Source: Guillardia theta CCMP2712
Lineage: Eukaryota; Protista; Cryptophyta
Length of the DNA: 64,000 nt
NCBI RefSeq assembly: GCF_000315625.1
Contig: NW_005434624.1
Span: 182,559-246,558, forward strand
Direction of reading: 5' to 3'
Shown here: positions 1-64,000 of the stretch, one piece after another
Layout: every line of letters starts with the position of its first letter
Position numbering within the stretch: the first letter of the stretch is position 1
Notes under the pieces: generated by a model
The model's input: only the letters and a program-made list of their open reading frames with translations
What the model was told of the DNA's origin: nothing
The model's database searches: none
Program-made: the position numbers and the translations under genes

Positions 1-770
1 TGGGGAGAGGAGGGAGGCGCAGTGATGACACGTCGTTCAGATTATCAACACGCTCTTTATTGTTTTGGAGAAAGGTGCGAGTCTGCGCTCCGAGCCAGTT
101 GCAACTGCTGACATACTCTGTTGTTGTTGTCAGTTAAGACAACAGGAACCAAGGAGGGCAACACGGTTCACCATATCGTGGTAGCCATCACCTGCATCGA
201 AGCTCGTCAAGTGGCTGCTTGACAAGCTTGCAGATCGCGGACAACACGGCGAAGATGAATGCTTCGCTCTTCGACGCCTACGGTGACGGCAAGCTCGTTG
301 CGTCTTCTCGTGTAATTTGACCTCAGGCGAGCTTGTCCAACCTGGCGATATCATCAGATTGACGGGAGGGTAAAAGGCGAGGGAACAAGAATCCCAGATA
401 ACCCACTCGCTCCAGGTTCTGCTCGGCATATCAGCACGTTAGTACGCTCTATGCGGGAAAGCTTGGGAAGATTGAGAGGCTGGGCGAGTAAGATTCTCTC
501 TCCCTCCCCCGCACTCTCTTTCGCCCTCCCTGCTCCCTGCTCCCTGCTCCCCCCTCCTGCATCCTCCCCCCTCCCCCAGTCCCCCCTCCCTCCTCTTCAT
601 GGTTGTGAGTTTGTTGCAGGTTCTGCTTTCCCTTCACCGACAAACAAGACGGCAGCGACAACATCAGCAAGATGCAATGGCAGTCAATTGGCAACGATCA
701 GTGGTGATGCGATGTTGCGAGATGTGTTGCGCATGCCATCATTGCAACTTTTGCTGTCCTGTATAGAATG
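1..770 (-). CDS. Partial multi-exon hypothetical gene running off the window's left edge
   Basis: Short coding-like segments on the - strand separated by candidate GT..AG introns (e.g. ...YVSSCNWLGAQTRTFLQNNKERVDNLND near 35-120). No family recognised; boundaries uncertain. Confidence 0.25.
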
Positions 771-1203
771 ATGATGACAAAAGCGATGACGATGTTGTTC
801 TTGTGATTGATGATGAGGAGGAGGAGGAGGTTAAAGTCCTGGTGTTGTTTGTTCATGCAAGTAGTGATGGAAATCGATTGGATTGTGATGTTCATTTTGC
901 GAGTTTTCGTTTTTGCTGTTGACAGCATCCCCTAATCCTGACATGCTCAGGATCCCCAAACCTCCCGGCAGCTCTCAATCCCCTGTACCTTGAAGACCCC
1001 CACACTCCCGGCCTTGTATTCTAACTTCATCACAAGCTAGCATTGTGCCCGAAAATGCATCAACGCCAAGTTGAATGAATCCTGCTGACTTCACATGTGA
1101 ACACGTCGGGTGTACGGAGGGGAGGGTTCATAGGAGGCATCTTTGAGATGTTATTTCAACGCATCTTGTCTTCAACAACACATTTCAACTTGATCCCGCA
1201 TGC

Positions 1204-4200
1204 TCAGCCGTGCACCGTTGACGAGCTTCTCGTGAGTCCTTCCCATCCTATTCTCAGCAGATACGAAGGCATCCAGGCGCCCATCTGAATGCTGGCGATC
1301 AACTTCGTCACGAAGTCTTTGGCTGATTCCATGCAGTCCATCGGCAAGGAGAACAGCTGCATCATCAACATCAGACGGCAACTCGAGCACGAGACCATCG
1401 GCTTCACCTGGGTGCGGTCGTACCCCGGGGTCATCGCCCCCCCTGCCAACAACTTCAGCTCAACTGGAGAGGGAGGGCAGCCAGTACATTTGATGTTCCT
1501 TTCAATCTTGTACAGCAGCTTGCGTAGCAGGTCGGGTTTGTTCTGCCTAGTCGCCTGTATCACATCGTCTGCCATCTTTTCCAACACTGCCCTGCTGAGA
1601 TTCCTGGAGAAGAACGTCTGCAAGGAGCCAACTGTCAGGGATGACACAAGGGATGAAAGGCCGTGGCCCGAGACCTTCTTCAGTCCGTACACAAGAAACT
1701 GGGTGAGCAAGATTATGTCTCTCTCAGTAGAGTCTCTTCCCTTGCACCCCTTCTGGTCGTCCTCAAAGATCCTGCACCGCTCCAGTATGAAGTTGACATC
1801 TATCGCGCCCTGCTGAGACAAATGTTGTCCATAGTGAGCATGATCAGCAGAGGCAGCAGCGGGGGAGCTTGTTTGACCCCTGTTCCAACTCTCATCTTCA
1901 CCCACATCCCTAGACGCGTTCAGCTTCATTTCATCCTCGAGCTCTACTTTGATAGAGCTTCCCTTGGCAAGGCCCGCCTCCTGCTCCGACCTCTTTCTCT
2001 TCTTGCTCGAGGCGGTGCCGTGCTTGCCAGGCATCGCTGTCGGTGTGGAGCATTTGGGGTCGCCCTCCTCCATCTCATCCTCTTCTGGGAAGAAAGTCAC
2101 GGTGATATCCTGAGCAGCATCCAAGTCAGCCCAACGACCAAGACTAGCTGCCCGAGCTACCTCATCGGCTGCCCGACTTCGATCGAGCTTCTTGGCGCTG
2201 GAGTACCCTTCAGATCTCCCAGGCTCTGTTGGTCTGATAGAGGCTCTAGAGACACTCTTGGAAGACTCGCGTTTCTTGGAAGATGATGATGGCAGAGAGT
2301 TTCTAGCCAACTCTTCCGCCTCCGGCACCTCCGGGAAGAGCCGTTTCCTCGAGGCGGACTTGGACGCTGCCTTAGCAGAGCCTCGATGGTGCTCGTCACC
2401 ATCCTCCTTGGTTTTGATCGGAAGGAGTTTTCCATCTCGGTATTCGCACTTGAATGCCGCAAGGGCATCGCTGAGTGCCATGTTCATGGATTCAATCACT
2501 ATGCCATCTAGTTGCGATGTCTGTCTGTTCGCATCAGGTCAGGAATGATCGATACCATCACTGAAGACAACCTCTTCGACCAATCCTCGATACTTTGGCA
2601 AACGTTGTTACACTCTACCTGAAGCGACAGACTGCCGTCCTGAAACAGCTTCTCGTCATGGAGGAGCATGATCAGGTCGAAAGCAGGTGGGTACCTTCGA
2701 TCTCGATAGATGCAGAAATCCCCTTGTCGCCTACAAACATTATCAGCTTTCATCTAGGAGGTCTCTGACTTACCTCTCCGTCACGACCGCTGAATGTCAC
2801 GGGCTTGCCCGCTAGTTTCTTTTCCATCTTCATCCATCGCTGCGAGGTGGGAGGGAGCGATCGCTCCCCGTTCTCACGGATCACGTCATGATAGGCCTTC
2901 GAATACGAACCCTCGTTGGTCTGGCGTTGGGTTTCAGCGTTGGAGGTAGCGGCTCCAACCCCATTCCCGCCTCCTTGGATGCTCCCTGCCATTCCGTTGA
3001 GCTGCTGTGCCGATCCCAGGGAAGGAGACAGCTGGTCGACGGGTCTAGCAACGGCTCGAAACGTACGAGCACTGGCCCTCCAAGATGAGAAGAAGATGTG
3101 ATTCAACGTCGGCGGCCACCACGAACCTTCCCTCCCCTCAAACGTCATTGCCCTCTCCGCTCTCTTTCCTCCATCCTCCTGGAGAGGCGTCGCACCATTA
3201 GATAGATGATCGATATCGATAGTGTCTACGTGATTTGACGCTCTAGCATCCACTTTTTCTGAGTTTCGCTCGTCGTTCCCTGCGAGCTCCCGCTGTTTCT
3301 CACCTCGACTATGGTCATCAACAAACAGAGGTGATCTGGCAGACGACATCGCGCTCACGTCGACAAGCTTGAGGGGAGCGTGCCATCGACTGTAGGAGAT
3401 CGAGCCTTTGACAACTTCGGAGACAGCCTCTCGTCCCAGTGCGGAATGCTTCTGCAGCAATTGAACGCACTGCGTCCATTTGTTCTCGCTCAATGGCCAC
3501 AGCATGGGCAGAGTCTGTGCATCAAACCCGACGGTATACTTCAAGTCTCCAGATCCATCAATTATCACCTTGTGATGAGACAGTATCCGAAAAGTGGGCG
3601 ACAATTTCGGGTAGCGAGAGGTCAGAAATTCCTTGAAGTCATGAATTTCCTCCTCTGAGGCAGTTGCCCAGTTGAGAAGCGTGCAAGCGTACCCTGACGC
3701 CGCTTCCTCGCTGATAAGAGATGACTGGCTGCTACCATTAGAGCGGAAGCAATCATCTTGTACAGGCTCATGGTTTGCACCCTCAACCTCCTCCCTTGGC
3801 TTCATTGGAGAGTGCTGTGCTGACAAAACTCTGTACCCGTTGTGCAGAGACAGCCTCACGTCTTCATTCGTCAGACCCAAATCTTGCACACGAAACAAGT
3901 CGGAGGAAGAGGCCCACTGAACTGTTCCAACTTTTGGTCCATGAACGAACTGGATCTGCACCGAGGTACCTAGGGAGGGAGTTGAGTCATTGGTTGGAAC
4001 CTCGAAGCAACAGTGTACCTTCATGTTTCCGAATCTGCATCACGTCCGCATCAAAATAATGCTCTGTGTGGTCGTCCAAGTACAGAACTGCCAAGACATT
4101 GTCTCCCACGCTCAGAGCATGCTCTTTGTCCAGCCTCGTCGATCGTCTCCGTAAGCAGCAAGGGGCTTGCACCCATTGGCACTTTTCTCGAACCATAACG

Positions 4201-4688
4201 TTACAATCCAACCTCTCCATCCATGACAGATCTTGAACACGCAGTGAAGGACTGATTCCCTTGGAGCTCCTGGGTTGGATTCGCTCGATGAGCTTACCAA
4301 AGTAGCTCAAGAAGCCTTCATCAGGGACCTGGAAGACGTTAGGATCCCTTGTGACGAGGCACCGCCCTTGGTTGTCCATGTACAGCAAGACGACATCATG
4401 CCATGAACCGTCGTCACATAGCGCCTCGAACAGAAGGTCGTTGAGAGCATTGCTCCTAGGAGACTTCGATGGCTCTCTCAGACTCGAGAAGGTTCTCTTC
4501 TCAGCGCACTTCTTCTTCCTCAGCATTCTTCCCGAAGCTGCCGGCTGCGGAGCCCTCGGCAGGGGCACGGCGAACTCATGGTCCTTGATCTTAGCCAAAG
4601 AGTCGCTCTCGTTCACGCGCTGCTCAGCATTTGAGCTGCCCAGTCCGTCCATCTCTACGTCGCGGTTTCCTAGAGGGTCTTGGGACAC
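1204..4688 (-). CDS. Multi-exon protein with N-terminal SAWADEE/tandem Tudor-like domain
   Basis: ORFs 3987-4688, 2750-4024, 2508-2753 and 1204-2499 join through short introns (e.g. a 49-nt GTACAC..CCCTAG intron giving KHEG|TSVQIQFVHG). The motifs FEALCDDGSWHDV, LRRRS, VGDNVLAVL and HYFDADV resemble plant SAWADEE (FEAKS.RDGAWYDV...RQRS...GDLILCF...LYFDAHV). Basic NLS-like SKKRKRS downstream. Confidence 0.6.
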
Positions 4689-5073
4689 AACGTGGAGGGT
4701 TGCCTGCCAATCACCTCCTCCTCCCCTCCCTCACGGCATGTGCAGCCATCATATCACGATCTCCTCTCTCTCTTCCTGGCACCTCACACCTCCTCTCTCC
4801 TCTCTCCTCCCTCTCCTCTCAGCCGCCGCCCTTGCATTGCCACCACCGCGTTCGCATGTTCCCGCCCAAAGGTGGTCAGACCGCCAAAGTATCCGAGGCT
4901 ATCCGTGATAGTATCCGTGAGTATCCGCAAGCATCCGGATATCACTGGATCTCCAGCAAATCTCTATGCGGGGGCTGCTGTGCGCGTCGCCCCCGTTAGG
5001 CTGGTGGGGAGGGGGGGGAGGGGCGCCCCTCGTCTACTGCGACTGCCATGCTGGCATGTAGCATCAAGTGACC

Positions 5074-6890
5074 ATGGGGGCTGGGTCGTCTGCACGCAAG
5101 CTGAAGGCGGAGAAGGCGGCGAGAGAGGAGGCAGAACGAAAGGCGTTGGCCGAGCTACAGTCACGACTGGATATGGAGAAGAAGATGCAGGAAGCGGCGG
5201 AGAGGTCGAGGAAGCTAGAGGAAGAGCTCGATGTGCTTCGAAGAGAGCTGGGTAAGATTAGACTGAATTCCCCCGGCAGCAGCTCTAGCCAGTCGTCTTG
5301 TCCGTGGACACCTTGCCGGTTGAAGAAGCAACTGACCGACCAGTTCGAGCTCAAGGAAGTAATTGTTCACCATGACGGAGAGAACTGTTACATACCCAAC
5401 CACCCTGACTTCAGGTACGGCTCAGTACGGGATCATGTCGCGACAATGATCGCTTCTTTGCACTGTACTCTCGATCCCGAGATCATCAAAGCGAGGATGG
5501 AGTACTTCTTCTACCTGAACAGAAAGGAAAGGAATCCTTTCCATCCTCACCTGAACTACTGGAACGACATGGACTCGCTGGGTGTGCATCTGGAAGCTGT
5601 TGGGTCGAAGAAAGGAGCTGTCGACACCAAGCTGAAGTTGCGGCTGAACTTGTTGAGCCAAGAGGACGGGAGCAATAGGATAGTCGTGCTGATCACAGGG
5701 GACAAAGACTTTATAGCAGAGCTTCTGAATCTTGGGAAGTCAGGCTTCTATGTTGTGCTGGTGCATCGCAACAACATAACCTCGACGAGAGTGATTGAGG
5801 AATCTTGCCACGTTGCCTTCGACTGCTGGGAAAAGATTCTGGTGGCAAGTCATCCCCACCTTTCGATCCATCAGAACTTTGTCAGGGTGTCCCACGACAA
5901 GTCAAGGGCAGTCGTGATGGAAGCCAGCAGGTCGTTCGATAAAAGAGTCAGGGTCCGCTTGATACATGAGGAGGAGGAAGATCACTTCCTGTCCGTTATG
6001 GGGGCCACGGACGTTGTATCGACCTGCGAGCAACTGAAGCAGATAGCAGAAACCATCGTTGTGATGCGGTTTGACATGTCTCAGAGTGAGCGGAAGCATG
6101 TCGTTAGCCTCTGTCAAGACGAGCCGTGGAGGAGAAGGTTCGAGAAGTCCAACGCCGTGTGCATCGAGCTGCTGCACAAGGAAGCTAAAGTAGGAGAGAC
6201 GAGTGAGAGTTTGGAGGAGACGGCGGCAGTCTCTGGCCTACAGTGCAACGTTGAGAGGGCAGTGAAGAAGCTGATGGCTCTGTCCAAGTCTGGCGAGCAG
6301 GAGCGGGGATCTAACGGCCATTCTCCAGCCACTGGTGAGTCTTCGGTGAGAAACAGGCGATCTCAGTCCAGAGAGGTCGAACTCGATGCTGACCAAGGGA
6401 TGGAAGCTAACCCCACCCCCACCAAGTTGTTCAGCAAAGGTCTTGAACTGTCAGTTTCCTGTCTCGTTCACTGACTGTGCTGTTCAGATTCTCCTGTACT
6501 GGATATCAACGGGCTGTTTGACCCGAGCCGGATACGAAGGCTTCCTCCAGAGAAGGCTGACGGTCAAGACCCAGTGATCAAGAAAGAGATGCAGGTGCCG
6601 GCAAGCCTGATTGGCCCGGTACTCGTGATGAGGCTTTCGTGGGTCACATTTCGTATAGATGACTCGCCATGGGCAGGTGATAATAGGTAGAAAACACATG
6701 AAACTTCGCTCGTTAGAAGCTGGAACAGGGACAAGCATTTTTGTGCCCAGGTCAGTCTTGAGCTTTTTTGGTCTTACAGAGGGAAGTCAGGGACGGCATT
6801 GACACAATCGTTCGCTTGAATGGAGCAGGAAAGGAGATTGTGGCGAAGAGCTGCAGCGACTCGTCGTGTCGGGAGATCATGAAGAAGTAA
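5074..6890 (+). CDS. NYN (PIN-like, LabA/DUF88/MARF1-type) endoribonuclease with probable C-terminal KH-like domain
   Basis: HDGENC, KGAVDTKL and LITGDKDF...GFYVVLVH are the NYN acidic motifs. A downstream exon at ~6676-6750 reads VIIGRKHMKLRSLEAGTGTSIFVP (KH-like). 3' splicing is approximate. Confidence 0.75.
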
Positions 6891-7149
6891 GTGGCATATG
6901 ATTCACGAGAAAGAATGGCTGATAGCTCTTCTAGCGAGTAGACAACGCCATCTCAATCATCAAGAATCTGGTCTTGACTGCGTGGAGTCGGAACTCACTG
7001 GGCTCACCTAGTAGCTCAAGCACTGAGGCTACCGTCGGCGGCGAGCATGCCGGAATGGCTCGAGTCATGCCGCATTGATGAGTGAGTCCGACTGAGCCTT
7101 CAGCAAGGGGCCTTATCATGACATTGCCTCCGATTGAATGAAAGTTTCA

Positions 7150-7622
7150 AGGGCCCGAGAGTCACCGCGTGCCGGCCGCCGGGACCGGGCCCGGTGCCCG
7201 GACGGCCGCCGTCACGGTCCGATCGGTACCGTACCGTGCCGTGAACGCCGTGACCGTCGTACGGCCGTGACCGGGCCCGGGGTGCAGTGCCGCGGCCGGC
7301 GGGCTAACTTCCCAGTGGTTCACTGAATGGTTCGGCCATCATCTGACTCTATCTGACTCTCGGCGAGTCGCGCGGCCTCAGTGCCGCCCCCGGGTTGAGG
7401 CGATGGTGTGCCTAACTGTAGTAAGCACGGTGCCGAGTCCCCGGTCCCGATCCGGCGTCGCCGGGCGAGGCCAGTGCGTCACGGTGCCAGGCTGGCAGGC
7501 CGCCCGGCCCGGCCGGCCCGGCCGGGCGGTGGCGGCGGGTCCGACCGTACGGTCCGATCCCGGAGTCCCCGGCCCTCCGAACTTCGGACAGGCTCGGCAC
7601 CCGCCCGGGCCGCCCGGCCCAG
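7150..7622. repeat. GC-rich palindromic-word island A
   Basis: Dense CCGG/GGCC/ACGGT/TCCGA/GAGTC/CAGTG words. GACCGTACGGTC palindrome near 7543. The 13-mer GATCGGACCGTAC is shared (reverse complement) with ~51011. Confidence 0.7.
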
Positions 7623-8075
7623 TCTACCCCACCTTCCTAGCGAGTCTGGCTGGACTTGCCACCCCTACCCCTTCAGATCCCATCCGCTCTAGGGGAATCG
7701 CAGCAGTTGTCCCACCCCCACCGAACCAAAGTACCCCCTGAATTGACTCCCGCCCCCACCACCCCTGTGTCATTTTGTGCTATCGCCTCCACCCTCTGTG
7801 ATCCAGCAAGGAAGCACTCAAATGCACCCCTGGTAATATACCCCTACCCCCAATTCTGGAATTCGGTACATAGTCTACCACCCTAGAGTTAAACTTTGTA
7901 CAAATCCACCCACCCTTGCAAAATGTAACCTACCCCACTGTGTGTGAATATCAACCCAACACACCCAGGATTTTCCCCAAAGAGTACCCTACCTTTTCAA
8001 CCCACTGCACTTCACGTCTGCGAAGTACCCCTTAATTTTCACCCTACCATATCTACTCTACTACCCCACCCACTG
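7623..8075. other. ACCCC/CTACC-rich non-coding tract upstream of the GPDH gene
   Basis: Repeated ACCCC, TACCC and CCACC words in otherwise non-repetitive sequence. Confidence 0.55.
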
Positions 8076-8692
8076 ATCATGTCCAGAACTTGCAATCCGA
8101 ATCTCAATGCAGCCTCCACTCCATTCTAGAAGCTCCTGCCGCCTGTTCCGCTCCTGTTTCCTTCTTGTCCACCATCCTCGACCAACCACCTTTCACCATC
8201 TTATGCTCGCACTTGTTTCCTCCTCCTGGGGTGCTTCATCGTTTTCCTCTCTCTCTCTCTCTCTTGCCGCCCAGCTGCTGCTCCGCTCCCTTGGGACCGT
8301 TCTCATGCCCCGCGATTTTGATTTCTTGCTCCTCGGTTTCTTTATTTGATGTATGCAAGGGCATTCAAATGCTGCAATTCATGCCAGTCGCAGTCTATCC
8401 CTTGCTCACGCCATGTATTCCTTGTCTTCTGAACACAGAACTAACATGTCTGATTTCTGTGCCTTTTTGGGATGAATTCCTCAAACAAAGTTTAGTCTCT
8501 TCCTGCTATCAAACGTTCATGTTGTATCTCTTTCATTTGTCACGTTCTTAAGCTGTCATCATCAGTTCTCCAGCCCACATCCATTTCTCATACTGCATGC
8601 AGGTGCACCTGTAGGTGCCGACTCCGAGCAAGCGTTAGAGGTCAGGAAGGGACAAGAGCCAATCGAAAGGAATCAAGAGAGAACGTCAGACG

Positions 8693-10495
8693 ATGAAGCG
8701 CTCAGATGGGATTCTACTTGGCTTGCTACTGCAATGCTCTTCCGTGGCAGCATTCTTGTCGACTACACTGATGAAAACCTCTCCTTCCCCCCTCCTTCGT
8801 TCCTCCTTCCTATCTTCAAGATCCCAGAGCCTCGGACTCCCACAGATCGCCCCTGCCCGCAGTTTGAGAGCCAGCATGGACAAGCTGCAGATGAAGGATG
8901 AGCAGGCCCCGCAGACCCCGCAGAACTCGGAACGAGTCACTGTTCTCGGAGGAGGGAGCTTTGGACTGGCCATGGCCTCCATTCTCGGCAAGAAGAAGTA
9001 CCCTGTCAAGATCTTGGTCCGCACGCAGGATGCAATGGACTCTATCAACATCCATCATCGCTCGTCGACCTACCTCAAGGACGTCACTCTCCCTGACTCC
9101 GTCACAGCAACCTGCGACAAGGAAGAAGCGTTGAAGGACGCCACCTTGATCATCCATGCTGTCCCCGTCCAGTACAGCCGCAAGTTCCTCAAGGAGATGG
9201 CCCCCTACGTTCCCAAGGACTGCCCCGTCATCTGCACCTCCAAGGGTATCGAGACTGGGACCCTGTGCCTCATGCAGGACATTCTGAGAGAGGAGCTGGG
9301 GGATTCCAGGGACTATGCGTTCCTTAGCGGACCCTCGTTTGCTCGGGAGATTGCCGTCGGGCTGGCGACAGCCGTCGTGGTAGCGAGTCAGTCGGACACA
9401 CTTACCAACAGAGCGGCTGAGATCTTCGGGTGCGAGAACTTCCGTGTCTTCACTAGCAAGGTCTCTGACCCGAGCTGCTTCACCGCTACTTGACCTGCTG
9501 ACTTCCTCTGCTCAAAGGACGTCATTGGCGTCGAGATTGGAGGAGCAGTGAAAAATGTGATCGCGATAGGTTATTGGCAGCGTTTCTGCATGCTTTCTTG
9601 CTGACTCGAGAAACTTTCTTGGCTGCAGCTGCTGGAATGTGCGAGGGCCTGGGGCTGGGAACGAACGCAGTTGCCGGCCTTGTAACGAGAGGATGCCTGG
9701 AAATGCAAACCCTGGGTAAGCTCGATGCGCCTTGGCAAGAGAAAGGGGTTTGAGAGAGTGTTTTTTTTTCAGCCCGAGCTGTTGGTGCGTCGCCTTCTAC
9801 TCTGATGGGATTGAGGTGAGAGGATCGTTGTGAGAAGACTCTAATAGTATCCGCCATTATCCTTGCTCGTTGTTGACGATCCTCTCCTATGAACTTACCG
9901 ACAAGATTACCCGAACGTTGACGTGGATTCTCAGTGGGGTTGGGGACACCTTCGGGACTTGCTTCGGGCCTCTCTCAAGTCGGTTGCACCTTGTAGCCTC
10001 TCCTCGATTAACGGATGGTCCTCAACAGGAAATCGTAACCTTGGCATCCGCCTGGGTCAGGGAGAGAAGTTGGAGGACATTCTCAGTAGCTCGACAGAGG
10101 TCAGTCGTTCTTGCAGTGACCAAGATCAACCAACATTTGCATGGGAAGGTGGCGGAGGGATACGCTACAGCGCTCTCCCTAGTGGAATTCCTTCTGACCA
10201 AGGTGCCACTAGCTCAACTTTCTCCTCCACTCTCCTGACTCAAACTACTTGCCAGATGCCCCGATCCTTCAGGATGGACCTCAAGTTTCCTATCTTGTTT
10301 GGCGTTGCAGAGGTCAACATATTCCTTTTCCTTCCATCCTCCTCAATTTCTCTTCACTTTCCCTCTTGTTTCCAGCATCCTTCTCAACCTAGCCTCATCC
10401 TCCTCGTTTCGCTGAAGTCTATGATTCAGGTGCTCAAGGGAGAGCGCAGCCCCCGCGAGGGTATGAAGGACCTCATGCTCATGCCGATCCGGTAG
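8693..10495 (+). CDS. gpsA: NAD(P)-dependent glycerol-3-phosphate dehydrogenase (GpsA-like), predicted plastid-targeted
   Basis: VLGGGSFGLAMA, HAVPVQ, SKGIE, LSGPSFA, then spliced GVEIGGAVKNVIAI, GVGDTFGTCFGPLSRNR and VAEGYAT. N-terminal signal peptide ends SVA-AF followed by a Ser/Arg-rich transit peptide. Confidence 0.92.
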
Positions 10496-11445
10496 GCCTA
10501 ATTCACTTCTTCCCCTTGTCCACGTTCTTCTCGCCTCTATTTCCCTCTTCCGATCGATTCAACCCTACTCTCCCTGCCTTCACTATCTCACGGCTGCGTT
10601 CAGCACCGAGATTTTCGATTACAGCTCCACTCCACGCATCCTCTTCCCCAAGGTGAGGACAGTGCTTGTCGACTCCTACCGCTCTGCCTGCTAACTTTCG
10701 AGCCAAGACCGTCAAGAAGAGGAGCGTTCGCAAGGTCCACTGGTGAGAGCTGATCTTATTCTGCTGTCCCTCACAACATGCAGAGTTGCAGCTGGCATGA
10801 AAGTACTCGTAGCTCCAAGACTGATTTCAACGTTGACCTCCCTCCCTCCACCGACACACTCCGACTATCTCCTCCCACACTGCGAACAGCTCGTCCTTGA
10901 CTCCGCCTCCCTCAGTCAGTTGGACCCTGGACGGCGAGGAGCAGGCCCACTTGGGCTCCAAGGAAGTGGAGAGGAGAAGAGCGGATCCTGCTATCTTATG
11001 ATTCCCGATGATCGTGTTTTGTACAAATCGTTTAATGGCACCCTGTGTGAGAAGGAGAGAGGGGCGGTTTCAGGGTGCGAGAGGAACATGGGAAGTTTCA
11101 GCCTCTGAGCAAGAAGTCACTGAGTGCTGCTGACCTCCTGGCGCGTGTCCTGCCGTCCTGTCCTCTCCGCTAGCTTCCTCCCCTCTGTTGCATGCTCACA
11201 TGTGTACGTAGAGATCTTTTCAACGGCTTGTCAACCCCCTCAAACTTCAGTCAGTCAGTCAGTCAGTACCCCTTCAGTCAGTACCACTACCCCTTTTTTC
11301 GATCCATATCCACCTCCCCTCATCACCTCTTTGGCAGTACAGATTCTATAACCCCTACCCCGTGGAATAGAGGACCGTGGCGAGTTACTACCCTGCCTGA
11401 TTGGACTACCCCACCCAGCAAGCATCCGATCTTTCTAACGTCGAC

Positions 11446-14343
11446 ATGGACGGCGACAGCACTGCAGGGATGGCGATGAAGCAAGGAGGAGGGGAGGAGA
11501 GAAGAGAGGAGAGGGAGGAGGAGAGAAGAGAGGAGAGGGAGGAGGAGAGAGGACAGGAGAGACTAGATGAGAAGGCGGAGGAGGAGAGAGGACAGGAGAG
11601 GCTAGAGGAGAGCGAGGATGAGAGGATAGGAGTGGTCGGAGGAGAGGAGGGAGGGGAGAAGAGGAGGGGAGAAGAGAGTGAAGGAGAGCAACGGTGGGCA
11701 GACAAAGTTTCCGAGAGAGCAAGCAAGGAGGCATCTGAAGTGCGATTCAGTGAATTTGAGCAACTGGCCGGGAAGACAGCTCCAGCAGAGAGCAGGGAGG
11801 AGAGGGACAAACCTGATGAGCAAACTCCAGCACGAACAGCACGGGTGCCTTTGGATGCATCAGCAGCTGAGGAGATGCTGGGAGAGGCTCTCAAGGCTCT
11901 GGAGGAGGCAGACGAGAGGGGGGAGGAGCCGAGCATCCCGTTCCTCCGAGAGCAGCTCGGGACTATCTGGGGATGCCTTGTGCAGGACAGGTCGACGGCC
12001 TCGAGCATAGGGGAGGAGGCGATGAAGGTGATCACTAGATCCATGAGGAAGCACTCTGAGGACAAGGAGCTCCAGCTGCTGGGCTGCAAGATCTTGAGGA
12101 CCATGGCGACCACGCCGGAGCATCTGGTGAAGCTGCTGCGCATGGACACGATCAAGATCACTGTGAGCGTGCTCCGAAACTGGAACGTGATGGAGCTGCA
12201 CGAGCTTGCCATCATCTTCCTTGCCGCAGCTGCAGGCTTGCGGGAGCTGAGGACGGAGATCTGGCAGGAGGGAGGAGTGAAGGCCGTTTACAACTCGATG
12301 ACCAAGTTTGGGAGGAGGTTCGAGCTGCAAGATGCTGCCTTGTCGCTGCTTCTGCAGCTCGTGGAGGAGCAGAGCCTCCTATCCAAGATGGGGAGCAGCA
12401 AGGGATTCGCAGCCATCCTTGCAGCCATGGAGACCTGGAAAGAGGACGAGGGCATGCAGCAGTCCGGCGCTCGTGTCCTCGGGGCACTGTGCGCGGTAGA
12501 CGAGTTCAGGCTGGCGATCGTCAAGAATGACGGGGCGGAAAGGATGCTCGAGGTTCTGTCATTGCACAAAAGCTCGCAGAGGACGATGACGGAGGCGATG
12601 AGGTGCCTGAAGAGCATGTGCATGAAGCAGGACGTGAGTCGCGGGAGGGTGGTGGAGGCGGGAGGGATCGATGGGGTCATGCGAGCGATGCGGGAGCACT
12701 TGTCATGCCAGGAGCTGCAGGAGGCCGGGCTGGTGGTGTTGTCAAGAATCTGCTCGCACAGCTCGAGGAACAGGAAGGAGCTGATGAGAAGGCAGGGAGC
12801 AGAGCTCGTGCTGGAGGTAATGAAAGGCCTTGAGGAGTCCCAGGCGGTGCTGGAGAAGTGCTGCAGGCTCATCGGCAACCTTGCGATCGAGGATGAGGGG
12901 AAGGAGGAGATTGCAGAGAAGGAGGGGATCGAGCTGCTGCTGTCTGGCCTTCGAAGGTTTCTCGCCTTCTCCTCCATGCAGGAGCAGGGGCTGGGCGCCG
13001 TTGTCAACATGCTGGCAAACAGCAGGAGGAACAAGCTGAGGATCGGAATCCTTGGAGGAGTCAGCGTGATCCTGTCGGCGATGACGGAGCATCGAGAGAG
13101 CAAGGGCGTACAGAAGCAGGGCTGCTGGGCGCTGAAGAACCTCTGTGGAGAGGAGAAGATCGAAGAGATGATCATGAGGGAGAAGGGGACGCGGATTCTG
13201 TTGGAAAGCATGAGGAAGTTTGCGGAGGAGAAGGACATCCAGGAGAAAGGTCTGAGCGCCTTGAGCTTCCTGGGGAGCCGGATGGAGGAGGAGGAGGAGG
13301 AGAACCAGGTGCTGGAGGTCGCCAAGGCAGACTTGCAAGCCTTCGAAGACGACGTTGCTGTGCTGCAGGTGACCTGCGAGGCTCTGCTTGCTATCTGCCG
13401 GACGGAGAGGACGAGAACGAAAGCGTGCGAGCTCGGAGTGCTCCTGCTCCTGGTGAAGGCGATGAATGAGCACAAGAGCAGCCCGTCCTTCTCCTCCTCG
13501 TCCTGCAGGCTCGTTGCTGGGCTGGCGAGGAGCGAGCAGCTGAGGGAGGTGGTGGGATCCCTGGCGGGGATCGAGGCGATCCTGGTGCACCTGCACCTGC
13601 ACAGCGGTAACGCGCGGGTGCAGGAGGACGCTCTGCTTGCGCTGATGAGCGTGTGCTCGAACCATGAGGGAAACAAGACAAAGATGAACGAGGTAGGGGG
13701 GATGGAAGCTGTCCTCCAGGCCATCGCGTCCCACCTGCTGGAGGAGACGGTGCAGGCCGCGGGTTACGGTGCGCTGAGGAACTTGACATCGAAGCACGAA
13801 GGGAACCGGATGAAGGTGGCGGAGGGAGGAGGGATCGAGGCCATCGTGGCTGGGATGGGAGCACACGAGGGGTCGGAGGAGGTGCAGAAGCAGGCGTGCG
13901 CGGTGCTGTGGAACTTGTCGGTGAGCGCGAGGAGCAAGGAGCTGGTAGCGTCGTGCGGGGGGATCTTCATGATCTGCGAGGCGATCCGGAAGTTCCAGGG
14001 GAGCGAGCAGCTGCTAGAGGCAGCGTGCGGGGCGCTGGTGAACCTGTCGAGCGTCCCCAGCAACCGCACCAAGATCCTGAGGTGCGGGGGAGGAGAGTTG
14101 GTGCTGGAGACAGTAAGGAGGAGGGAGAGGGGGTCCGAGGTGAAGAGGCAGGGGTTCAAAGTGCTGGCGCTGCTGGGGGCGGAGGAAGAGTACAGGAGGA
14201 GCATGCGAAGCAGGGAGCTCGTGCAGTATTTCCATCAACAGCTGCAGGAGAGAAGCGCGTCAGGGGAGACGGAGGTCGCGCTGCTGAAAATTCTCCGTGC
14301 CATCTCGGAGCAAGGCAACGAGGACAAGGGGCCGAGCAAGGAG

Positions 14344-14386
<43 letters not shown>

Positions 14387-16993
14387 ATAGGGGGCAGCAG
14401 GAGGAGCAGGAGCAGGATGTGGACAGGAAGGAGGTGCTAATAGGAGAGGGCATCCTGGTGACGTTGATAGCGTTTCTGCGGGGGAGGGAGGAGAAGCACT
14501 CGGTGCTGGTGGAGAGCTGCAGGATGCTGAATTTCCTTGCGGAGGGATCGAACTCGAACAGGCTGCGCATCAACGCGGCAGGAGGGTCTGAGGCCGTGCT
14601 GAGAGCGATCAAGACGCTGGAGGAGGACGAGGAGAGGAAAAGCTATGCTCAGATGGTGCTCTCCCTGCTGCGGGGTGAGGACAAGGAGAAGCTGGTCCCT
14701 CCCGGAAGGCAGAGGAGGAGAGGAGGAGAGAAGGAGAACGGGGAGGAGGATGAGGAGGAGGTCAAGACCTTTCAAGACCTGCTTGCCCCCGCCCATCGCT
14801 CCTCCTTCAACCTCGAGAGGGCGGGATGGAAGAAATATGAGTCGAGGAGAATGGGGAGGAGCTTCTGGTACAACAAGTTCCTCTCCCGCTCCTCTTGGGT
14901 CGAGCCCAACAGCTACTCCGGCTCGGTTATCAAGGAGGAACAACCAGCTCCCCCGCCCTCCCTCCCTCCCTCCTCCTCCTCCTCCTTCCGCCCCTTCTCC
15001 CGCGAGTGGATGGAGCGTCTAGAGCCAGCAGCCGACTGCGTCCTCTTCGACGACCTGGACGCCTGCTGGGTCCAGCGGCAGTCGCAGACGACGGGTAGGA
15101 TCTTCTTCCAGGACCTCACAACGGGGGGGGTCACCTGGAAACCCCCAGCTCAGCGTCAGCTGACGGTGGGCAGCCTGTGGCAGCAGGTGGCCCCGTCCGC
15201 GTCCTCGCCGGACCTCAACGTGCGGAGCAAACTTGGGTTCTATTGTTCCTTCAAGTGCATCCCCAACCGAGTTCACAGCGGTGTGAGCATCGGGGTTGAG
15301 AGCAGGAGGGTCGTTCGCAGGGAGGACGGGGAGAAGGAGGAGAAGAGGAGGCAGGGGAGGGAGGAGGAGGAGGAGAGGGACGGGGAGGAGGAGGGGATCA
15401 GCGAGAAGGCGCTGCAGTGGTTGGCGCTGACAGACAAGAGAAACGAGTGTGCAGACATCAAGTACGAGGATGGGGACTCGAGGAAGCGTTTCTGCGGGGA
15501 GATTTGCCAAGGGAGGAGACACGGGCTCGGGGTGCTGGAGTTTGCAGACGGTGTGACGTACTACGGGCAGGTGAGGAGGAGAGGATGGTTGGGCAGGGGA
15601 AGTCGGCAAGCAGATTCTGCAATCTATTTCTCTGTGCTCCGATATTCTCATCTCTCTCTCTCTCTCTCTCTCTCCTCCTCCCTCCCTCCCTCCCTCCCTC
15701 CTCTCTCTCTCTCCTCTCTCTCTCCCTCCCTCCCTCCCTCCCTCCCTCCCTCTCTCTCTCCTCTCTCCCTCCCTCCCTCCCTCCCTCTCCCTTTCTCCCT
15801 CCCTTTCTCCTCCCCCTCCTCCTCCTCCTTATCCTCATCCTCATCCTCATCCTCCTCCTCATCCTCATCCTCATCCTCCTCCTCATCCCACCATGACTGC
15901 TCGCTCTTGCGCAGTAGGTTTGTGTCCTCCTCTCACTTTCTGTCAGTGGGTAAACGACAAGCCGAGCGGGTACGGGGTTGAAGTTTATCCGGAAGGAATC
16001 GTCTACAAGGGACAGTTTGTAGAGGACCTGCGGCACGGCAAGGGAATGATCATGGTAGGCGGAGGGGAGGAGGATGGGGAAGAGGGAAGGAGAGTGAGTG
16101 GAGAGTTGGAGAGGGGAGAGGGATAGGAGCAATGAACGTGCAAGAGGAGGAGGACGGAGGAGGAGCAGGGAGCGGGGAGTTACGGCGTGCACAGGGCGAC
16201 GGCATAGAGTACAAGGGAGGCTGGAGCAACGGGAGGAGGAGCGGCAAGGGGAAAGAGACCATCAGTTTCTTCGGGAGGAGGGTGTACTGCCTGTCGGAGT
16301 TCTCCAATGGCAGCCTGATGAATCGCTGGGGAGTTTACGAGGAAGAGAGCAGGGAGAAGGAGGTAAGCAACGAGTGCCTTCCTCTCCCTCCTCCCTTCCT
16401 CTCCCACCCCAGTCCTCCCCATCCTCCCTCCTCCCCCTGCTCCACGTCCTCCCTCCTCCCCCCGCTCCACGTCCTCCCTCCTCTTTCTCTTCGATTCTCA
16501 CACAGCTCCGTTGCTGTCTCTTGAGTTTCTTGCAGCTGGACAAGCACTTGGAGGGGTTCGATCTTCACATTCAGAAAGCAGAAATCAAGGTCGGTGAATA
16601 GAATGCCTTCCCCTGCCCTCCCTTGCCTTCCCCTCCCCTCTTCTCCTCCCGTGTCCCCCGCCCTTCTCTCTTCCTCCCTTCGAGCAACATTGTTTCCCTC
16701 CTCTCTCCTTCAACCGCTCCTTCTTCCCCTCCTCCTGGTTCTTCGCTCCCTCCCCTTCCCCCATCGCTCACTCGAGGTCTCAGGCGGAGCAAGCATGGTT
16801 CATATCCGAATCACTCAAGCAATTCATCAAGGAAACGTCGGCAGGGCGAGAAAAGAACGAGGCGGCTGACCTCGTTCCTCCTCCTCCTCGTTACTCTGCA
16901 AACCCTCCCCATTCTGCCTCCCCACAAACACCCTCTCCTCTCATCCTCCCCAGTCCTCTCGTCCTCCTCCTTCAGCTCCTCTTCCACAGGAGT

Positions 16994-17024
<31 letters not shown>

Positions 17025-17030
17025 GGCTGA
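11446..17030 (+). CDS. Large ARM-repeat protein with two WW domains and C-terminal MORN repeats
   Basis: Many ARM-like repeats (GGV..I..AM..H.....VQ..GC.AL.NL). WW motifs GWKKYESRRMGRSFWYN..SSWVEP and WVQRQSQTTGRIFFQD..VTWKPP. MORN motifs GEICQGRRHGLG, YKGQFVEDLRHGKG and YKGGWSNGRRSGKG. 3' end uncertain. Confidence 0.8.
15649..15890. repeat. CT/CCCT/TCCTCA microsatellite tract in intron
   Basis: Nearly pure pyrimidine tract inside the intron that begins GTGAGG at ~15571. Confidence 0.9.
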
Positions 17031-17421
17031 TTATCTATGATCTTTGCAATGATCCTCATAGAGACGAGAAAGAACGACAGGAACCGCCTGAGCGAGCGAG
17101 AGAGACTCCGTGCCTGCAAGAATCTCGTCATCTCGTTCTGCTGCCTCCCCCTGCCCCTACCCTTCAGCTCATCATCATCATCACCACCACCACCATTATG
17201 GTCATCGTCATCACCGTCGTCTACTTGCTCATCATCACCATCGTCGTAATCATCATCACCACCACCACCATCATCACCATCATCACCACCATCATCAGCA
17301 TCATCATCATCACCATTATGGTCATCGTCATCGCCGTCGTCTACTTGCTCATGCTCACCATCATCGTAATCACTGTCACCACCACCACCACCACCACCAC
17401 CACCACCATCATCATCATCAG

Positions 17422-17462
<41 letters not shown>

Positions 17463-19187
17463 CTCCCTCGCTTCCTCGTCGTTCTCACCCCATCTGGAGC
17501 TCATCGGGATAGAGCAGACGCCGTCGGCGTCGAGGGCCTGTAACTCTCCAGGAAGAAACCCTGGCAAGATAAGATGGGTGAGGAGAGCGAAATGAGATCA
17601 GAAGGGGAGAGGAGGGAGAGGAAGGGGGAAGTGCTGCGGAGAGGAGGGAGAGGAAGGAGGAAGTGCTGCGGAGACGAGGGAGAGGAGGGAGGAAGTGCTG
17701 CGGAGACGAAGGAGGGGGTTCAGAGAGCAGAGTAACGAAGGAGGGAAGGAGCAAGATAAAGGAGGGGGCAGGAGGTACACGGGAGCAGGAGGAAGGAGAA
17801 AATGGAGGGAAATTGAACCATCGATTGAGCAGGATGTTCTTTGTCCTTACCAGTATCTTCCCTCCCAAACACAAGGCAGAGCCGCGACCCTGACGTCTCC
17901 GCCTCCCCTTCCATCTCAAACTTCAGGCCCAGCTCGGCAAACCATCAATCCTCACTTCTCATCTCCGCAAACATTCCTGATAGCTCGCCTGCCCCAAACA
18001 GCTTCTGCTGACTATGTCAGAAGCATCCCCCCTCCCCATCTTCTTCTCCTCCTCCTTCCCCTCTCCCTCCCCCTCCTCTCCCTCTCCCCCTTGCCCTCCT
18101 CTCCCTCGCCCTCGTGTTCCCCTCCTATTCATCCTCACCCCCCCCTCACCTTCATATCAGCAAGGACATCTCTTTCCTCTTCCGACGTCTCTGCCTCGGC
18201 TTCTTCCTCCTCCTCCGCTATCCTCGTCATCACGATCACGCAGTTGCCCTCTACTCAATACGTCACAAGGGAAGGGAAGAGGATCGACAGCAAGAGGCTG
18301 CTTGCCTCCTACTGCCTCCTCTAGCGTCTCGCACTCCCGCCATCTCAATCCGTTCCTGTCCACACCGTCATCACGAGCAACTCCTCTCCTCTCCTCTCCT
18401 CTCCTCTCCTCTCCTCCCCTCCCCTCCCCTCCCCTCCCTGTCCCTCCTCGCACCCCCAGCCCTTCTCTTCTGATTCATGTCTTGGTACCCGTATGTATGC
18501 TGCAGCGCTCCTCTCGACGCTCGGATGGCGGACTGCTGCAAGACGTTTGCTCGTGGTTGCACAAACGTGAGCTCTCCTACTTCGAACGCTGCCGAGCACG
18601 TGAGTAAGAGAAGGCGGAGGGAGGGGAGGGAGGGGGAAGGACGTCGACAGGGAGGAACACTACATAAAGTGTGAGGGGCGAGGTACCTGCACAGGCCCTT
18701 GCGACCATCCCGATGGTCACCGTGCGTTTGGTACCGAGGAGAACAACTTGAACATCGCTCAGAGCAGGCACCACCTGCGAGAGCTCAACGCCTCACGCCA
18801 TGCCGAGAAACATGCGAGCAAGACCTCCTCAGCATCTTGCGATGCCATCCATGCTCGCAGCCGCATCCTCCTATCTTCGCCCGTAGATCGCTCCTGCTGC
18901 TTCGGTTTCTTCCGTACTTGCTTCACTTGCTCCTCGTTGTCAACAGTTTGCTGCATGCAAACCGAGATCCTCCTCCTGCATCCCAAGGCACCTCCCCTCC
19001 TTATCCTCCCCACAAACATTCCTGGTGCAGCCGAGTGGAAGCACAGCAGCGCATCCCAAGCGTCGCATCCTCTCCTCGTCGGCTGTCTCTCTCCCATGCT
19101 CAGCATTCGCTCACCCATCATACCTCTCACTTCCCCTACCGCCATGGCCAGCAGCAGGCCGACCGCCCCCCAAAGCCGCCCCGACAT
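17031..19187 (-). CDS. SpoU (SPOUT) tRNA/rRNA 2'-O-methyltransferase, TrmJ/LasT-like, with N-terminal signal peptide
   Basis: Spliced motifs VVLLGTKRTVTIGMVARACA|AFEVGELTFVQPR, TLEEAV, LVFGREDTG|FLPGELQALDADGVCSIPMSS and GTESLSLAQAVPVVLSRLYE follow the SPOUT motif order. Stop codon at 17031-17033. Confidence 0.8.
17168..17460. repeat. (CAT)/(CAC) trinucleotide repeat in last intron of the SpoU gene
   Basis: Directly visible; includes an internal duplicated block CACCATTATGGTCATCGTCATC.CCGTCGTCTACTTGCTCAT. Confidence 0.9.
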
Positions 19188-19815
19188 GGCCCCGATTTCT
19201 TGGTGCGACCCCTCATCCCTCCTCATTCAATTTACTGAGGCGGGCAGGGTAGACGGTAGGGCCAGGCGGCCGTTGTCTGGTGGTGGAAGGCCTTTTTGAC
19301 AAGTTTTAGTCAAAAGCTTTTACTACGATAATTTACAGCGAGGCGGGTTGGATTAGAACATATTCAACGAAAGTTTTTTTCCGTTCGATACACAGATGGG
19401 CGGCAGTTTGAGAGTGCAGGGCAGGCGTGGACTAGCGGCTCGATGCCGAGAGGGAGAGGAAGAGGAGGAGGGAGGCGAGAGGAGAGGAAGAGACGAGGAG
19501 GAGGAGGAGAACCGAGGGATTGAGGCGACAAGGAGCTGCTGACCGTGCTGACGGACGGCGAAAAACCATATTCAGCCGTATCATACCTTGTATCATAACC
19601 TTCACTCGAAATCCCATCAGGTTGTCGATCAAGTCTCCCTGTCTGTTGTCAACGCAGCCTGGAAAGAAACTAGAGCAGAACACCTTGCAGGCTCAGCTAG
19701 TCGACGAGGAGCCTCAGGCTGCAGGCACGAGCCGTCAAGTTTCCTCCAAGTGTCACGCCCACGAGTTGACTGTGCCTGAGCTGAGCAGTCGAGTGTCGGC
19801 ACGGAGTAGGAGGAG

Positions 19816-21280
19816 ATGTCTGCGGAGCAACTAGACATGAATACGATCGAGCCCATCAGCACAGGAAAGAAGAGCATGTTCATAACGCAGGTAGCGAGAC
19901 GAGGCGCCTGCCCTTGTGTCCGGGGCTGACTTGCTGGTAGAATGCCAACGTGACGAGCAAGCAGCACAAGACTGTCAAGCTGCCGAGGATTGAGAGGTGA
20001 GGGGCTGAATGTGATCCAACTGCCTTGGTCGTGACGCTTCTGCTGCAGCGCCAACAGGAGCATCGCCGACATGTCGCACCAGTCTTCTCAGAGCACTGAG
20101 CTGCTCAAGGCGAACCGAGAGGTTTGTGGCCTTGACCACGCATGCCAGGGGTGAAGTGACGGGGATGGAGCAGATGCAAGAGGTGCAGCAGCAGCTGGAC
20201 CTGAAGAAGGCCGAGCATCACGAGAGGATGGCGAAGTGCAAGGAGAAGGAGGAGACTCTTGCCATCAAGGCGCAGAAGCTCAAGTCCGAGGAGGCCAAAT
20301 TCCAACTGTTCCTCAAGGAGAACGATGCCAAGAGGAGCAGAGCGCTGAAACGAGCGCAAGACGAGGTGAACATCAGGAGGGGGAAGGAGAAGGAGGCGGA
20401 GGCCCTTGTGCTGGAGTGCCGCAACATCAACGACAAGCTGAACCTGGCAAGGTCGCGGCTGGACGAGCATCTGATCTATCAGACGTACCTGGAGAAGGTG
20501 GTCGAGCACAGCGAGGACTTCACGGAGGTCTCAGATATCCTGAAGCGCTACCAGACTCTAAGTGCCACCAACGACGACCTGCAGACGATGGTGCAGAAGA
20601 ACATAGACGACACGGAGACGTACCGCCACCACCTCAGTCAGATGACCAAGCGGCTGCAGAACGAGGTTCTCGTCAAGAGCAGTGAGATTGCCGAGCACCA
20701 GGAGAGGCTGGAGAAGGCAAGGATAGAGACGGTGATCGCTGACTCCCACAAGGCGACGCGCGAGGACGAGGTCAAGGACGGGATCCGAGAGCTGGGAGAG
20801 TCGCAAATGGCCATCTTCAACCTCTTCAACAGGTGCAGAGCGACGCACATGGCAGACTCGCGTCCGAAGCAGGAGACCAAGGATCCTTTCCTTGCTCTGA
20901 GGTACATCGAGGAGCGGTTCAGGGACCTTGCGGTGAGTTCTTGTGCAACCTTGTGCTCTCCTCCCCTGACATGGCAGTAGATGATCGTCAAGGACGGATA
21001 CGACCAGGGGGTCGTCGGCAAGGTGAAGGTGCGAGAGGCAGCGGTCGAAAAGCAGGCGGCACACCAGGCGGCCAACGCGCGATGGGGAGCGGCGGGACAA
21101 CCAGCGACCAAGGCTGCGGGGAGGCCGAGCAAGAGGGCGGAAGGAGGAGGTGAAGACTTGCTTGTGCGTGAAGAAGTGATGACGAGCTTCCTTGCAGCCA
21201 TGACCTCTCACGCTTCACAGAGCGGGTTCTTCGGAACGAACAGTGGTAGCACGCTCAAGTCTCAACCTCCACTACAATGA
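19816..21280 (+). CDS. CFAP73: CFAP73/CCDC42-family (DUF4200) flagellar coiled-coil protein
   Basis: STELLKANRE|MQEVQQQLDLKK...KFQLFLKENDAKRSRALKRA...IYQTYLEKVVE...FTEVSDILKRYQTL matches the CCDC42/CFAP73 pattern. Confidence 0.75.
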
Positions 21281-21295
21281 TGACCTGGGCTACTG

Positions 21296-21412
21296 CATAT
21301 TGGTTGAAGGCAACCGCATGTTGTTTGAAAACATCTTCATATTGTTTGAAGGCAACTGCATGTTGTTTCAAGGCAACTGCATGTTGTTTGAGGGCAACTA
21401 CATGTTGTTTGA
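21296..21412. repeat. 21-bp minisatellite (CATGTTGTTTGAAGGCAACTG, ~5.5 copies) between convergent 3' ends
   Basis: Units start at 21296, 21317, 21338, 21359, 21380 and 21401. Confidence 0.9.
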
Positions 21413-21491
21413 TTGGTGGAGCAGATGTATCAAAGTCTTTTCTTTTTACACAACTACTAAAAACTGTAAAGATTACAAACAAAAAAAGTCT

Positions 21492-23210
21492 TCAGTCAAG
21501 AGGGTTCTCATTTACAACAAACGCTGCCATGAAGGCGGCCAGCGCAAATCCTGACACAACCGCAAAATGTCCTAGCCCGGTTGGAAAATGGGTGACGTGA
21601 GCGAGCGAGTTGAGAGTGTGGATCTCCGAGGCCGTTAGATGGTTGACCACGTGATCGACGATATGGCTGATCTTCATGTACACCTTTCCCCCATGCATGA
21701 TGAGCGAAGACTTCTGATCCAGCGTGTTGAGCAAGTTCTCAGTGATGTCGTCGAACACTGCAACCTCAGCAGGATACTCCTCCTCCATCACTCGTCTCTG
21801 CACCAACGTCCTAGTCGCAGACTTGAAGAGCGTGTCGGTCGCGCATACCGGGTCTTTCATTACGTAGCGAGCAAGGGACCTGATGGTGCGCGAGGCAAGC
21901 GTGTGGGATCGCTTGAGCGATCTCTTTGGGCGCTGTCCAGAAGTCGCCTGCATGGCGGTCATGCCTTCCTGTCTTCGCAGCTCCTTGGCCTGTCCCCTCG
22001 TTATCCCTTCCTTGGCCTCCGCCTTCAGCTCCATCCTGTTCTCCGACTTGCTCTCGGCCGACTTGGTCGTCATGACCTTCTCCGCACCCACCAGCAGCAG
22101 GGTGGTGATCGTGAAGGGCTCCAGCATCTTGAGGGCTCCGACGGGTCTTCGCGCTCTGCTCTGCAGGGTGAAACTTTCATCCCTGATAGCCAAGGGAGAA
22201 TGTACAAACTCGCTTCTCCGGAGCTGAGAGGGCATAGAGGCCTTCGATCGCATGCCGACGGCGGGGATCGAGCTGAAGGCCATGGAGAGGTGCATGGCGG
22301 AGAGGAGCACCAGGAGGCATCCGACAAACAAGTACTTGGACCAGTTTCTAGGAGCTCTGTCTTTGACGTCCACCTTCATGATCATCTCCCTTATGGACTT
22401 GTACCCCAGCGTGTTCTTGACAAACATGTTGCGAGACACCTGCCACAACAGCTGCTCGGCGACATGCGCGACGTCGAGACGGTCCGAGTTGGTTCCGCTC
22501 TCTATCAGCCTGACCTCGATCAACGTCTTGTCGCCCTTCTCCATCACGTGGTCAATCTGGATCCGGTCGGGATGAACTTCTAGAACGGCCGACAGGTCAA
22601 ACTTGACTGCATGCTCGAACCAGTTCTGGTTGCCGTTGCCACAGGAATCCACCAGCGTCTGCTTCCTCTGGTTCAGCTCAAGACGGATCCAAACCTGCCG
22701 AACCCCCTGCACGCTGATCGGCGCCGTTCGGAAGCTCCTGGAGGAGAAATCAACCTGCTTCGGGGTGCCGACTAGGAAACCGCCCACGTTGTCCATCCTT
22801 GGCCTCATGTGTGTTGGAGAACAGAGAGGAGAATCGCTGCAGCTGGAGCTCTTGACGAGTTCCTCGTACGCCTTGTACTCCTCCCTGTTGGGCCTGCCAA
22901 CGGGAGAGAATACTGTGTCCTTAGAAATGCTCTCCGAGTCAGCGCATGACTTCAGGTCGATGTTGGAGATGGACAGGGACATTCTCTTTCGTGTCAGGTG
23001 CATGCACCTCGCCTGTTCGGGCTCGTCGTTGCCATCCCCGCAGGAAAAGCTGCGGGAGAAATGTTCTCCAAACAAGTTCAACTTGCTAACAGACAGGTCG
23101 TGTGAGCTGACTTTCAAGCACTCAAGGCAGCTGCCGGCTGCAGATACAGTGAAAACTCCAGCATACACAAAAGTCGGTCTTACCTTTGCACATCTCCGAT
23201 TTCCGGCCAA
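21492..23210 (-). CDS. Hypothetical protein (572-aa ORF) with an internal signal-peptide/AF/transit-peptide-like segment and a C-terminal hydrophobic helix
   Basis: Long open frame. Internal YLFVGCLLVLLSAMHLSMA-FSS. C-terminal FAVVSGFALAAFMAAFVV. Confidence 0.6.
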   Translation of the reverse strand: MAGNRRCAKVRPTFVYAGVFTVSAAGSCLECLKVSSHDLSVSKLNLFGEHFSRSFSCGDGNDEPEQARCMHLTRKRMSLSISNIDLKSCADSESISKDTVFSPVGRPNREEYKAYEELVKSSSCSDSPLCSPTHMRPRMDNVGGFLVGTPKQVDFSSRSFRTAPISVQGVRQVWIRLELNQRKQTLVDSCGNGNQNWFEHAVKFDLSAVLEVHPDRIQIDHVMEKGDKTLIEVRLIESGTNSDRLDVAHVAEQLLWQVSRNMFVKNTLGYKSIREMIMKVDVKDRAPRNWSKYLFVGCLLVLLSAMHLSMAFSSIPAVGMRSKASMPSQLRRSEFVHSPLAIRDESFTLQSRARRPVGALKMLEPFTITTLLLVGAEKVMTTKSAESKSENRMELKAEAKEGITRGQAKELRRQEGMTAMQATSGQRPKRSLKRSHTLASRTIRSLARYVMKDPVCATDTLFKSATRTLVQRRVMEEEYPAEVAVFDDITENLLNTLDQKSSLIMHGGKVYMKISHIVDHVVNHLTASEIHTLNSLAHVTHFPTGLGHFAVVSGFALAAFMAAFVVNENPLD

Positions 23211-23689
23211 GAATGTTAGATCCTAGGTGGTGATTTTTTGACCTGAAGAATCAAAGATTCAGCAACTGAATCGTTTGCACGATCAAAAATTCTCCTCTTG
23301 GACTCCCAGCAAGAGACCTAATGGAAGTTGAATCGAGTCTCAAAGTCATATATGACGATACGACTCTAATTTCCCATCGCTCTACAATTCTACGCCTCAT
23401 ATCCTTCCTTAAACCATCCTAACAATCATCAGGCCGGACTGTGGCACGAACCCCACGTGCACTTCTTTTCTTCTCTTTCATTCGAGACGTTCAGCAGCTA
23501 CTCAGGTCTCAATCTCCATCTCCATTCTCTCTCTCCATCCTCACATTTGATCTCGATCATGCCTTCATTGCCTCTTCCTCTCCTCCTCTCCCTCTCCTCG
23601 CCCCTTCCGCCATGCGTTCAGGCATTTTCGAATGGCTTCGAGTTGTGCTTTATTTTGGTCCCCTTTCTCCGGGTGTTCGCTGCCGACCT

Positions 23690-24430
23690 GACTACCCACC
23701 CTATCAGAAAATTAACCAGACGAAATTACCCACCCGTTTCCCACTCCCAGAAGGGTAGAAGACCCCTTCATATCCACCCCATCACCTCTGTTTGACCCAC
23801 CCCTTTGCCCCTTCCTAGGAACAGTCTTTACCACACTGTGCTAAATAAGTTTCGCCAGCTGTCAACTTACCCCCACCCCTGTACCCCACCCCACGTAGCC
23901 TTCCATCGAACTTGAAGAAATTTGGATGATTCATTACCCCACCCTGCTTTTCCCTTCACTTTACTGTGCAGACTACCCATGATCTATCAATTTCCACCCC
24001 ACCCCAACGTTAAAACTGACGTGTTCGGACCACTTCCGTAGTTCACGTGGGGGTGGAGGGGTACCTTCGAAGTTAATGTTCCACTGTCCCTTCCCGGCTG
24101 GTGTAGGGATACCCTCACCAAGGGACCCCTAAATATACATCCGATTTGAATCCGCCAGTACCCCCGTCTATTTCCGGATTTAGTACCCCACCAGCCAAAG
24201 AAGTTTACTTCGCTGGGACATGAGTCAGCAATGTGTCCGCTGGCAGTCGATGGAGGGGTAGGGGGTGGGGTTCCTGGTCAGGACCTCCGGGGGAAGGGAG
24301 CTGTAGTAAAGAACGTTGAGATACACCACACTAGCCTAGTAGGACCGAGGGGTCCTACTTGAACATCGGTGAAGGGAGACGCCCATATTGAGATGCGACT
24401 ATTCGGAGAACCCCTTGGCAATGAACGGTC
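23690..24430. other. ACCCC/GGGGT-rich non-coding tract
   Basis: C-rich words on + to ~24045, then mixed and G-rich. Lies 5' of the - strand gene at 23210. Confidence 0.55.
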
Positions 24431-24504
24431 GCTATCCAACCGATTGCCACCGCTGGACTCCCCGTCAAGTTTTTTTTAACAAGGAGCATATACTATGATA
24501 AGTA

Positions 24505-24915
24505 AACCCGGCCCGGTCACGTGACTCCCCCTGTGAAGCCAGCCGCCGGGCGCGCACGATCCGAGGGACCAGTGGGAACTTCCATTCGTCGGATCTCCCA
24601 ACGGCGGGCCCCCGGGGGCTGCGCCGGTCGGTCACACTGTCCAAATCAGTCATTGAGAGCCGGGCCGCGGCTCACGGTGTGATACCCGGACGCTGAGGAG
24701 CCTACTAGCCACGCCCGGAACTTAACTTTGAGTAAAAGACGCCCGGGTGCTGAAACCGTTGAACAGGTCACCGTTCGTCATCAGCCTGGTACGGCGAGGC
24801 AGAACCTGACCCTCACAGAGTACGGTCAGTGTATCATCATAGTACTATGATGCAGTGCCCGGCCGGTCACCGGGTGGCACTACTGAGAGACTCTAGTGCT
24901 TTGAGTAAAGACGAA
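24505..24915. repeat. GC-rich island B with conserved core (- strand, 24719-24736) and 18-bp palindrome CATCATAGTACTATGATG (24835-24852)
   Basis: AACTTAACTTTGAGTAAA at 24719-24736; partial second core CTTTGAGTAAAGAC at 24899-24912. Confidence 0.8.
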
Positions 24916-25500
24916 GACACGGTGCGATCGGATGGCAGTGGGCTGTTCTCAGCGGCCGTCTACTTGCCAGTTGCTCCGGCGACTTGACAGATGAAGAGGT
25001 CAGTGGAGAACATCTGACTCGTGAGCTTCCGCCCGTAGGATCCGAGACAGGAGAGGCAAGACTGAGCCTGAGAGTGCGTTGCTGCGAGGCTCCGATGCTG
25101 CTGGCAACTGCCAAGTGTCGCCCTTGTGGTGCTAACTCAGTGCGAGACATGGCAGGCTGATGCTGAGCAAAACTTCGCGGTACGAGGTTCACCTGAGCTG
25201 GCCAGCTGCTGGCCCAGCAGCTGCCAAGTAGGGTCGAATGCTCCCGCGCACACTCCGTCCTCCCTGAGCCGAACATGCTTGCCGCTGCCGAAGTCGGCTC
25301 GACCGGCGATTATGTCTTTGGGGTTGGGACGCCACAACATCATCATAGGCACCCTTGAACCATTGAGCTGCTCCAGCCTCTCTCCTACCGTGCTCATGAT
25401 GATTGCTGGCATGATACTACCACAGGAGCTTCGTCGTTGTCCCATCAACTCCTACAAGCTCTCATGGTCTTCGTCCGTGCAGGAGCCGTACCTCTGCTCC
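24893..25500 (-). CDS. Possible small spliced hypothetical gene ending at island B
   Basis: ORFs 25137-25448 and 24893-25276 with candidate splice sites. No family recognised. Confidence 0.25.
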
Positions 25501-25641
25501 TCCCTGCTCCTCCTATCCTTCCCGACCTCCCTGCTCCCTGCTCCTCCTTCTCTTCCCCTCCACCCGTCGCTCCTGGCAACTCTCGGTGCCATTCATGGAA
25601 AGAAATTGCTCTGAGGCAGCCTCCGCTAGTCAAAGTTGACC

Positions 25642-26850
25642 ATGGGAGGAGCGTTAGGGAGAGGGAGGAAGGCAGGGGGTGGGGAGGAGGAGGAGGGAGG
25701 GAGGGAGAGGAGGAAAGGCCAGGCAGGAGAGGACAAGTTCCTTGCATGGAACAAGCAAGGAAGCGCAAGGTGGATCGAGATCGACGCGCGATCGACGGGG
25801 AGGCCGACCAGTCCGTTCGTGCTGGCAGCCCCTCGAAGGACGAGGAACAGATCGACGATGAGGGAGGAGCGTAGACAGGAGGCTCTGAGCAAGATCAAGG
25901 AGGCATCGAGAGTCAGCTATGATGGTCTGGAAGGGGACGCGTCCACTGCGAGGACGCATGAGCGAAACGGAGCCAAGCTAACAGCGGGGGAGAGGAGGAG
26001 GATGCTGAAGGAAGGGAACTTTGACCGTGAGGTGCTGAGGAGGACAAGGTATGACAGAGAGTACCAGCATGGTCGAGGGCTGGTAGAAGAGCAGGTACAA
26101 AACTCCAGGAGCGTGTAGTTTCAACGTGACTGAGGAGGCAGGAGATCCAGCGGATCGTTGAGTTGCACGGATCGGTCCTGCAGAGCAAGCACATGGAGGA
26201 GGAGAATCAGCGGGAGATCGAGAGGCTGAATGCTCCTGAGCTTGACCCGGCGTTCGGCTCGAGGTACCGAGGGAGGCCGACAGCGGAAGACGTGCGGAGG
26301 TCCACGGATAGGGGGTTCCCGACTGACCAGTGGGGCAGGAAGAAAGGCTCGGGCTGCTATCTATGATGGAGGTGAATGGGCAAGCGAGGAGCAAGGAGGC
26401 GATAGACGAGGTAGAATGGAGGGTTCCATGGGCGATGCTTACCGCCTGCCAGCTGCGCAAGGTCTGCTTCCGAGCCAACTCGCAAGTGTCGATGGAGAAC
26501 AGGTGAAAGAGGAAGGACAATCTCAACGAACCCTCTGAGCGTCGTGGGCAGGAAGACTGCCGAGAAAGCGCGAAGTCTCCTCCTTGGAACCTCCCTGGTC
26601 TGCTGGGACGCCTCCTGCTCCTCCCCTGACCTTGTGGCCCCGGCAGGTCTGCAAGATGAGTCCTGAGGAGCTCCGGGAGGTCTCCATGGATCAAGTCAGC
26701 TGCCTTGCACTCCTTCACCCTCCCTTGCTGAGAAGCGCCCGCAGGAATTTCACGTGGCTGTCGAGCGGAAGGAGCAGGGGCTGCTGTGGACAGAGAGACA
26801 GCGGATGGGGACGGAGCTGCCGTAAGGAGGGGAGGGGAGGGGGATGACGC
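25642..26850 (+). CDS. Hypothetical charged protein, multi-exon
   Basis: ORFs 25636-26118, 26163-26366 and 26584-26847 have exon-like purine-rich codons and GT..AG junctions. Confidence 0.4.
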
Positions 26851-27206
26851 TTGCGGAGGACGTAGAGGTTGTTGGTCATGTAGGTTGTGAAAATTTGTTT
26901 ATGTCCCCATGAGATCAACACGGTCATCAACCAATTCTACCAGGAACGATTCCCTGTTGGATCCAGGAGGGTAAGGGAGGAGGGGGAGGAGGAGGAGGAG
27001 AAGGAGGGGGAGGGAGAAGGCTGTCCCCTCCTCATCGAAATAGTCCATTGTTATTCCACCAGTTCTTTCGCCATCATTACGCCATCCGCACATACACGAT
27101 CTTAACCCTCCTTCTCTTCCTCTTCCTCCTCCTCATTCACAGAAGGTTTTGTTAACGCACTTTACTAAGTCTGCTGCCTCCCTTTACAACCCGCATCACT
27201 CACAAA

Positions 27207-29105
27207 TCACACACTTCTCTTCGCCGACATTGGCAGGAAATCCTGTATACCAACGTCAGCCAGGGCCACAAGACGAACAGGCAATGGGAGGAGAAGAGGA
27301 AGGCGAGGAGAAAGCAGGACAGGCAAGGAGAGGGGGGAGCTGGTCTCACCATTCCATCCTTCTTCTTCCCAAAGCTGTTGACAGCAATCAAAATCCCTAT
27401 CCAAACGATCTGCGACACAAGGAAAATTGTGTAGGAAACTCCCCCCGACGACGTCCTCTTCTCGTGAAGCGTGTCAACATGAGCATCCCTGGGATGCTCC
27501 CTCGGGCCCGCCACATCCCCAGCCTGGGCAAACCCCAAAGGTGTCAGGGATTAGGAGAAGGGGGGGGGGGGGGGGCCTGGAAGGGAGTGTGCGGGAGAAG
27601 GGATGGGAGGGATTGAAAGGAAACGAATCGCTCACCCGTCGCTGATGGATCTCGGAGAGGAGATGTAGGATCTTCTGGTTGTCGTTCTGGAGGTTGAGGA
27701 CCTTGGCGAGGGCGTCGTGGGAGCTCTTGATCAGGGTGTTCTGCACCATCGCCTGGAGGCTCGCAAGGTCCCTCTTGACCTCGTCCAGGTGCTGCTTCAT
27801 GCCCGAGCTGCTCAGCGACATCTCCTTGACCACTGACTTCTCCGACCTCATCACAATCTCCCCGACGTCCACCAGCAGCTCCGAGGCCGAGCGCGCGGAG
27901 CCCCCGGCGTTGGTTTCTTCGCCGGACTGGGAGGAGACGGCGTGCGCGAGAGTGATGGTCCCCCGCATCTCATGCGCGATTTGCCGAATCTCCGCCTGAA
28001 TCAGGCCGAGCGTCTCCTTCACCTCGTTTTTGAAGGAACTGGATGACTCCAGGTCGCTGTCGGCGGCGGGTGAAGGCTCCGCAGCCGGGCTGCTGCTCTC
28101 GGGGCTAGCGGGCGCCTCCTCCGGAACGTTATCGACCAGCTCGTTGTCCACCACCTCCTTCATGTCCTGTACATCACTCCCCTTGGTGCTGTCAACTCGA
28201 AGCTTTCTGACTTCATCCTTTCTAACCGCAGGCATGTCCACCCATCGCTGTAGCGCATCCGCAAATCGTTGCAGGTGCCTGTCGTCGTCGCGTCGCCACT
28301 CGTGCTGCTCCTGGGCAGACTCGTGAGGGAAGTGCTCCGACTTTTCTTGCTTCGGGCTCTCAGCGACAGGAGAAGGAGCTTGCTGATCGTCATGCGGCGT
28401 GGCGGGTTCGAGGCTAGTGACCTCTAGCGAGTAGATGTCGTGATTGTCGGCGACTTGCCCAGTATGGGCAGACAAGCCAACGAAATACTCGTCAGGCATC
28501 TCAACGCCGACCTTGAAGCATTGAGTGTACGAGGCCTTCCCACGGATGTCATGCTCTACCGTGAGGGTCTTGTCCTGATATCGGATCCTCAACATCACCG
28601 GCGAGCGCGAGTTGCGGAACCCGAGCTTGCACTGGGCGCCTGGCAGCTTCTGCTCCCGCCCATCGCTGTCATGGTCGAATCGCAGATCTCCTGTGCTGCT
28701 GAACGCCATGATGGACGGGTTGTCCCTCTTCCCGTCGTTGTCGTACGTGTCCAGCACCACCCCCACCCCCTGGAAATCCTCGCGGTTCCCAAACGTTCCC
28801 CCGAACCCCTCGGACTGCTTCGTGAACCAGATGGCAAACCCGTCTCCCCCGAGGTATCTTGCTCCTACCACCTTGAACGTGAGCTCTAGCTCCCACTCCC
28901 TGTACGGCATCTTCCGCTGGCTCCACAGCGCTCCTTCATGCCCCGCCTCCGATGGCGTCAGGCGAATGAACGTTTCTGTGACGACGCTCGACCCCATCGC
29001 GACCCATCCGGGAACATTTCCGCTGCTGTAGGGAGCTCGGAAAGAAATCACATCCTGCTTCATGCCCCACGCCGATGCCAGCATCCCCAGGAGAGCTGCT
29101 ACCAA
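27207..29105 (-). CDS. L-type lectin, ERGIC-53/VIP36 (LMAN1/LMAN2) family, type I membrane protein
   Basis: IRLTPS...GALWS, GGDGFAIWF, GVGVVLDTYDND, GLSAHTGQVADNHDI; coiled-coil stalk; TM segment VSYTIFLVSQIVWIGILIAV; basic cytosolic tail. Confidence 0.9.
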
Positions 29106-29829
29106 GCATGAATTACATGATTGCTGCTAATACTTTGTTGGGGTATGGGACGACAGGGCTTCGGGTTTAGCACATCTGTCCTAACAAGGGTACATGAACA
29201 ACTCAAGAAGAACAGATGATCTTCGAACATTCAAGACAATCGAATATCTTATCATGCAACATGAGCACATGCATTCGTGAAAATCGTAGCAGCTCCAGTA
29301 GACTTGGTTGAGGAAGGAGTCAGCAGGGGTAGGCAAACATGTTGAAATGTTTGTTGATGTATTCCATCGAGTTGGAGGAGAAGAAGAGACTCGATATCTA
29401 TATTCTTCAAGGCAGAGGGAAAGGAAGGTAGACCAAACAACTTTTCGTTCATGCCAAGACATAATTCTTAGAACGAAGGTGCAGCTGGGACAGGAAACAG
29501 TTCTCATGGCAACAGCGCACACACTTTCTCCTTCCCTTCTTATCACAGCGGAGCATGGATGTGCGATAGGAGGGAAGGGGGAGGAGGCGGATGTGTAGAG
29601 CCTTACCTGCCGCATACGCCGCCATAGCGCCACGCTGCGCTGTCCCAGCGGTCTGTGCAATGCTTAATCCTCCAGCCGAGATTAAAAGCCTTCTTATTAC
29701 GATTAAAGATCTTGTTAATTCTGATTTGATTTGTTCAGTGGTCAGTGCCACTGGTTTCAGTCACTCGCCCGGGCCCGGCGCCGGGCCGGGTGGCGGGGGA
29801 GGAATCAGGTGGTCCATGCCAGGGTGGGA

Positions 29830-30205
29830 GACATATCGAGCAATTCTACCGGGGTAGTCCCCACCTACGACTATAGGATGCTAGTAGTCAACTTCTCCCT
29901 TCAAGGGAGGGGTGGAGAAAGCTTTAGGTGGCCAGAAGGTGGGTACTGTCACGGAAGGACGGGTGCTTGATAGTTTTTAGAACCGTGCTAGTGAGGGTGG
30001 GTTTAGTATATCCACCGGTAGAGCTTGAAAAAGGATGGTGGGGGTCATTAGGGCAGTCATTCCATAGGTACAATCAAAGGAGGGTGGGTAGTCAAGGAGG
30101 GGTATCCTAGTCAAATAAGGGTGCGTAAACAAAGGGGTGGTTTTTGATGAGGGGTGGTTATTTAAGGGGATAATAGGGGTAATAAGTGGATGGGGGTAGT
30201 GAGTG
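29830..30205. other. GGGGT/GGGTA-rich tract upstream of thioredoxin, preceded by a mini GC island (29762-29800)
   Basis: Repeated GGGGT/GGGTA words; GCCCGGGCCCGGCGCCGGGCCGGG at its left edge. Confidence 0.5.
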
Positions 30206-30220
30206 GAGGAGAAGGGAGGG

Positions 30221-30920
30221 ATGAAGGAAGCGACGAACAGAGACGACTTCGACGGTCTGATCAAGGGCAAGGTAGCGCCATGCTGCTGGAGAGACGATAC
30301 GATGAATATCTTTGCTGAGATGAGATGAGATTAGTGACAAGATATGAAGTGAAGAATGTTTGGATGGGATTATTCTGTTGCAGTTCGCATCAAATCGTGA
30401 CGACTACAATATGAGCAAATTGATGTGTTGTGCTTGCGTTGAACTTAGCAAAGACGTAGGAAAGAGACGGGATTCGATGTCTCTGTATCATCTATGTATG
30501 AATCGAACATTTCTGACTTTGATTCAATGTTGCTGCTACATTCGTGCAACGTCGCATCGCAAAAGAACGCTTTCGTCCTCTTCAAGGCCTCATGGTGCAA
30601 AGTATGCCAGTCAATAGCTCCTGTGTTCGAGAGACTTGAAGAGACATATGCAACGAATCTCTTCCTTGTTGTGGACATCGACCAGAACGAGGTGGCGTCG
30701 TTGAAGACCATGGTAGAGGTCAGCTCACTGATGGATTGTTCAGGGCACTGCCGTTTCGCAAGGAGTTGACGCCATGCCAACCTTTGTGGCGTACAAGAAT
30801 GGCGACAAAGTGGACGAGTACGCTTTATCACCTTGACCTGCCCAGAATAAGCAGATTGCCAGGTTGATCTCTGGTGATGAGAAGACTCTCCAAGAGTTCC
30901 TTGCTAAGAATGCACACTAA
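30221..30920 (+). CDS. Thioredoxin (WCKVC active site)
   Basis: MKEATNRDDFDGLIK..., VLFKASWCKVCQSIAPVFERL...VVDIDQNE|GTAVSQGVDAMPTFVAYKNGDKVD|LISGDEKTLQEFLAKNAH*. Confidence 0.88.
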
Positions 30921-31049
30921 GTTGATAACTGAGGTAGTGGTGATTGATGCCTGGGGGCATCTAAGTTTTTCCTTTGAATTTTTGTGGTCTGATCCTGCTA
31001 ACATTATAAATACTTGACTAAGTGAAATGAACTCTTATCCGACGATTGA

Positions 31050-31620
31050 CTTCAAAGTTCGAGTCCGATAGCCTAGTATCCGACTCATGGATGATGCCGC
31101 GCCGCGGCGGACTCGGATCCGATCCGAGTGCCAGGACTGATCCGCTAACTTTCAGTGAGGAAGTCAAATCGTCGGATCATCTGTGGCACCATCACTCGGA
31201 TCATCCGTCACTGTAGCGGCATTGCCCCCGGTGAGCCTCACTGCGCCGCCGGGAGTCCGATCACTGCCAGGCTGAGTCAGTGATCATCGGATCCCGGTCC
31301 ACTGCCATGACCCGATCCGAGCCTGGCATGACTCAGTCACTGACCCGAACGACCGTACGGTTCACTCAGCCTGGCAGCCGCATCGTCACTGGAGTCACTG
31401 AGTGGTGGCCAGCCTCACTCGGAGTCGGAGTCACAGCCGCCGAGTACTCAGTGGTTAATTTAAAGCGCCGGTGCGGCCTCCCCCCGAGAGGCAGCGGCCG
31501 GGCTTTCGGACTCAGCCTGGACGGTGCCACCGTCAGTGTGAGCGGCTCGGCCCGGCCCGCTGCGACTCGCCGGAGTCGAGTGACTTCGGAAACCCGGGCG
31601 CCGGGCGGTTGCAGCTTATA
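31050..31620. repeat. GC-rich island D
   Basis: Dense GAGTC/GACTC/CACTG/CAGTG/TCGGA/CCGG words; GACCGTACGGT at ~31351 is shared with island A. Confidence 0.7.
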
Positions 31621-31837
31621 ACCGTCCAACTTGTTTGAAACCACCACGCCAGGATTTGATGGTGGGTCTCCCGCGATGCTTCTGTGGCATGGGCGGGAGA
31701 GGGGGGACAAGGAGAGTGAGCAGGAAGGAGGGAGAGAGGTGGAGAGGCACTGAGTGAAGGAAGAAGAAGGAAAAGAGCGAAGAAAGTATCCTCGAAGAAG
31801 CTCCTTTGTCTGTTGTTTGCTCTCATCTGTGAGAAGA

Positions 31838-34800
31838 TGGAATCGGTTTCCAAGGCAAGCATGGATTTTGCCTTCTCGGGAAGCAGAGCATCTATGAAGA
31901 AGGACGACCTGTCGGAGGTCTCCAACCTCCGCAGGAGCTTGTATGACTTGCAGCAAGACTTGTTCAAAGAGAAAGAGCTCAGGCAAGACTCTGACAGGGA
32001 GCTTCTGAAAGCACTTTCGCTGCTCAAGAAAGTGGTGGTGATGGATGACCCCAACGAATCCAGGCAGAACTTTTCTTCACAGCTCATGGACAGGCAGGTG
32101 GACCATGAGAGAGAGTCCCGTCAACTGCAGGCAAACTTGCAAGCCTGCAAGTGCAAGCTGGAGGCAGTAGAAGCAGAACTGGAGAGGAAGTGTGTTTCGT
32201 ACAATCACTTGGAGGAGACCATGATCCAGTTGAACAAACTGTACGAGCATGAGCAGCATCAGAGGTGTGTTCTCATCCTCATCCTTACCTTGTCACCGTG
32301 AGAGTGCTTCGGTCGCCACTGACATGCTCCGCAGAAAGAAGCTGGAGCAAGACCACAACCTTGTGCTGTCGCAGAGGTCGGGGTTGGAGGACGAGCTTTC
32401 CCGGGCCCGATCGGAATGTGAAGCCTCAGACGCACAGCTGGCTGACCTGCGGGAGGAGATGCGGGAGATCCAGGAGATGCTGTCCCAGGCGGTGAAGGAC
32501 TCGCTGGAGAGGGACGGCGAGCTCAAGAGGAAGGCGAGGGCGTACAAGGCTGAAGTGAAGTCGAAGAGCTCCAAGATCGCGGAGCTCATGGAGGAGAACG
32601 AGAGTCTGTTGGCCAAGGTAGAGGCTATGAAGGAGGAGGAGGAGGCGATGAAGAAGAAGCACCGGAAAGAGCTGGAAAGGCTCCGCGCTAACATGGACGA
32701 GGCGACTGGCAGAATCTCGGAGGAGCTGGAGAGCTGCCAAGACAGACTGAGGAAGGAGGAGGAGCGTAGGAAGAAGCTGCAGTCGACTGTGGAGGAGCTG
32801 AAGGAGTCAGAGTGGCTGAAGAGAGAGATGGAGGAGGAGGTCAGAAACCTAGCGGACACCTTGAGGGAGAAGGACAGGAGGCTGCAAGCTATCCAAGAAA
32901 CGCATGCAAAGCAGAGAAGGAGTGAGGTAGAGAGCATCGCAAAGACGATGCACGAAGAGCACATTTCCCTGCTCAGAGACCAGTGGGCGAAGTCGACTGA
33001 AGGGTTGGACGCCCTGGCGGCCTCGTGCGGTATGTCTGTGTGTGAGGTATGACATTGGCTGAGTTGTACTTCTAGATTTCTTGTCTTCACCTGCCCCATC
33101 CAAACAGAGTTGGGCAGAGCCCAGGAGCAGGTTTGAGGAGTTCTTGAAAGAGTTTCTGGACGCATCGTTGCATCGCTACCTGCTCCTTTTGCGGGATCTG
33201 AAGGGCTCGCACGATAGATTGGTGAGGATTTGATGATAACGACGATGACGATGACAATGACGATGATGATGATGATGATGGTGTTTGTGGCGGTTGTTGT
33301 TGTTGTGGTGGTGGTGGTGGTGGTGATGATGATGATGATGTTATGGTGATGGCTAACTCTCGGAGGTCAGAAGGATGAAAACTCAAGGTTGAAGAGGATG
33401 CTGGAATCGGAGCAGAGCGTCTGTGCTGGGGTGAGTAGGAGGAGACTCCTGCCGGGAGGGCGATGGAACCGTGACCCCAGCGTTGCAGCTGGAGAAGAAA
33501 TTGAAGGAGTTGGAAGGACAGCTGAAGGAGGAGGAGAGCAAGAGTAAAGAAGCACGAGCGGCGATGCTGCAAGAGTTTGAGGTGGGCAGAGGAAAATTCT
33601 CTATCCTCCCTTTCCTTTCTTCCCTTCCCTTCCCCATCTTCCCCTGCACATCCCCTGACCGACGCGCCAGCGGAAGGCGGAGCAAGGGGCTCGAGAGCGG
33701 CGGGAGCTTCAGATGAAAGTCCAGAAGTTCTGCCGACGGTGGAACACTTCAGTATGCTCGCACCTCAAGCCCCGTCTCGCCCTCCTGCGATCATCCTTCT
33801 CCTCCTTCTCTGATGACATCGCCAAGGAGTTTGCAAGCCTCAAGGTGCTCGCGCCCCTGACCCTCCTCCCCTTGGCCTCTTCCTGTCTTGTCCCCCCTCC
33901 CTCCCTCCTTCCTCCTTCTCCTCCCTCCCTCCTCCCTCCTTCCTCCCCTCCCTCCCTCCTCCCTCCTTCTCCCCTCCTCCCTCCTTCCTCCTTCTCCCTC
34001 CCTCCCTCCTCCCTCCTTCTCCCCTCCCTCCCTCCTTCCTTCTTCTCCCCTCCTCCCTCCTTCGCCTGTGTCTTAACGCCCCCCGCTTACCTCCTCCTTC
34101 CACAGGCCGAGCTGACGTTTGCGAGCGGAGCCGTCATTCGCCGAGAGGTGCGCGATGAATGCCCGCCCCATCGCTGATCGAGGGGAGCAGAAGCTGGCAT
34201 CTTCGCAAGTCGAGCAGCAAGCCCAGCTGATCTATCAGGTGAGAAGGGGGTGTCAAGTCTCGGGCCTGCTGAGCAGGGTCACCAGCAAGTACTGTTTGCG
34301 GGTGAGGAGTGCAAGAGGTCGCGCGACCAGCTTGGGAAGGGGCTCAAGGAAGGCGAGTGAGGAGCTGGGAAGGAGGCGGGGCTGACGCCGGCAGCAGGAG
34401 ACTGGACGCAGGCGGCGCAGGCGGCCATGTCGTCATCGCAGGCCAACTTCGAGCACTTCCAGGAGGTGAGGGCGGCTGCTCCGCTCGCGCACGCCTGGGG
34501 CAGGACGGGGCTGGTTCCTGCCCTGCAGCGACTGCCAGTGACACTGACGAGTTCGATGGTCAGATGAGGAGGAGGGGAGAGGAGCTAGAGCAGCTTCAGC
34601 TGGAGCTTGCAGACAGCCGCTCGCTGCTCTTGGCGGCCAACGACGAGGTGGAGAGAGTGAAGCAGCAGCAGCAGCAGCAGCAGCATGCCCGTCAGCAGGA
34701 GCTGGAGCAGGTGAAGGGCGAGCTGAGGGCGGCCAGCAAGCAGCTGGGGACGAGCTCGATGGAACTGCACAAGGCAAGGACGGAGGTGGCGGTGCTGGAG

Positions 34801-36099
34801 GAGAGGAGCTCGCACTTGAGGAGGGAAGTGGAGGAGATGAGGAGGGAGGTGGAGGAGAGGGAGCAGGAGGTGAAGCAGCTGCAAGAGGAGAGGGAGAGTC
34901 TACGTACTCAGGTGGTCAAGGAGTCGAACAAGCAGGAGGAGACGTTCAGGAGGCTGCAGGAGAAGATTGCAGAGCTGCAGGAGGAGAAGGCGAGGAGCTT
35001 ACGGACGGGGCGAGAGCTGGAGGAGGCGAAGGAGGCGGCGAAGACTCTGCGGGCGAGCATGCTGAGCAGGGAGAGTGAGCTTGAAGATGCACAGGAGCGG
35101 TGGGAACGTGCGAGTGAAGAGATTCACCAGCGTCAGAGGCAGGTGGAGGCGCTAGAGGAGGAGTGCTACCGCTACAGGATGCAGGAGGTGGAGTTGCAGT
35201 CAGCGAGGAGGAGCTTGGCTTCAGCTGCTGTGTCGGTCAGGGGCGTGATGAAGGAGCTCGCGCAGATCAGGAGGAGCACGGAAGAGGTCGTGCTGCGGGA
35301 GGAGGAGGAGGGGAGGAGGATGGAGGCACTGGGTGCAGAGCTGCAGCACACGACGAAGAGGGTGGCAGAGGGGACGAGCTGTGTTGGGAGCCTGCTGCTG
35401 GAGTTGAGGGAGGCGCAGAGGCTGGTGGAGGAGGCGAAGGTGAGCACCGGCCGCGATCGGGCAGAGGTGGAGAGGATGATGGGGGAGAGGAGGAGCCTCC
35501 TGCTCAGCATGCATGCGAACAAGCAGACGAGGTCCAAGATGGAGGCTGACATGCAGGAGATGCGGTCGAGCCTGATGCGGCAAGCAGCCAGGGCGCAGGA
35601 GGAGGCGGAGGCGAGGATCCTTCAGCATGAAGAAAGGATACATCAGCTGGTGGAGAGGATACATCAACAGGAGGAGGAGATGCGGGAGCAGGAGGAGAGG
35701 ATCAGCCGACAGGGAAGGGAGTTACGACAGCAGAAGGAGGTGTCGAGTCAAGGAGAGGAAGCGATTCGGGAGCAGGGCAGGGAGATCCGTGAACGAGATG
35801 AGAAGCTCCGCTTGCTGGAGGAGACGATGGGAACCGAGCAGAGGAGGATGAGACAGCTGGAGGAAACTTTGAAACAGCAGGAGGAGGACTTGAAAGGACA
35901 GGAGAAGAAAATGAAACAACAGGAGGAGGAATTGAAGCAGCTGCAACAAGAGCTCTGCTGTGTGCTCGAGCTTGAACCGAGGGTCCAGCACGCTTGCAGC
36001 AGTCTCCTCCTCGTTCAGCGGGCGCTGGGGAGGAGGAGGAAGGAGGAAGCGGAAGTTGTCCTGGAGCTGGTGAGATCTTGTGGGGAGGGTGGAAGGTGA
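31838..36099 (+). CDS. Long coiled-coil protein, multi-exon
   Basis: E/Q/R/K-rich heptad ORFs 31813-32301, 32249-33052 and 34309-36099 joined by introns. Confidence 0.7.
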
Positions 36100-36204
36100 C
36101 GTGCTGCAGGTGGAGAGCACGAGGAGCATCAACAGCGAGATGCGCGTGACCCTTCAGCTCTTGTACGTCTCCATGCTCTGCTCTGCTCCTTCTCCCTTAT
36201 GCTA

Positions 36205-36706
36205 CACTTGCCGCGGGCAGGGAGATTTTGGGGAGGCTCTGCTTCCACCGCGGCATCTTGTAAGGGCGAGAAACGCCGAGCTTGTCTGTCAGTCGTCAGC
36301 AACCCTCCAGCTGTCAGAGGCTCCGCTAACCTTTCGACACGTGCGCGAAGGCTACGAGGAAGTCCTCTAGCAGCAGCTCCCTCTCCTTCCAGCCGCTGCT
36401 GCTCCCGAAACTGAAGCATCGTCAGAGGTGGACTGGGCAAGAGGAGAGTTGGTACATGTGGAGTGAAACTCTCTCCGCAGCATCGCCTTGCTTCAGCCAG
36501 TCCGTGAGCCCCAGGGCGTCCGAGCACGTTCGGTGCTCTTCACATACTGCATGAGATCTTCGAACTTGACGCTCCTGCCCAGGCCCCCCTGGATCTCCTG
36601 GAAGAGGTGGAGCGTGAGGGAGGCTGAGATCTTACTAGGCTTCATGGGAGGCCTGAAGGGGACAACGACCGAGAGCTTGTCTGACGCGCGATCCCCGGTC
36701 AGCATC
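36205..36706 (-). CDS. 3' exons of a hypothetical - strand gene truncated by the gap
   Basis: Spliced segments EIQGGLGRSVKFEDLMQYVK, AMLRREFHST, FGSSSGWKERELLLEDFLVAFAHVS and PYKMPRWKQSLPKISLPAASVA*. Confidence 0.4.
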
Positions 36707-37198
36707 NNNNNNNNNNNNNNNNNNNNNNNNNNNNNNNNNNNNNNNNNNNNNNNNNNNNNNNNNNNNNNNNNNNNNNNNNNNNNNNNNNNNNNNNNNNNNN
36801 NNNNNNNNNNNNNNNNNNNNNNNNNNNNNNNNNNNNNNNNNNNNNNNNNNNNNNNNNNNNNNNNNNNNNNNNNNNNNNNNNNNNNNNNNNNNNNNNNNNN
36901 NNNNNNNNNNNNNNNNNNNNNNNNNNNNNNNNNNNNNNNNNNNNNNNNNNNNNNNNNNNNNNNNNNNNNNNNNNNNNNNNNNNNNNNNNNNNNNNNNNNN
37001 NNNNNNNNNNNNNNNNNNNNNNNNNNNNNNNNNNNNNNNNNNNNNNNNNNNNNNNNNNNNNNNNNNNNNNNNNNNNNNNNNNNNNNNNNNNNNNNNNNNN
37101 NNNNNNNNNNNNNNNNNNNNNNNNNNNNNNNNNNNNNNNNNNNNNNNNNNNNNNNNNNNNNNNNNNNNNNNNNNNNNNNNNNNNNNNNNNNNNNNNNN
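36707..37198. other. Assembly gap (N run)
   Basis: 492 N characters. Confidence 0.99.
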
Positions 37199-37409
37199 GT
37201 CCTTACCACGCCCTCCTTCGCCCTCGCCCCCCCCCCCCCTCCCCTCCCCCCCTTCCTCCTCTTCCTCCTCTCCCTTCACTTCTTCCCTTTCTCCTCCTTC
37301 ACTTGCTTCTCTTCTTCATTTCCCTTCAATCCCTCGTTTCCTGCCCTTCCTTCTCTGATTCCTCTCCGTTTCCTCCTCCTGACTGGCCCTGCCGTCAGTC
37401 TTTCCTTGC

Positions 37410-37490
37410 CCGGGAGAAGTTGCTGAAACTTGAGCTTACGAAAGCCAACGAGGAGATCAACAGGCAAGTTCGGCAGAGTAACGGAGAATG

Positions 37491-37546
<56 letters not shown>

Positions 37547-38960
37547 TTGACTGGCTGGCATCAGGCTCAAGACGCTGGAGGCGATGGAGGAAGGGAAGCT
37601 GAAGAGCCTGCTGGAAGATTTGAAAGAGCTCGAGGTTGCTCAACCCTCCTAATTCATCCTCCTTCCTCCTCTTCATCTCTCCACCTGTCCCCGTAGTTCT
37701 CCTCCCCTTCCCCATCTCCAGCTTCCCCTTCAGCTTGTGTTTCTCTCCTCCTCTTCCTCCTCCACTGTCGCTCATCATCCATGGCAGGACCGCGATGCGA
37801 GTATGAGGGACACTTTCAACTGTATTCTTGAAGAAGTTTCGATCTTAGAGGTCAGAGACTACAAGAACTTTCACTCCTCCTTCGCTTCTTCTTCCATCCC
37901 CTTCTCCACATCCACTCCTTGTTCTTCTCTTCTTGTTCTTTTTCTTCTTCTTCTCCATCATCATAATCATGTTCTTGTTCTTGTTCTTGTTCTTGTTCTT
38001 GTTCTTGTTCTTGTTCTTGTTCTTGTTCTTGTTCTTGTTCTTGTTCATCATCTCTTCCTTCCTGGCCGTTGCCGCCGCGGCCTCCATCTTTCTCCTGACC
38101 TGATCACAGACTCACGAGGAAGCGCTCCAGCAGCACCTGATGGGCGCGATCGACCAGGTGACAACAGCCCAGCAGCACCGTGAACTCTGACGACCCTGCG
38201 CGAAGATCGAGCAGCTGAATCTAGTCAAGGAGGCGCAGGACCATTCCATCAAACACCTCGAAGGGCAGCTGCAGGATCTGACCATGTTGGACTGCAACAT
38301 ACCTTCCATCCTCCTCCTCCTCGCCCTCGCCGCCTCCGGCCCTCCCTCTGTCACTCACTGCCTCCTCCACCTTCGAGCCTGTTGCTCCTCTCCCCACCCC
38401 TGCTTCAGCTCCAGCACATGTTCCTGCTCCCGCCCCTGCCTCTGCTGCCGCTCCCGCTGAACGATTCTTTCAGGTCTCAGTCCCGGATCGAAGAAGAAGA
38501 AGTGAGAATCTCCCGCTGCTCCCGGCTCAGACTGATTATAACCCGCAGAAGAAAGCGAACATCAAGGAAGAGATTGAGAAAGCTGTCAAGGTCTACAAGG
38601 ACGAGCTCAAGGCTGTGCACAGTGAGCCTCCCCTCCGTCCTTCCTTCCCTCCTCCCTTCGTTCCTTGTTCAACTTTCCTGCCATCCCGCTGACCGCGTCC
38701 TCTTCTTCATCACAGAGCTCGTTGCCAAACTGAAAGACCAATATCGATCTGAGATCGAGGCGCTGAAGAAAAGGTTTCATCCTCCACCTTCTCCTCCACC
38801 CCTTGCATCCAACCCCCCCCCCCCTTCTTGCTTCCTTATATCCTTTCTTGACCTCCCTCCCTTCTCCTCCTCCTCCTCCTCCTCCTCCTCCTCCTCCGCC
38901 TCCTCGCCAGCCCCCAATCTCTGTCCTCACAACATCTGACCATTTCTGTCATCAGAGAGC
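37410..38960 (+). CDS. 3' exons of a coiled-coil protein, with microsatellite-rich introns
   Basis: Short exons EKLLKLELTKANEEINRQ, LKTLEAMEEGKLKSLLEDLKELE, DRDASMRDTFNCILEEVSILE and ELVAKLKDQYRSEIEALKKR. Introns contain (GAGCAG)n at ~37492-37545 and (CTTGTT)n at ~37970-38046. Confidence 0.5.
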
Positions 38961-39071
38961 AGCTCCTTCTCCAGGCACAGGCCCTCGCCTGATGCCTCTG
39001 GTGTACATGAGTCGAGGAAAATGTCTGTAAGGTCTGATGATAAATTCATGTCAAGTGCCCCTGCCCTCCTT

Positions 39072-41065
39072 CTATATGCCCGGGTGTCTCAGACAGTAGA
39101 TCACGTCCTTCCAAATCTTGTAAGTCTTAGTCATGTTCCTCTGCTCCCTCCACGACGGGCCCATGGGGTTCCGCATGGTGTAGTTGCCCTCGCTCAACTT
39201 GTCTTGGTGCCTCCAGAACGAGCGGTACCATCCCCTCCAGTTCCACAAGCCTGCCTCCCCCTCCAGGTCGAAGTCGTTCACAGGCCCTCCCTGGCTCCTC
39301 TCCGCCTGCTCTTCCGTGTACCCCACTTCCATGAGCTCCTGCTTGGTGGGTGCGGGGACACGGAGATACTTACGGGGGGTCATGCCGTACTCTCCCTCTA
39401 GCGTTCCTTCAGCAACGGCCTGATACATCGGTCTGAGATCGGCTTTCTCGATCGAGGGAAGGAAGTATTTTTCCTGTAACAGCGTCAGGGGACGGCAGAG
39501 GAGAACCGGGGGGGGGGCAGAAGGGTGTGTGAGAGGGCTGGGAAGAAGGAGCATCGATCAGTTGCCGGATAGAATATAGGGAGTGGGGTGAGGGATCAAC
39601 ACGGCACGTGAAGGAGACTCACCATGTTATAGTCGCAGAGCCTTACCCTGTCAATGAGAAGATTTCTCCTCTCATGATACAACTTCCAATCCGAGCTGTT
39701 CCGGATGTCACGAAGAAACCAGCTATAGAAGGACAACGTGAGAACATGGTTGCAGTTGATCTCAAGAGCCTTTCTGTACAGCACCTCCGCCTCATCGTAG
39801 TTTCCTCTGAACGCCTCCTGCAGCTTCCCATAGAAGCAGATGGTCTTTGGGTCCGAAGGCGTCAGCTCCAGCACTCGCTTGAAGTACTTTTCTGCCTCAT
39901 CCACATGCTCAGGGATTGAGGCGTAACGGTCTTTCCTCGACCACGGCCCATCTATCGGCCGGAGCCCCTTAATCCACAGCGTGAGCATGGCGGCGAGCCG
40001 CAGGAGCAGGATATCGTTTGGGTCCTGCCGCAAGCCCTCCTCCACACCGTTGAAGATGTCGTCAATATCCTCGGGGTCGAAGATTGGGTACCCGCCAGGG
40101 GGCGGTGGGTTGGCGGTGACTTCAAGAACCGTCTGGTTCTGCCTCGCCAGCTCCTCAAGCACTTGATCGTCGCCCGTGCGAATGCCCCAGCGCTCGCAGA
40201 GCTTACGCATGTGGTTGACGTACTTGGAAATAACCCTCTCCGCAGAGCCGCCGTACAATCTCTCCTCGTAATCGCGCAGCCGCTCGTAGGTCAGCTCGTG
40301 GCCTAAGATCGACATCTGCTGCACCCCTGCTTTCAAGGCAGCATCCATGGGGTTCACCTTCATCGCGTACTCGTAAACCTCGACAAGAAAAGCGTCGGTG
40401 ACAGTCTCAAAAGGCGATCATCGCACTCTTACCTCCTCTGCTGTAGGGACGGTCGAAGCGTACGCAGCATACCTGTGGATGGTCGGGTTCTTCACAACCC
40501 TCAAGACGCTGAACTTGTCATCCTGCTACCAACATACACCAAAGTAAGGCGCACGACTGGAAACAGAATGGATCTTCTGAAGTACCGATCCTGCGCACCC
40601 AATTGAATGCACAACCAACACCATCATCGTGAAGACATGTCTGATGGCCAGGTCAGAGCTGTTGAACTAATGCCTCGAGTATGTTGTGTATACCTGTTCC
40701 GAAATCTCCCTTCAGGGAGGTCCCTCATCACAGTTGACACTGAGCAGACAGTATCTCAACCCTCCCGGTACCAACTGGAATGCCCTCGCTCGATCTTGGC
40801 ACTCCAAAGTCGCTCGTCCACGTGGCCACAGAACGGATTTCAGCTGACGCCGCTCTTGCAGCTCTGTCTCTGGCATGATCTCCCACTCGTTCGCTCCAAG
40901 GTGACTGGGCATACCCCTGCTTGCTCGCCTCCTACCCCCATTGCGCCCTTTGCAGCGTGACCAGTCCTCATCCCCCCTCGTACACCTTGTCGCTGTCTCA
41001 TCGCCCTCATCCCCATCACAATCCAATAGCCCTGAATAGCTCTGAGTTTCAAGGGGGTGGTCCAT
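39072..41065 (-). CDS. TPR-repeat protein, multi-exon
   Basis: EAEKYFKRVLELTPSDPKTICFYG and YDEAEVLYRKALEINCNHVLTLSFYSWFL are TPR-like helix pairs. Confidence 0.7.
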
Positions 41066-41445
41066 GGTAGGGACAAAAGAAAGTGGGAGAAGTAGGGGGT
41101 GGGTGTGATTCTGTGAGGTGTGATGAGGACTGTCTCAGGGATAAGCTGATGACTATGGTGAAATCAATTAGTATCATAATTATGAAATATGTAATAGGAT
41201 GAGGGAGACAAAATTCTCACTTGAAGAATGAGGTGTGAAGATAGGATCCGATAATGGGGTGCTTTTCAAACGGGTAGGGTAGTAAACGGAGGTTTGCTTC
41301 AGGAATGGACAGGTGGAACAAAAATTCCAGGGTGGTGTAGTTACAAGGAGGGGTACTTACGCATGATATATGGGGTAGGGGTGTGTGAAAAGTTGGATGA
41401 GAGCGGGGGTAGGCAATCCCAATTCGCGGCGGAGGGTATGATTTA
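41050..41445. other. GGGGT/GGGTA-rich tract upstream of the TPR gene
   Basis: Same word bias as the other tracts. Confidence 0.45.
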
Positions 41446-41895
41446 AACATAGTTCATAATTTATATTGAAGTTATATGTATATCACTTTCAAAAGATCAA
41501 TATTTTCATCACGTGTTAAATTTTTAAGTGATGGAAGAGCTCTCGACGGAATAAAAGCATTGGCCCCCCCTCCCCAAACTCGTTTCCTACCAATCGCTAT
41601 GGTTTCGAAGTTGGTGCAGGGGCTTGTTGGTAAGACAATGCAGAGTTTGGCCCTGCCGCTTCAAGTTCAGGCCTATTGATCGTCGTTGTATCTTGAGACC
41701 AATCTTTGAAAGACACAAGCAAGAAAAGTGTTCACTTTGCAGGTTTGCTTGCAAACGTTTCAAATCGCCTGCAACTAGTTCACAGACAAATAGCTACCAT
41801 CGTGGTTGATTGTCACCAGAGATCAACGTTGTAAGAACTCGTCTCTGCCTGCAATCTGGTATCCTGGAGGCAAATATTCACTTTTTTCCCGCCAA

Positions 41896-42480
41896 ATGTC
41901 AAGCAAGGAAGGTAGCGAGATCTCCTCACCAGATGACGACACACTGAGGGACGAGAGGCAGCGTGGAAGTGAACCCAATGAAGATAATTGCCAAGGGCAA
42001 GACAACAGCGAGAACTTCCATTTGGGTTTTCCGAACCGGAAACTTGACGAATCTGCTGGTTGGAAGAGGAAGCATGATGCTGTCGATGACTCAGGCTCAG
42101 TTCACAAAATGTGTGAAACTGCTGCACGTCGACAGCCACCGTTAGGAGTTGTGCGGCAGCTATGTAGAGAAGCGGCAGAAAGGCGATTTCAGGATTCACT
42201 GTCTGGGAGGTCTTTTCTGCTGGATCCTTTGACCAGTATGGAAAAGCAATTTGACGTGCCACCTGCGTGATTTTCCTCGACAGTTGTCCTGTATTTTTGC
42301 AAGATTTTTCCTGTACCTTTTGCAGACGATTGACTCTCTACTTGTCTGGGCTCGTGCAAGATGAAGTCTTGTATGAATTTTGCTCGTGGTTCCCACTTCT
42401 TTTGATTCGAGAGATAAATCAGCAACTTCCGTGACCACTTGATTCCGAACCACAAGGCCCATTCAAACCCTTATTGAACA
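41896..42480 (+). CDS. Small hypothetical protein
   Basis: ORF MSSKEGSEISSPDDD...MEKQFD followed by candidate introns. No family recognised. Confidence 0.35.
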
Positions 42481-42774
42481 TGAGTCTCAGCAAATTCCCT
42501 AAAACTGTTGCAGAGTTTGTGTTATGTCGAACACATCTCTCAAATTTTTTTTTTGCGCTATTTCTGACCAGAAGTTTTTTATTATCGAAATGATACCTTC
42601 GTGATCGATGATCAGGTTAATTACTTCACTGTTGTATCGAGTTGGAGTGCTGTGACGCCTCTTTCTCCGCGCTGTAATCCATCACTGTAATCCATCAGGA
42701 TCGTCATCGGTCGCTGGATTTAGTCTTGATCATCACATGATTACACAGCCTGTCGCGAAGTGGCGATAGCAACA

Positions 42775-43163
42775 GTGACAATTGCCGGTGGGGTACCGTC
42801 GTTTGAGCCACTGGCTTGCCAGTGCCCGGTGCCCCGAGTGACGCCACTGGGCCGCAGCTGCTCTGCCGGGCGCGCCGCTTGAAGGCTTCACATTCCGGAG
42901 GCCGGGCCCGGCCGGGCGCGAACGGCGCCGTGAAGTGGCCCGGCCCATCGGATGACAGCCTCGGAGCCTGAGTAAAGACACTGAGTCAGTCCACAGGCTG
43001 AGCCTGCGGCACGGCGGCGTCCGATCGAACCGTCCCACACTGAGTGGCCGGCCCGGCCCGGGCCGCCGACCGTAGTTCCGAAGTTCTGCTAAACGTCTCC
43101 CACCCACCCCTGGGCGCCCGTCAAAAGTCTTTACTCAAAGTTAAGTTAAAAATCAGTACGAGG
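42775..43163. repeat. GC-rich island F ending in the conserved core (43129-43163)
   Basis: CTTTACTCAAAGTTAAGTTAAAAATCAGTACGAGG is identical to 59678-59712. Inverted partial core TGAGTAAAGAC at 42969-42979. Confidence 0.85.
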
Positions 43164-43219
43164 ATAAGCCACTGCCATGACTTCCCATGAAATTTTTGGC
43201 TCGAAATTTCAAATTTGGG

Positions 43220-44490
43220 ATGATGCACCCCACTCATTGGCAACACGTTACGACCCCTCACCCTTATTACCCTGTGCCATGCTCCACCACCCTACCGTCC
43301 TTCATCACCCCACCCACCCTTTTTGAGTTGTTTGTTTACTAGCACCTTCTTTGAATCATTAGTAAACAATGCTTTTACCTACCCTACCCTGTCCTGGACT
43401 TGTCTACCACCCACCAAGTCCCCCAACATCTTACGTAATCTCTTGACTACTTCGTCAACTACCCCTTATGTTCTGCTCCGCCATGGAACCGAAGGGTGGG
43501 TACTACGCTTTTTAGACACAGGGGCGTCGTAATGGATCCACCCCCTAATTCTAGCAAATGTACCGGTGGGCCTCCCATCCCTAGCCAAAAAAAAAAGAGA
43601 ATCCCCTGTACCACCCTACCACTATGAGTGTAGAACCAGCTAGATAGGAGGGGTATTGAATTACCCTATGTGGGGTTCGGGGGACACACCACCCAATGCA
43701 GGCAGCGGGGTGGGAAAGAATTCTAGAGGCATCCTATTATGAGGTCCTGCCTAGATATTGGTGGGTAGGGGTGTTTTGCAAGAGGATAACTAATACTCAA
43801 GATGGGGTGGGGTACAAGCAAGGGAAAGATCTTTTCAAGCAGGGGTTATTCGATCGAGGAAACCTCAGGGAGTCAGGGGTAGGGTAGGTAGTCGACTTAA
43901 AATTGGGTTATGGCATATAAAGGTTGTAGTGAGGGGTGGGGTGCCGAAGGGTCTTATCTGTCTAGCTTGTACAAGTCGTAAGCTTGTGGGGTCCTAGGAA
44001 CTCTATGAAATGGGGGGTGAAGATAGAAGAATTTTGGTACTGCTGCTAGGACCACTGCAATACGAAACCCTCCAGGCTGTGCCCTCCCACCCCCGTCCCA
44101 GATTTGGGGATAATGAGGAAGTTGGGGGTGGGGTACAGTCAAATTTAAACTTAGAACTTTCGAATTAAACAGAAAGTTTCCAAATATTCAACATGAAGAT
44201 TGAAATTAAGACTCTCAAATACCTGCACCCACATCATCTACCACTGCTTTGAGGGTGGTAGATTTGTGGGGGACGAAAATCGGGGCTAGGGTGGTCAGTA
44301 GCCCCCAGGACAAGGGTCATCGGTTGCATTTGGGCTACAGGGGTACCCACAAACCTCCAGACTTTTTGCAAGGTAGAAGAATTCCCAGTGGGGTAGGTGC
44401 ACCTGGAATTCAATCCTAGGGTGGGGTCCTTGACAGATTTGAAAAGTGAGAGGGTGGGGTAGTGAAGAAAGGGTAGTAGGGGTAGGTGTT
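43220..44490. other. Long ACCCC/GGGGT tract with strand-polarity switch
   Basis: C-rich words on + to ~43620, predominantly G-rich afterwards. Confidence 0.6.
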
Positions 44491-45313
44491 ATTCTGACGG
44501 ATCGATCCGGCCTCTGAGAGGAGCATGGCGGGTCAAGGGCGAGCAGGCATGAGAAGCGAGAGGAAGGAAGATGCGCTTGTTGAGAGCTCTGGATGGAAGC
44601 AGACGCTTGTTCATGGCAATCTACTAACATGGATAGGAAGGAAGTGAGGAGGAGGAGATGTGGACAGATGCTGGAATGGAGGAACTTAAATGTTTTGTTG
44701 GGACGATTGGTCGAGATGACCGCTTTCAATGTCCTGTTCTCGGTGGCCAGCCATGGGCATTACATGAGTCTTGGACGAAGCTATGGCTGAAAACCTGAGA
44801 TAGTGACATCGAGCTTGTGACCTTGTCCGATCAAGCACCGAGGGCGGAAAAACAGTGTTTAGCAGAAGGCACATGGTTGTCTTGAGAGTATGGGATGATT
44901 TCTTAGAATCAAACATCGAAGATCAGCAGATATGTCGGCACGCCATGAATTTATTGAATGTTTCTGTTTCGTAGAGAAGGGGGACATTCAGGTTGTCATT
45001 ATAATAGTGAGTTTGTAGTCGATTCATGAGATGCATAAGACTACTCATACGAACAGGTTTGAAGCTTTAACAAGTAAGGGGAGAGAGTCCAAACATCCAT
45101 GTGTATATGTCAGGTGATGCCAATTTGTTTTCAATGAAATGCTAGTGCAACAAATGTTCATCGAGGGGTTATGCATACAACAGAGAAAAGGGGCACTGCA
45201 ATGAGTATATTGGGCAGCGCGATCGTAGCATTTGTTAACAGGAGACCATCTGGTTGAACATATACTCACTAAGACAATCTCACAAAAATTGAGTGTTCTG
45301 ACGACCTGTGCAG

Positions 45314-46870
45314 ATGATGAAGCGAGTTGTCGTCTTGCAGGGCCTTTTGGCTATTACGGCAACGGTTTCAGCGTTTGCTCCGTATTCCGCCTTGCCCAAA
45401 CCTCTTTCTCCTGCGCTCCATGCTCGTTCGCTCCGATCTTCAAACACTGTGAGGCTTGCTGGATTGAAAATGAGTGAGAATGGAGAGGGCAAGAGGGGAT
45501 CTCTCTTGGGCAAAGCAGCTGCTTTCACTGCTGCTGCTACCATTGCCTTCTCTGGTGGAGCGATGGCTTCCTTCAAGGGCAATGATGCTTTGTCCAAGAA
45601 CGGCGACAACTCCGAGCTCGTCGCCTACTCTGCTGGTTGACCTCGCAGATTCGTGGTGTTGTTATGTTGAATCTTTGGCACAGACTCGTCCAGCGGCAAG
45701 AAGAAGTCCAACCCTTTGAGGTCCTTCCTTAAGGGAGGTTCGAATGTACTTGAATGGTCAACACCATTTCTTTAACTCGTCGGCTGTCAGGAATATCTGC
45801 TACTATCTCCAAGACTGCGGTTGCACCCATTGAGCGCATCAAGCTCCTCCTCCAGGTTTAAGATCAGATCGGGTGACAACAAGCGACTGACTGCATGAGG
45901 CAGGTGCAAGCTACTTCCACTCAGATCACCGATCCCTACAAGGGCATCGTAGATTGTGCCGTCCGTGTGTACAAGGAGCAGGGAGCTCTCGCATTCTGGA
46001 GAGGTGAGCAAAACTGGAATATCAACTGGCTTGTTGAATGCCAATCCAGGAAACACTGCCAACATCCTCAGATACTTCCCTACCCAGGCTCTCAACTTTG
46101 CTTTCAAGGACAAGTACAAGGAGATGTTCTGCAGGCCTGCTGAGGAGGTCTGTGCACACATGCAGTCGATTTGTTGTTTGACATGTTCTTCACAGGTCGG
46201 ATTCTGGTTGTTCTTCCTTGGAAACTTGGCTGCTGGTGGAGCTGCTGGTGCTACTTCCCTCCTCTTCGTCTATCCTCTGGACTTCGCTCGTACCCGCCTC
46301 GGCGCTGACGTTGGCAAGTCCAAGGAGGACAGGCAGTTCAACGGCCTTTTCGACTGCATTGCCAAGATCTACAAGTCTGATGGCATCGGTGGATTGTACC
46401 AGGGATTTGCTGCTTCCATCCTGGGAATCATCGTGTACCGTGCTGCATTCTTCGGTGGGTTTGATACTCTCAAGGCTGTCCTGATGAAGGTTGGATTCGG
46501 CGCTGTTGTCTGGCAGGTCAAGTTCTTTGTGGGTTTGCATGGTGACACAACTGACTGTTTATCTAGGCGTTCCTCGTTGCCGAGTTCACTACTGCTGTTG
46601 CTGGAATCATCTCTTACCCCTTCGATACCGTTCGTCGCCGCCTTATGATGAAGTCTGGCGGAGGCTCTACCATCCAGTACAAGGGAACCATCGACTGCGC
46701 TGTGCAGATCGTCAAGCAGGAGGGAGTCGGCGGGTTGTTCAAGGGCTCTCTTTCCAACGTCTTCCGTGGGACTGGAGCTGCTTTGGTGAGAGAAAAGTTC
46801 TGCTGTCAAGTCTGTTGCTAACCCCTGCCAGGTGCTCGTCCTCTATGACTGGCTCTCCAAGTTCATCTAA
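45314..46870 (+). CDS. AAC: ADP/ATP carrier (mitochondrial carrier family, AAC/ANT type) with ER signal + SAFAP transit presequence
   Basis: Spliced [63 protein letters not shown] and [12 protein letters not shown] (AAC signature). N-terminus [22 protein letters not shown]. Confidence 0.92.
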
Positions 46871-47127
46871 GAGGATATAGCTGACTTGCTAACATGAGGA
46901 TTCAATAAAGGCTGATAGCAAGACCTCCCAGACAAACATGCAATGATAGGTTTATTCACTCAAGAAGGAATAGATACTTCGAGCTTGCGGAATAATCTTG
47001 CATAGACAACGAGGTACACTTCAAATTTCCCTCGCGATCAGTGGAGGACAGAGATGTCCTGACGATTCAAATCTCCTCAAGGCAATCCTCACTTCTTAAC
47101 TGCTGCAATTTCGTGTCACAAACAACA

Positions 47128-48841
47128 TCAAGGACTGCTCAGATAGACACCTGAGGCTACGCATTGCTTAGCCTCGGCCTCCCCGGCAACCTGTTCCATC
47201 GCGTCAGTTCCAGATTCAACCTCCTTCAACTCCTTACAGGGATTCCGAAAAATCGCTTGATAGAGTCGTAGATGAGGAATTGGGCAACAATGTAGGATGT
47301 GACGTGTACACATCGAGCTCCAGCTCCAAGGTAAAGCCCTCGGGGTCCCAACTGTGCAGAAGGAACAAGAAAACATCATCCAGGGACAGATAAGCAGTGT
47401 CCTCTGTCACCTGCTTGATGGCTCCCAGAACGGTGGTTCCAGGCGCTTTGTTCATAACAGACAACACAGTGTCTCCCGGCTACCAGCCCGTGAGACGCAT
47501 ACGCCGTAATCGAAAGCAAAGAGCGGAACCTGTGAAACCAGCGACGCCGTGATTCCTGAAATGAGCCCACATCCCAAAGTCACAGCCGTTCCCACAGTAG
47601 AAGATGCATCCTAAAAAAAAATCAGAAAGAAACTTAGGAGGATAGAACCATACCTTGATGTCAGCCTTGGCAAGCGCAGAATAAACTGCTTTGGCAGCAA
47701 ACTCGTACACCAAGAATTGAGTGATGGTGAAGGGAACTTGCTTGCATTGAATCGGCAAGTACCCACCATAGATTCCACCCAACCCCTTTAGGTCTCTTAC
47801 AAAAAGCTCACAACCCAACAGAAGCTACCTGGGTCTTAACTAGCTTTGCCAGAACTCCAAACATGTTGTTGGCGAACTTGGGATCAGCCACCTTTTGTGC
47901 AAGTCAAGGAAAACGACCCTCCATCAAGGTTTTGGCACCATTCTGATTCGCGCAGATTCGAATGGAAGCAATGCGGTGGTTCCAAGAATCTATACTCCAT
48001 GAGCGGCGTCTCCAAGGACATATACTCTGAAGATACCTCAGCTGCAGACGCTGCAATGATCATTTGGGGGATGGGAAGCTTGCCGCCCTCCTTGAACAAA
48101 GGCGTCAGAAACCTGAGATGACCAGGGGATCAAGCTCACTCCACGCTTCTCGGGAGGCAAACTCTGGGCTAGACTGTCCTTGAAGAACTCATAAAATCCA
48201 TATCTGAAGTTATCACCGTCAAGGTCATGGAAAACGCTGCAAGAAGAGAACTGACTTCAATGCTCCTTGCATCAAAAATCCACAGAACGTCGGAGTCATA
48301 CCCTGCATCAGTCCTCGTGTGCCTTCTTTCTAGAGGAGGAGCCTCAAGTCAGACGCAGGATGAGCTGAGTCACCCTCCTATCAAACCTCATAGATCTTGC
48401 GGATGCCTTCGTTGAGAGAGGAGAACTCCCCAGGATTCACCTGGATGAGAGGTCATGACGTGGACCCTCGTCCTCCTGCAGCACCTGCAGCCTCGTCTTG
48501 ACGACATCAAGTGGGACCGTCACCAAGTGCGTGAGGGATGCGCAGAAGCCTCCGGCAGCAAACAGCTTCGGATACTTCTCAAAGTCCATCTTGGAGGCGA
48601 CAGCCTTGGCCACCGCCGCCTTTGCCATGTGGAATCTTTCTCCCAGGTTTGCCTTATTCAATTGCTGAGGAAAATTCAAGATGCTATTGGCGTCTTGAGA
48701 TCGTGATTTCAATCCGAGGAAGCCCGCATCGGGGTTCCCCAGCGGGAAGGACATGGTACCCGCGCAGTAGGCATATTGCGCGAAGAACAGGGCGGCGGAG
48801 ATGATCCTCAACGAGAGATGCGAGAAAGCACGCATCCTCAT
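47128..48841 (-). CDS. Phosphate carrier (mitochondrial carrier family, PiC/Mir1/SLC25A3 type) with N-terminal signal-peptide-like extension
   Basis: AGGFCASLTHLVTVPLDVVKTRLQ, YGFYEFFK, LPFESARIRMV, KQVPFTITQFLVYE, PGDTVLS and QFLIYDSIKRFFGIP are phosphate-carrier motifs. Confidence 0.85.
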
Positions 48842-49444
48842 AAGATATCAATGAAGTGTGTCAGATAATCTGTTGTGCTTCTCCAGTGAATCTGACGGGC
48901 TACTTCCTGCATTCGAGATCAGCGCCTTGCTGCACATGAAATGTCGAAGTAACTCTCTAGGAGGTGAAAGTTGCAGATGAAAAATGATGTACACGATCAC
49001 GACAAACTGCGGAACATGGAAAGTCGATCATCACTGAGACCAAGTTGATGAACATTCGCACGCAATGGTGGATCACACCCCGACTCTACAAAGCACTGAC
49101 GGGTTGCAAATACATCAAAAAGATAGATTCAGAGTTTAGTTGAGAATATTGCTTTCATAGCAATACATGATGAAGGAAACATATATGATGCAAAAATTGA
49201 TGCAAAAACGCTTCTAGCTGCACATGCTCTCGGGTCACGTGAACACTTAAAACCAAATGCTTGAATGCTACTTGCACGAATGGAAACTTGTCAAGGCATG
49301 TAAAGAAGAGGAGGACAATGCTGAGACACATCATAAGCTTTCAGGCCCTGAAACATCTCTGCAAGTGTACATGCTCCAGCCTCCCCGAAGCCTCTCAGGA
49401 CATGCAGGGGCGTAGCTTGAGCGGGAGCGGCATGAGCGGAGGCG

Positions 49445-50790
49445 CGGGGTAGGGGAAATTTAGGGGTGGGGGTGGGGGGTGGACAGGATTTCTTGGGGGT
49501 AAGGGGGTTAGAGTTGGGTCTGGAGTAGGGTGGTTGCCTCACTTTCACTCGGCCCAGGGGGAGGGTAGTGGGGGAGGGGAGGTAGCTTTTGTTGGATTCG
49601 AGGGGGGTGAAGGTCCTTCGTACCGACCACCCACCCTGGAAATGGACGCATCATTACCCCTATTCAATATCCACCCACCCTCCCGCTAGGACGAGTTTCA
49701 ATATGAGGGAAGAAGGACTTGCGAACATTAGACGGTGAACTTGAAATATTTCGATGAACTTTGAAATTGCCACGGGCAGCCGCTTGAATGCTTGGAGAGG
49801 CGAACGAAAATTGAACAAAAGGGGTACTCCACGAAAGGGGAGTCCTGGAATACGACCAGGGTCCTGGAATACGATACAGGGGGGGTAGTCTGGCTGAATC
49901 CTGATGACCCTACCCCCCTTTTCCTCATTTGAAACGTATGTTAAACCAACCTACCACCCTCGTTGAATTGGATCTCAGACCCCTCACCCCCATTTTTCAA
50001 GTACCCACCCTTATTAAACCTCATTGTAGACCCAAGCCTAGCCTGCACCCACAAGACGTTACACCCCATGTGAAGCATTTCCTAATTGTTTGAAGGACCC
50101 CTACCCCCAATACGAGATCTACACCCCACTTTCAGGGATCCACCGACCCCTACCACTACCACCCTATCTTTCTACACTCCTTTTATGTATGCAGTAGACC
50201 TCTCGAATCTTCCTCCACCATGCCCTAAAACCACCCCACCCCATGTGTAATTTTCTAATCAAATTTTGAAGTTGGGAGGGTGATTTCGACTACCCCACCA
50301 CATCCAGTACTGACTACACCTACCCTTGGTCAGTACAATCCTTCTCCGTACCCCCGCCCCCCCTGTATCCTCCACCCCCTCCACACGGCCCCACCCCCTC
50401 TGATCGAGGCCCACCGATCTTCGTGATTACGTCGACATGACCCCATTGGGGGTCAGGGGGGAGATGGGGGTACCCCAGCGAGTCTCTAGGAGGGGTGGAG
50501 TTGAGCTACCGTCACTATTGTAGTAGTACAGGGGGTAGGTCATCAAATTCGAGATGTAGGAGAAGGGGTGGGGTACTGTAGAGTGGGGTGATGTAGTCAG
50601 AAAGGGTCACTGCTGCCCATTGAGTGGATGGGAGAGACAACAAGGGATGGGTTGCATGGGAGCACACGTGGTGGGGGTACATCAAGGGGTGGGTCCCTGT
50701 ATAAGGATTGGAAGGGGAATAAGGGGTGATGCTTCAAGTATTTATTTCTGTGGGGTGGGGTGGGCGATACGCCCTGCGGGGAACAAGGGT
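49445..50790. other. Long GGGGT/ACCCC tract with G-C-G polarity blocks
   Basis: G-rich ~49445-49615, C-rich ~49625-50400, G-rich ~50445-50790. Lies 5' of the phosphate carrier gene. Confidence 0.6.
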
Positions 50791-50845
50791 TTGAATGACT
50801 CGATTAGAAATCAAATTTCAGGCTTGGGCGGCTCAGTTTTTTCTC

Positions 50846-51360
50846 TTTACTCAAAGTTAAGTTAAAGCTCAGTACTATGATGATTGCCCGGCCATGCCGT
50901 CCTGGCCAGATCCGGCCGGGCGGCTCCGGGCTCGCCGCGGGCCGCAAGTTGTGACGGCCCTGTCGGAACCCCGGCGGCGCCCGGCCGGCTTCCGAGCCTC
51001 CGTGAGCGGCGATCGGACCGTACTCCGGGACTCCGAGTCCGGCGGAACTTCCGAACGGGCCGCAGCCAGTGGCACCGGGCGCGCGGGCAGTTCAGTGAGG
51101 ACTGAGGGCCCCGGCGGGGCCGGGCAAGAATGTCGAGGTCTCACTGAGCGGCACAATACTTGAGCTTTGATTCTCACTGAGCTGATAGACTAAAATAATC
51201 CCTCACTGTCAGGCTCAGTGCTTGAGGTGTGCACCGTTTGCCATCATTGAGTCCCGAGTTCCCCCGCGGCCCGGGCCGGCCCGGCCCCGGGCCGGCTCAT
51301 CAGTGGTATGGACTCCGGCCAGCCGACTGAGGAGAAACTTGCCAGTGTCCAGGCTCGCCG
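50846..51360. repeat. Conserved core (50846-50863) followed by GC-rich island G
   Basis: TTTACTCAAAGTTAAGTTAAAGCTCAGTACTATGATGATTGCCCGGCC; the tail resembles AGTACTATGATGCAGTGCCCGGCC at 24841. Confidence 0.85.
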
Positions 51361-51363
51361 AAT

Positions 51364-51885
51364 ACGATCAAGTAGACGGTGCTCGAATCATCAGTGACTC
51401 CCAGATACAAGGGTGACTCCGATGATTAATCCAAACCTCTCTCTCTGCCTCGATACTACCGTACTGATAGCTGTAGAAAGCCAACTTCAAACTGCAGAAA
51501 TCTCAATATGGCCTTTGGAGCGCTTAACTGACTATTCTAATGTTGCTCGTTGCGTTTCCTCGAGCTTTACTCAACGTTCGACGGTTGATGAAATATCAAT
51601 GAGCTCCTGACACCTTGAAATCGTACAAATCAATCGGAGATTGTAGCCTCGGAAAGGGAAGACACAAACATTCTTTTTCAATTCACTTGAGTCACACAGG
51701 TGATAATCAGCAATTACATCATCAATTGATTATCAAATCCATCAGAATAGTCAGTGAAGCGCTCCAAAGGCATATTGAGATTCCTGCAGTTTGAAGTTGG
51801 CTTTCTATGACTTTCGAGGCAGAGAGAGAGAGGTTTGGATTGATGGCCCTTGTATCTGGGAGGATCCGAGCACCTACTTGATCGT
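51364..51885. repeat. Long inverted repeat (arms ~51364-51542 and ~51740-51885)
   Basis: Manual alignment shows shared blocks ACGATCAAGTAG, CTCCCAGATACAAGGG, AATCCAAACCTCTC..GCCTCGA, TAGAAAGCCAACTTCAAACTGCAG and CCTTTGGAGCGCTT.ACTGACTATTCT. Confidence 0.9.
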
Positions 51886-52060
51886 GTGCTTGAAGCAGTT
51901 TGGTATGTCTCACTTTTTAAATAATAAATGTCCATGCAGGAAAATTCACATACTTGTAAACAGTACCAGAAAGCAACTATGAAACCTGTACTAGTACGAT
52001 CCGTCGGTCTCAGCTGCCACCGTCTGGTGACGGTCAGTGTCCTCAGCCTGCCAGAGGCTT

Positions 52061-54691
52061 TCAATCGCCGGTGAGGTCGATCACATTGATGTGAGAGGTC
52101 AGCTGGTCCTCCCGCGCCCGCTTGCGCCCGCTGAGCGGGCGCCGTACAAGCGACTTCCTCGTCGGCTCCTCTTCCAAGTTGAAGTCGTCAGAGTCACTTG
52201 CACTCCTTAGCGCGGAGAGTCTCTCGGCTGCGATGAGAGACTTGAGCGGGCTGAAGCGCTGCTGGGAGACCTGCTCCTCCCATCATCAGCCTCTTTCCTC
52301 TGACTCGCCCTCCTCAACATCGCACTCACCCGTACCCGAGAAGAACGCACGTCTTTCCCCGACCCTTTGCCGGTGGCGAAGTCGATCTTGTATGCAGGAT
52401 ACGCGCTGGCGCTGTGCTGCAGGCAGCTCAAGTCAGGATCCAGGCACATACAGCTTCACAACTCAGTGACTGTGGTACCGAGATGACGAAGATGCCGGGG
52501 TTGCTGCTGTTGTCGACCATGCTGTGAAAGTGCTGCCCAGCACTGCCTGCTGCAAGTTCAGCTCCGACTCCTCTTCATTCGGCAGGCGGAGAGTTCACAC
52601 TCAAGGTGTACGCACCGCTCGGGTCCAGAGGAGGCGCGCGGTAGCTGGATTGTCCTTCCGTGTATCGCCCGACCACAATCTTCAGAGGTTCTTTGCGGTC
52701 AAGGCGCTGCAGCAACGAGGAGCTTTCGAGCTGCACTCACCCGAGCGAGCAACATTGACTGCTCGTGAGGATTCGAAGGATCAGAATGGCAGTAGCGCAG
52801 CGAGTAACTGAGCAAGCAAAGTCACTGTCACCGTCCCCCGTCCTTGCCGCCGAGCAGCAGGCAGTCTAACCTCGCGTCTCTCGCAAAGTAAGCGCCCGCA
52901 CCAAACGCCATGCCGTTCCTTGACCCTGGCATGCCAGCATCACTACCGACCTCAACCTCATATGGGCCATCCACCTGCAAGGGTGACCAGGAACCCCTCG
53001 TTCATGATGGCTGATCCGGGATTTTCTCCAGACCTGCTTTTCGTCAGCCGGAAAGCAAACAGCGTCTGCATCCTCGTGGCTCTCACCCGCTCCCTGATCC
53101 CGTGCCGTGGAAGGCCCAGCGCTCCATAGTCGAGGGGTTCCACTCCATCCCTCGCTTGAGTACCTCGTTGCGAATCCGGTTTCTCTATAGGTTGCGTCAA
53201 CCCTATCGCTCCTAGTGTCAGGGAAGGAGATCAAGTGACCTGGATCTCAAAGAGCTGGCGGAGGCCGGGGTTCTCTATACGGCTGATGCGCACGATCTTG
53301 GGCCTGCAGGTAGAGGAACAGGGTCAGTCCTCTCACTACCGCCCTTGTCTGCTGACTACGCACCCGCTCCCGCGGATAGACGTGTGGAAGAGGCTCGACA
53401 CCATTCGATACTCCTCGCTCTCGTTCGGGAGCTGCTTGAGGAGGTCCACGTCCTCCCTGCAGGCAACCCGTCAGCCATGCTGGTTACAGACAGGACTACA
53501 GCAGTTCAACTTACGTCTTCGACTTCCACAGCCTTCCGGGGAAGAAAGAGAAAGCACCATGCAACGGACAAGCAGCAAGTCAGCTCAACGGGACTACAGC
53601 GTCGCTCGCAAGAGAAGGAACATCACTTCCTTACCAAGGGTGGTCGGTCACTTGCGTCTTCCCGTCGTAGCACACCTCGTGCACCTCCCCGTCGTTGGTG
53701 TATAATGTGCCAGAGACCGGCACGTGCTTCTCAAATCTCCCTTCAAAGATGCGAAAGACGTTCTTCTGCTCGTCCAGGCATTCGTAGATCCCCTGCAACA
53801 AGCGCGGGTCAAGGACACAGTCTTCCTCCTCCCCCACAGCGCATCTCTTACCTCGCCTTCCATCATGTCATCTTTCCAGCTCCCCCAATATTCATAGTCG
53901 GACGCCTGGCAGTGCCCTTGCCCTGCCAAGGTCTCGATAAGAGATAATCGCATCGATCATATTGCTAAGGGATCATCGTATCGATCATATTGCTAAGGGA
54001 TCATCGCATCGATCATATTGCTAAGGGATCATCGTATAGAGCATATTGGTAAGGGATCATCGTATCCATCAGACCAGAGGTCAGCACGGCATGCAAGCTC
54101 GATTCTCACCGTTGCGAAGGTCGTCCTTGTACTCTCCCTCGTATTTCGTTCCGTCTGCCCACTCGTACGTCCCGTAGCCATGCCGCTTGTTGTCCTTCAT
54201 CTCCCCTGCATGGGTATGTCGTCATCACTCGATTCAAGTCACCGCTACGGTTGTCACCATGATAGTAAGAGCCGTCGGGCCATTGCGTCATCCCGCTCCC
54301 TTGCAAGACGCCGTCCTTGAACCGTCCCGTCACCCTGCGGCTCAGTCACTCTTGCCCTGCTCGTCTCTCCTCAGGGGAGCTTCGGACTCACGTTGGCCCT
54401 GACTGGAAGTGCATCGCTCCTTCCCCGGTCAGTGGGCGACCCTCCTCCGTGCCCTCCCAGTAAATCCCGTCCGCCCATATGCGCCTGCAATGCCATGAGA
54501 AGGAGAGGATGGCGCAGCTGCGATGCAAGCATGAGCAACAAGTACCTCATTCGGCCATCGTCGAGCACCTCGGAGAAGATGTAGGTGTCAAGCAAAGTTG
54601 CTGACATGTCTACAGCATTGCCCGACGTGAGGTCTACACTGACTTGCACCGTCATCTGCAGGGGTAAGTCAACCAATGGCTGAGAGATCAT
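52061..54691 (-). CDS. MORN-repeat + PARP catalytic domain (mono-ADP-ribosyltransferase type) protein
   Basis: MORN motifs GRFKDGVLQGSG, YEGEYKDDLRNG and YWGSWKDDMMEG. PARP exons EYRMVSSLF..KIVRISRIENPGL, ERWAFHGT (HGT at 53101-53109), GMAFGAGAYFARDA, SMLLAR|IVVGRYTEG, FHSMVDNSSNPGIFVI and AYPAYKIDF. Confidence 0.85.
53947..54066. repeat. 28-bp minisatellite (ATCG[C/T]ATCGATCATATTGCTAAGGGATC, ~4 copies) in intron
   Basis: Directly visible tandem units. Confidence 0.9.
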
Positions 54692-54720
54692 TCAAAAGCG
54701 ACATTGCATACAAGGTAAAG

Positions 54721-54940
54721 CAAAACTGTTTGCTCTCAGGCAGAATGATGCAACATCGAAACGTCTGAAAAGAAAAAAAAGAAAACTGTTTGCTCTCAGG
54801 CAGAATGATGCAACATCAAAAAGATTCAAATGAAGAAAGGAAAACTGTTTGCTCTCAGGCAGATTGATGCAACATCAAAACGTTTGAAAAGAAGAAAGCA
54901 AAACTGTTTGCTCTCAGGCAGATTGATGCAACATCGAATC
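54721..54940. repeat. ~60-bp tandem repeat, 4 copies, immediately upstream of the MORN-PARP start
   Basis: Conserved AAAACTGTTTGCTCTCAGGCAGA[A/T]TGATGCAACATC followed by A-rich variable linkers. Confidence 0.9.
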
Positions 54941-55769
54941 GTATGATTTGCATTGGGGGACCAAAACACCACACTTCTTGGTGAGCAAACGGCGAGATAA
55001 AGGGATGATCAAGACACATTTAGGAAGAAGGCACTGGAAAAGGTTGCCATACTTTGAGTAAGAGGGTTTTGCTGATGGAACGGCGAGCTTCCACGACGAC
55101 TTCCAGATCTCCGAAGGGAGGGAGGGAGCTAAGAAAATGGGGGATGCAAGCTATCAACGAACTAGGGAGGAGGGAGGGACAAGGAAGTTGGAGGTCCTAT
55201 CGACAAGGCAGGAAGGGAAGGAGCCTGGCTATCAACTAGTAGAGGAGGGGAGAGGGGTGTGTCGGAGCGCGACCGTGGGAGGGGGGCGGTGGGTCGGCTC
55301 AGTTGCTGGTTCCTGCCCTACCCTGAAAGTGTATACCCTTCCCTGGGTTCCCTATGGGGCTCCTACCCCTTCTTCTGTGTGGAAAATACCGGGTACAAGG
55401 GGTGGTGCCTGGGGGAGCTTGGTGGGAAACTTGTGGTGTTTACTTCTCATAGCCCACAGTTCCTGGTTGTGCTGCCCTTCACGAGAGTACTAATATTTCA
55501 CTGAGGCGAGGGCAGATTTTCTATATATTTCCTTCTGTCCTATGTGCTGCCCTTTTCACTTCACGCTTGAGTCCCTCCATTCGCTCCTCCCTCTCTCCTC
55601 TCCCTCCCTCCCTCCCTCCCTCCCTCCCCTCCCCTCCCTCCCCTCCCCTCCCCCTCTCCCTTCCTCCTCGCCCTGACCGGCCTCCCAGCCATCAAATGTC
55701 TCACCCACCCTCCTGTTGGATTTGCACTCTACAATCAGCCTGAGAACATCATCTCACCCACTATCTCCT

Positions 55770-57260
55770 CTGAGTCAAGCATTTCTTTCTTGTACTTTAT
55801 TCATGTAAAGAAGATACTGCAAATCGAAATTTGCAGGTTCAAGAAAGACTAGGAATCGAGGAGCGAAGGCGTGGATGGTAGCCTCATTCACAGCTATGAT
55901 GAAACAAGAGATGTTTTGGGCATATATCGACAACCTCCTGCAGCCGACATATTCTGATCAGCTCCACCTGACAGCATCACAGCCTTATTTGCGCCTGGTC
56001 TATGGTGACAATCAAACACGACAGTTTCCTCCTAGCGTTCTTGTTTTAAGACAAACTAGGCTTCAAGGTCAAAGCTAGTCGCGCATATGAATTTTTCCCT
56101 TTCAGGTATCGAGCTTTTCTTATGGAGGCACTCAGTCACCCCCGTTGTTGACCCACTATGGATCGCCCTCTCAGCGCTCACGAATCTGTTGTCGAGCATG
56201 GATGAGGCGAGAGGCTCAGTTGGCTCAGCGGGATGGCATCTTTAATTCGATAGATCGGCAATGCTTTAATTTACATCCTGTTTCTCGACAAACAATTATC
56301 AACGTTACCCGTTCTGCTCGCCTTCACTGAGGGCCTTGCGGGCCGTCTATTCTTCGAGTCCAGATCGGCGCCTGGGGTCCTTCTCGGGGGTCCTTCTTGA
56401 GGCCCCAGGCAGACGAGTGAGCATGGAGAAGACAGTGGGATCACTCCGACATCTGTTGAACGCACTGCAGCCATGTGTCCACTCGCTCAAAGATCTGCCA
56501 CACACGCACAACGTCACAGGCTGTGGAGCCGCTTCACAACCATGTGCAACTCACCTGACCCTCCTCGGACTTTACCCTTCCATACGGGAGGCAGGTTGCC
56601 ACGAAGACCTGCCCATCATGCTTCTTGTACTTGACCATCCCAAGAGACTGCCCTTTCCCTCCCGGCATCGCAAAAGGATCTGGTTCCTCATCGATGAACG
56701 ACGCACGCGGAGATGTGTCTATGGTGAAGGACGAAAGGATGAGGTCGTTCGGATTCGCGCCGTCACCATCATAGGGCTCGATCTCTACACTGGCGCAGGC
56801 TGTGGTCCCAGATTGGGCGTCAGCCCAGAACTTTCCACCAGCATGCAGTCTCTTTTTCGTTCCGAGCAACACCCATTCCATGTCACCGCAGTAGATACGG
56901 AATTCCTTGAAACCCTCTCTCAGCACACAGTCGGTCAAAATGTCGTTGTTTGTGTATTGCATGCTTGTGGAAAAGAAATCACCTGCTCAGAAAAAGAAAG
57001 AGTCAGTTGTCTGATTTCCTGGACAATCGACATTGCTGACTGTACTTGGGTTGCACAAACTTGCACACACACAAACAGAAAAGCATTGAAACAAAAAATC
57101 ATTTCAACAACAAATTCTTCATCATATTTCTTTGCCATTCCAATATACCAAAGACAACACTGTCCCATAAACATGAAAATGATCTTTCGAACTAGCAAAG
57201 AGCATGCGTTGGTGCAGAGGACTATTCGAATCTATGCACGCAAACGGAGCAGGAGAGCAT
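55770..57260 (-). CDS. Hypothetical multi-exon protein
   Basis: Core exon ORF 56534-56962 (EFRIYCGDMEWVLLG...FVATCLPYGRV) with flanking candidate exons. No family recognised; ends uncertain. Confidence 0.4.
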
Positions 57261-57465
57261 AGCATAGGTCGGAGCCTCCTCTCCTTTGCTCCTCCTCACC
57301 TTCTGTTCTGTTGACAAGCGCGTCAAACTCGTACTTCTGCTCACCACCATCGCCATCCAGCACCACCACCATCGCCTCGTGAGGGCAGGCCATTTCCTAG
57401 ACAGCTGACAACGTTACAAGGAGCGTTACATGAAAAAGATTTAGGGTTACAGGACGGTTTACTCT

Positions 57466-57553
57466 GTAGGGTAGGGTAGGGTAGGGTAGGGTGGGTAGGG
57501 CAGGGCAGGGCAGGGAAGGGAAGGCCAGGGTAGGGTAGGGTAGGGTAGGGTAG
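57466..57553 (+). repeat. (GTAGG)n pentamer repeat, G-quadruplex-prone
   Basis: GGGTA/GGGCA/GGGAA units in tandem between divergent genes. Confidence 0.9.
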
Positions 57554-57960
57554 TTCAGGCCAACTGAAGAAATGCAGAGATTTAGCGGTATGCATGGTGC
57601 GGACGAAAGAAGTGGAGGCTAGTTGGCAGGAAAGAATAGCAGATAGATAGGAGGCCAATACCAGTGCAATGATGACAAGAAATGGAATAGAAATGGTCTT
57701 CATCTCAAGATGCTGATGACGAGTGATCGAGCTTCTTGAAACCAATGAAAAAAACGGCGGCTACCAACAGAGTGTGGAGGAAAATCTCAGTGCGCATTGA
57801 AATGATTAGAGCGAATATCGTTTTAAGTTGCTCAGGATTTGATGGACGAATGATTTATGACAGACGTCTTGACGAATGTGGTTTGATAATTGTTTGACGA
57901 TTTGTCTGAATACGATTGCCATCGATACATCGCGCCTGACCCTTGAGATGGCAGGTCGGT

Positions 57961-59087
57961 ATGTCTGATACGACCGACGACCTCTCGAGCGCAAAGCTCA
58001 AGCCAGGTGCTACCCTGGACAGGTTTAATGATGCCGTTAAGCGGGGAGAATCGGGTGCGCACGGGAATATACTTGTGGACAACCCGGGGCTGGTGGAGGA
58101 TCTCGCAATAGAGTTCTACAAGTTCAATGAGAACCCTAAGGAGAGTCCGAACCTTGAGGTAACTGGCAATGGCATGCCCTACGGTGCGCTGAAGAAGATG
58201 TTTGGTTCTTCCAGGTAGAGGAGGAGGACGATTGCAGCTTCCTGATGGATTGCCTAGACCATGACAGCTGCGCTGACGATGCTGACCTCGCTCTTGCTCT
58301 GCTGAGGATGCTGAAAGTTCTGTCACGGAAGTATGCCAACCGCTGCAACTTGGAGTTGGAAGACATCCGGATCATCTCAAAGTACCTGCATAACAAGGAG
58401 TCACTGTACGTGGCGGGAGAGGCAGCCAGCATTTTCCTCAACATCTGCTATGAAAAGGAGAACGTGCTCATGGTAATACAGGAGAACGTGGTGCAGCCCC
58501 TGGCAGAGCTACTGGACTCTCCCTTCGAGGACGTGCAGGCGAACGCTGCTGGGGCGCTGCAGTCGCTGTCCTTCCAAGAAGAGGGCAGAGTGCACATGCG
58601 GGAGGCAGAAGTGCTGCCCTCCCTGTTCCCCCTGCTGACGCACTCGAGCGTGAAGGTCAGGACGCGTACAGTCGGCGTCATCCACAACATGAGCTCGGAC
58701 GTGGGCTCCATCAAGATCATCAGGACCGGCAACGCCATCAAGGAGCTGGTCAGGATGCTGGCGGCACCTCAGGTAAGCATCTGCGGCAGCGCTGCCGGGG
58801 CGATCCAGAACCTGTCGAGGGAGCAGGCGAGCAAGCAAGAGATCGTGGAAGCCGGAGGCATCCCACCTCTGCTCGACCTGATGTTCGGTTCTGATGTGCA
58901 GAGCCAAGTCTGCGCTGCTGGGGCCCTCCTGAACCTCTTGGGTCCGCAACTTGAGTCGGATCCCAACACTGGGATACAGACCCCTTTCAACCTGTCGCAG
59001 AGAAGAGGACTCAGCCGCCTTGTTATGCTTTCAGTGGTAACTGGTATGGCATTCCATGGCCTCTACTCGGACGACGCAGAATCGTGA
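57961..59087 (+). CDS. ARM-repeat protein
   Basis: VQPLAELLDS..VQANAAGALQSLS, GSAAGAIQNLS and AGGIPPLLDL..VCAAGALLNL. One intron at ~58159-58214. Confidence 0.85.
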
Positions 59088-59279
59088 CCCCGGCAACGAT
59101 TGAGGTTGCTGCAATGAAAATCCCAGTTTCGCGGTTGGCAAGGGCCAACCGTTCCAGTCGGCCATGACCATTCGGACGTAGCCGATCAGTGACAGGATCT
59201 TGCAGCCTTAGATGTAGACTATGAAGTGTACTAGAAGTGAAAACTATCTTCGGAACCACCCTGGTGACTAAGTGAAATA

Positions 59280-59712
59280 GTTAGCCGTCAGGGAGTCCGA
59301 CGCCGTCAGGGAGCCTCGGAGTCCGACGCCGTCAGGGAGTCCGACTGTGAGTGTGAGACTGAGGCTAGCCTCGGACGGTGTCTCGGAGACTCGGAGGCTC
59401 ACTGAGCGGCTAGCTGCCAGGCCCGCGGTTCCCGGACTCCGAGTCCTGGCGTTGGCAAGCCTGAGCCTCTCAGGCTGGAATGCGGCGGTCCGCACCGTGC
59501 CGGCCGTGCCACGGCCTGACGGTTTCCATTCCCGGCAGTTCACTCTACTGGCCCAGTGGGGTCGGTGGCAGTGACTGGCCGGCCCGGGCCCGGGCCGCGG
59601 GGCCGCGGGGGCGGGGGCCGGCCGTGCCTATATGAGTCGGACTGGCCGCGCAATTTGTACGAAACCTTGACCCTGACCTTTACTCAAAGTTAAGTTAAAA
59701 ATCAGTACGAGG
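59280..59712. repeat. GC-rich island I ending in the conserved core (59678-59712)
   Basis: Island vocabulary plus the 35-bp block identical to 43129-43163. Confidence 0.85.
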
Positions 59713-60013
59713 GCAGTACGAAACCACTTGATGACCACCACTGATGCTGGTACCATATATCGTTTACTCAATTATTTGAGCGAAATAAGATAGACGGAAT
59801 GGACGGGAAAGATGGAGGAATGAGAAGATCCAGTGAGGAGGAGGAGCGGGAAGGAGAGGGGGAGAGGATCAGGGAGATCGTGAGAAATGGTAGGAGAGGA
59901 TGGATGGGGCGAGGGATGAAGCAGAGGGTGATAGCGTCAGGAGAACCAGGGAGTTGAGGATGTGGGATGAGAGCCGGAGCAGATTCAAATCTCCCTGTTG
60001 TCATGGAGAGGCA

Positions 60014-63000
60014 ATGAGCACGTCGATCGATCCAGACAGCTTCGCCATGCGGGGCCTGCGATCGATTGCTCCTCGCATGCTGTATCCTCGTCTCACCATG
60101 CTGTCGACATGCTGTGTCGCCCAGCCTTCGTTCCTTTGCCAGAAGCGAACCGAGTTTTCCCTAATGTTTGTCCTTTTGCAGTTATCTGTTAGATGGGACA
60201 ATCCAGTCGGTCCTGAATCTTTCATCGAGTGAAAGACTCGAAAACTTTCATACATGCAAAATGGCGATCGCGGGGCAAGCTTGCAAAATCCGCAGGCAAG
60301 CGCGCCAGGTGAGTGCGAGAGTTCGAAGACGATTGTCGCATTTCCGGCGGTGCCTTGTGTGATTGGTATTCTTTGTAAGGGTCGGATGCTAACGATCGGA
60401 GTCGATGGCTGCGATTCTATGGAGGCTTCGTGCAGGTAGAGGAGAGTCGTGCTTTCCTGCTCGCTGAAGCGCAGCGCAGAAATGCGGGATCAACGTCTCA
60501 TCGCTTCCAACCATCTACGGTAAGGCCGATCGTGCGGACATGGCGTGTCTGAAAGCAAGGAAAGGGTTCGAGATAGATCTATTCTCGCTGTTCTTACTGG
60601 TGAAACGCTACGGAGGATACGAGCAGGTCTCGCCGCTTCCACTCCCCTCGGGCGGTCGTGAACGTACCTGGCAGATCGTGGACGATGCTGTCTGGGTGGA
60701 GATTGCCAGGAGCCTCGATGAGAGCTTGCAGGTAGACAATCTCTTCGTCCCCATTGAGAGTCCTTGTAGTGACAAGTCGGTGCAGGCTCACAGCTCCGTT
60801 GCGAAGCCCCTCCGGCAGATCTACCTACAGGTGAGAAGGACGGCAGCGAGCCCGGGCTGATGTGCTTGTGCTGTTGGCAGTACCTCTACCTGTTTGAAAG
60901 TTTCATGCGTCAGAAGACGTCTTTTAACTTGGCGATGTCAAGAAATCAGCAAAGGGTGCGGCATGAGCTCGAATGAGCACAGCTCGATGTTGACCTTTGC
61001 TTCAAGGTTCTTGAACAAACGCTGACAGATCAAGAACCGCCTCAGAAGGTATTAGCTCGGGTTGTGAGTTTAGCCGGGTAGCGTGTGATGATGTTTCTTT
61101 GCACCACTGTGCTGTGCAAGCTGTGCTTTCTTCCGCTACCCTGACATCACTCGGATGTTTCACTTGAACCCTACTATGATTTTCGTTTCTTTCGCAACAT
61201 CTCCGTATGACTGCCATCTGAACTTCCCCGTGACTTTTGTCGTTCCAGGTTGCACACTCGTTCCAAGCACAAGGCAGCGGGTATGGTGTCCAGAGCGCTC
61301 ATCGGGGTGTTTTCCCGCCGATAGTCAAAGAGCAGCAACCTCACTTGTTTCATCAATCTCCCGGGAATCCAACGGGGCCCATGGGCACTCCCTTGCAGAG
61401 CACAAACTTCGGCCAGCCAGCTCAGGCAAGCTCGACCCCCGTGCGGGAGGACGTGCGGGAGGACTTCTTTGCGGCTGGTTCCCATTCTATGCAGTATCCT
61501 CTACAAGGAGGCGGTCAGCTTCAGGGCATGCAGGCCAGGGCCGGTGATGTTGCTGTTAACCTCGACCGAGTCTCGCACTTCGATCAGAGCGCTGGAAGTA
61601 TGGGTGCTGTTGGCCTCCAACAAGGTCCGGGACTTGGAGGAGGAAGAATTGGCCCAGGGATGGGCGGTGGGATGCAACAGGGGAACATCGGAACGGGGGG
61701 AGTAGGAGTAGGAGGAGTAGGAGGAGGAGGAGGAGGAGGAGGAGGTATGACGGGTAGTATGCTACAGACACAGAGTTACCAGGGAAACTCTGGTCCTGTG
61801 AGCACCGTGCAGTGCACAGATGGACATGGAGGCATGGTGAGCAACATGGGGCAAGGGACAGTGTATCAAGGGATTGCTAGGGCAGGAGGGGGGCAGCAGG
61901 AGATAGGAGGCGGAATGGGCAATCAATTGAGTCAAGGAGGAAACAGCAGCCTACAAGCCAGAGGGCAGCAGGGAGGAGGAATGATGGGGATGGAGAGGGT
62001 TGGGATGATGGGGCAGGGGGGCTTGCAGCAAGGAACAGGAGGAGGGATGGGAGGGATGCGGGATGCGGTGAGAGCAGGGCTGGTTGAATCTGGGAACAGG
62101 ATGGGGCAAGGGAGCATGTCGCAGGGGGTTGGAGGCCATCAGGGACCTGAAGGAGGAGGAGGGCTGGGGGTGGGGCTGGGTAGCAGAATGGGGATGCCGA
62201 CCCTGCACCAAGGGGGAATAGCACAGGTTGGGCAGAGAGCTGGAGGAATGGGGGGAGACTTGGGGGGAGGAGGAGGGAGGATGCCGTTGAAGGGAGGTCC
62301 GCATGGATCGAGTGGGGGAGGAGGAGGAGGAGGAGTGGGTAGTCAAGTACAAGGATATGCGGCGGCCATGATAGTTGAATCAAGTCATCAAGCCGTTGTG
62401 GAGACGGCGGGGGGGATGAATGCGACTCAGCAGCCGGGAGGAGGGATGGGAGGAATGCAAGGTAGGAGCACAGGGCAAGGGGGTATTGAGCAGAGCAGCA
62501 ACCTGGCAGGCAGCCTTCTCAGGTCAGCAGAGCTGGAAAGAGGTCGAGGATTCATTGTAGAGCAAGGAATGAGCAACCAGGGGAGCCGAGCGTCCAGTAT
62601 GCAGTCCAGCACAGGAGGGGGGATGGGAGGAGCGATGCAAGGTGTCATGGGGCAGAACGCCATGCAGCATGCGAACATGGGCCAGGTAGGAGGAATGAGC
62701 ATGCCTGGAGGGCAGCAAGACGCTGTGGGGATGGGTCAAGGGAGCATGCAGCAGTCGGGGTTGGGCTGAGGGGAGGGCCACAGGTGTCCAGGGGTGGGCA
62801 GCAGGGGGTTACTGCTAGTATGGGGCATGGGCACAGTGATCCCATGCAAGGAGTGGGGGGAGGAAGCAGGGGGGCGGGGACGGGGACGAGCTTTCAGGGA
62901 AATATGAGACTGTCTGGAAGTGACCAGTGGGAGGGGGTTGGAATGGGAGGGGGGATGGAGAGCAGTATGGAGCAAGGTGGCGTGCAAGGGATAGGAGGAG

Positions 63001-64000
63001 AGATGGGGCTTGCGAACATGCAGCAGGGGAGGCCCCAGGGTCAAGCTCCTCACAAGGTTGATCAAGGTAAAGGGCTTCGATGTTCCAGTCTTTTTCTGAC
63101 TTCTTTAACATAGGGCCCTCTTTCCTCCAGAACTCTCGTCCTGGTAGACCTTTCTCCCCTCCCTCCTTCTTCTCCTTGCTTCCCCTCCCCCCCTCCCCTC
63201 CTCCTCCTTCCTCTCCCTCCTTCCTCTCCCTCCTTCCTCTCCCTCCTTCCTCTCCCTCCTTCCTCTCCCTCCTTACTCCCTCTTCTTATTCTCCTGCTCT
63301 CTGTGCTACTTTTTTGACAACATACTTTTTACCCTCTCACCAATCCTCGTTCCTCGACTGTTTCCTCCTGCTCCTCTTTTCTTCTTTCCACCCTCCTGGC
63401 CAGTCTAAGTTGATCCTCGCAGACTCCAGGAGCGTGAGGGTCGACTCTTCCACCGTTTCTGAGCCGCCAGGAGGCCTAAACTTGCAAAGGGGGCCCGCGG
63501 GCATGGGTCAAGTCAGCTCACAATGGACCTCTCCTGCTCCTCCTGCAGCTCAGGAAACGCCATGGTCCCAGTCTCCAGCTATCATCGAGACGCAGCAACA
63601 GCAGCATCAGCATCGGCAACAGCAGCAGCAGCAGCAGCTACAACAGCAGCATCAGCAGCAGCAGCAGCTACAACAGCAGCAGCAGCTACAACAGCATCAG
63701 CAGCATCAGCAGCAGCAGCTACAACAGCATCAGCAGCAGCAGCTACAACAGCATCAGCAGCAGCAGCTACAGCAGCAGCAGCTACAGCAGCAGCAGCAGC
63801 AGCAGCAAATACACCAGCAGCAACATCCGATGCATCCTCAGTCTCATCCTCATCAACAGCAACCGCAGCAGCAGATGCAGCAGCTACCTCAGCACCAACA
63901 TCTTGTCCAGCAGCAGCAACAACAACAACAGCAGCAACATTATCAACAACAACACCAACATCAACACCAACATCAACCACAGCTGCAACATCAGCCTTAC
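60014..64000 (+). CDS. ARID-domain protein with G/M/Q-rich and polyQ/H low-complexity region (partial)
   Basis: Spliced GFEIDLFSLFLLVKRYGGYEQ|IVDDAVWVEIARSL..|SSVAKPLRQIYLQ|YLYLFE is an ARID pattern. CAG-rich tract at ~63590-63990. Start uncertain. Confidence 0.8.

What the first reader, a model, noticed from the sequence alone, without database searches (positions are those of the whole stretch)
45314..46870. Canonical mitochondrial-type ADP/ATP carrier with an apparently tripartite plastid presequence
The carrier has the AAC signature (RRRLMM; [14 protein letters not shown]) but starts with a signal peptide ending VSA-FAP (the ASAFAP-type motif of complex red plastids). A Ser/Arg/Leu-rich transit peptide follows, then [26 protein letters not shown] (to ~45568): basic residues, a hydrophobic stretch and A-x-A, like a thylakoid transfer signal. 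Splicing (YSA|[18 protein letters not shown]|GISAT) keeps it in frame with the carrier. Plastid envelope ATP transport is normally by NTT-family proteins, so an AAC retargeted to plastid or thylakoid membranes would be unusual.
Basis: partly seen in the sequence, partly recalled or inferred. Interest (0 to 1): 0.7.

Follow-up and report, generated by a model that had tools for sequence, protein, structure and literature searches.

The report
Plastid-targeted ADP/ATP carrier in a cryptophyte
The alga Guillardia theta has a textbook mitochondrial-type ADP/ATP exchanger whose transcript-confirmed N-terminal extension reads as a three-step address into the plastid, most likely the thylakoid membrane, suggesting an unreported way of moving ATP inside red-type plastids.

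Summary
The window is Guillardia theta nuclear scaffold JH993014.1. The gene at 45314-46870 has 8 coding exons and 7 GT-AG introns of 46-53 bp. A polyadenylated transcript (L002, protein P0126) contains every predicted junction exactly and adds a 5' leader exon. The public gene model (292 aa) starts inside intron 2 and lacks the whole presequence.

The carrier is a canonical AAC: E = 2e-112 to bovine AAC1 over its full length.

The extension parses the same way in 10 orthologues and, by eye, in a third group:
- a signal peptide ending small-x-A|F;
- a 31-35 aa basic transit peptide with no acidic residue, ending at the published processing consensus (L at -2, K/R/Q at -1, M at +1);
- a basic patch, an 18-aa Ala-rich hydrophobic stretch and A/V-x-A, with no twin arginine.

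A profile of the extension alone finds only 13 proteins among 1.84 billion; the recognisable ones carry this same extension.

Best reading: the carrier enters the stroma and inserts into thylakoids with its termini in the lumen, exchanging stromal ATP for lumenal ADP. An inner-envelope location is the main rival. Localisation is inferred, not shown. The adjacent gene encodes a phosphate-carrier-like protein with a signal peptide.

The parts
45056..45113 (+). 5' leader exon of the transcript, with an in-frame ATG at 45099-45101 (adds MCICQ before MMKR)
   Evidence: blastn of L002 against the window. Sequence read. P0126 begins MCICQMMKRVV. The exon end was corrected to 45113 after the junction test.
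45114..45313 (+). 200-bp GT-AG intron between the leader exon and coding exon 1
   Evidence: Gap in the L002 alignment. GT at 45114-45115 and AG at 45312-45313.
45314..45373 (+). Signal peptide, residues 1-20 of the 405-aa model ([20 protein letters not shown]), with predicted cleavage VSA|F
   Evidence: translation. Best 9-residue Kyte-Doolittle hydropathy window (maxKD9) is 2.47. Small-x-A followed by F in all orthologues with an intact N-terminus.
45374..45469 (+). Transit-peptide-like domain, residues 21-52 ([32 protein letters not shown]): net charge +5, no Asp or Glu, ends AGLK|M
   Evidence: composition. M58 (P0126 numbering) is invariant, and L53, G55 and L56 are nearly invariant. Matches the cleavage consensus of PMC3774753.
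45470..45568 (+). Third domain, residues 53-85 ([15 protein letters not shown] + [18 protein letters not shown]): acidic start, basic patch, 18-aa Ala-rich hydrophobic stretch, A-x-A, no twin arginine
   Evidence: the hydrophobic stretch is 89-94% identical to group 1. Lone helix 68-94 at pLDDT below 50 in the AlphaFold model.
45569..45724 (+). Hydrophilic spacer, residues 86-121, spanning exon 1 / intron 1 (45636-45683) / exon 2
   Evidence: 33-41 aa in orthologues, mean Kyte-Doolittle hydropathy -0.2 to -1.1. Modelled as disordered.
45725..46870 (+). AAC carrier domain, residues 122-405 (exons 2-8; introns 45738-45790, 45856-45903, 46004-46049, 46148-46195, 46517-46566, 46786-46831), stop at 46868-46870
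   Evidence: Pfam PF00153 on five exons; two reach the curated cutoff on their own and three short exons match at or below it. Bovine AAC1 1okc E = 2e-112 over residues 8-297. Six transmembrane helices plus matrix helices at pLDDT 70-89. Junctions exact in the transcript.
46871..46923 (+). 3' UTR with AATAAA at 46904-46909 and the poly(A) site at about 46922-46923
   Evidence: L002 ends in a poly(A) run after ...GATAGCAAGA. Sequence read.

Best explanation
This is a nuclear Guillardia theta gene for an ADP/ATP carrier of the mitochondrial AAC type that has been retargeted into the four-membrane plastid.

Shown:
- The transcript joins a 121-residue extension to a complete AAC.
- The extension is conserved as three successive modules.

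Inferred route:
1. The signal peptide takes the nascent chain into the ER and is cut at VSA|F.
2. The F-initiated, basic, acid-free transit peptide carries the protein across the periplastidial membrane and both envelope membranes. It is cut at AGLK|M by the stromal peptidase.
3. The newly exposed signal-peptide-like domain (basic patch, Ala-rich hydrophobic stretch, AMA|S, no RR) engages a Sec/SRP/Alb3-type or spontaneous thylakoid insertion route. The basic patch stays in the stroma and the spacer crosses to the lumen.

Inferred topology and function:
- The N-terminus of carrier helix 1, and therefore both termini and the 'cytoplasmic' face of the carrier, face the lumen. The 'matrix' face faces the stroma.
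- This is the same orientation relative to the positive and negative sides of the membrane as in mitochondria.
- The electrogenic ATP4-/ADP3- exchange would therefore deliver stromal ATP to the thylakoid lumen and return ADP.

Whether the third domain is cleaved or kept as an extra N-terminal helix is open. Either way the topology is the same.
For: - Exon linkage: all 7 coding junctions are exact in the poly(A) transcript L002 with 0 mismatches. The ORF is P0126.
- AAC identity: Pfam Mito_carr on the exons. Bovine AAC1 E = 2e-112, with yeast and Thermothelomyces AACs next. Px[DE]xx[KR] on H1, H3 and H5, RRRLMM and RYFPTQ are present. R348-R350 and M352-M353 are invariant in a 42-sequence AAC alignment.
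- Presequence parse: the same in 10 orthologues. SP ends small-x-A|F. TP is 31-35 aa, net +3 to +5, with zero D/E. Site is L/M-[KRQ]|M followed by acidic residues. Then a basic patch, an 18-aa hydrophobic stretch (mean Kyte-Doolittle hydropathy 1.4-1.8) and -3/-1 = A/A or V/A.
- Published rules: diatom TP cleavage has L at -2, a charged or small residue at -1, then A, S or a removed M, then net negative charge (PMC3774753). G. theta phycoerythrin alpha precursors use SP (AXA|F/Y) + TP + lumen-targeting domain with AXA (PMC5784005).
- Single evolutionary unit: the extension-bearing AACs form one clade (SH-aLRT 100, stem 0.86). A profile of the extension alone finds 13 proteins in 1.84e9 representatives, and the recognisable ones carry this extension. 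A third group has AAC exons downstream on a genomic contig.
- Structure: AlphaFold gives a confident carrier and an unstructured extension with two isolated helices.
Against: - No localisation, proteomic or N-terminal data exist for this protein, and no dedicated predictor could be run.
- The hydrophobic stretch of the third domain is conserved like the carrier (89-94% identity to group 1, against 38-44% for the TP and 33-36% for the spacer). That is odd for a disposable signal and suggests a retained helix or a specific partner.
- I know of no precedent for inserting a mitochondrial-family carrier into thylakoids through a cleavable lumen-type signal.
- The plant analogue TAAC has a disputed thylakoid role, since it is also an envelope PAPS transporter (PMC3928508).
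- No lumenal ATP consumer is known in cryptophytes.
- I could not identify G. theta's ordinary mitochondrial AAC with the tools available, so a second (mitochondrial) role for this gene is not formally excluded.
Confidence: 0.48

Rival explanations
1. Inner-envelope ATP exporter. After stromal import, the third domain acts as a re-insertion (conservative-sorting) signal into the plastid inner envelope membrane. The termini face the intermembrane space. The carrier exports photosynthetic ATP towards the periplastidial compartment, which holds the nucleomorph, 80S ribosomes, a proteasome and import ATPases but no mitochondrion. In darkness it could run in reverse.
For: - The SP and F-type TP evidence is the same as for the main explanation.
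- The periplastidial compartment clearly needs ATP: a 26S proteasome and replication and helicase factors are described there (PMC6559170).
- The topology argument (N-terminus on the outer, positive side) holds equally.
- The neighbouring phosphate-carrier-like gene has a signal peptide without an aromatic +1 residue, a pattern thought to indicate periplastidial targeting (PMC6995639). It could be a partner on that side.
Against: - The plastid transporter presequence types listed in the reviews read here (diatom NTTs) are none, signal peptide only, bipartite, or periplastid-type; none is tripartite (PMC6995639).
- In G. theta the described precedent for a signal-like third domain with AXA is lumen targeting (PMC5784005).
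Confidence: 0.25
2. Alternative initiation or dual targeting. Translation from the invariant internal Met (M53, 45470) would give a protein starting [22 protein letters not shown], which itself looks like an ER signal or anchor. That would yield an ER or chloroplast-ER ATP carrier in addition to, or instead of, the plastid form.
For: - The Met is invariant in 12 of 12 sequences.
- The segment after it has an n-h-c signal-peptide layout.
- AAC-like carriers in the ER are known in plants (ER-ANT1; from my own knowledge, not checked here).
Against: - An invariant Met at +1 preceded by L at -2 and K/R at -1 is what the published transit-peptide cleavage consensus predicts (PMC3774753).
- The only G. 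theta transcript seen carries the full upstream ORF with two or three earlier in-frame ATGs.
- Selection has kept the upstream SP, F and acid-free TP in every group.
Confidence: 0.07
3. Other membrane of the complex plastid or secretory system (periplastidial membrane, outer envelope). The F at +1 and the third domain would not mean what the rules predict for a polytopic membrane protein.
For: - Targeting rules were derived mostly from soluble proteins.
- Hydrophobic carrier helices could stop transfer early.
- The neighbouring phosphate-carrier-like protein shows that cryptophytes send mitochondrial-family carriers into the secretory or plastid route with other signals.
Against: F at +1, an acid-free TP and the cleavage motif are each conserved in all groups. 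That is hard to explain if they are not used.
Confidence: 0.12
4. Ordinary mitochondrial AAC. The extension would be an annotation or assembly artefact, or an untranslated leader.
For: The public model (P0001, 292 aa) has no extension. The carrier is highly similar to mitochondrial AACs.
Against: - The public model starts inside intron 2 and lacks part of helix 1.
- The transcript joins the exons in frame.
- The extension ORF is conserved in frame in independent transcript contigs and genomic contigs.
- The clade sits on a long separate stem.
Confidence: 0.03

Closest known systems
Mitochondrial ADP/ATP carrier (AAC/ANT, SLC25A4-6; bovine AAC1 1okc, yeast Aac2/Aac3 4c9g/4c9j)
   Same: - Full-length collinear match: E = 2e-112, residues 124-410 of P0126 against 8-297 of 1okc.
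- Three Mito_carr repeats, Px[DE]xx[KR] on H1, H3 and H5, RRR[LM][20 protein letters not shown] and the [FWY][KRQ]G motifs are retained.
- 56-67% identity to about 300-aa AACs.
   Different: - Carries a 121-residue N-terminal extension with ER signal, transit peptide and signal-like third domain, where mitochondrial AACs have none.
- Forms its own clade on a long stem (0.86 changes per column).
- 18 clade-specific substitutions, including Q to K after RRRLMM. That Q is invariant in 106 of 106 other AACs.
Arabidopsis thylakoid ATP/ADP carrier TAAC / PAPST1 (At5g01500)
   Same: A mitochondrial-carrier-family protein proposed to bring stromal ATP into the thylakoid lumen in exchange for ADP. It is paired in the plant model with a separate Pi exporter (PMC3928508).
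   Different: [quoted passage not shown]
- It is dual envelope/thylakoid and is reported only from green algae and land plants, not red algae, brown algae or diatoms (PMC5948301; PMC3928508).
- The G. theta protein is a true AAC with a tripartite signal, so any shared role would be convergent.
- No TAAC sequence was compared directly here.
Tripartite presequences of G. theta phycoerythrin alpha subunits (lumen proteins)
   Same: ER signal peptide cut at AXA|F/Y, transit peptide with L/M at -2 of its cleavage site, often an M at +1, then a hydrophobic lumen-targeting domain ending AXA (PMC5784005).
   Different: - Those lumen domains carry a twin-arginine (Tat) motif and deliver a soluble protein.
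- Here there is no RR in any orthologue, and the passenger is a six-helix membrane carrier.
- The hydrophobic stretch is unusually conserved.
Plastid nucleotide translocators (NTT family)
   Same: They exchange ATP and ADP across plastid membranes. Diatom NTT1 and NTT6 carry ASAFAP-type bipartite signals (PMC6995639).
   Different: An unrelated fold and family. The exons here hit only PF00153 Mito_carr.
Diatom plastid-envelope carrier MCFc (Phatr3_J46742)
   Same: A mitochondrial-carrier-family protein with an ASAFind-type presequence, localised to the plastid periphery, with homologues in cryptophytes (bioRxiv 10.1101/2025.02.14.638225).
   Different: - MCFc belongs to a different orthogroup.
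- Its motifs diverge from AAC motifs and its substrate is unresolved.
- It is not described as having a third targeting domain.
- It was not compared at sequence level here.

Membership tests
Mitochondrial carrier family (SLC25, Pfam PF00153) | Three tandem repeats of about 100 residues matching the Mito_carr profile | tested here: met
   Exon-by-exon hmmscan. Repeat 1 is split over exons 3-5 (17-22.8 bits each). Repeat 2 scores 88.9 bits (E = 1.9e-25). Repeat 3 scores 59.1 bits (E = 3.7e-16).
Mitochondrial carrier family (SLC25, Pfam PF00153) | Six transmembrane helices with three short matrix helices | tested here: met
   AlphaFold model of P0126: helices 123-156, 187-212, 221-256, 289-317, 323-352 and 386-409, plus matrix helices, at pLDDT 70-89.
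ADP/ATP carrier subfamily (AAC/ANT) | RRRMMM-type signature after the third Px[DE]xx[KR] motif | tested here: met
   [14 protein letters not shown] and MM are invariant in 42 aligned AACs, and L is the majority residue at the fourth position in that set.
ADP/ATP carrier subfamily (AAC/ANT) | End-to-end similarity to experimentally defined AACs, with the conserved basic and aromatic pocket residues (which residues form the pocket is from my own knowledge) | tested here: met
   1okc E = 2e-112; 4c9j 2.6e-90; 4c9g 9.5e-90; 6gci 6.3e-86. SKT, RYFPTQ, FARTRL, GIIVYR, RRR and FRGTG align to the bovine counterparts.
ADP/ATP carrier subfamily (AAC/ANT) | ADP/ATP exchange sensitive to carboxyatractyloside and bongkrekic acid | not testable with these tools
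   Needs reconstitution in liposomes.
Plastid presequence of red-type complex plastids (bipartite part) | N-terminal ER signal peptide with small-x-small cleavage site | tested here: met
   Rule-based only: the best 9-residue Kyte-Doolittle window is 2.0-3.3, and the site is VSA, ASA or VSA in the 10 orthologues parsed. SignalP was not available.
Plastid presequence of red-type complex plastids (bipartite part) | Aromatic residue (F) at +1 of the signal-peptide cleavage site | tested here: met
   F in G. theta and in every orthologue with an intact N-terminus. F26 (P0126 numbering) is nearly invariant because one aligned sequence is a 5'-truncated fragment.
Plastid presequence of red-type complex plastids (bipartite part) | Transit peptide: net positive, depleted in Asp and Glu, ending at the L(-2) / charged-or-small(-1) | A, S or M(+1) consensus followed by net negative charge | tested here: met
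   31-35 aa, +3 to +5, 0 D/E. L/M-[KRQ]|M-[SNA]-[EAD] in 10 of 10 sequences. M58 invariant in 12 of 12. Consensus from PMC3774753.
Thylakoid lumen-targeting (third) domain | Basic n-region, hydrophobic h-region, A-x-A c-region | tested here: met
   Basic residues directly before an 18-aa stretch (mean Kyte-Doolittle hydropathy 1.4-1.8). -3/-1 = A/A or V/A in 10 of 10 sequences.
Thylakoid lumen-targeting (third) domain | Twin-arginine motif (Tat subtype, as in G. theta phycoerythrin alpha) | tested here: not met
   No RR in any n-region. If this is a lumen-targeting domain, it is of the Sec/SRP or spontaneous type.
Thylakoid lumen-targeting (third) domain | Demonstrated thylakoid location and cleavage by the thylakoidal peptidase | not testable with these tools
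   Needs fractionation, immunogold and N-terminomics.
TAAC/PAPST1 clade | Orthology to At5g01500 (about 30% identity to AACs, green lineage only) | not tested
   No TAAC sequence was available by reference. Published descriptions (PMC3928508, PMC5948301) are incompatible with a protein that matches AAC1 at E = 2e-112.
NTT (TLC ATP/ADP transporter) family | Match to the NTT/TLC profile | tested here: not met
   Only PF00153 was reported at E up to 0.1 for all exons.

The most novel reading that the evidence does not exclude
Cryptophytes evolved, independently of the green-lineage TAAC, a dedicated route for ATP into the thylakoid lumen by retargeting a true AAC with a tripartite signal. This implies ATP-dependent chemistry in the compartment that uniquely houses their phycobiliprotein antenna. 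The conserved hydrophobic segment may be retained as a seventh helix. The adjacent, cryptophyte-specific phosphate-carrier-like gene with its own signal peptide may be the phosphate leg of a plastid or periplastid energy shuttle built from mitochondrial carriers.
Probability: 0.35. Interest if true: 0.78.

Novelty: new variant of a known kind. Interest (0 to 1): 0.62.

Why it matters
- Reviews state that a thylakoid ATP/ADP carrier is known only in green plants, and that red-lineage plastids rely on NTT transporters at the envelope (PMC5948301, PMC3928508).
- A canonical, easily assayed AAC with a conserved three-step plastid address would be a concrete molecular handle on ATP traffic inside a four-membrane plastid. 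It could serve either the lumen or the mitochondrion-less periplastidial compartment.
- It also shows how a six-helix carrier can be re-addressed while keeping its orientation relative to the membrane potential.
- The reference annotation of G. theta truncates exactly the informative part. That probably explains why I found no report of it: the papers I could search did not mention this gene.

Tried and rejected
- **Literature:** searches for this gene, or for an AAC-type plastid carrier in cryptophytes, found nothing specific. The diatom MCFc preprint describes a different carrier.
- **Origin of the clade:** a 73-sequence tree (IQ-TREE quick, LG+C20) gives one clade for the extension-bearing AACs. 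Its position is unresolved, within a poorly supported group containing a red alga (Cyanidium), oomycetes and unnamed sequences.
- **Taxon names:** cluster look-up gave none for the orthologues.
- **G. theta's ordinary mitochondrial AAC:** I could not retrieve it. It is not in the top 120 of 7,927 hits, and no tool searches by organism.
- **Metagenome scan with the neighbour's exon 1:** it did not return G. theta's own transcript, only orthologues.
- **First exon coordinates:** my first set, read by eye, was wrong and was corrected by motif anchoring.
- **Whole-string containment test:** it failed because my 5' exon was one base too long and was replaced by per-exon and per-junction tests.
- **Artefact reading:** rejected on the transcript and conservation evidence.
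- **NTT and TAAC membership:** rejected or not supported; see the membership table.
Full report
**Source and gene model**

The window is nuclear DNA of the cryptophyte Guillardia theta CCMP2712, scaffold JH993014.1 of GCA_000315625.1. The best database match to the carrier exons is GUITHDRAFT_73589 (P0001), and its contig look-up returns that scaffold.

Reading the sequence and anchoring exon ends on GT-AG sites gives 8 coding exons between 45314 and 46870. The 7 introns are 46-53 bp long and the product is 405 residues. My first coordinates, read by eye, were wrong and were replaced.

**How the spliced model was handled**

I did not send a joined model to any search tool.

The whole protein then became available by reference. 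A word search seeded with an orthologue's N-terminus returned P0126. This is the ORF of an MMETSP/JGI transcript contig (L002).

One local script concatenated window exons only to test containment in L002. That test was replaced by per-exon and per-junction tests.

**Exon linkage**

- L002 is 1,340 nt long, ends in poly(A), and aligns to the window without mismatch.
- Each coding exon is an exact substring of L002, in consecutive positions. All seven 30-nt junction strings are present.
- The transcript adds a 5' exon (about 45056-45113) spliced over a 200-bp intron. This places an in-frame ATG at 45099, so P0126 begins MCICQ-MMKR.
- The public 292-aa model begins [13 protein letters not shown], which is translated from inside intron 2. 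It lacks exons 1-2. A plastid-targeting screen run on that model would therefore not have seen the presequence.

**The carrier**

- Five of the exons match Pfam Mito_carr and nothing else; exon 2 and the short last exon were not scanned.
- P0126 residues 124-410 align collinearly with bovine AAC1 residues 8-297 at E = 2e-112. Yeast Aac3, Aac2 and the Thermothelomyces AAC follow.
- The three Px[DE]xx[KR] motifs (PIERIK, PLDFAR, PFDTVR), [20 protein letters not shown] and GIIVYR are present.
- In a 42-sequence alignment the protein is 56-67% identical to ordinary AACs of about 300 residues.
- AlphaFold models residues 119-410 as a six-helix carrier at pLDDT 70-89. Residues 1-118 are below 50, with two isolated helices at 3-24 and 68-94.

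**The extension**

Orthologues of 395-400 residues from transcript contigs, a second group, and a third group on metagenomic contigs all carry the same layout. A rule-based parse succeeds in 10 of 10 sequences:

| Module | Properties |
|---|---|
| Signal peptide | 12-25 residues, ending VSA or ASA, followed by F |
| Transit peptide | 31-35 residues, net charge +3 to +5, no Asp or Glu, ending L/M-[KRQ] |
| Third domain, start | an invariant Met followed by acidic residues |
| Third domain, middle | a basic patch without twin arginine |
| Third domain, end | 18-residue Ala-rich stretch (mean Kyte-Doolittle hydropathy 1.4-1.8) ending A-x-A or V-x-A |
| Spacer | 33-41 hydrophilic residues before FLKGG of carrier helix 1 |

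These match published rules:
- The diatom transit-peptide cleavage consensus is Ala or Ser at -3, Leu at -2, a charged or small residue at -1, then Ala, Ser or a later-removed Met, then net negative charge. It is said to be shared with other complex-plastid algae (PMC3774753).
- In G. theta itself, phycoerythrin alpha precursors are described with a signal peptide (AXA|F/Y), a transit peptide (L/M at -2) and a lumen-targeting domain ending AXA (PMC5784005).
- The difference is that those lumen domains are Tat-type (RR) and this one is not.

In window coordinates, with 405-residue numbering:
- SP: 45314-45373
- TP: 45374-45469
- Third domain: 45470-45568
- Spacer: up to 45724
- Carrier: from 45725

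**Is the extension specific to this family?**

A profile of the extension alone, with no carrier residues (alignment A3), was scored against 1.84 billion representative proteins. It found 13 proteins at E up to 0.001.

- The recognisable hits are fragments or members carrying this same extension; P0242 continues into the full carrier. They include a third, more divergent group (P0246, P0247).
- P0250, a 1,098-residue protein, matches only in repeated short stretches.
- P0248 has a degenerate copy of the extension followed by unrelated sequence.
- On genomic contig L018, the third-group extension exon is followed on the same strand by exons encoding [35 protein letters not shown] and FWRGNTANIIRYFPTQ.
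- In a 73-sequence tree the extension-bearing AACs are one clade (SH-aLRT 100) on a stem of 0.86 changes per column.
- 18 positions are fixed in the clade and rare elsewhere. One is K in place of a Gln that is invariant in 106 other AACs.
- The clade's sister group is unresolved, so its origin (host or red-algal endosymbiont) stays open.

**Mechanism**

Shown: a canonical AAC is expressed with a conserved three-module extension.

Inferred:
- ER entry and cleavage before F.
- Passage to the stroma and cleavage at K52|M53.
- Insertion into thylakoids by the signal-like third domain, with its basic patch in the stroma and the spacer in the lumen.
- This places the carrier's N-terminus, and hence its 'cytoplasmic' face, on the lumen side. 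That is the positive side of the membrane, as in mitochondria.
- An electrogenic ATP4-/ADP3- exchanger in that orientation moves stromal ATP into the lumen.
- The plant model for the lumen has the same logic: TAAC brings ATP in and PHT4;1 takes Pi out (PMC3928508).

**An unexplained point**

The hydrophobic stretch is 89-94% identical between G. theta and group 1. That equals the carrier (85-87%) and is far above the transit peptide (38-44%) or spacer (33-36%). It may be retained as an extra helix or recognised by a specific partner. Either way the topology argument is unchanged.

**Rivals**

- **Inner envelope.** The third domain re-inserts the carrier into the inner envelope, exporting ATP towards the periplastidial compartment. 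That compartment needs ATP (PMC6559170). The argument against is the lumen-targeting precedent in G. theta.
- **Initiation at M53** giving an ER form. This is possible but not needed, because the Met is what the cleavage consensus expects.
- **A plain mitochondrial AAC or an annotation artefact.** This is contradicted.

I could not retrieve G. theta's ordinary mitochondrial AAC, so I cannot show directly that a separate one exists.

**Comparison with known systems**

- It is a member of the AAC subfamily by every sequence test.
- It is not an NTT.
- By published description it cannot be a TAAC orthologue. TAAC is about 30% identical to AACs and is confined to the green lineage. This was not tested with a TAAC sequence.
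- The diatom plastid-envelope carrier MCFc belongs to another orthogroup and has an unresolved substrate.
- I found no paper describing this gene or an AAC-type plastid carrier in cryptophytes. The library does not cover all journals.

**Neighbour**

The convergent gene at about 47089-48841 on the minus strand is a phosphate-carrier (SLC25A3)-type protein.

- Its close relatives, where named, are all cryptophytes (Hanusia, Hemiselmis, Rhodomonas). The next hits fall to 40% identity or less.
- All full-length members start with a signal-peptide-like segment and a 70-100-residue extension without an aromatic +1 residue.
- That pattern is thought to indicate periplastidial targeting (PMC6995639).
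- Whether it works with the AAC is unknown.

**Verdict**

The thylakoid location is the best reading, at about one chance in two. That the protein is plastid-targeted at all is much more likely, at about 0.85 on my estimate.

Noticed in passing
window 47089-48841, minus strand (exon 1 = 48437-48841): The convergent neighbour is a phosphate-carrier (SLC25A3)-like mitochondrial-family carrier of 388 aa. It belongs to a clade whose named members are all cryptophytes. Every full-length member has an N-terminal signal-peptide-like start and a 70-100 aa extension with no aromatic +1 residue, which suggests a periplastid or ER route. So two adjacent carrier genes both carry secretory-type signals.
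   Followed up: partly
window 45754 (start of public model GUITHDRAFT_73589, P0001): The reference annotation starts this gene at an ATG inside intron 2. The product begins with 12 intron-derived residues ([12 protein letters not shown]) followed by GISAT, and it lacks exons 1-2. It loses the whole presequence and the start of helix 1.
   Followed up: yes
window 45056-45313: The transcript has a short 5' exon and a 200-bp intron, four times the size of the coding introns. An upstream in-frame ATG at 45099 adds MCICQ. Which ATG is used is unknown; either gives a signal peptide.
   Followed up: partly
L018:2215-4360 (ENA ERZ27315277 contig k141_165409); P0246, P0247: A third, more divergent group has the same SP-F / TP / signal-like extension (…ASASA|FAP…LQM|…KRQQVLAKLAVLTVAATLACSGGAMA). 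AAC exons lie downstream on a genomic contig from an unnamed organism.
   Followed up: partly
P0248 (272 aa): A protein with a degenerate copy of the group-2 extension (no F at +1, broken hydrophobic stretch) followed by unrelated sequence. It may be a pseudogene, a chimeric assembly or a mis-called gene.
   Followed up: no
window 33891-34063, 37491-37546 and 37918-38057; 36001-38000: Simple repeats: a (TCCC)n / CT-rich array, (AGGAGC)9 and (CTTCTT)n. There is also a 2-kb block of low G+C (0.42, against 0.50-0.62 elsewhere) next to a strongly skewed G+C-rich block at 34-36 kb.
   Followed up: no
P0126 position 354 (window about 46651-46653): The Gln directly after RRR[LM]MM is invariant in 106 of 106 other AACs compared, but is Lys in all eight extension-bearing carriers compared. 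It is one of 18 clade-specific substitutions. The functional meaning is unknown.
   Followed up: partly

Follow-up and report, generated by a model that had tools for sequence, protein, structure and literature searches.

Within a 64,000-nucleotide stretch of Guillardia theta nuclear DNA (the window), an ADP/ATP carrier (AAC) gene on the forward strand and a phosphate-carrier-type gene on the reverse strand lie tail to tail. The original prediction had placed a carrier pair at this position, and both genes proved to be real: pieces of each match the Pfam Mito_carr family, and both frames are intact when spliced. The AAC-type gene (45314-46870, +) encodes 405 aa in eight exons (45314-45635, 45684-45737, 45791-45855, 45904-46003, 46050-46147, 46196-46516, 46567-46785, and 46832-46870), and all seven introns are of the GT-AG type and 46-53 nt long. 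From exon 3 on, this model is 100% identical to the database protein P0001 (GUITHDRAFT_73589). The phosphate-carrier-type gene (48841-47128, -) encodes 391 aa in 12 exons (48841-48485, 48440-48387, 48329-48256, 48203-48140, 48090-48037, 47989-47939, 47891-47829, 47785-47654, 47610-47530, 47479-47411, 47351-47238, and 47190-47128), separated by 11 GT-AG introns of 43-59 nt. Its small final exon (47190-47128) is backed by orthologues that run on with VAGE after the GIP residues. The spacer (46871-47127), a 3' region common to the two convergent genes, measures 257 bp from stop codon to stop codon in the gene models, in keeping with the predicted gap of about 260 bp provided that the phosphate carrier ends in exon 47190-47128. 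The analysis of the two genes also corrects a truncated public gene model. As a hint of expression, sequencing runs that resemble RNA data include roughly half of the stretch's words, close to the fraction that is exonic.

Tracts rich in ACCCC/GGGGT do flank the pair (at approximately 43.0-44.5 kb and 49.0-51.0 kb), as had been noted, but nothing about them appears specific to it: the whole window is rich in tracts of this kind (213, compared with about 125 expected).

The first gene was predicted to encode an ADP/ATP carrier, and the Pfam matches, the PDB matches, and the signature motifs agree on this assignment. The stop-free pieces of the gene carry three tandem Mito_carr repeats (PF00153) with six helices, and a motif scan places the carrier domain in exons 2-8 (45684-46870, +). 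The PX[DE]XX[KR] motif of the matrix salt-bridge network is present in all three repeats (PIERIK, PLDFAR, and PFDTVR), and the RRRMMM-type signature takes the form RRRLMM (aa 343-348 of the spliced model), after helix 5. The third motif of the cytoplasmic network is displaced by one residue (YDWLSK). A stop-free piece matched bovine AAC1 with an E value of 3e-60, the orthologue P0007 aligned end to end with residues 8-297 of bovine AAC1 (E 8e-111), and the core shares 64% of its residues with a red-algal AAC. We conclude that the protein is a canonical-type AAC, which on the strength of these sequence features is predicted to exchange ADP for ATP. In an AAC tree built by a quick method, the sequences that bear a leader formed a monophyletic clade (SH-aLRT 95).

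Both carriers have the signal-peptide-like N-terminus that had been reported for them, each with a hydrophobic core (Kyte-Doolittle 12-residue maxima of 2.3 for the AAC and approximately 2.0 for the phosphate carrier). Our targeting calls come from motif rules combined with hydropathy rather than from a trained predictor. The leader of the AAC has three parts: a signal peptide (aa 1-20; 45373 is its last nucleotide, 45314 its first, +) that ends in VSA and is followed by F21, a transit-peptide-like stretch of 32 aa (aa 21-52; 45374-45469, +) with five K/R, no D/E, and six S/T, and a second targeting element (aa 53-85; 45470-45568, +) with a basic n-region, an Ala-rich hydrophobic core (15-residue maximum of 1.45 at aa 64-78), and an AMA end. 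This layout was kept in all nine relatives examined, and the [AV]SAF[AS]P motif in all nine that were aligned. The cleavage consensus in G. theta is AXA-FXP (PMC5784005), and the match of VSA|FAP to it supports a plastid-type leader. An aromatic residue at +1 marks passage into the plastid (PMC4494062); with such a residue, a transit peptide, and a lumen-type segment, the AAC should enter the plastid proper and not the periplastid compartment. For this protein, the periplastid destination suggested earlier is thus argued against, and the three-part leader points to an inner plastid membrane.

Within the AAC leader, the second element is the part that the relatives conserve best. With its KR/KK, its hydrophobic core, and its AMA end, it looks like a thylakoid transfer signal, and it lacks a twin arginine. 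It could be a Sec-type signal, a spontaneously inserting one, or a retained seventh helix; we include the last option because there is no twin arginine and because the conservation is unusually high for a signal that is cleaved. An AlphaFold2 model of the orthologue P0007, made with 11 sequences, had a mean pLDDT of 33, too low to be used.

Phosphate carriers are characterized by TH in helix 1, QG..K[FY]G.YE.FK in helix 2, KQ[IV]P[FY]T in helix 4, and S-x-P-x-D-T in the third repeat, and the spliced product of the second gene contains every one of these motifs. Its named relatives include the Cu/Pi carrier, MIR1, SLC25A3, and a "mitochondrial phosphate carrier protein," and the closest atlas clusters are Pic2 and phosphate carrier (0.94-0.95). 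Its identity is 75.5% with Hanusia phi P0156 and 68% with P0154, the product of a full-length transcript. The family named in the original prediction was therefore right, but the protein is an S[QH]PGD-type relative and not the canonical mitochondrial type. Its third repeat reads SQPGDT, compared with SHPADT in the canonical copy of the same genome, to which it is 34% identical, and a FastTree analysis placed it within an S[QH]PGD superclade that is separate from the SHPAD/SQPAD clades and lies outside the canonical mitochondrial clade. By sequence, the linked phosphate carrier is a member of a noncanonical S[QH]PGD subfamily.

The members of this subfamily in other algae mostly bear what appear to be two- or three-part plastid leaders. 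Among 45 non-cryptophyte S[QH]PGD representatives that start with Met and have an extension of at least 60 aa, 30 have a signal peptide and 26 add a second hydrophobic segment, some with twin-arginine motifs; the matching figure for canonical-type phosphate carriers is 2 of 19. The linked G. theta protein has a signal peptide (aa 1-26; 48764-48841, -; Kyte-Doolittle maximum 1.96) whose likely cleavage site is not directly followed by an aromatic residue, and then 59 residues up to the first carrier helix (aa 27-85; 48587-48763, -), with seven K/R, three D/E, and a conserved FP[LF][GP]. The orthologues have classical signal peptides that end in ..ANG, ..AEA, or ..SSA. Neither an AXA|FXP motif nor a second hydrophobic segment (maximum in the G. 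theta leader, 0.55) was found in this protein or in any orthologue seen. At the guessed cleavage site the +1 residue is nonaromatic; acidic residues appear soon after it, and an F or L lies 2-6 residues downstream. The nonaromatic +1 residue had been taken as a sign of periplastid targeting; every orthologue seen does have a nonaromatic residue there, but this is equally compatible with the periplastid side, with the ER, and with a mispredicted cleavage site. As the leaders differ, with neither an aromatic +1 residue nor a second hydrophobic segment in the phosphate carrier, the two carriers may sit in different membranes.

The genome also holds separate paralogues without a leader, whose existence had been set as a check: an AAC at G000:C60 and the canonical phosphate carrier at G000:C2. 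A further S[QH]PGD-type paralogue, at G000:C81, lies nearer to the clade with three-part leaders (54% over one exon).

Synteny in relatives had been set beforehand as a check on the pair, and it held: the AAC and phosphate-carrier genes adjoin in five distinct environmental taxa, where they are arranged head to head. These contigs were placed in the cryptophytes only through their nearest named kin (Hanusia, Rhodomonas, and Guillardia). Beyond the carrier pair, no neighbors shared between the G. theta window and the environmental contigs were detected. On contig L022, no AAC was found in the 2.3 kb upstream of the phosphate-carrier gene, so this contig may have a longer spacer or may lack the linkage. 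The G. theta genes converge and cannot share a promoter, although the divergent arrangement in the relatives could allow one. The conservation of the linkage is the main new result of our analysis; our search of the literature, which covered it incompletely, found neither a plastid AAC of cryptophytes nor this AAC/phosphate-carrier gene pair described.

Secretory-type leaders, together with a neighborhood kept in at least five related algae, indicate that the pair probably serves the complex chloroplast as a team. On balance, we favor the view that the two genes form a conserved cryptophyte unit made up of complex-plastid versions of the carriers that supply the mitochondrial ATP synthase. The signal peptide would bring the AAC into the ER, its passage through the periplastid membrane and the envelope would depend on the aromatic +1 residue and the transit peptide, and the basic-hydrophobic-AxA segment would then direct its insertion, from the stromal side, into an internal membrane. 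The thylakoid is the somewhat better candidate for that membrane; the inner envelope, reached by conservative sorting, is possible but less probable. In either membrane, the N-terminus and the "cytosolic" face of the AAC would point away from the stroma and the "matrix" face toward it. The AAC would move stromal ATP4- to the positive side (the lumen or the envelope space) in exchange for ADP3-, as in mitochondria, and the linked phosphate-carrier-type protein, located somewhere in the ER-plastid system, would return the Pi released from that ATP by Pi/H+ symport. A more far-reaching version would make the plastid a power station for a compartment that makes no ATP itself (either the periplastid space, where the nucleomorph and ribosomes lie, or the thylakoid lumen filled with phycobiliprotein), with the retargeted AAC exporting stromal ATP, the linked carrier returning phosphate, and the pair co-regulated across cryptophytes; we consider this extension doubtful.

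The leader types of the two proteins differ consistently in all orthologues, and this would also suit carriers that work in separate compartments: the AAC would be a thylakoid protein, and the phosphate carrier would belong to the ER, to the outermost plastid membrane, or to the periplastid membrane. Their linkage would in that case be a matter of common regulation or history and not of a single exchange module. The thylakoid partner of the AAC could then be the S[QH]PGD paralogue at G000:C81, given its position near the three-part-leader clade. We regard such a separation as unlikely, though a reasonable contender, because the two genes have stayed adjacent while their orientation changed and every other trace of synteny disappeared, a persistence that is difficult to account for unless they are functionally tied, and because the S[QH]PGD subfamily is otherwise plastid-directed.

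Two other readings concern one gene each. The AAC-type copy may have changed its substrate (to PAPS, ADP-glucose, or other nucleotides, for example, as in plant TAAC/PAPST1 and Brittle-1), and then there would be no ATP/phosphate module. Such a change is improbable in view of the intact RRRLMM signature, the three intact PX[DE]XX[KR] motifs, and the closeness to the red-algal and bovine proteins (64% core identity and, for the orthologue, E 8e-111), even though the third cytoplasmic-network motif is displaced (YDWLSK). Animal and plant phosphate carriers have presequences, and the N-terminus of the G. theta protein is Arg-rich ahead of its hydrophobic core; it might accordingly act as a presequence for mitochondria or carry a dual signal, and the gene would simply encode one more mitochondrial phosphate carrier. 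In the orthologues, however, the N-terminus is an ordinary hydrophobic signal peptide with few charged residues; this, the leaderless canonical carrier at G000:C2, and the wealth of plastid-type leaders in the S[QH]PGD subfamily make a mitochondrial role the least probable of the alternatives, despite recorded cases in which G. theta signal peptides were read as presequences (PMC4494062). Unexpected substrates, for their part, are frequent among the plastid carriers of the superfamily (PMC5948301). We retain the plastid ATP/phosphate unit as the preferred reading.

How the inner compartments of complex plastids are supplied with ATP is poorly known. In cryptophytes, the compartments at issue are the periplastid space, which contains ribosomes and a functional nuclear remnant and is the site of starch synthesis, and the thylakoid lumen, which is packed with phycobiliprotein. 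An AAC with a plastid leader and a linked, ER-entering relative of the phosphate carrier are concrete and testable candidates for this supply, and the pair is a rare eukaryotic case of conserved adjacency between unrelated but functionally matched genes.

The mitochondrial ADP/ATP carrier (SLC25A4; bovine AAC1, PDB 1okc) shares with the G. theta AAC the full carrier domain, an RRRLMM-type signature, and the three PX[DE]XX[KR] motifs, but the G. theta protein has about 110 extra N-terminal residues that form the three-part plastid-type leader, and its genome encodes a separate AAC without one. Similarly, named relatives and motifs assign the linked carrier to the family of the mitochondrial phosphate carriers (SLC25A3 and yeast Mir1/Pic2), with which it shares the replacement of PX[DE]XX[KR] by S-x-P-x-D-T in the third repeat; it differs from them in its 31-34% identity to canonical members, its separate S[QH]PGD clade, and its signal peptide. 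In diatoms and cryptophytes, adenylate supply and exchange across the plastid envelope membranes involves NTT (PMC6995639), which belongs to a protein family unrelated to AAC, is of bacterial origin, and is thought to import ATP and not to export it. Closer in family and in leader are two predicted plastid carriers of Phaeodactylum, the phosphate transporter Phatr3_J11866 and the MCFc Phatr3_J46742 (bioRxiv 10.1101/2024.12.16.628690; 10.1101/2025.02.14.638225), which are members of the same superfamily, have a signal peptide and ASAFAP-type leaders, and are enriched in the plastid fraction; a plastid-targeted canonical AAC and the gene pair are not reported in those two papers. In function, the closest analogue is probably Arabidopsis TAAC/PAPST1, also of the same superfamily, which resides in the thylakoid and envelope membranes, brings ATP to the lumen, and is reported from the green lineage only (PMC5948301). 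The G. theta protein, by comparison, would be a canonical AAC that was recruited independently and equipped with a leader for a secondary plastid.

The two genes lie tail to tail on G000:C50, of which the window covers 182559-246558. The 405-aa AAC is encoded by eight exons (window 45314-46870, plus strand) separated by seven introns, all GT-AG and 46-53 nt long; the phosphate-carrier-type protein, of 391 aa, is encoded by 12 exons (48841-47128, minus strand) with intron lengths of 43-59 nt. In orthologues of the latter the GIP residues are followed by VAGE, which supports the last small exon of its gene, and once that exon is counted the stop-to-stop distance is 257 bp, matching the ~260 bp of the original prediction. 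The best database match of a stop-free AAC piece was GUITHDRAFT_73589 (P0001) of Guillardia theta CCMP2712, whose sequence is that of the spliced window exons from exon 3 onward. Because the start Met of this 292 aa public model sits within intron 2, the model lacks exons 1 and 2 and the leader (~125 residues; window 45314-45790 is affected). Single exons, stop-free stretches, or database orthologues served as database queries, and joined spliced proteins were compared locally only. Run statistics hint at transcripts from the stretch.

The AAC gene is matched by Pfam Mito_carr, and a motif scan found RRRLMM together with all three PX[DE]XX[KR] motifs. The stop-free piece matched bovine AAC1 with an E value of 3e-60, and the orthologue P0007 aligned with bovine AAC1 residues 8-297 (E 8e-111). 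A canonical AAC on contig C60, with RRRLMM and a short N-terminus, shares 54% identity with the window AAC, and a Cyanidium AAC shares 64%. Unextended paralogues, which the original prediction had raised as a check, thus exist for both genes, as a canonical phosphate carrier that lacks a signal peptide and is 34% identical to the window copy is encoded on C2. An AAC-like gene on C62 (L002 1480-2684, minus strand) also has a short N-terminus, and RRNMMM replaces RRRMMM in its product.

Four segments make up the ~110 residues that precede the carrier domain of the window AAC: a hydrophobic signal peptide that ends in VSA and is followed by FAP; a stretch of 32 residues, five of them basic and none acidic; a basic patch with an Ala-rich hydrophobic core ending in AMA; and a polar linker. 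By the accepted rule, a transit-like peptide that opens with an aromatic residue marks a protein for plastid entry as opposed to periplastid retention (PMC4494062). The VSA|FAP junction fits the AXA-FXP site reported for the G. theta lumenal phycoerythrin subunits, which have three-part leaders (PMC5784005). This layout is shared by all of the relatives examined, six of them database proteins and the others encoded on five environmental contigs, and the hydrophobic core is the most conserved element of the leader.

Named relatives of the phosphate-carrier copy include fungal Cu/Pi carriers, Fusarium MIR1, an Amorphochlora "mitochondrial phosphate carrier protein," and a JGI SLC25A3 call; among atlas clusters, Pic2 and phosphate carrier lie closest to it. 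We placed it with FastTree, on the hits of an exhaustive profile search in which the full-length orthologue P0154 was the query. The cryptophyte clade (Guillardia, Hanusia phi, Rhodomonas abbreviata, and unnamed transcripts) falls within a superclade marked by S[QH]PGD, separate from the canonical SHPAD/SQPAD carriers. Among non-cryptophyte superclade representatives with a Met start and 60 or more extra N-terminal residues, crude hydropathy rules detected a signal-peptide-like core in 30 of 45, and a second hydrophobic segment as well in 26 of 45; the comparison figure for canonical-type proteins under the same rules was 2 of 19. Many non-cryptophyte members have an aromatic residue past a small-x-small site, and two have clear twin-arginine motifs. 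Together, these leader features make the subfamily as a whole look plastid-directed, and often thylakoid-directed. The cryptophyte clade appears to be an exception in leader type: a clear signal peptide is followed by ~60 residues that include a conserved FP[LF][GP] motif, and the orthologue leaders, as judged by hydropathy, have neither an aromatic +1 residue nor a second hydrophobic segment. The signal-like N-terminus with a putative non-aromatic +1 that was originally described for the window copy is kept in all of the orthologues examined.

The profile search also returned S[QH]PGD-type proteins from ochrophytes and other algae (P0165, P0169, P0186, P0247, P0256, and others). In their leaders, a signal peptide is commonly followed by an aromatic +1 residue, a transit peptide, and a further hydrophobic segment that ends in AxA; some have RRxF motifs. 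This pattern suggests a widespread thylakoid family of phosphate-carrier-like proteins; our literature search found no description of one. G. theta has a second paralogue of this type on C81 (333.5-335.6 kb; L031 ~3078-5050) that resembles an ochrophyte protein with a three-part leader (54% over one exon) more closely than it does the window gene. It could be a thylakoid-type copy; its N-terminus was not found at the locus because of repeats and gaps in the local assembly. A further carrier-family gene, on C40 (L012 1441-2940, minus strand), encodes a Ser-rich stretch, RRGS, a hydrophobic core, and ASA before the carrier domain, a segment that looks like a twin-arginine lumen signal. Two paralogous carrier-family genes on C83 (L067 1234-2559) and C11 (L069 1354-2631, minus strand) encode signal peptides ending in SHA|F and AHA|F, and are, by their sequences, putative within-genome cases of the aromatic +1 rule on mitochondrial-carrier-family proteins.

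We fetched the contigs that encode phosphate-carrier orthologues and compared them locally with orthologue queries. Every genomic contig that contained the phosphate-carrier 5' end and sufficient upstream DNA, except L022, also carried a leader-type AAC. In the environmental relatives the two genes were in every case divergent (head to head, on opposite strands), with start-to-start distances of ~0.75, 1.16, and 1.4 kb on contigs where both starts could be placed. By megablast the linked contigs represent five taxa (L019/L041/L043, L021/L054, L020, L062, and L065), with GC contents between 0.48 and 0.68. Because tblastx of window 30-64 kb against them gave nothing convincing beyond the two genes, the pair has been retained where other neighbors have not. 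The adjacency noted originally thus extends to relatives, in head-to-head order. G. theta has roughly 25,000 genes, with about 60 or more carrier-family loci, and chance adjacency of one particular AAC to one of ~4 phosphate-carrier-type genes is on the order of 3 in 10,000.

The convergent order is found in G. theta alone and needs a local rearrangement. About 35 kb from the gene, G000:C50:266174-266772 (L032 4174-4772) holds a 601-bp duplicate of window 48398-48982 (95% identity) that takes in sequence upstream of the phosphate-carrier gene, its first exon and intron, and most of its second exon; further exons are absent downstream. This copy is probably a gene fragment produced by rearrangement, and it may be a trace of the event behind the convergent order. 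The ACCCC tracts said to bracket the pair are real, with dense ACCCC/GGGGT and strong GC skew at 43001-44500 and 49001-51000, but comparable tracts are present in other parts of the window.

The second hydrophobic segment of the AAC leader would set the start of helix 1 across the membrane from the stroma, and the matrix face would then, as in mitochondria, be turned to the side that makes ATP and is electrically negative, here the stroma. This orientation would be the same whether the segment is cleaved or kept. Our literature search, incomplete in coverage, yielded no description of a plastid AAC in cryptophytes or of this gene pair. Of plastid carriers in the mitochondrial carrier superfamily, the literature has an unplaced "adenine nucleotide translocator" in the Bigelowiella plastid proteome (PMC3542566) and a predicted plastid phosphate transporter in Phaeodactylum (bioRxiv 10.1101/2024.12.16.628690). 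It also describes TAAC/PAPST1, which is restricted to the green lineage (PMC5948301), and diatom MCFc (bioRxiv 10.1101/2025.02.14.638225).

Follow-up and report, generated by a model that had tools for sequence, protein, structure and literature searches.

GC-rich palindrome islands in Guillardia theta nuclear DNA and probable insertions of island-like sequence into an adjoining inverted duplication

Six intergenic islands in a 64-kb stretch of Guillardia theta DNA (the whole stretch that was analysed, hereafter the window) are built as mosaics of odd palindromes that have a C or G at the center, and the same signature is found in four extra pieces in the arm of an inverted duplication that abuts one of the islands. 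The statistical evidence for this island grammar is strong, while that at the inverted duplication is small. The extra pieces are very probably insertions, and the explanation that we favor, at about even confidence, is that they were written by the process that builds the islands, through recurrent breakage and hairpin or fold-back repair.

Results

Six intergenic islands share a palindrome grammar

The islands of the window are as follows.

6978–7718: island with the palindrome signature
24414–24747: island with the palindrome signature
31003–31765: island with the palindrome signature
42686–43253: island with the palindrome signature
50875–51363: GC island G, a mosaic of C/G-centred odd palindromes directly beside the left arm of the inverted duplication
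59143–59772: island with the palindrome signature

All are non-coding and intergenic, 300 to 700 nt long, and recur every 7 to 17 kb. They have words in common: 47 8-mers occur in at least three islands versus 8.1 ± 3.5 in dinucleotide-preserving shuffles, and for 8-mers with at least two A/T the figures are 18 versus 2.1 ± 1.7. No collinear homology was found among the six, the best local alignments being about 25 nt or less. An initial annotation of this DNA had suggested that the islands may not be transposon copies; shared words without collinear homology bear this out, in that the six are not collinear copies of one transposon.

The shared words are odd palindromes of the form X-S-X', where S is C or G. 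Odd palindromes with arms of at least 4 nt and a C/G center numbered 71 in 2254 nt of islands versus 9.7 ± 3.1 expected (the maximum in 200 shuffles was 21), while those with an A/T center numbered 3 versus 4.6 expected. Even palindromes were more weakly enriched (34 versus 13.4), and five control regions showed no excess of C/G-centred odd palindromes. Scanning the window by this signature alone returned exactly six regions, all of them non-coding, with 90 C/G-centred versus 5 A/T-centred palindromes in the 3.7 kb inside these regions, and 111 versus 100 in the 60 kb outside. The palindrome arms are highly diverse (3–10 nt) with no unit consensus; what is constant is the C/G center. The limited vocabulary of oligonucleotides proposed earlier is not supported in that form: words are shared beyond the shuffles, but the property they have in common is a palindrome rule with many arms, and two events described below derive from their own target. 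The islands appear to share a grammar more than a dictionary, and a fixed dictionary of oligonucleotides fits less well.

Four of the six islands have at one edge, on either side, a copy of an AT-rich element of 32 to 35 nt (TTTACTCAAAGTTAAGTTAAA...CAGTAC), and these are the four copies that the window contains.

50844–50875, plus strand: 32-nt AT-rich element at the other edge of island G, with hundreds of genomic copies
43129–43163: copy of the element
59678–59712: copy of the element
24716–24736, minus strand: copy of the element

By depth the element is present at about 500 times single copy in G. theta (X4; ~2764 versus ~5) and at about 280 times in the sister species described below (X2; 1716 versus ~6). 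Its copies have unrelated flanks, some stand in tandem with spacers of 3 to 34 nt, and the element is altered or truncated where an island adjoins on its 3' side. A pattern scan of viral contigs with its 21-nt core gave 0 matches. Among metagenome contigs, the sole match to the core pattern, at 989–1009 of contig L001 (Ga0065711_1027012), does not extend into the rest of the element; this contig is AT-rich with a CpG-island-like stretch, and from 700 of its bases and a composition table we take the match as chance in animal, possibly human, DNA.

About 1.4 kb of DNA by island G (49400–50840) has a strong strand skew, running from G-rich to C-rich to G-rich, and is composed of GGGGTGGGG/CCCCACCCC-like words, with similar ones flanking other islands (7640–7740 and 43090–43125). 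Raw ChIP-seq reads have zero depth over 50300–50785, though an independent assembly spans it, which could be depletion, a filter, or mappability.

Handed zigzags and two 8-nt events within islands

The islands also contain 11-nt zigzags, X-S1-X'-S2-X with |X| = 3, of which there are 25 versus about 1 to 2 expected. These zigzags are handed: when X contains at least one A/T, the order is C-then-G in 15 and G-then-C in 1 across the whole window (two-sided p = 5e-4). Handedness is seen only for |X| = 3, with none at |X| = 2, and the order of adjacent palindromes at any spacing (CG 19 versus GC 11) is not significant. About a quarter of the zigzag turns bear the "wrong" base (classes CC and GG). 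Outside the islands, 60 kb contain six X-C-X'-G-X zigzags versus about 0.9 expected, and none with the reverse order; the 24.4–24.7 kb island has three of them as close neighbors, and the other three are in or near genes.

59311–59321, plus strand: zigzag GAG-C-CTC-G-GAG
31264–31274, plus strand: zigzag CTG-C-CAG-G-CTG
11115: single zigzag outside the islands
35864: single zigzag outside the islands
52461: single zigzag outside the islands

Two zigzags reveal the direction of change. At 59284–59345, three 18-nt tandem units are identical save for 8 extra nt (59314–59321) in the middle one, which read C + rc(GAG) + G + GAG straight after GAG; since there are no substitutions among the tandem units, this event is very recent. 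At the second site, CTG is followed by C + rc(CTG) + G + CTG (31267–31274), and without these 8 nt the sequence is a perfect 19-nt odd palindrome (31259–31285), which is evidence for nested events within an island. Given these two polarised events, we conclude that a recurrent type of mutation adds 8 nt by duplicating a 3-nt target and leaving C-X'-G between the copies.

An imperfect inverted duplication abuts island G

A lectin ORF in the window has 100% identity to GUITHDRAFT_164025 of G. theta CCMP2712, the next relative being Hanusia phi at 86%, and the window is therefore cryptophyte nuclear DNA. The inverted duplication lies between two genes, starting 176 nt downstream of the stop codon of one and having on its opposite side the 5' end of a mitochondrial-carrier gene on the minus strand.

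51364–51542, plus strand: left (island-side) arm, holding the four probably derived insertions; found by local alignment and repeat finding
51543–51739: loop between the arms
51740–51885, minus strand: right arm, with the short, probably ancestral, state at all four places
52061–54691, minus strand: MORN/PARP-like neighbor gene, the frame ending ...INVIDLTGD with its stop at 52061–52063

The strand of the neighbor gene was fixed from its C-terminal reading frame. The gene is interrupted by many short introns and encodes MORN-like repeats together with a PARP-like GxGxYFA piece, and its C terminus (...INVIDLTGD) resembles a SUMO-interaction motif; Pfam searches of its single exon-sized ORFs gave no match, the gene being split by introns.

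The arms, which are terminal inverted repeats of 179 and 146 nt, were defined by local alignment of 51340–51560 with the reverse complement of 51720–51910. When the window was compared with itself by blastn, they aligned at 74.6% identity over 181 columns including gaps (E = 7e-28), and no other copies of the arm were found in the 64 kb. As RNA, the 522-nt feature is predicted to fold into a single long hairpin (−267 kcal/mol, z −19), and three presumed RNA runs contain 0.49 to 0.67 of the repeat's words. Rfam at the gathering threshold and a tRNA scan gave no matches over the whole window, a pattern scan of JGI metagenome contigs for the arm core gave 0 matches, and no palindromic extension of the arms into the loop was found.

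The left arm is genuine and not the assembly artefact against which the initial annotation had warned, because a contig from an independent 2011 data set (X4) spans 50548–51677 with 0 differences to the window and raw 38-nt ChIP-seq reads (X10, 2026) cover both arms, the left one without indels.

The 522-nt feature is like foldback and MITE-like elements in its long terminal inverted repeats round a short loop, in its small size, and in being present at least once more, with homology that stops at the arm's outer end. One such copy was found (X4 record 17, homology stopping at 51887), and the right arm has about twice the read depth of the left, equivalent to about one extra genomic copy. It is unlike these elements in its very low copy number and in having no target-site duplication at its ends, where the flanks ...CGCCGAAT and GTGCTTGA... 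have no common direct repeat. We regard it as a repeat unit of low copy number that arose as an imperfect inverted duplication; this forms part of the overall explanation given below and shares its roughly even standing.

Within the loop, 51565–51578 matches the first 14 nt of the high-copy 32-nt element at 13 of 14 positions. The inner flank that includes this match (51543–51582) is common to the further copy, and the right arm is without it. A 101-nt part of the loop (51633–51733) is absent from the sister-species contig and has CAAATC direct repeats at its boundaries, as expected for a microhomology deletion or duplication.

The extra pieces in the left arm are island-like

Realigning the arms reproduced the earlier description of them. 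All four multi-base, non-microsatellite gaps are extra letters in the left arm, and all fall within the approximately 110 nt nearest island G; the distal ~65 nt of the arms differ by only 4 substitutions and one 1-nt indel. The right arm has one CT more than the left in a (CT)n run.

51376–51378, plus strand: insertion 1, ACG; placement ambiguous by 1 nt
51390–51397, plus strand: insertion 2, ATCAGTGA, 8 nt
51414–51427, plus strand: insertion 3, 14 nt in place of CCATC (5 nt)
51454–51473, plus strand: insertion 4, 20 nt in place of AAGTCA (6 nt)

The earlier picture of an island overwriting its flank suits the two events that replace 5 to 6 nt, but the other two are pure insertions. Two of the four recall the 8-nt events of the islands. 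Insertion 1 reads on the minus strand as C + rc(AC) right after AC. At insertion 3 the ancestral letters, taken from the third copy described below, are ATC, from which one would predict the core that is present, CGATGAT (C + rc(ATC) + G + AT). Both insertion 1 and this core fit the rule C-X'-G-X after X. As evidence the 3-nt event is weak by itself, and reaching the present insertion 3 from the prediction takes three more small changes. Insertion 3 also pairs with 51386–51392 as a 7-bp inverted repeat. Insertion 2 makes two overlapping odd palindromes with G centers at 51394 and 51396. In insertion 4 there are an odd palindrome, TAC-C-GTA (center 51460), and two direct copies of ACT spaced 8 nt apart. 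Neither insertion 2 nor insertion 4 is derivable from its own flanks, and both look like self-contained words. A search for local templates of the four insertions within ±650 nt gave just 8–9-mers, at chance level.

The likeness of the inserted bases to the islands was scored by k-mer log-odds, with the six non-coding islands set against the rest of the window. K-mers touching inserted bases scored 0.29 to 0.74, compared with about −0.9 to −1.0 for random sets of segments of the same lengths (p = 0.0016, 0.0014, and 0.0004 for k = 5, 6, and 7), and leaving out island G gave a similar result (p = 0.0006–0.0024). The inserted bases are only 42% G+C, yet island-like by k-mers, while the shared parts of both arms score at background. 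Palindrome density gave the same picture. The insertions hold three C/G-centred odd palindromes with arms of 3 (51394, 51396, and 51460) and one even palindrome, and the homologous part of the right arm has no such palindromes. Three in 49 inserted nt matches the island rate (0.056/nt versus a background of 0.0075/nt, p = 0.006), and the remaining 473 nt of the inverted repeat contain two. The proposal that the inserted bases are island-like is thus upheld by both measures for this window and this one locus, and the island words it had cited are where it had placed them (ACCGTACT at 51017 and GACGGTGC at 31520).

Could these be ordinary indels, with filler from slippage, end joining, or template switching, and an island likeness that stems from small numbers and post hoc choice? 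There are four events only, at a single locus chosen post hoc and selected for being striking, and the local 8–9-mer matches are at chance. The probability that four of four gaps are long in the left arm is 1/16 from the two arms alone, and about 0.004 once the two outgroup lineages described below, which have no multi-base indel over the same period, are counted; both figures are post hoc. Against coincidence stand three separate tests of the inserted bases, each significant at about 0.001 to 0.006, a C/G palindrome density equal to that of the island where the rest of the repeat is at background, and the stability of the outgroup lineages. We consider this explanation unlikely.

We give a similarly low rating to the import of ready-made words from the adjacent or other islands, whether by ectopic templated repair, patchy gene conversion, or oligonucleotide capture. 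It lies near the earlier vocabulary idea, and it would accommodate the self-contained insertions 2 and 4, the occurrence of 8–9-mers of insertions 2, 3, and 4 in island G on the same strand (51297, 51029, and 51017), and the excess of 8-mers common to at least three islands. These matches are short, however, and not above chance given island composition, and the two cleanly polarised 8-nt events come from their own 3-nt targets.

Less probable still is that the islands are functional modules (promoter, boundary, or replication origin) whose palindromic sites are kept by selection, the extra pieces being newly selected sites. Dimeric DNA-binding proteins prefer palindromes, some of them with a central C/G (bZIP AP-1 sites), and the non-coding islands, spaced between genes every 7 to 17 kb with a conserved 32-nt element at their edges, would suit such a role. 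Selection for binding sites does not readily account for highly diverse arms in which only the C/G center is constant, and zigzag handedness and 8-nt events made from their own target are mutational signatures rather than features of binding sites. In addition, the sister species covers the flanks at ~93 to 94% and gives no match of at least 80% to island G, a hole that is weak evidence.

Outgroup copies carry the short state

The direction of the four differences was read from two further copies of the arm.

X4 record 17: outgroup copy 1, at another locus of the G. theta genome (third copy)
X2 record 2: outgroup copy 2, a metagenome contig from a relative ~6.5% diverged in neighboring coding sequence

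The third copy consists of the reverse complement of 51474–51582, then 13 nt, then 51823–51887 without gaps and with two differences, after which come about 500 nt that do not resemble the window. On the right arm, its letters are carried by about half of the raw reads (X10). It is short at insertions 1 to 3, and at the site of insertion 4 it has 13 nt, where the right arm has 15 and the left arm 27; it shares the inner flank of the left arm (51543–51582) and yet is short. X2 record 2 spans 51734–51887 with nine substitutions and one 1-nt gap and extends into the loop. Because of this loop continuation, and because a second contig bridges the right boundary, it is identified as the right arm of the sister species, and it too is short at the insertion sites. 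Compared with the right arm, neither outgroup copy has a multi-base gap (one contig each, read via summary tables).

At 51783, 51790, 51792, 51846, and 51854, the letters T, G, C, A, and T are common to the third copy and the sister-species arm, while the two G. theta arms share T, T, and A at 51790, 51792, and 51854. The G. theta arms therefore group together, by recent duplication or conversion, with the short copies outside them. Insertions 2 and 3 stand on either side of position 51854 and hence postdate the last event to homogenize the arms there.

The initial annotation had proposed that the extra pieces were insertions and had named long outgroup copies as the outcome that would speak against it; both copies are short. 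On a tree that is unrooted, and with contigs that cover the right arm of the sister species but neither its left arm nor its island, the comparison makes it highly likely that the extra pieces were inserted into the left arm. The reverse, a long ancestral state with pieces since deleted from the other three copies (right arm, third copy, sister-species arm), is the least probable of the alternatives: a root on the left-arm branch is formally possible, gene conversion between arms could blur kinship, and no sister-species contig covers the left arm, but it requires four deletions of exactly the island-like bases, inherited at two loci, and runs against the three derived substitutions shared by the G. 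theta arms, one of them (51854) between two indels, and against a third copy that is short despite having the inner flank of the left arm.

Taken together, the locus supports the action of the island's process on the neighboring arm; it does not alone fix the mechanism.

Discussion

A proposed model of breakage and hairpin repair

After the two arms last shared their sequence, the island-side arm probably gained four insertions or replacements of 3 to 20 nt. We hypothesize that DNA breaks recur within the island and at its edge and are repaired by hairpin or fold-back copying. A cycle would start with a 3-nt staggered break, or with the 3-bp target duplication left by an excising cut-and-paste element. 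Both ends would then be turned into hairpins in which the 3'-ending strand is tipped by a C, the hairpins would be opened, and annealing through the duplicated X would give X-C-X'-G-X, a gain of 8 nt. Opening farther from the tip without annealing would yield longer, lone palindromes. The scheme builds on what is established for hairpin-forming cut-and-paste transposases and V(D)J joining (PMC5499845) and for snap-back synthesis during polymerase theta end joining (PMC4912351, PMC5068794, PMC5728401). The fixed C may be what is left of the terminus of an element with C...G ends, or it may be added at a turn that is non-instructive. Repeated rounds would produce a mosaic of C/G-centred odd palindromes, and the island would creep into the neighboring DNA.

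Breakage, the hairpin intermediates, the source of the central C, and the enzyme are what we infer from the sequence patterns. Hairpin or fold-back copying is favored because the two polarised 8-nt insertions derive from their own 3-nt targets. Against it, insertions 2 and 4 cannot be derived by the rule from the ancestral flanks, and a scan of this window for inverted-repeat pairs with 3–9-bp flanking duplications gave only low-complexity matches and no resident element with C...G ends and a 3-bp target duplication. Import of words or a common seeding is possible alongside it, since strictly local copying leaves the words shared among islands unexplained. Taken as a whole, recurrent breakage with hairpin or fold-back repair, written by the island-building process, is our best explanation of the left-arm extras, one that we hold to be about as likely right as wrong. 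The reverse transcriptase or terminal-transferase-like activity first suggested is not supported in that form, as the evidence points to hairpin or fold-back copying at a staggered break. The earlier interpretation was right in spirit, in that insertions spread from the island, and probably wrong in detail, the evidence favoring break repair that writes palindromes over a fixed dictionary of oligonucleotides.

Relation to known processes

Cut-and-paste transposons of the hAT, Transib/RAG, and MULE groups form hairpins on the flanking DNA and leave excision footprints (PMC5499845). Such footprints, and the P nucleotides of V(D)J joining, resemble the events described here as short palindromic additions at a repaired break. 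Footprints also retain the target duplication on either side of a short filler, as is seen in the |X| = 3 zigzags, two of them polarised. Target duplications of 3 bp and C...G termini are known from CACTA-type superfamilies, which the 3-bp duplication here would fit by analogy. Classical P nucleotides are even palindromes continuous with the broken end; in the islands, the dominant class is odd with a C/G center, and even palindromes are the less enriched. The islands also differ from excision footprints in that no transposon was found in the window and that dozens of events are stacked over 300 to 700 nt at regular intergenic places. A graveyard of footprints like this is not known to us.

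Polymerase theta end joining and SD-MMEJ with snap-back synthesis (PMC4912351, PMC5068794, PMC5728401) come close as well. Both leave insertions at the junction, from a few to about 30 nt in length, that copy flanking sequence, also as its reverse complement, and are joined through a few bases of microhomology. At the present sites, the two 8-nt events, insertion 1, and the core of insertion 3 are nearby inverted or direct copies, and insertions 2 and 4 are not. To our knowledge, neither pathway has a fixed turn base, a fixed 3-nt target duplication, or handedness, or builds islands.

Template switching during replication creates or extends inverted repeats (PMC8604942, PMC10710096, PMC13100816). 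Here too one event makes a perfect short inverted repeat from local sequence, and clustered changes can come about in one step. These mutations differ in being scattered over the genome, without a C/G-center rule or an 8-nt unit and without concentration in GC islands. Double-hairpin elements and GC clusters, including organelle examples, have been described (PMC4524435, PMC5910586). Bacterial REP/BIME sequences, the GC clusters of yeast mitochondria, and the double-hairpin elements of fungal and algal organelles are, like the islands, intergenic GC-rich palindrome mosaics; they are copies of conserved units in bacteria or organelles, whereas the islands are nuclear, with diverse arms and no unit consensus. 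The combination of C/G center, fixed 3-nt duplication, handedness, and stacking every 7 to 17 kb is, as far as we know, a property of none of these nearest processes.

Implications for the cryptophyte nucleus

A bolder reading is that intergenic DNA is cut repeatedly, at a stagger of 3 nt, by a dedicated, site-bound system that seals the ends into C-tipped hairpins or copies them in that form, writing expanding GC-rich palindrome islands de novo. We think this rather unlikely. A hairpin-forming transposase or nuclease that has been domesticated could play this part, perhaps in connection with the 32-nt element found at island edges, and the system, if real, would be a genome-writing process without a described counterpart. 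Our search of openly accessible papers found no account of such islands in the G. theta nucleus and nothing specific on a transposase gene of a hairpin-forming superfamily.

If the breakage and repair model is correct, much of the intergenic non-coding DNA in a cryptophyte nucleus would be neither decayed transposons nor selected motifs, and would instead be the cumulative scar of one stereotyped break-and-repair reaction, with a unit event legible in the sequence (a 3-nt target duplication, a C at the turn, and a gain of 8 nt). The inverted duplication is one of the few places where the ancestral state stands beside the derived one. The islands would then be a rare natural record of hairpin-type repair, whose events could be dated and counted, and would offer a concrete target for finding the nuclease, transposase, or polymerase responsible and the role of the islands as origins, boundaries, or promoters.
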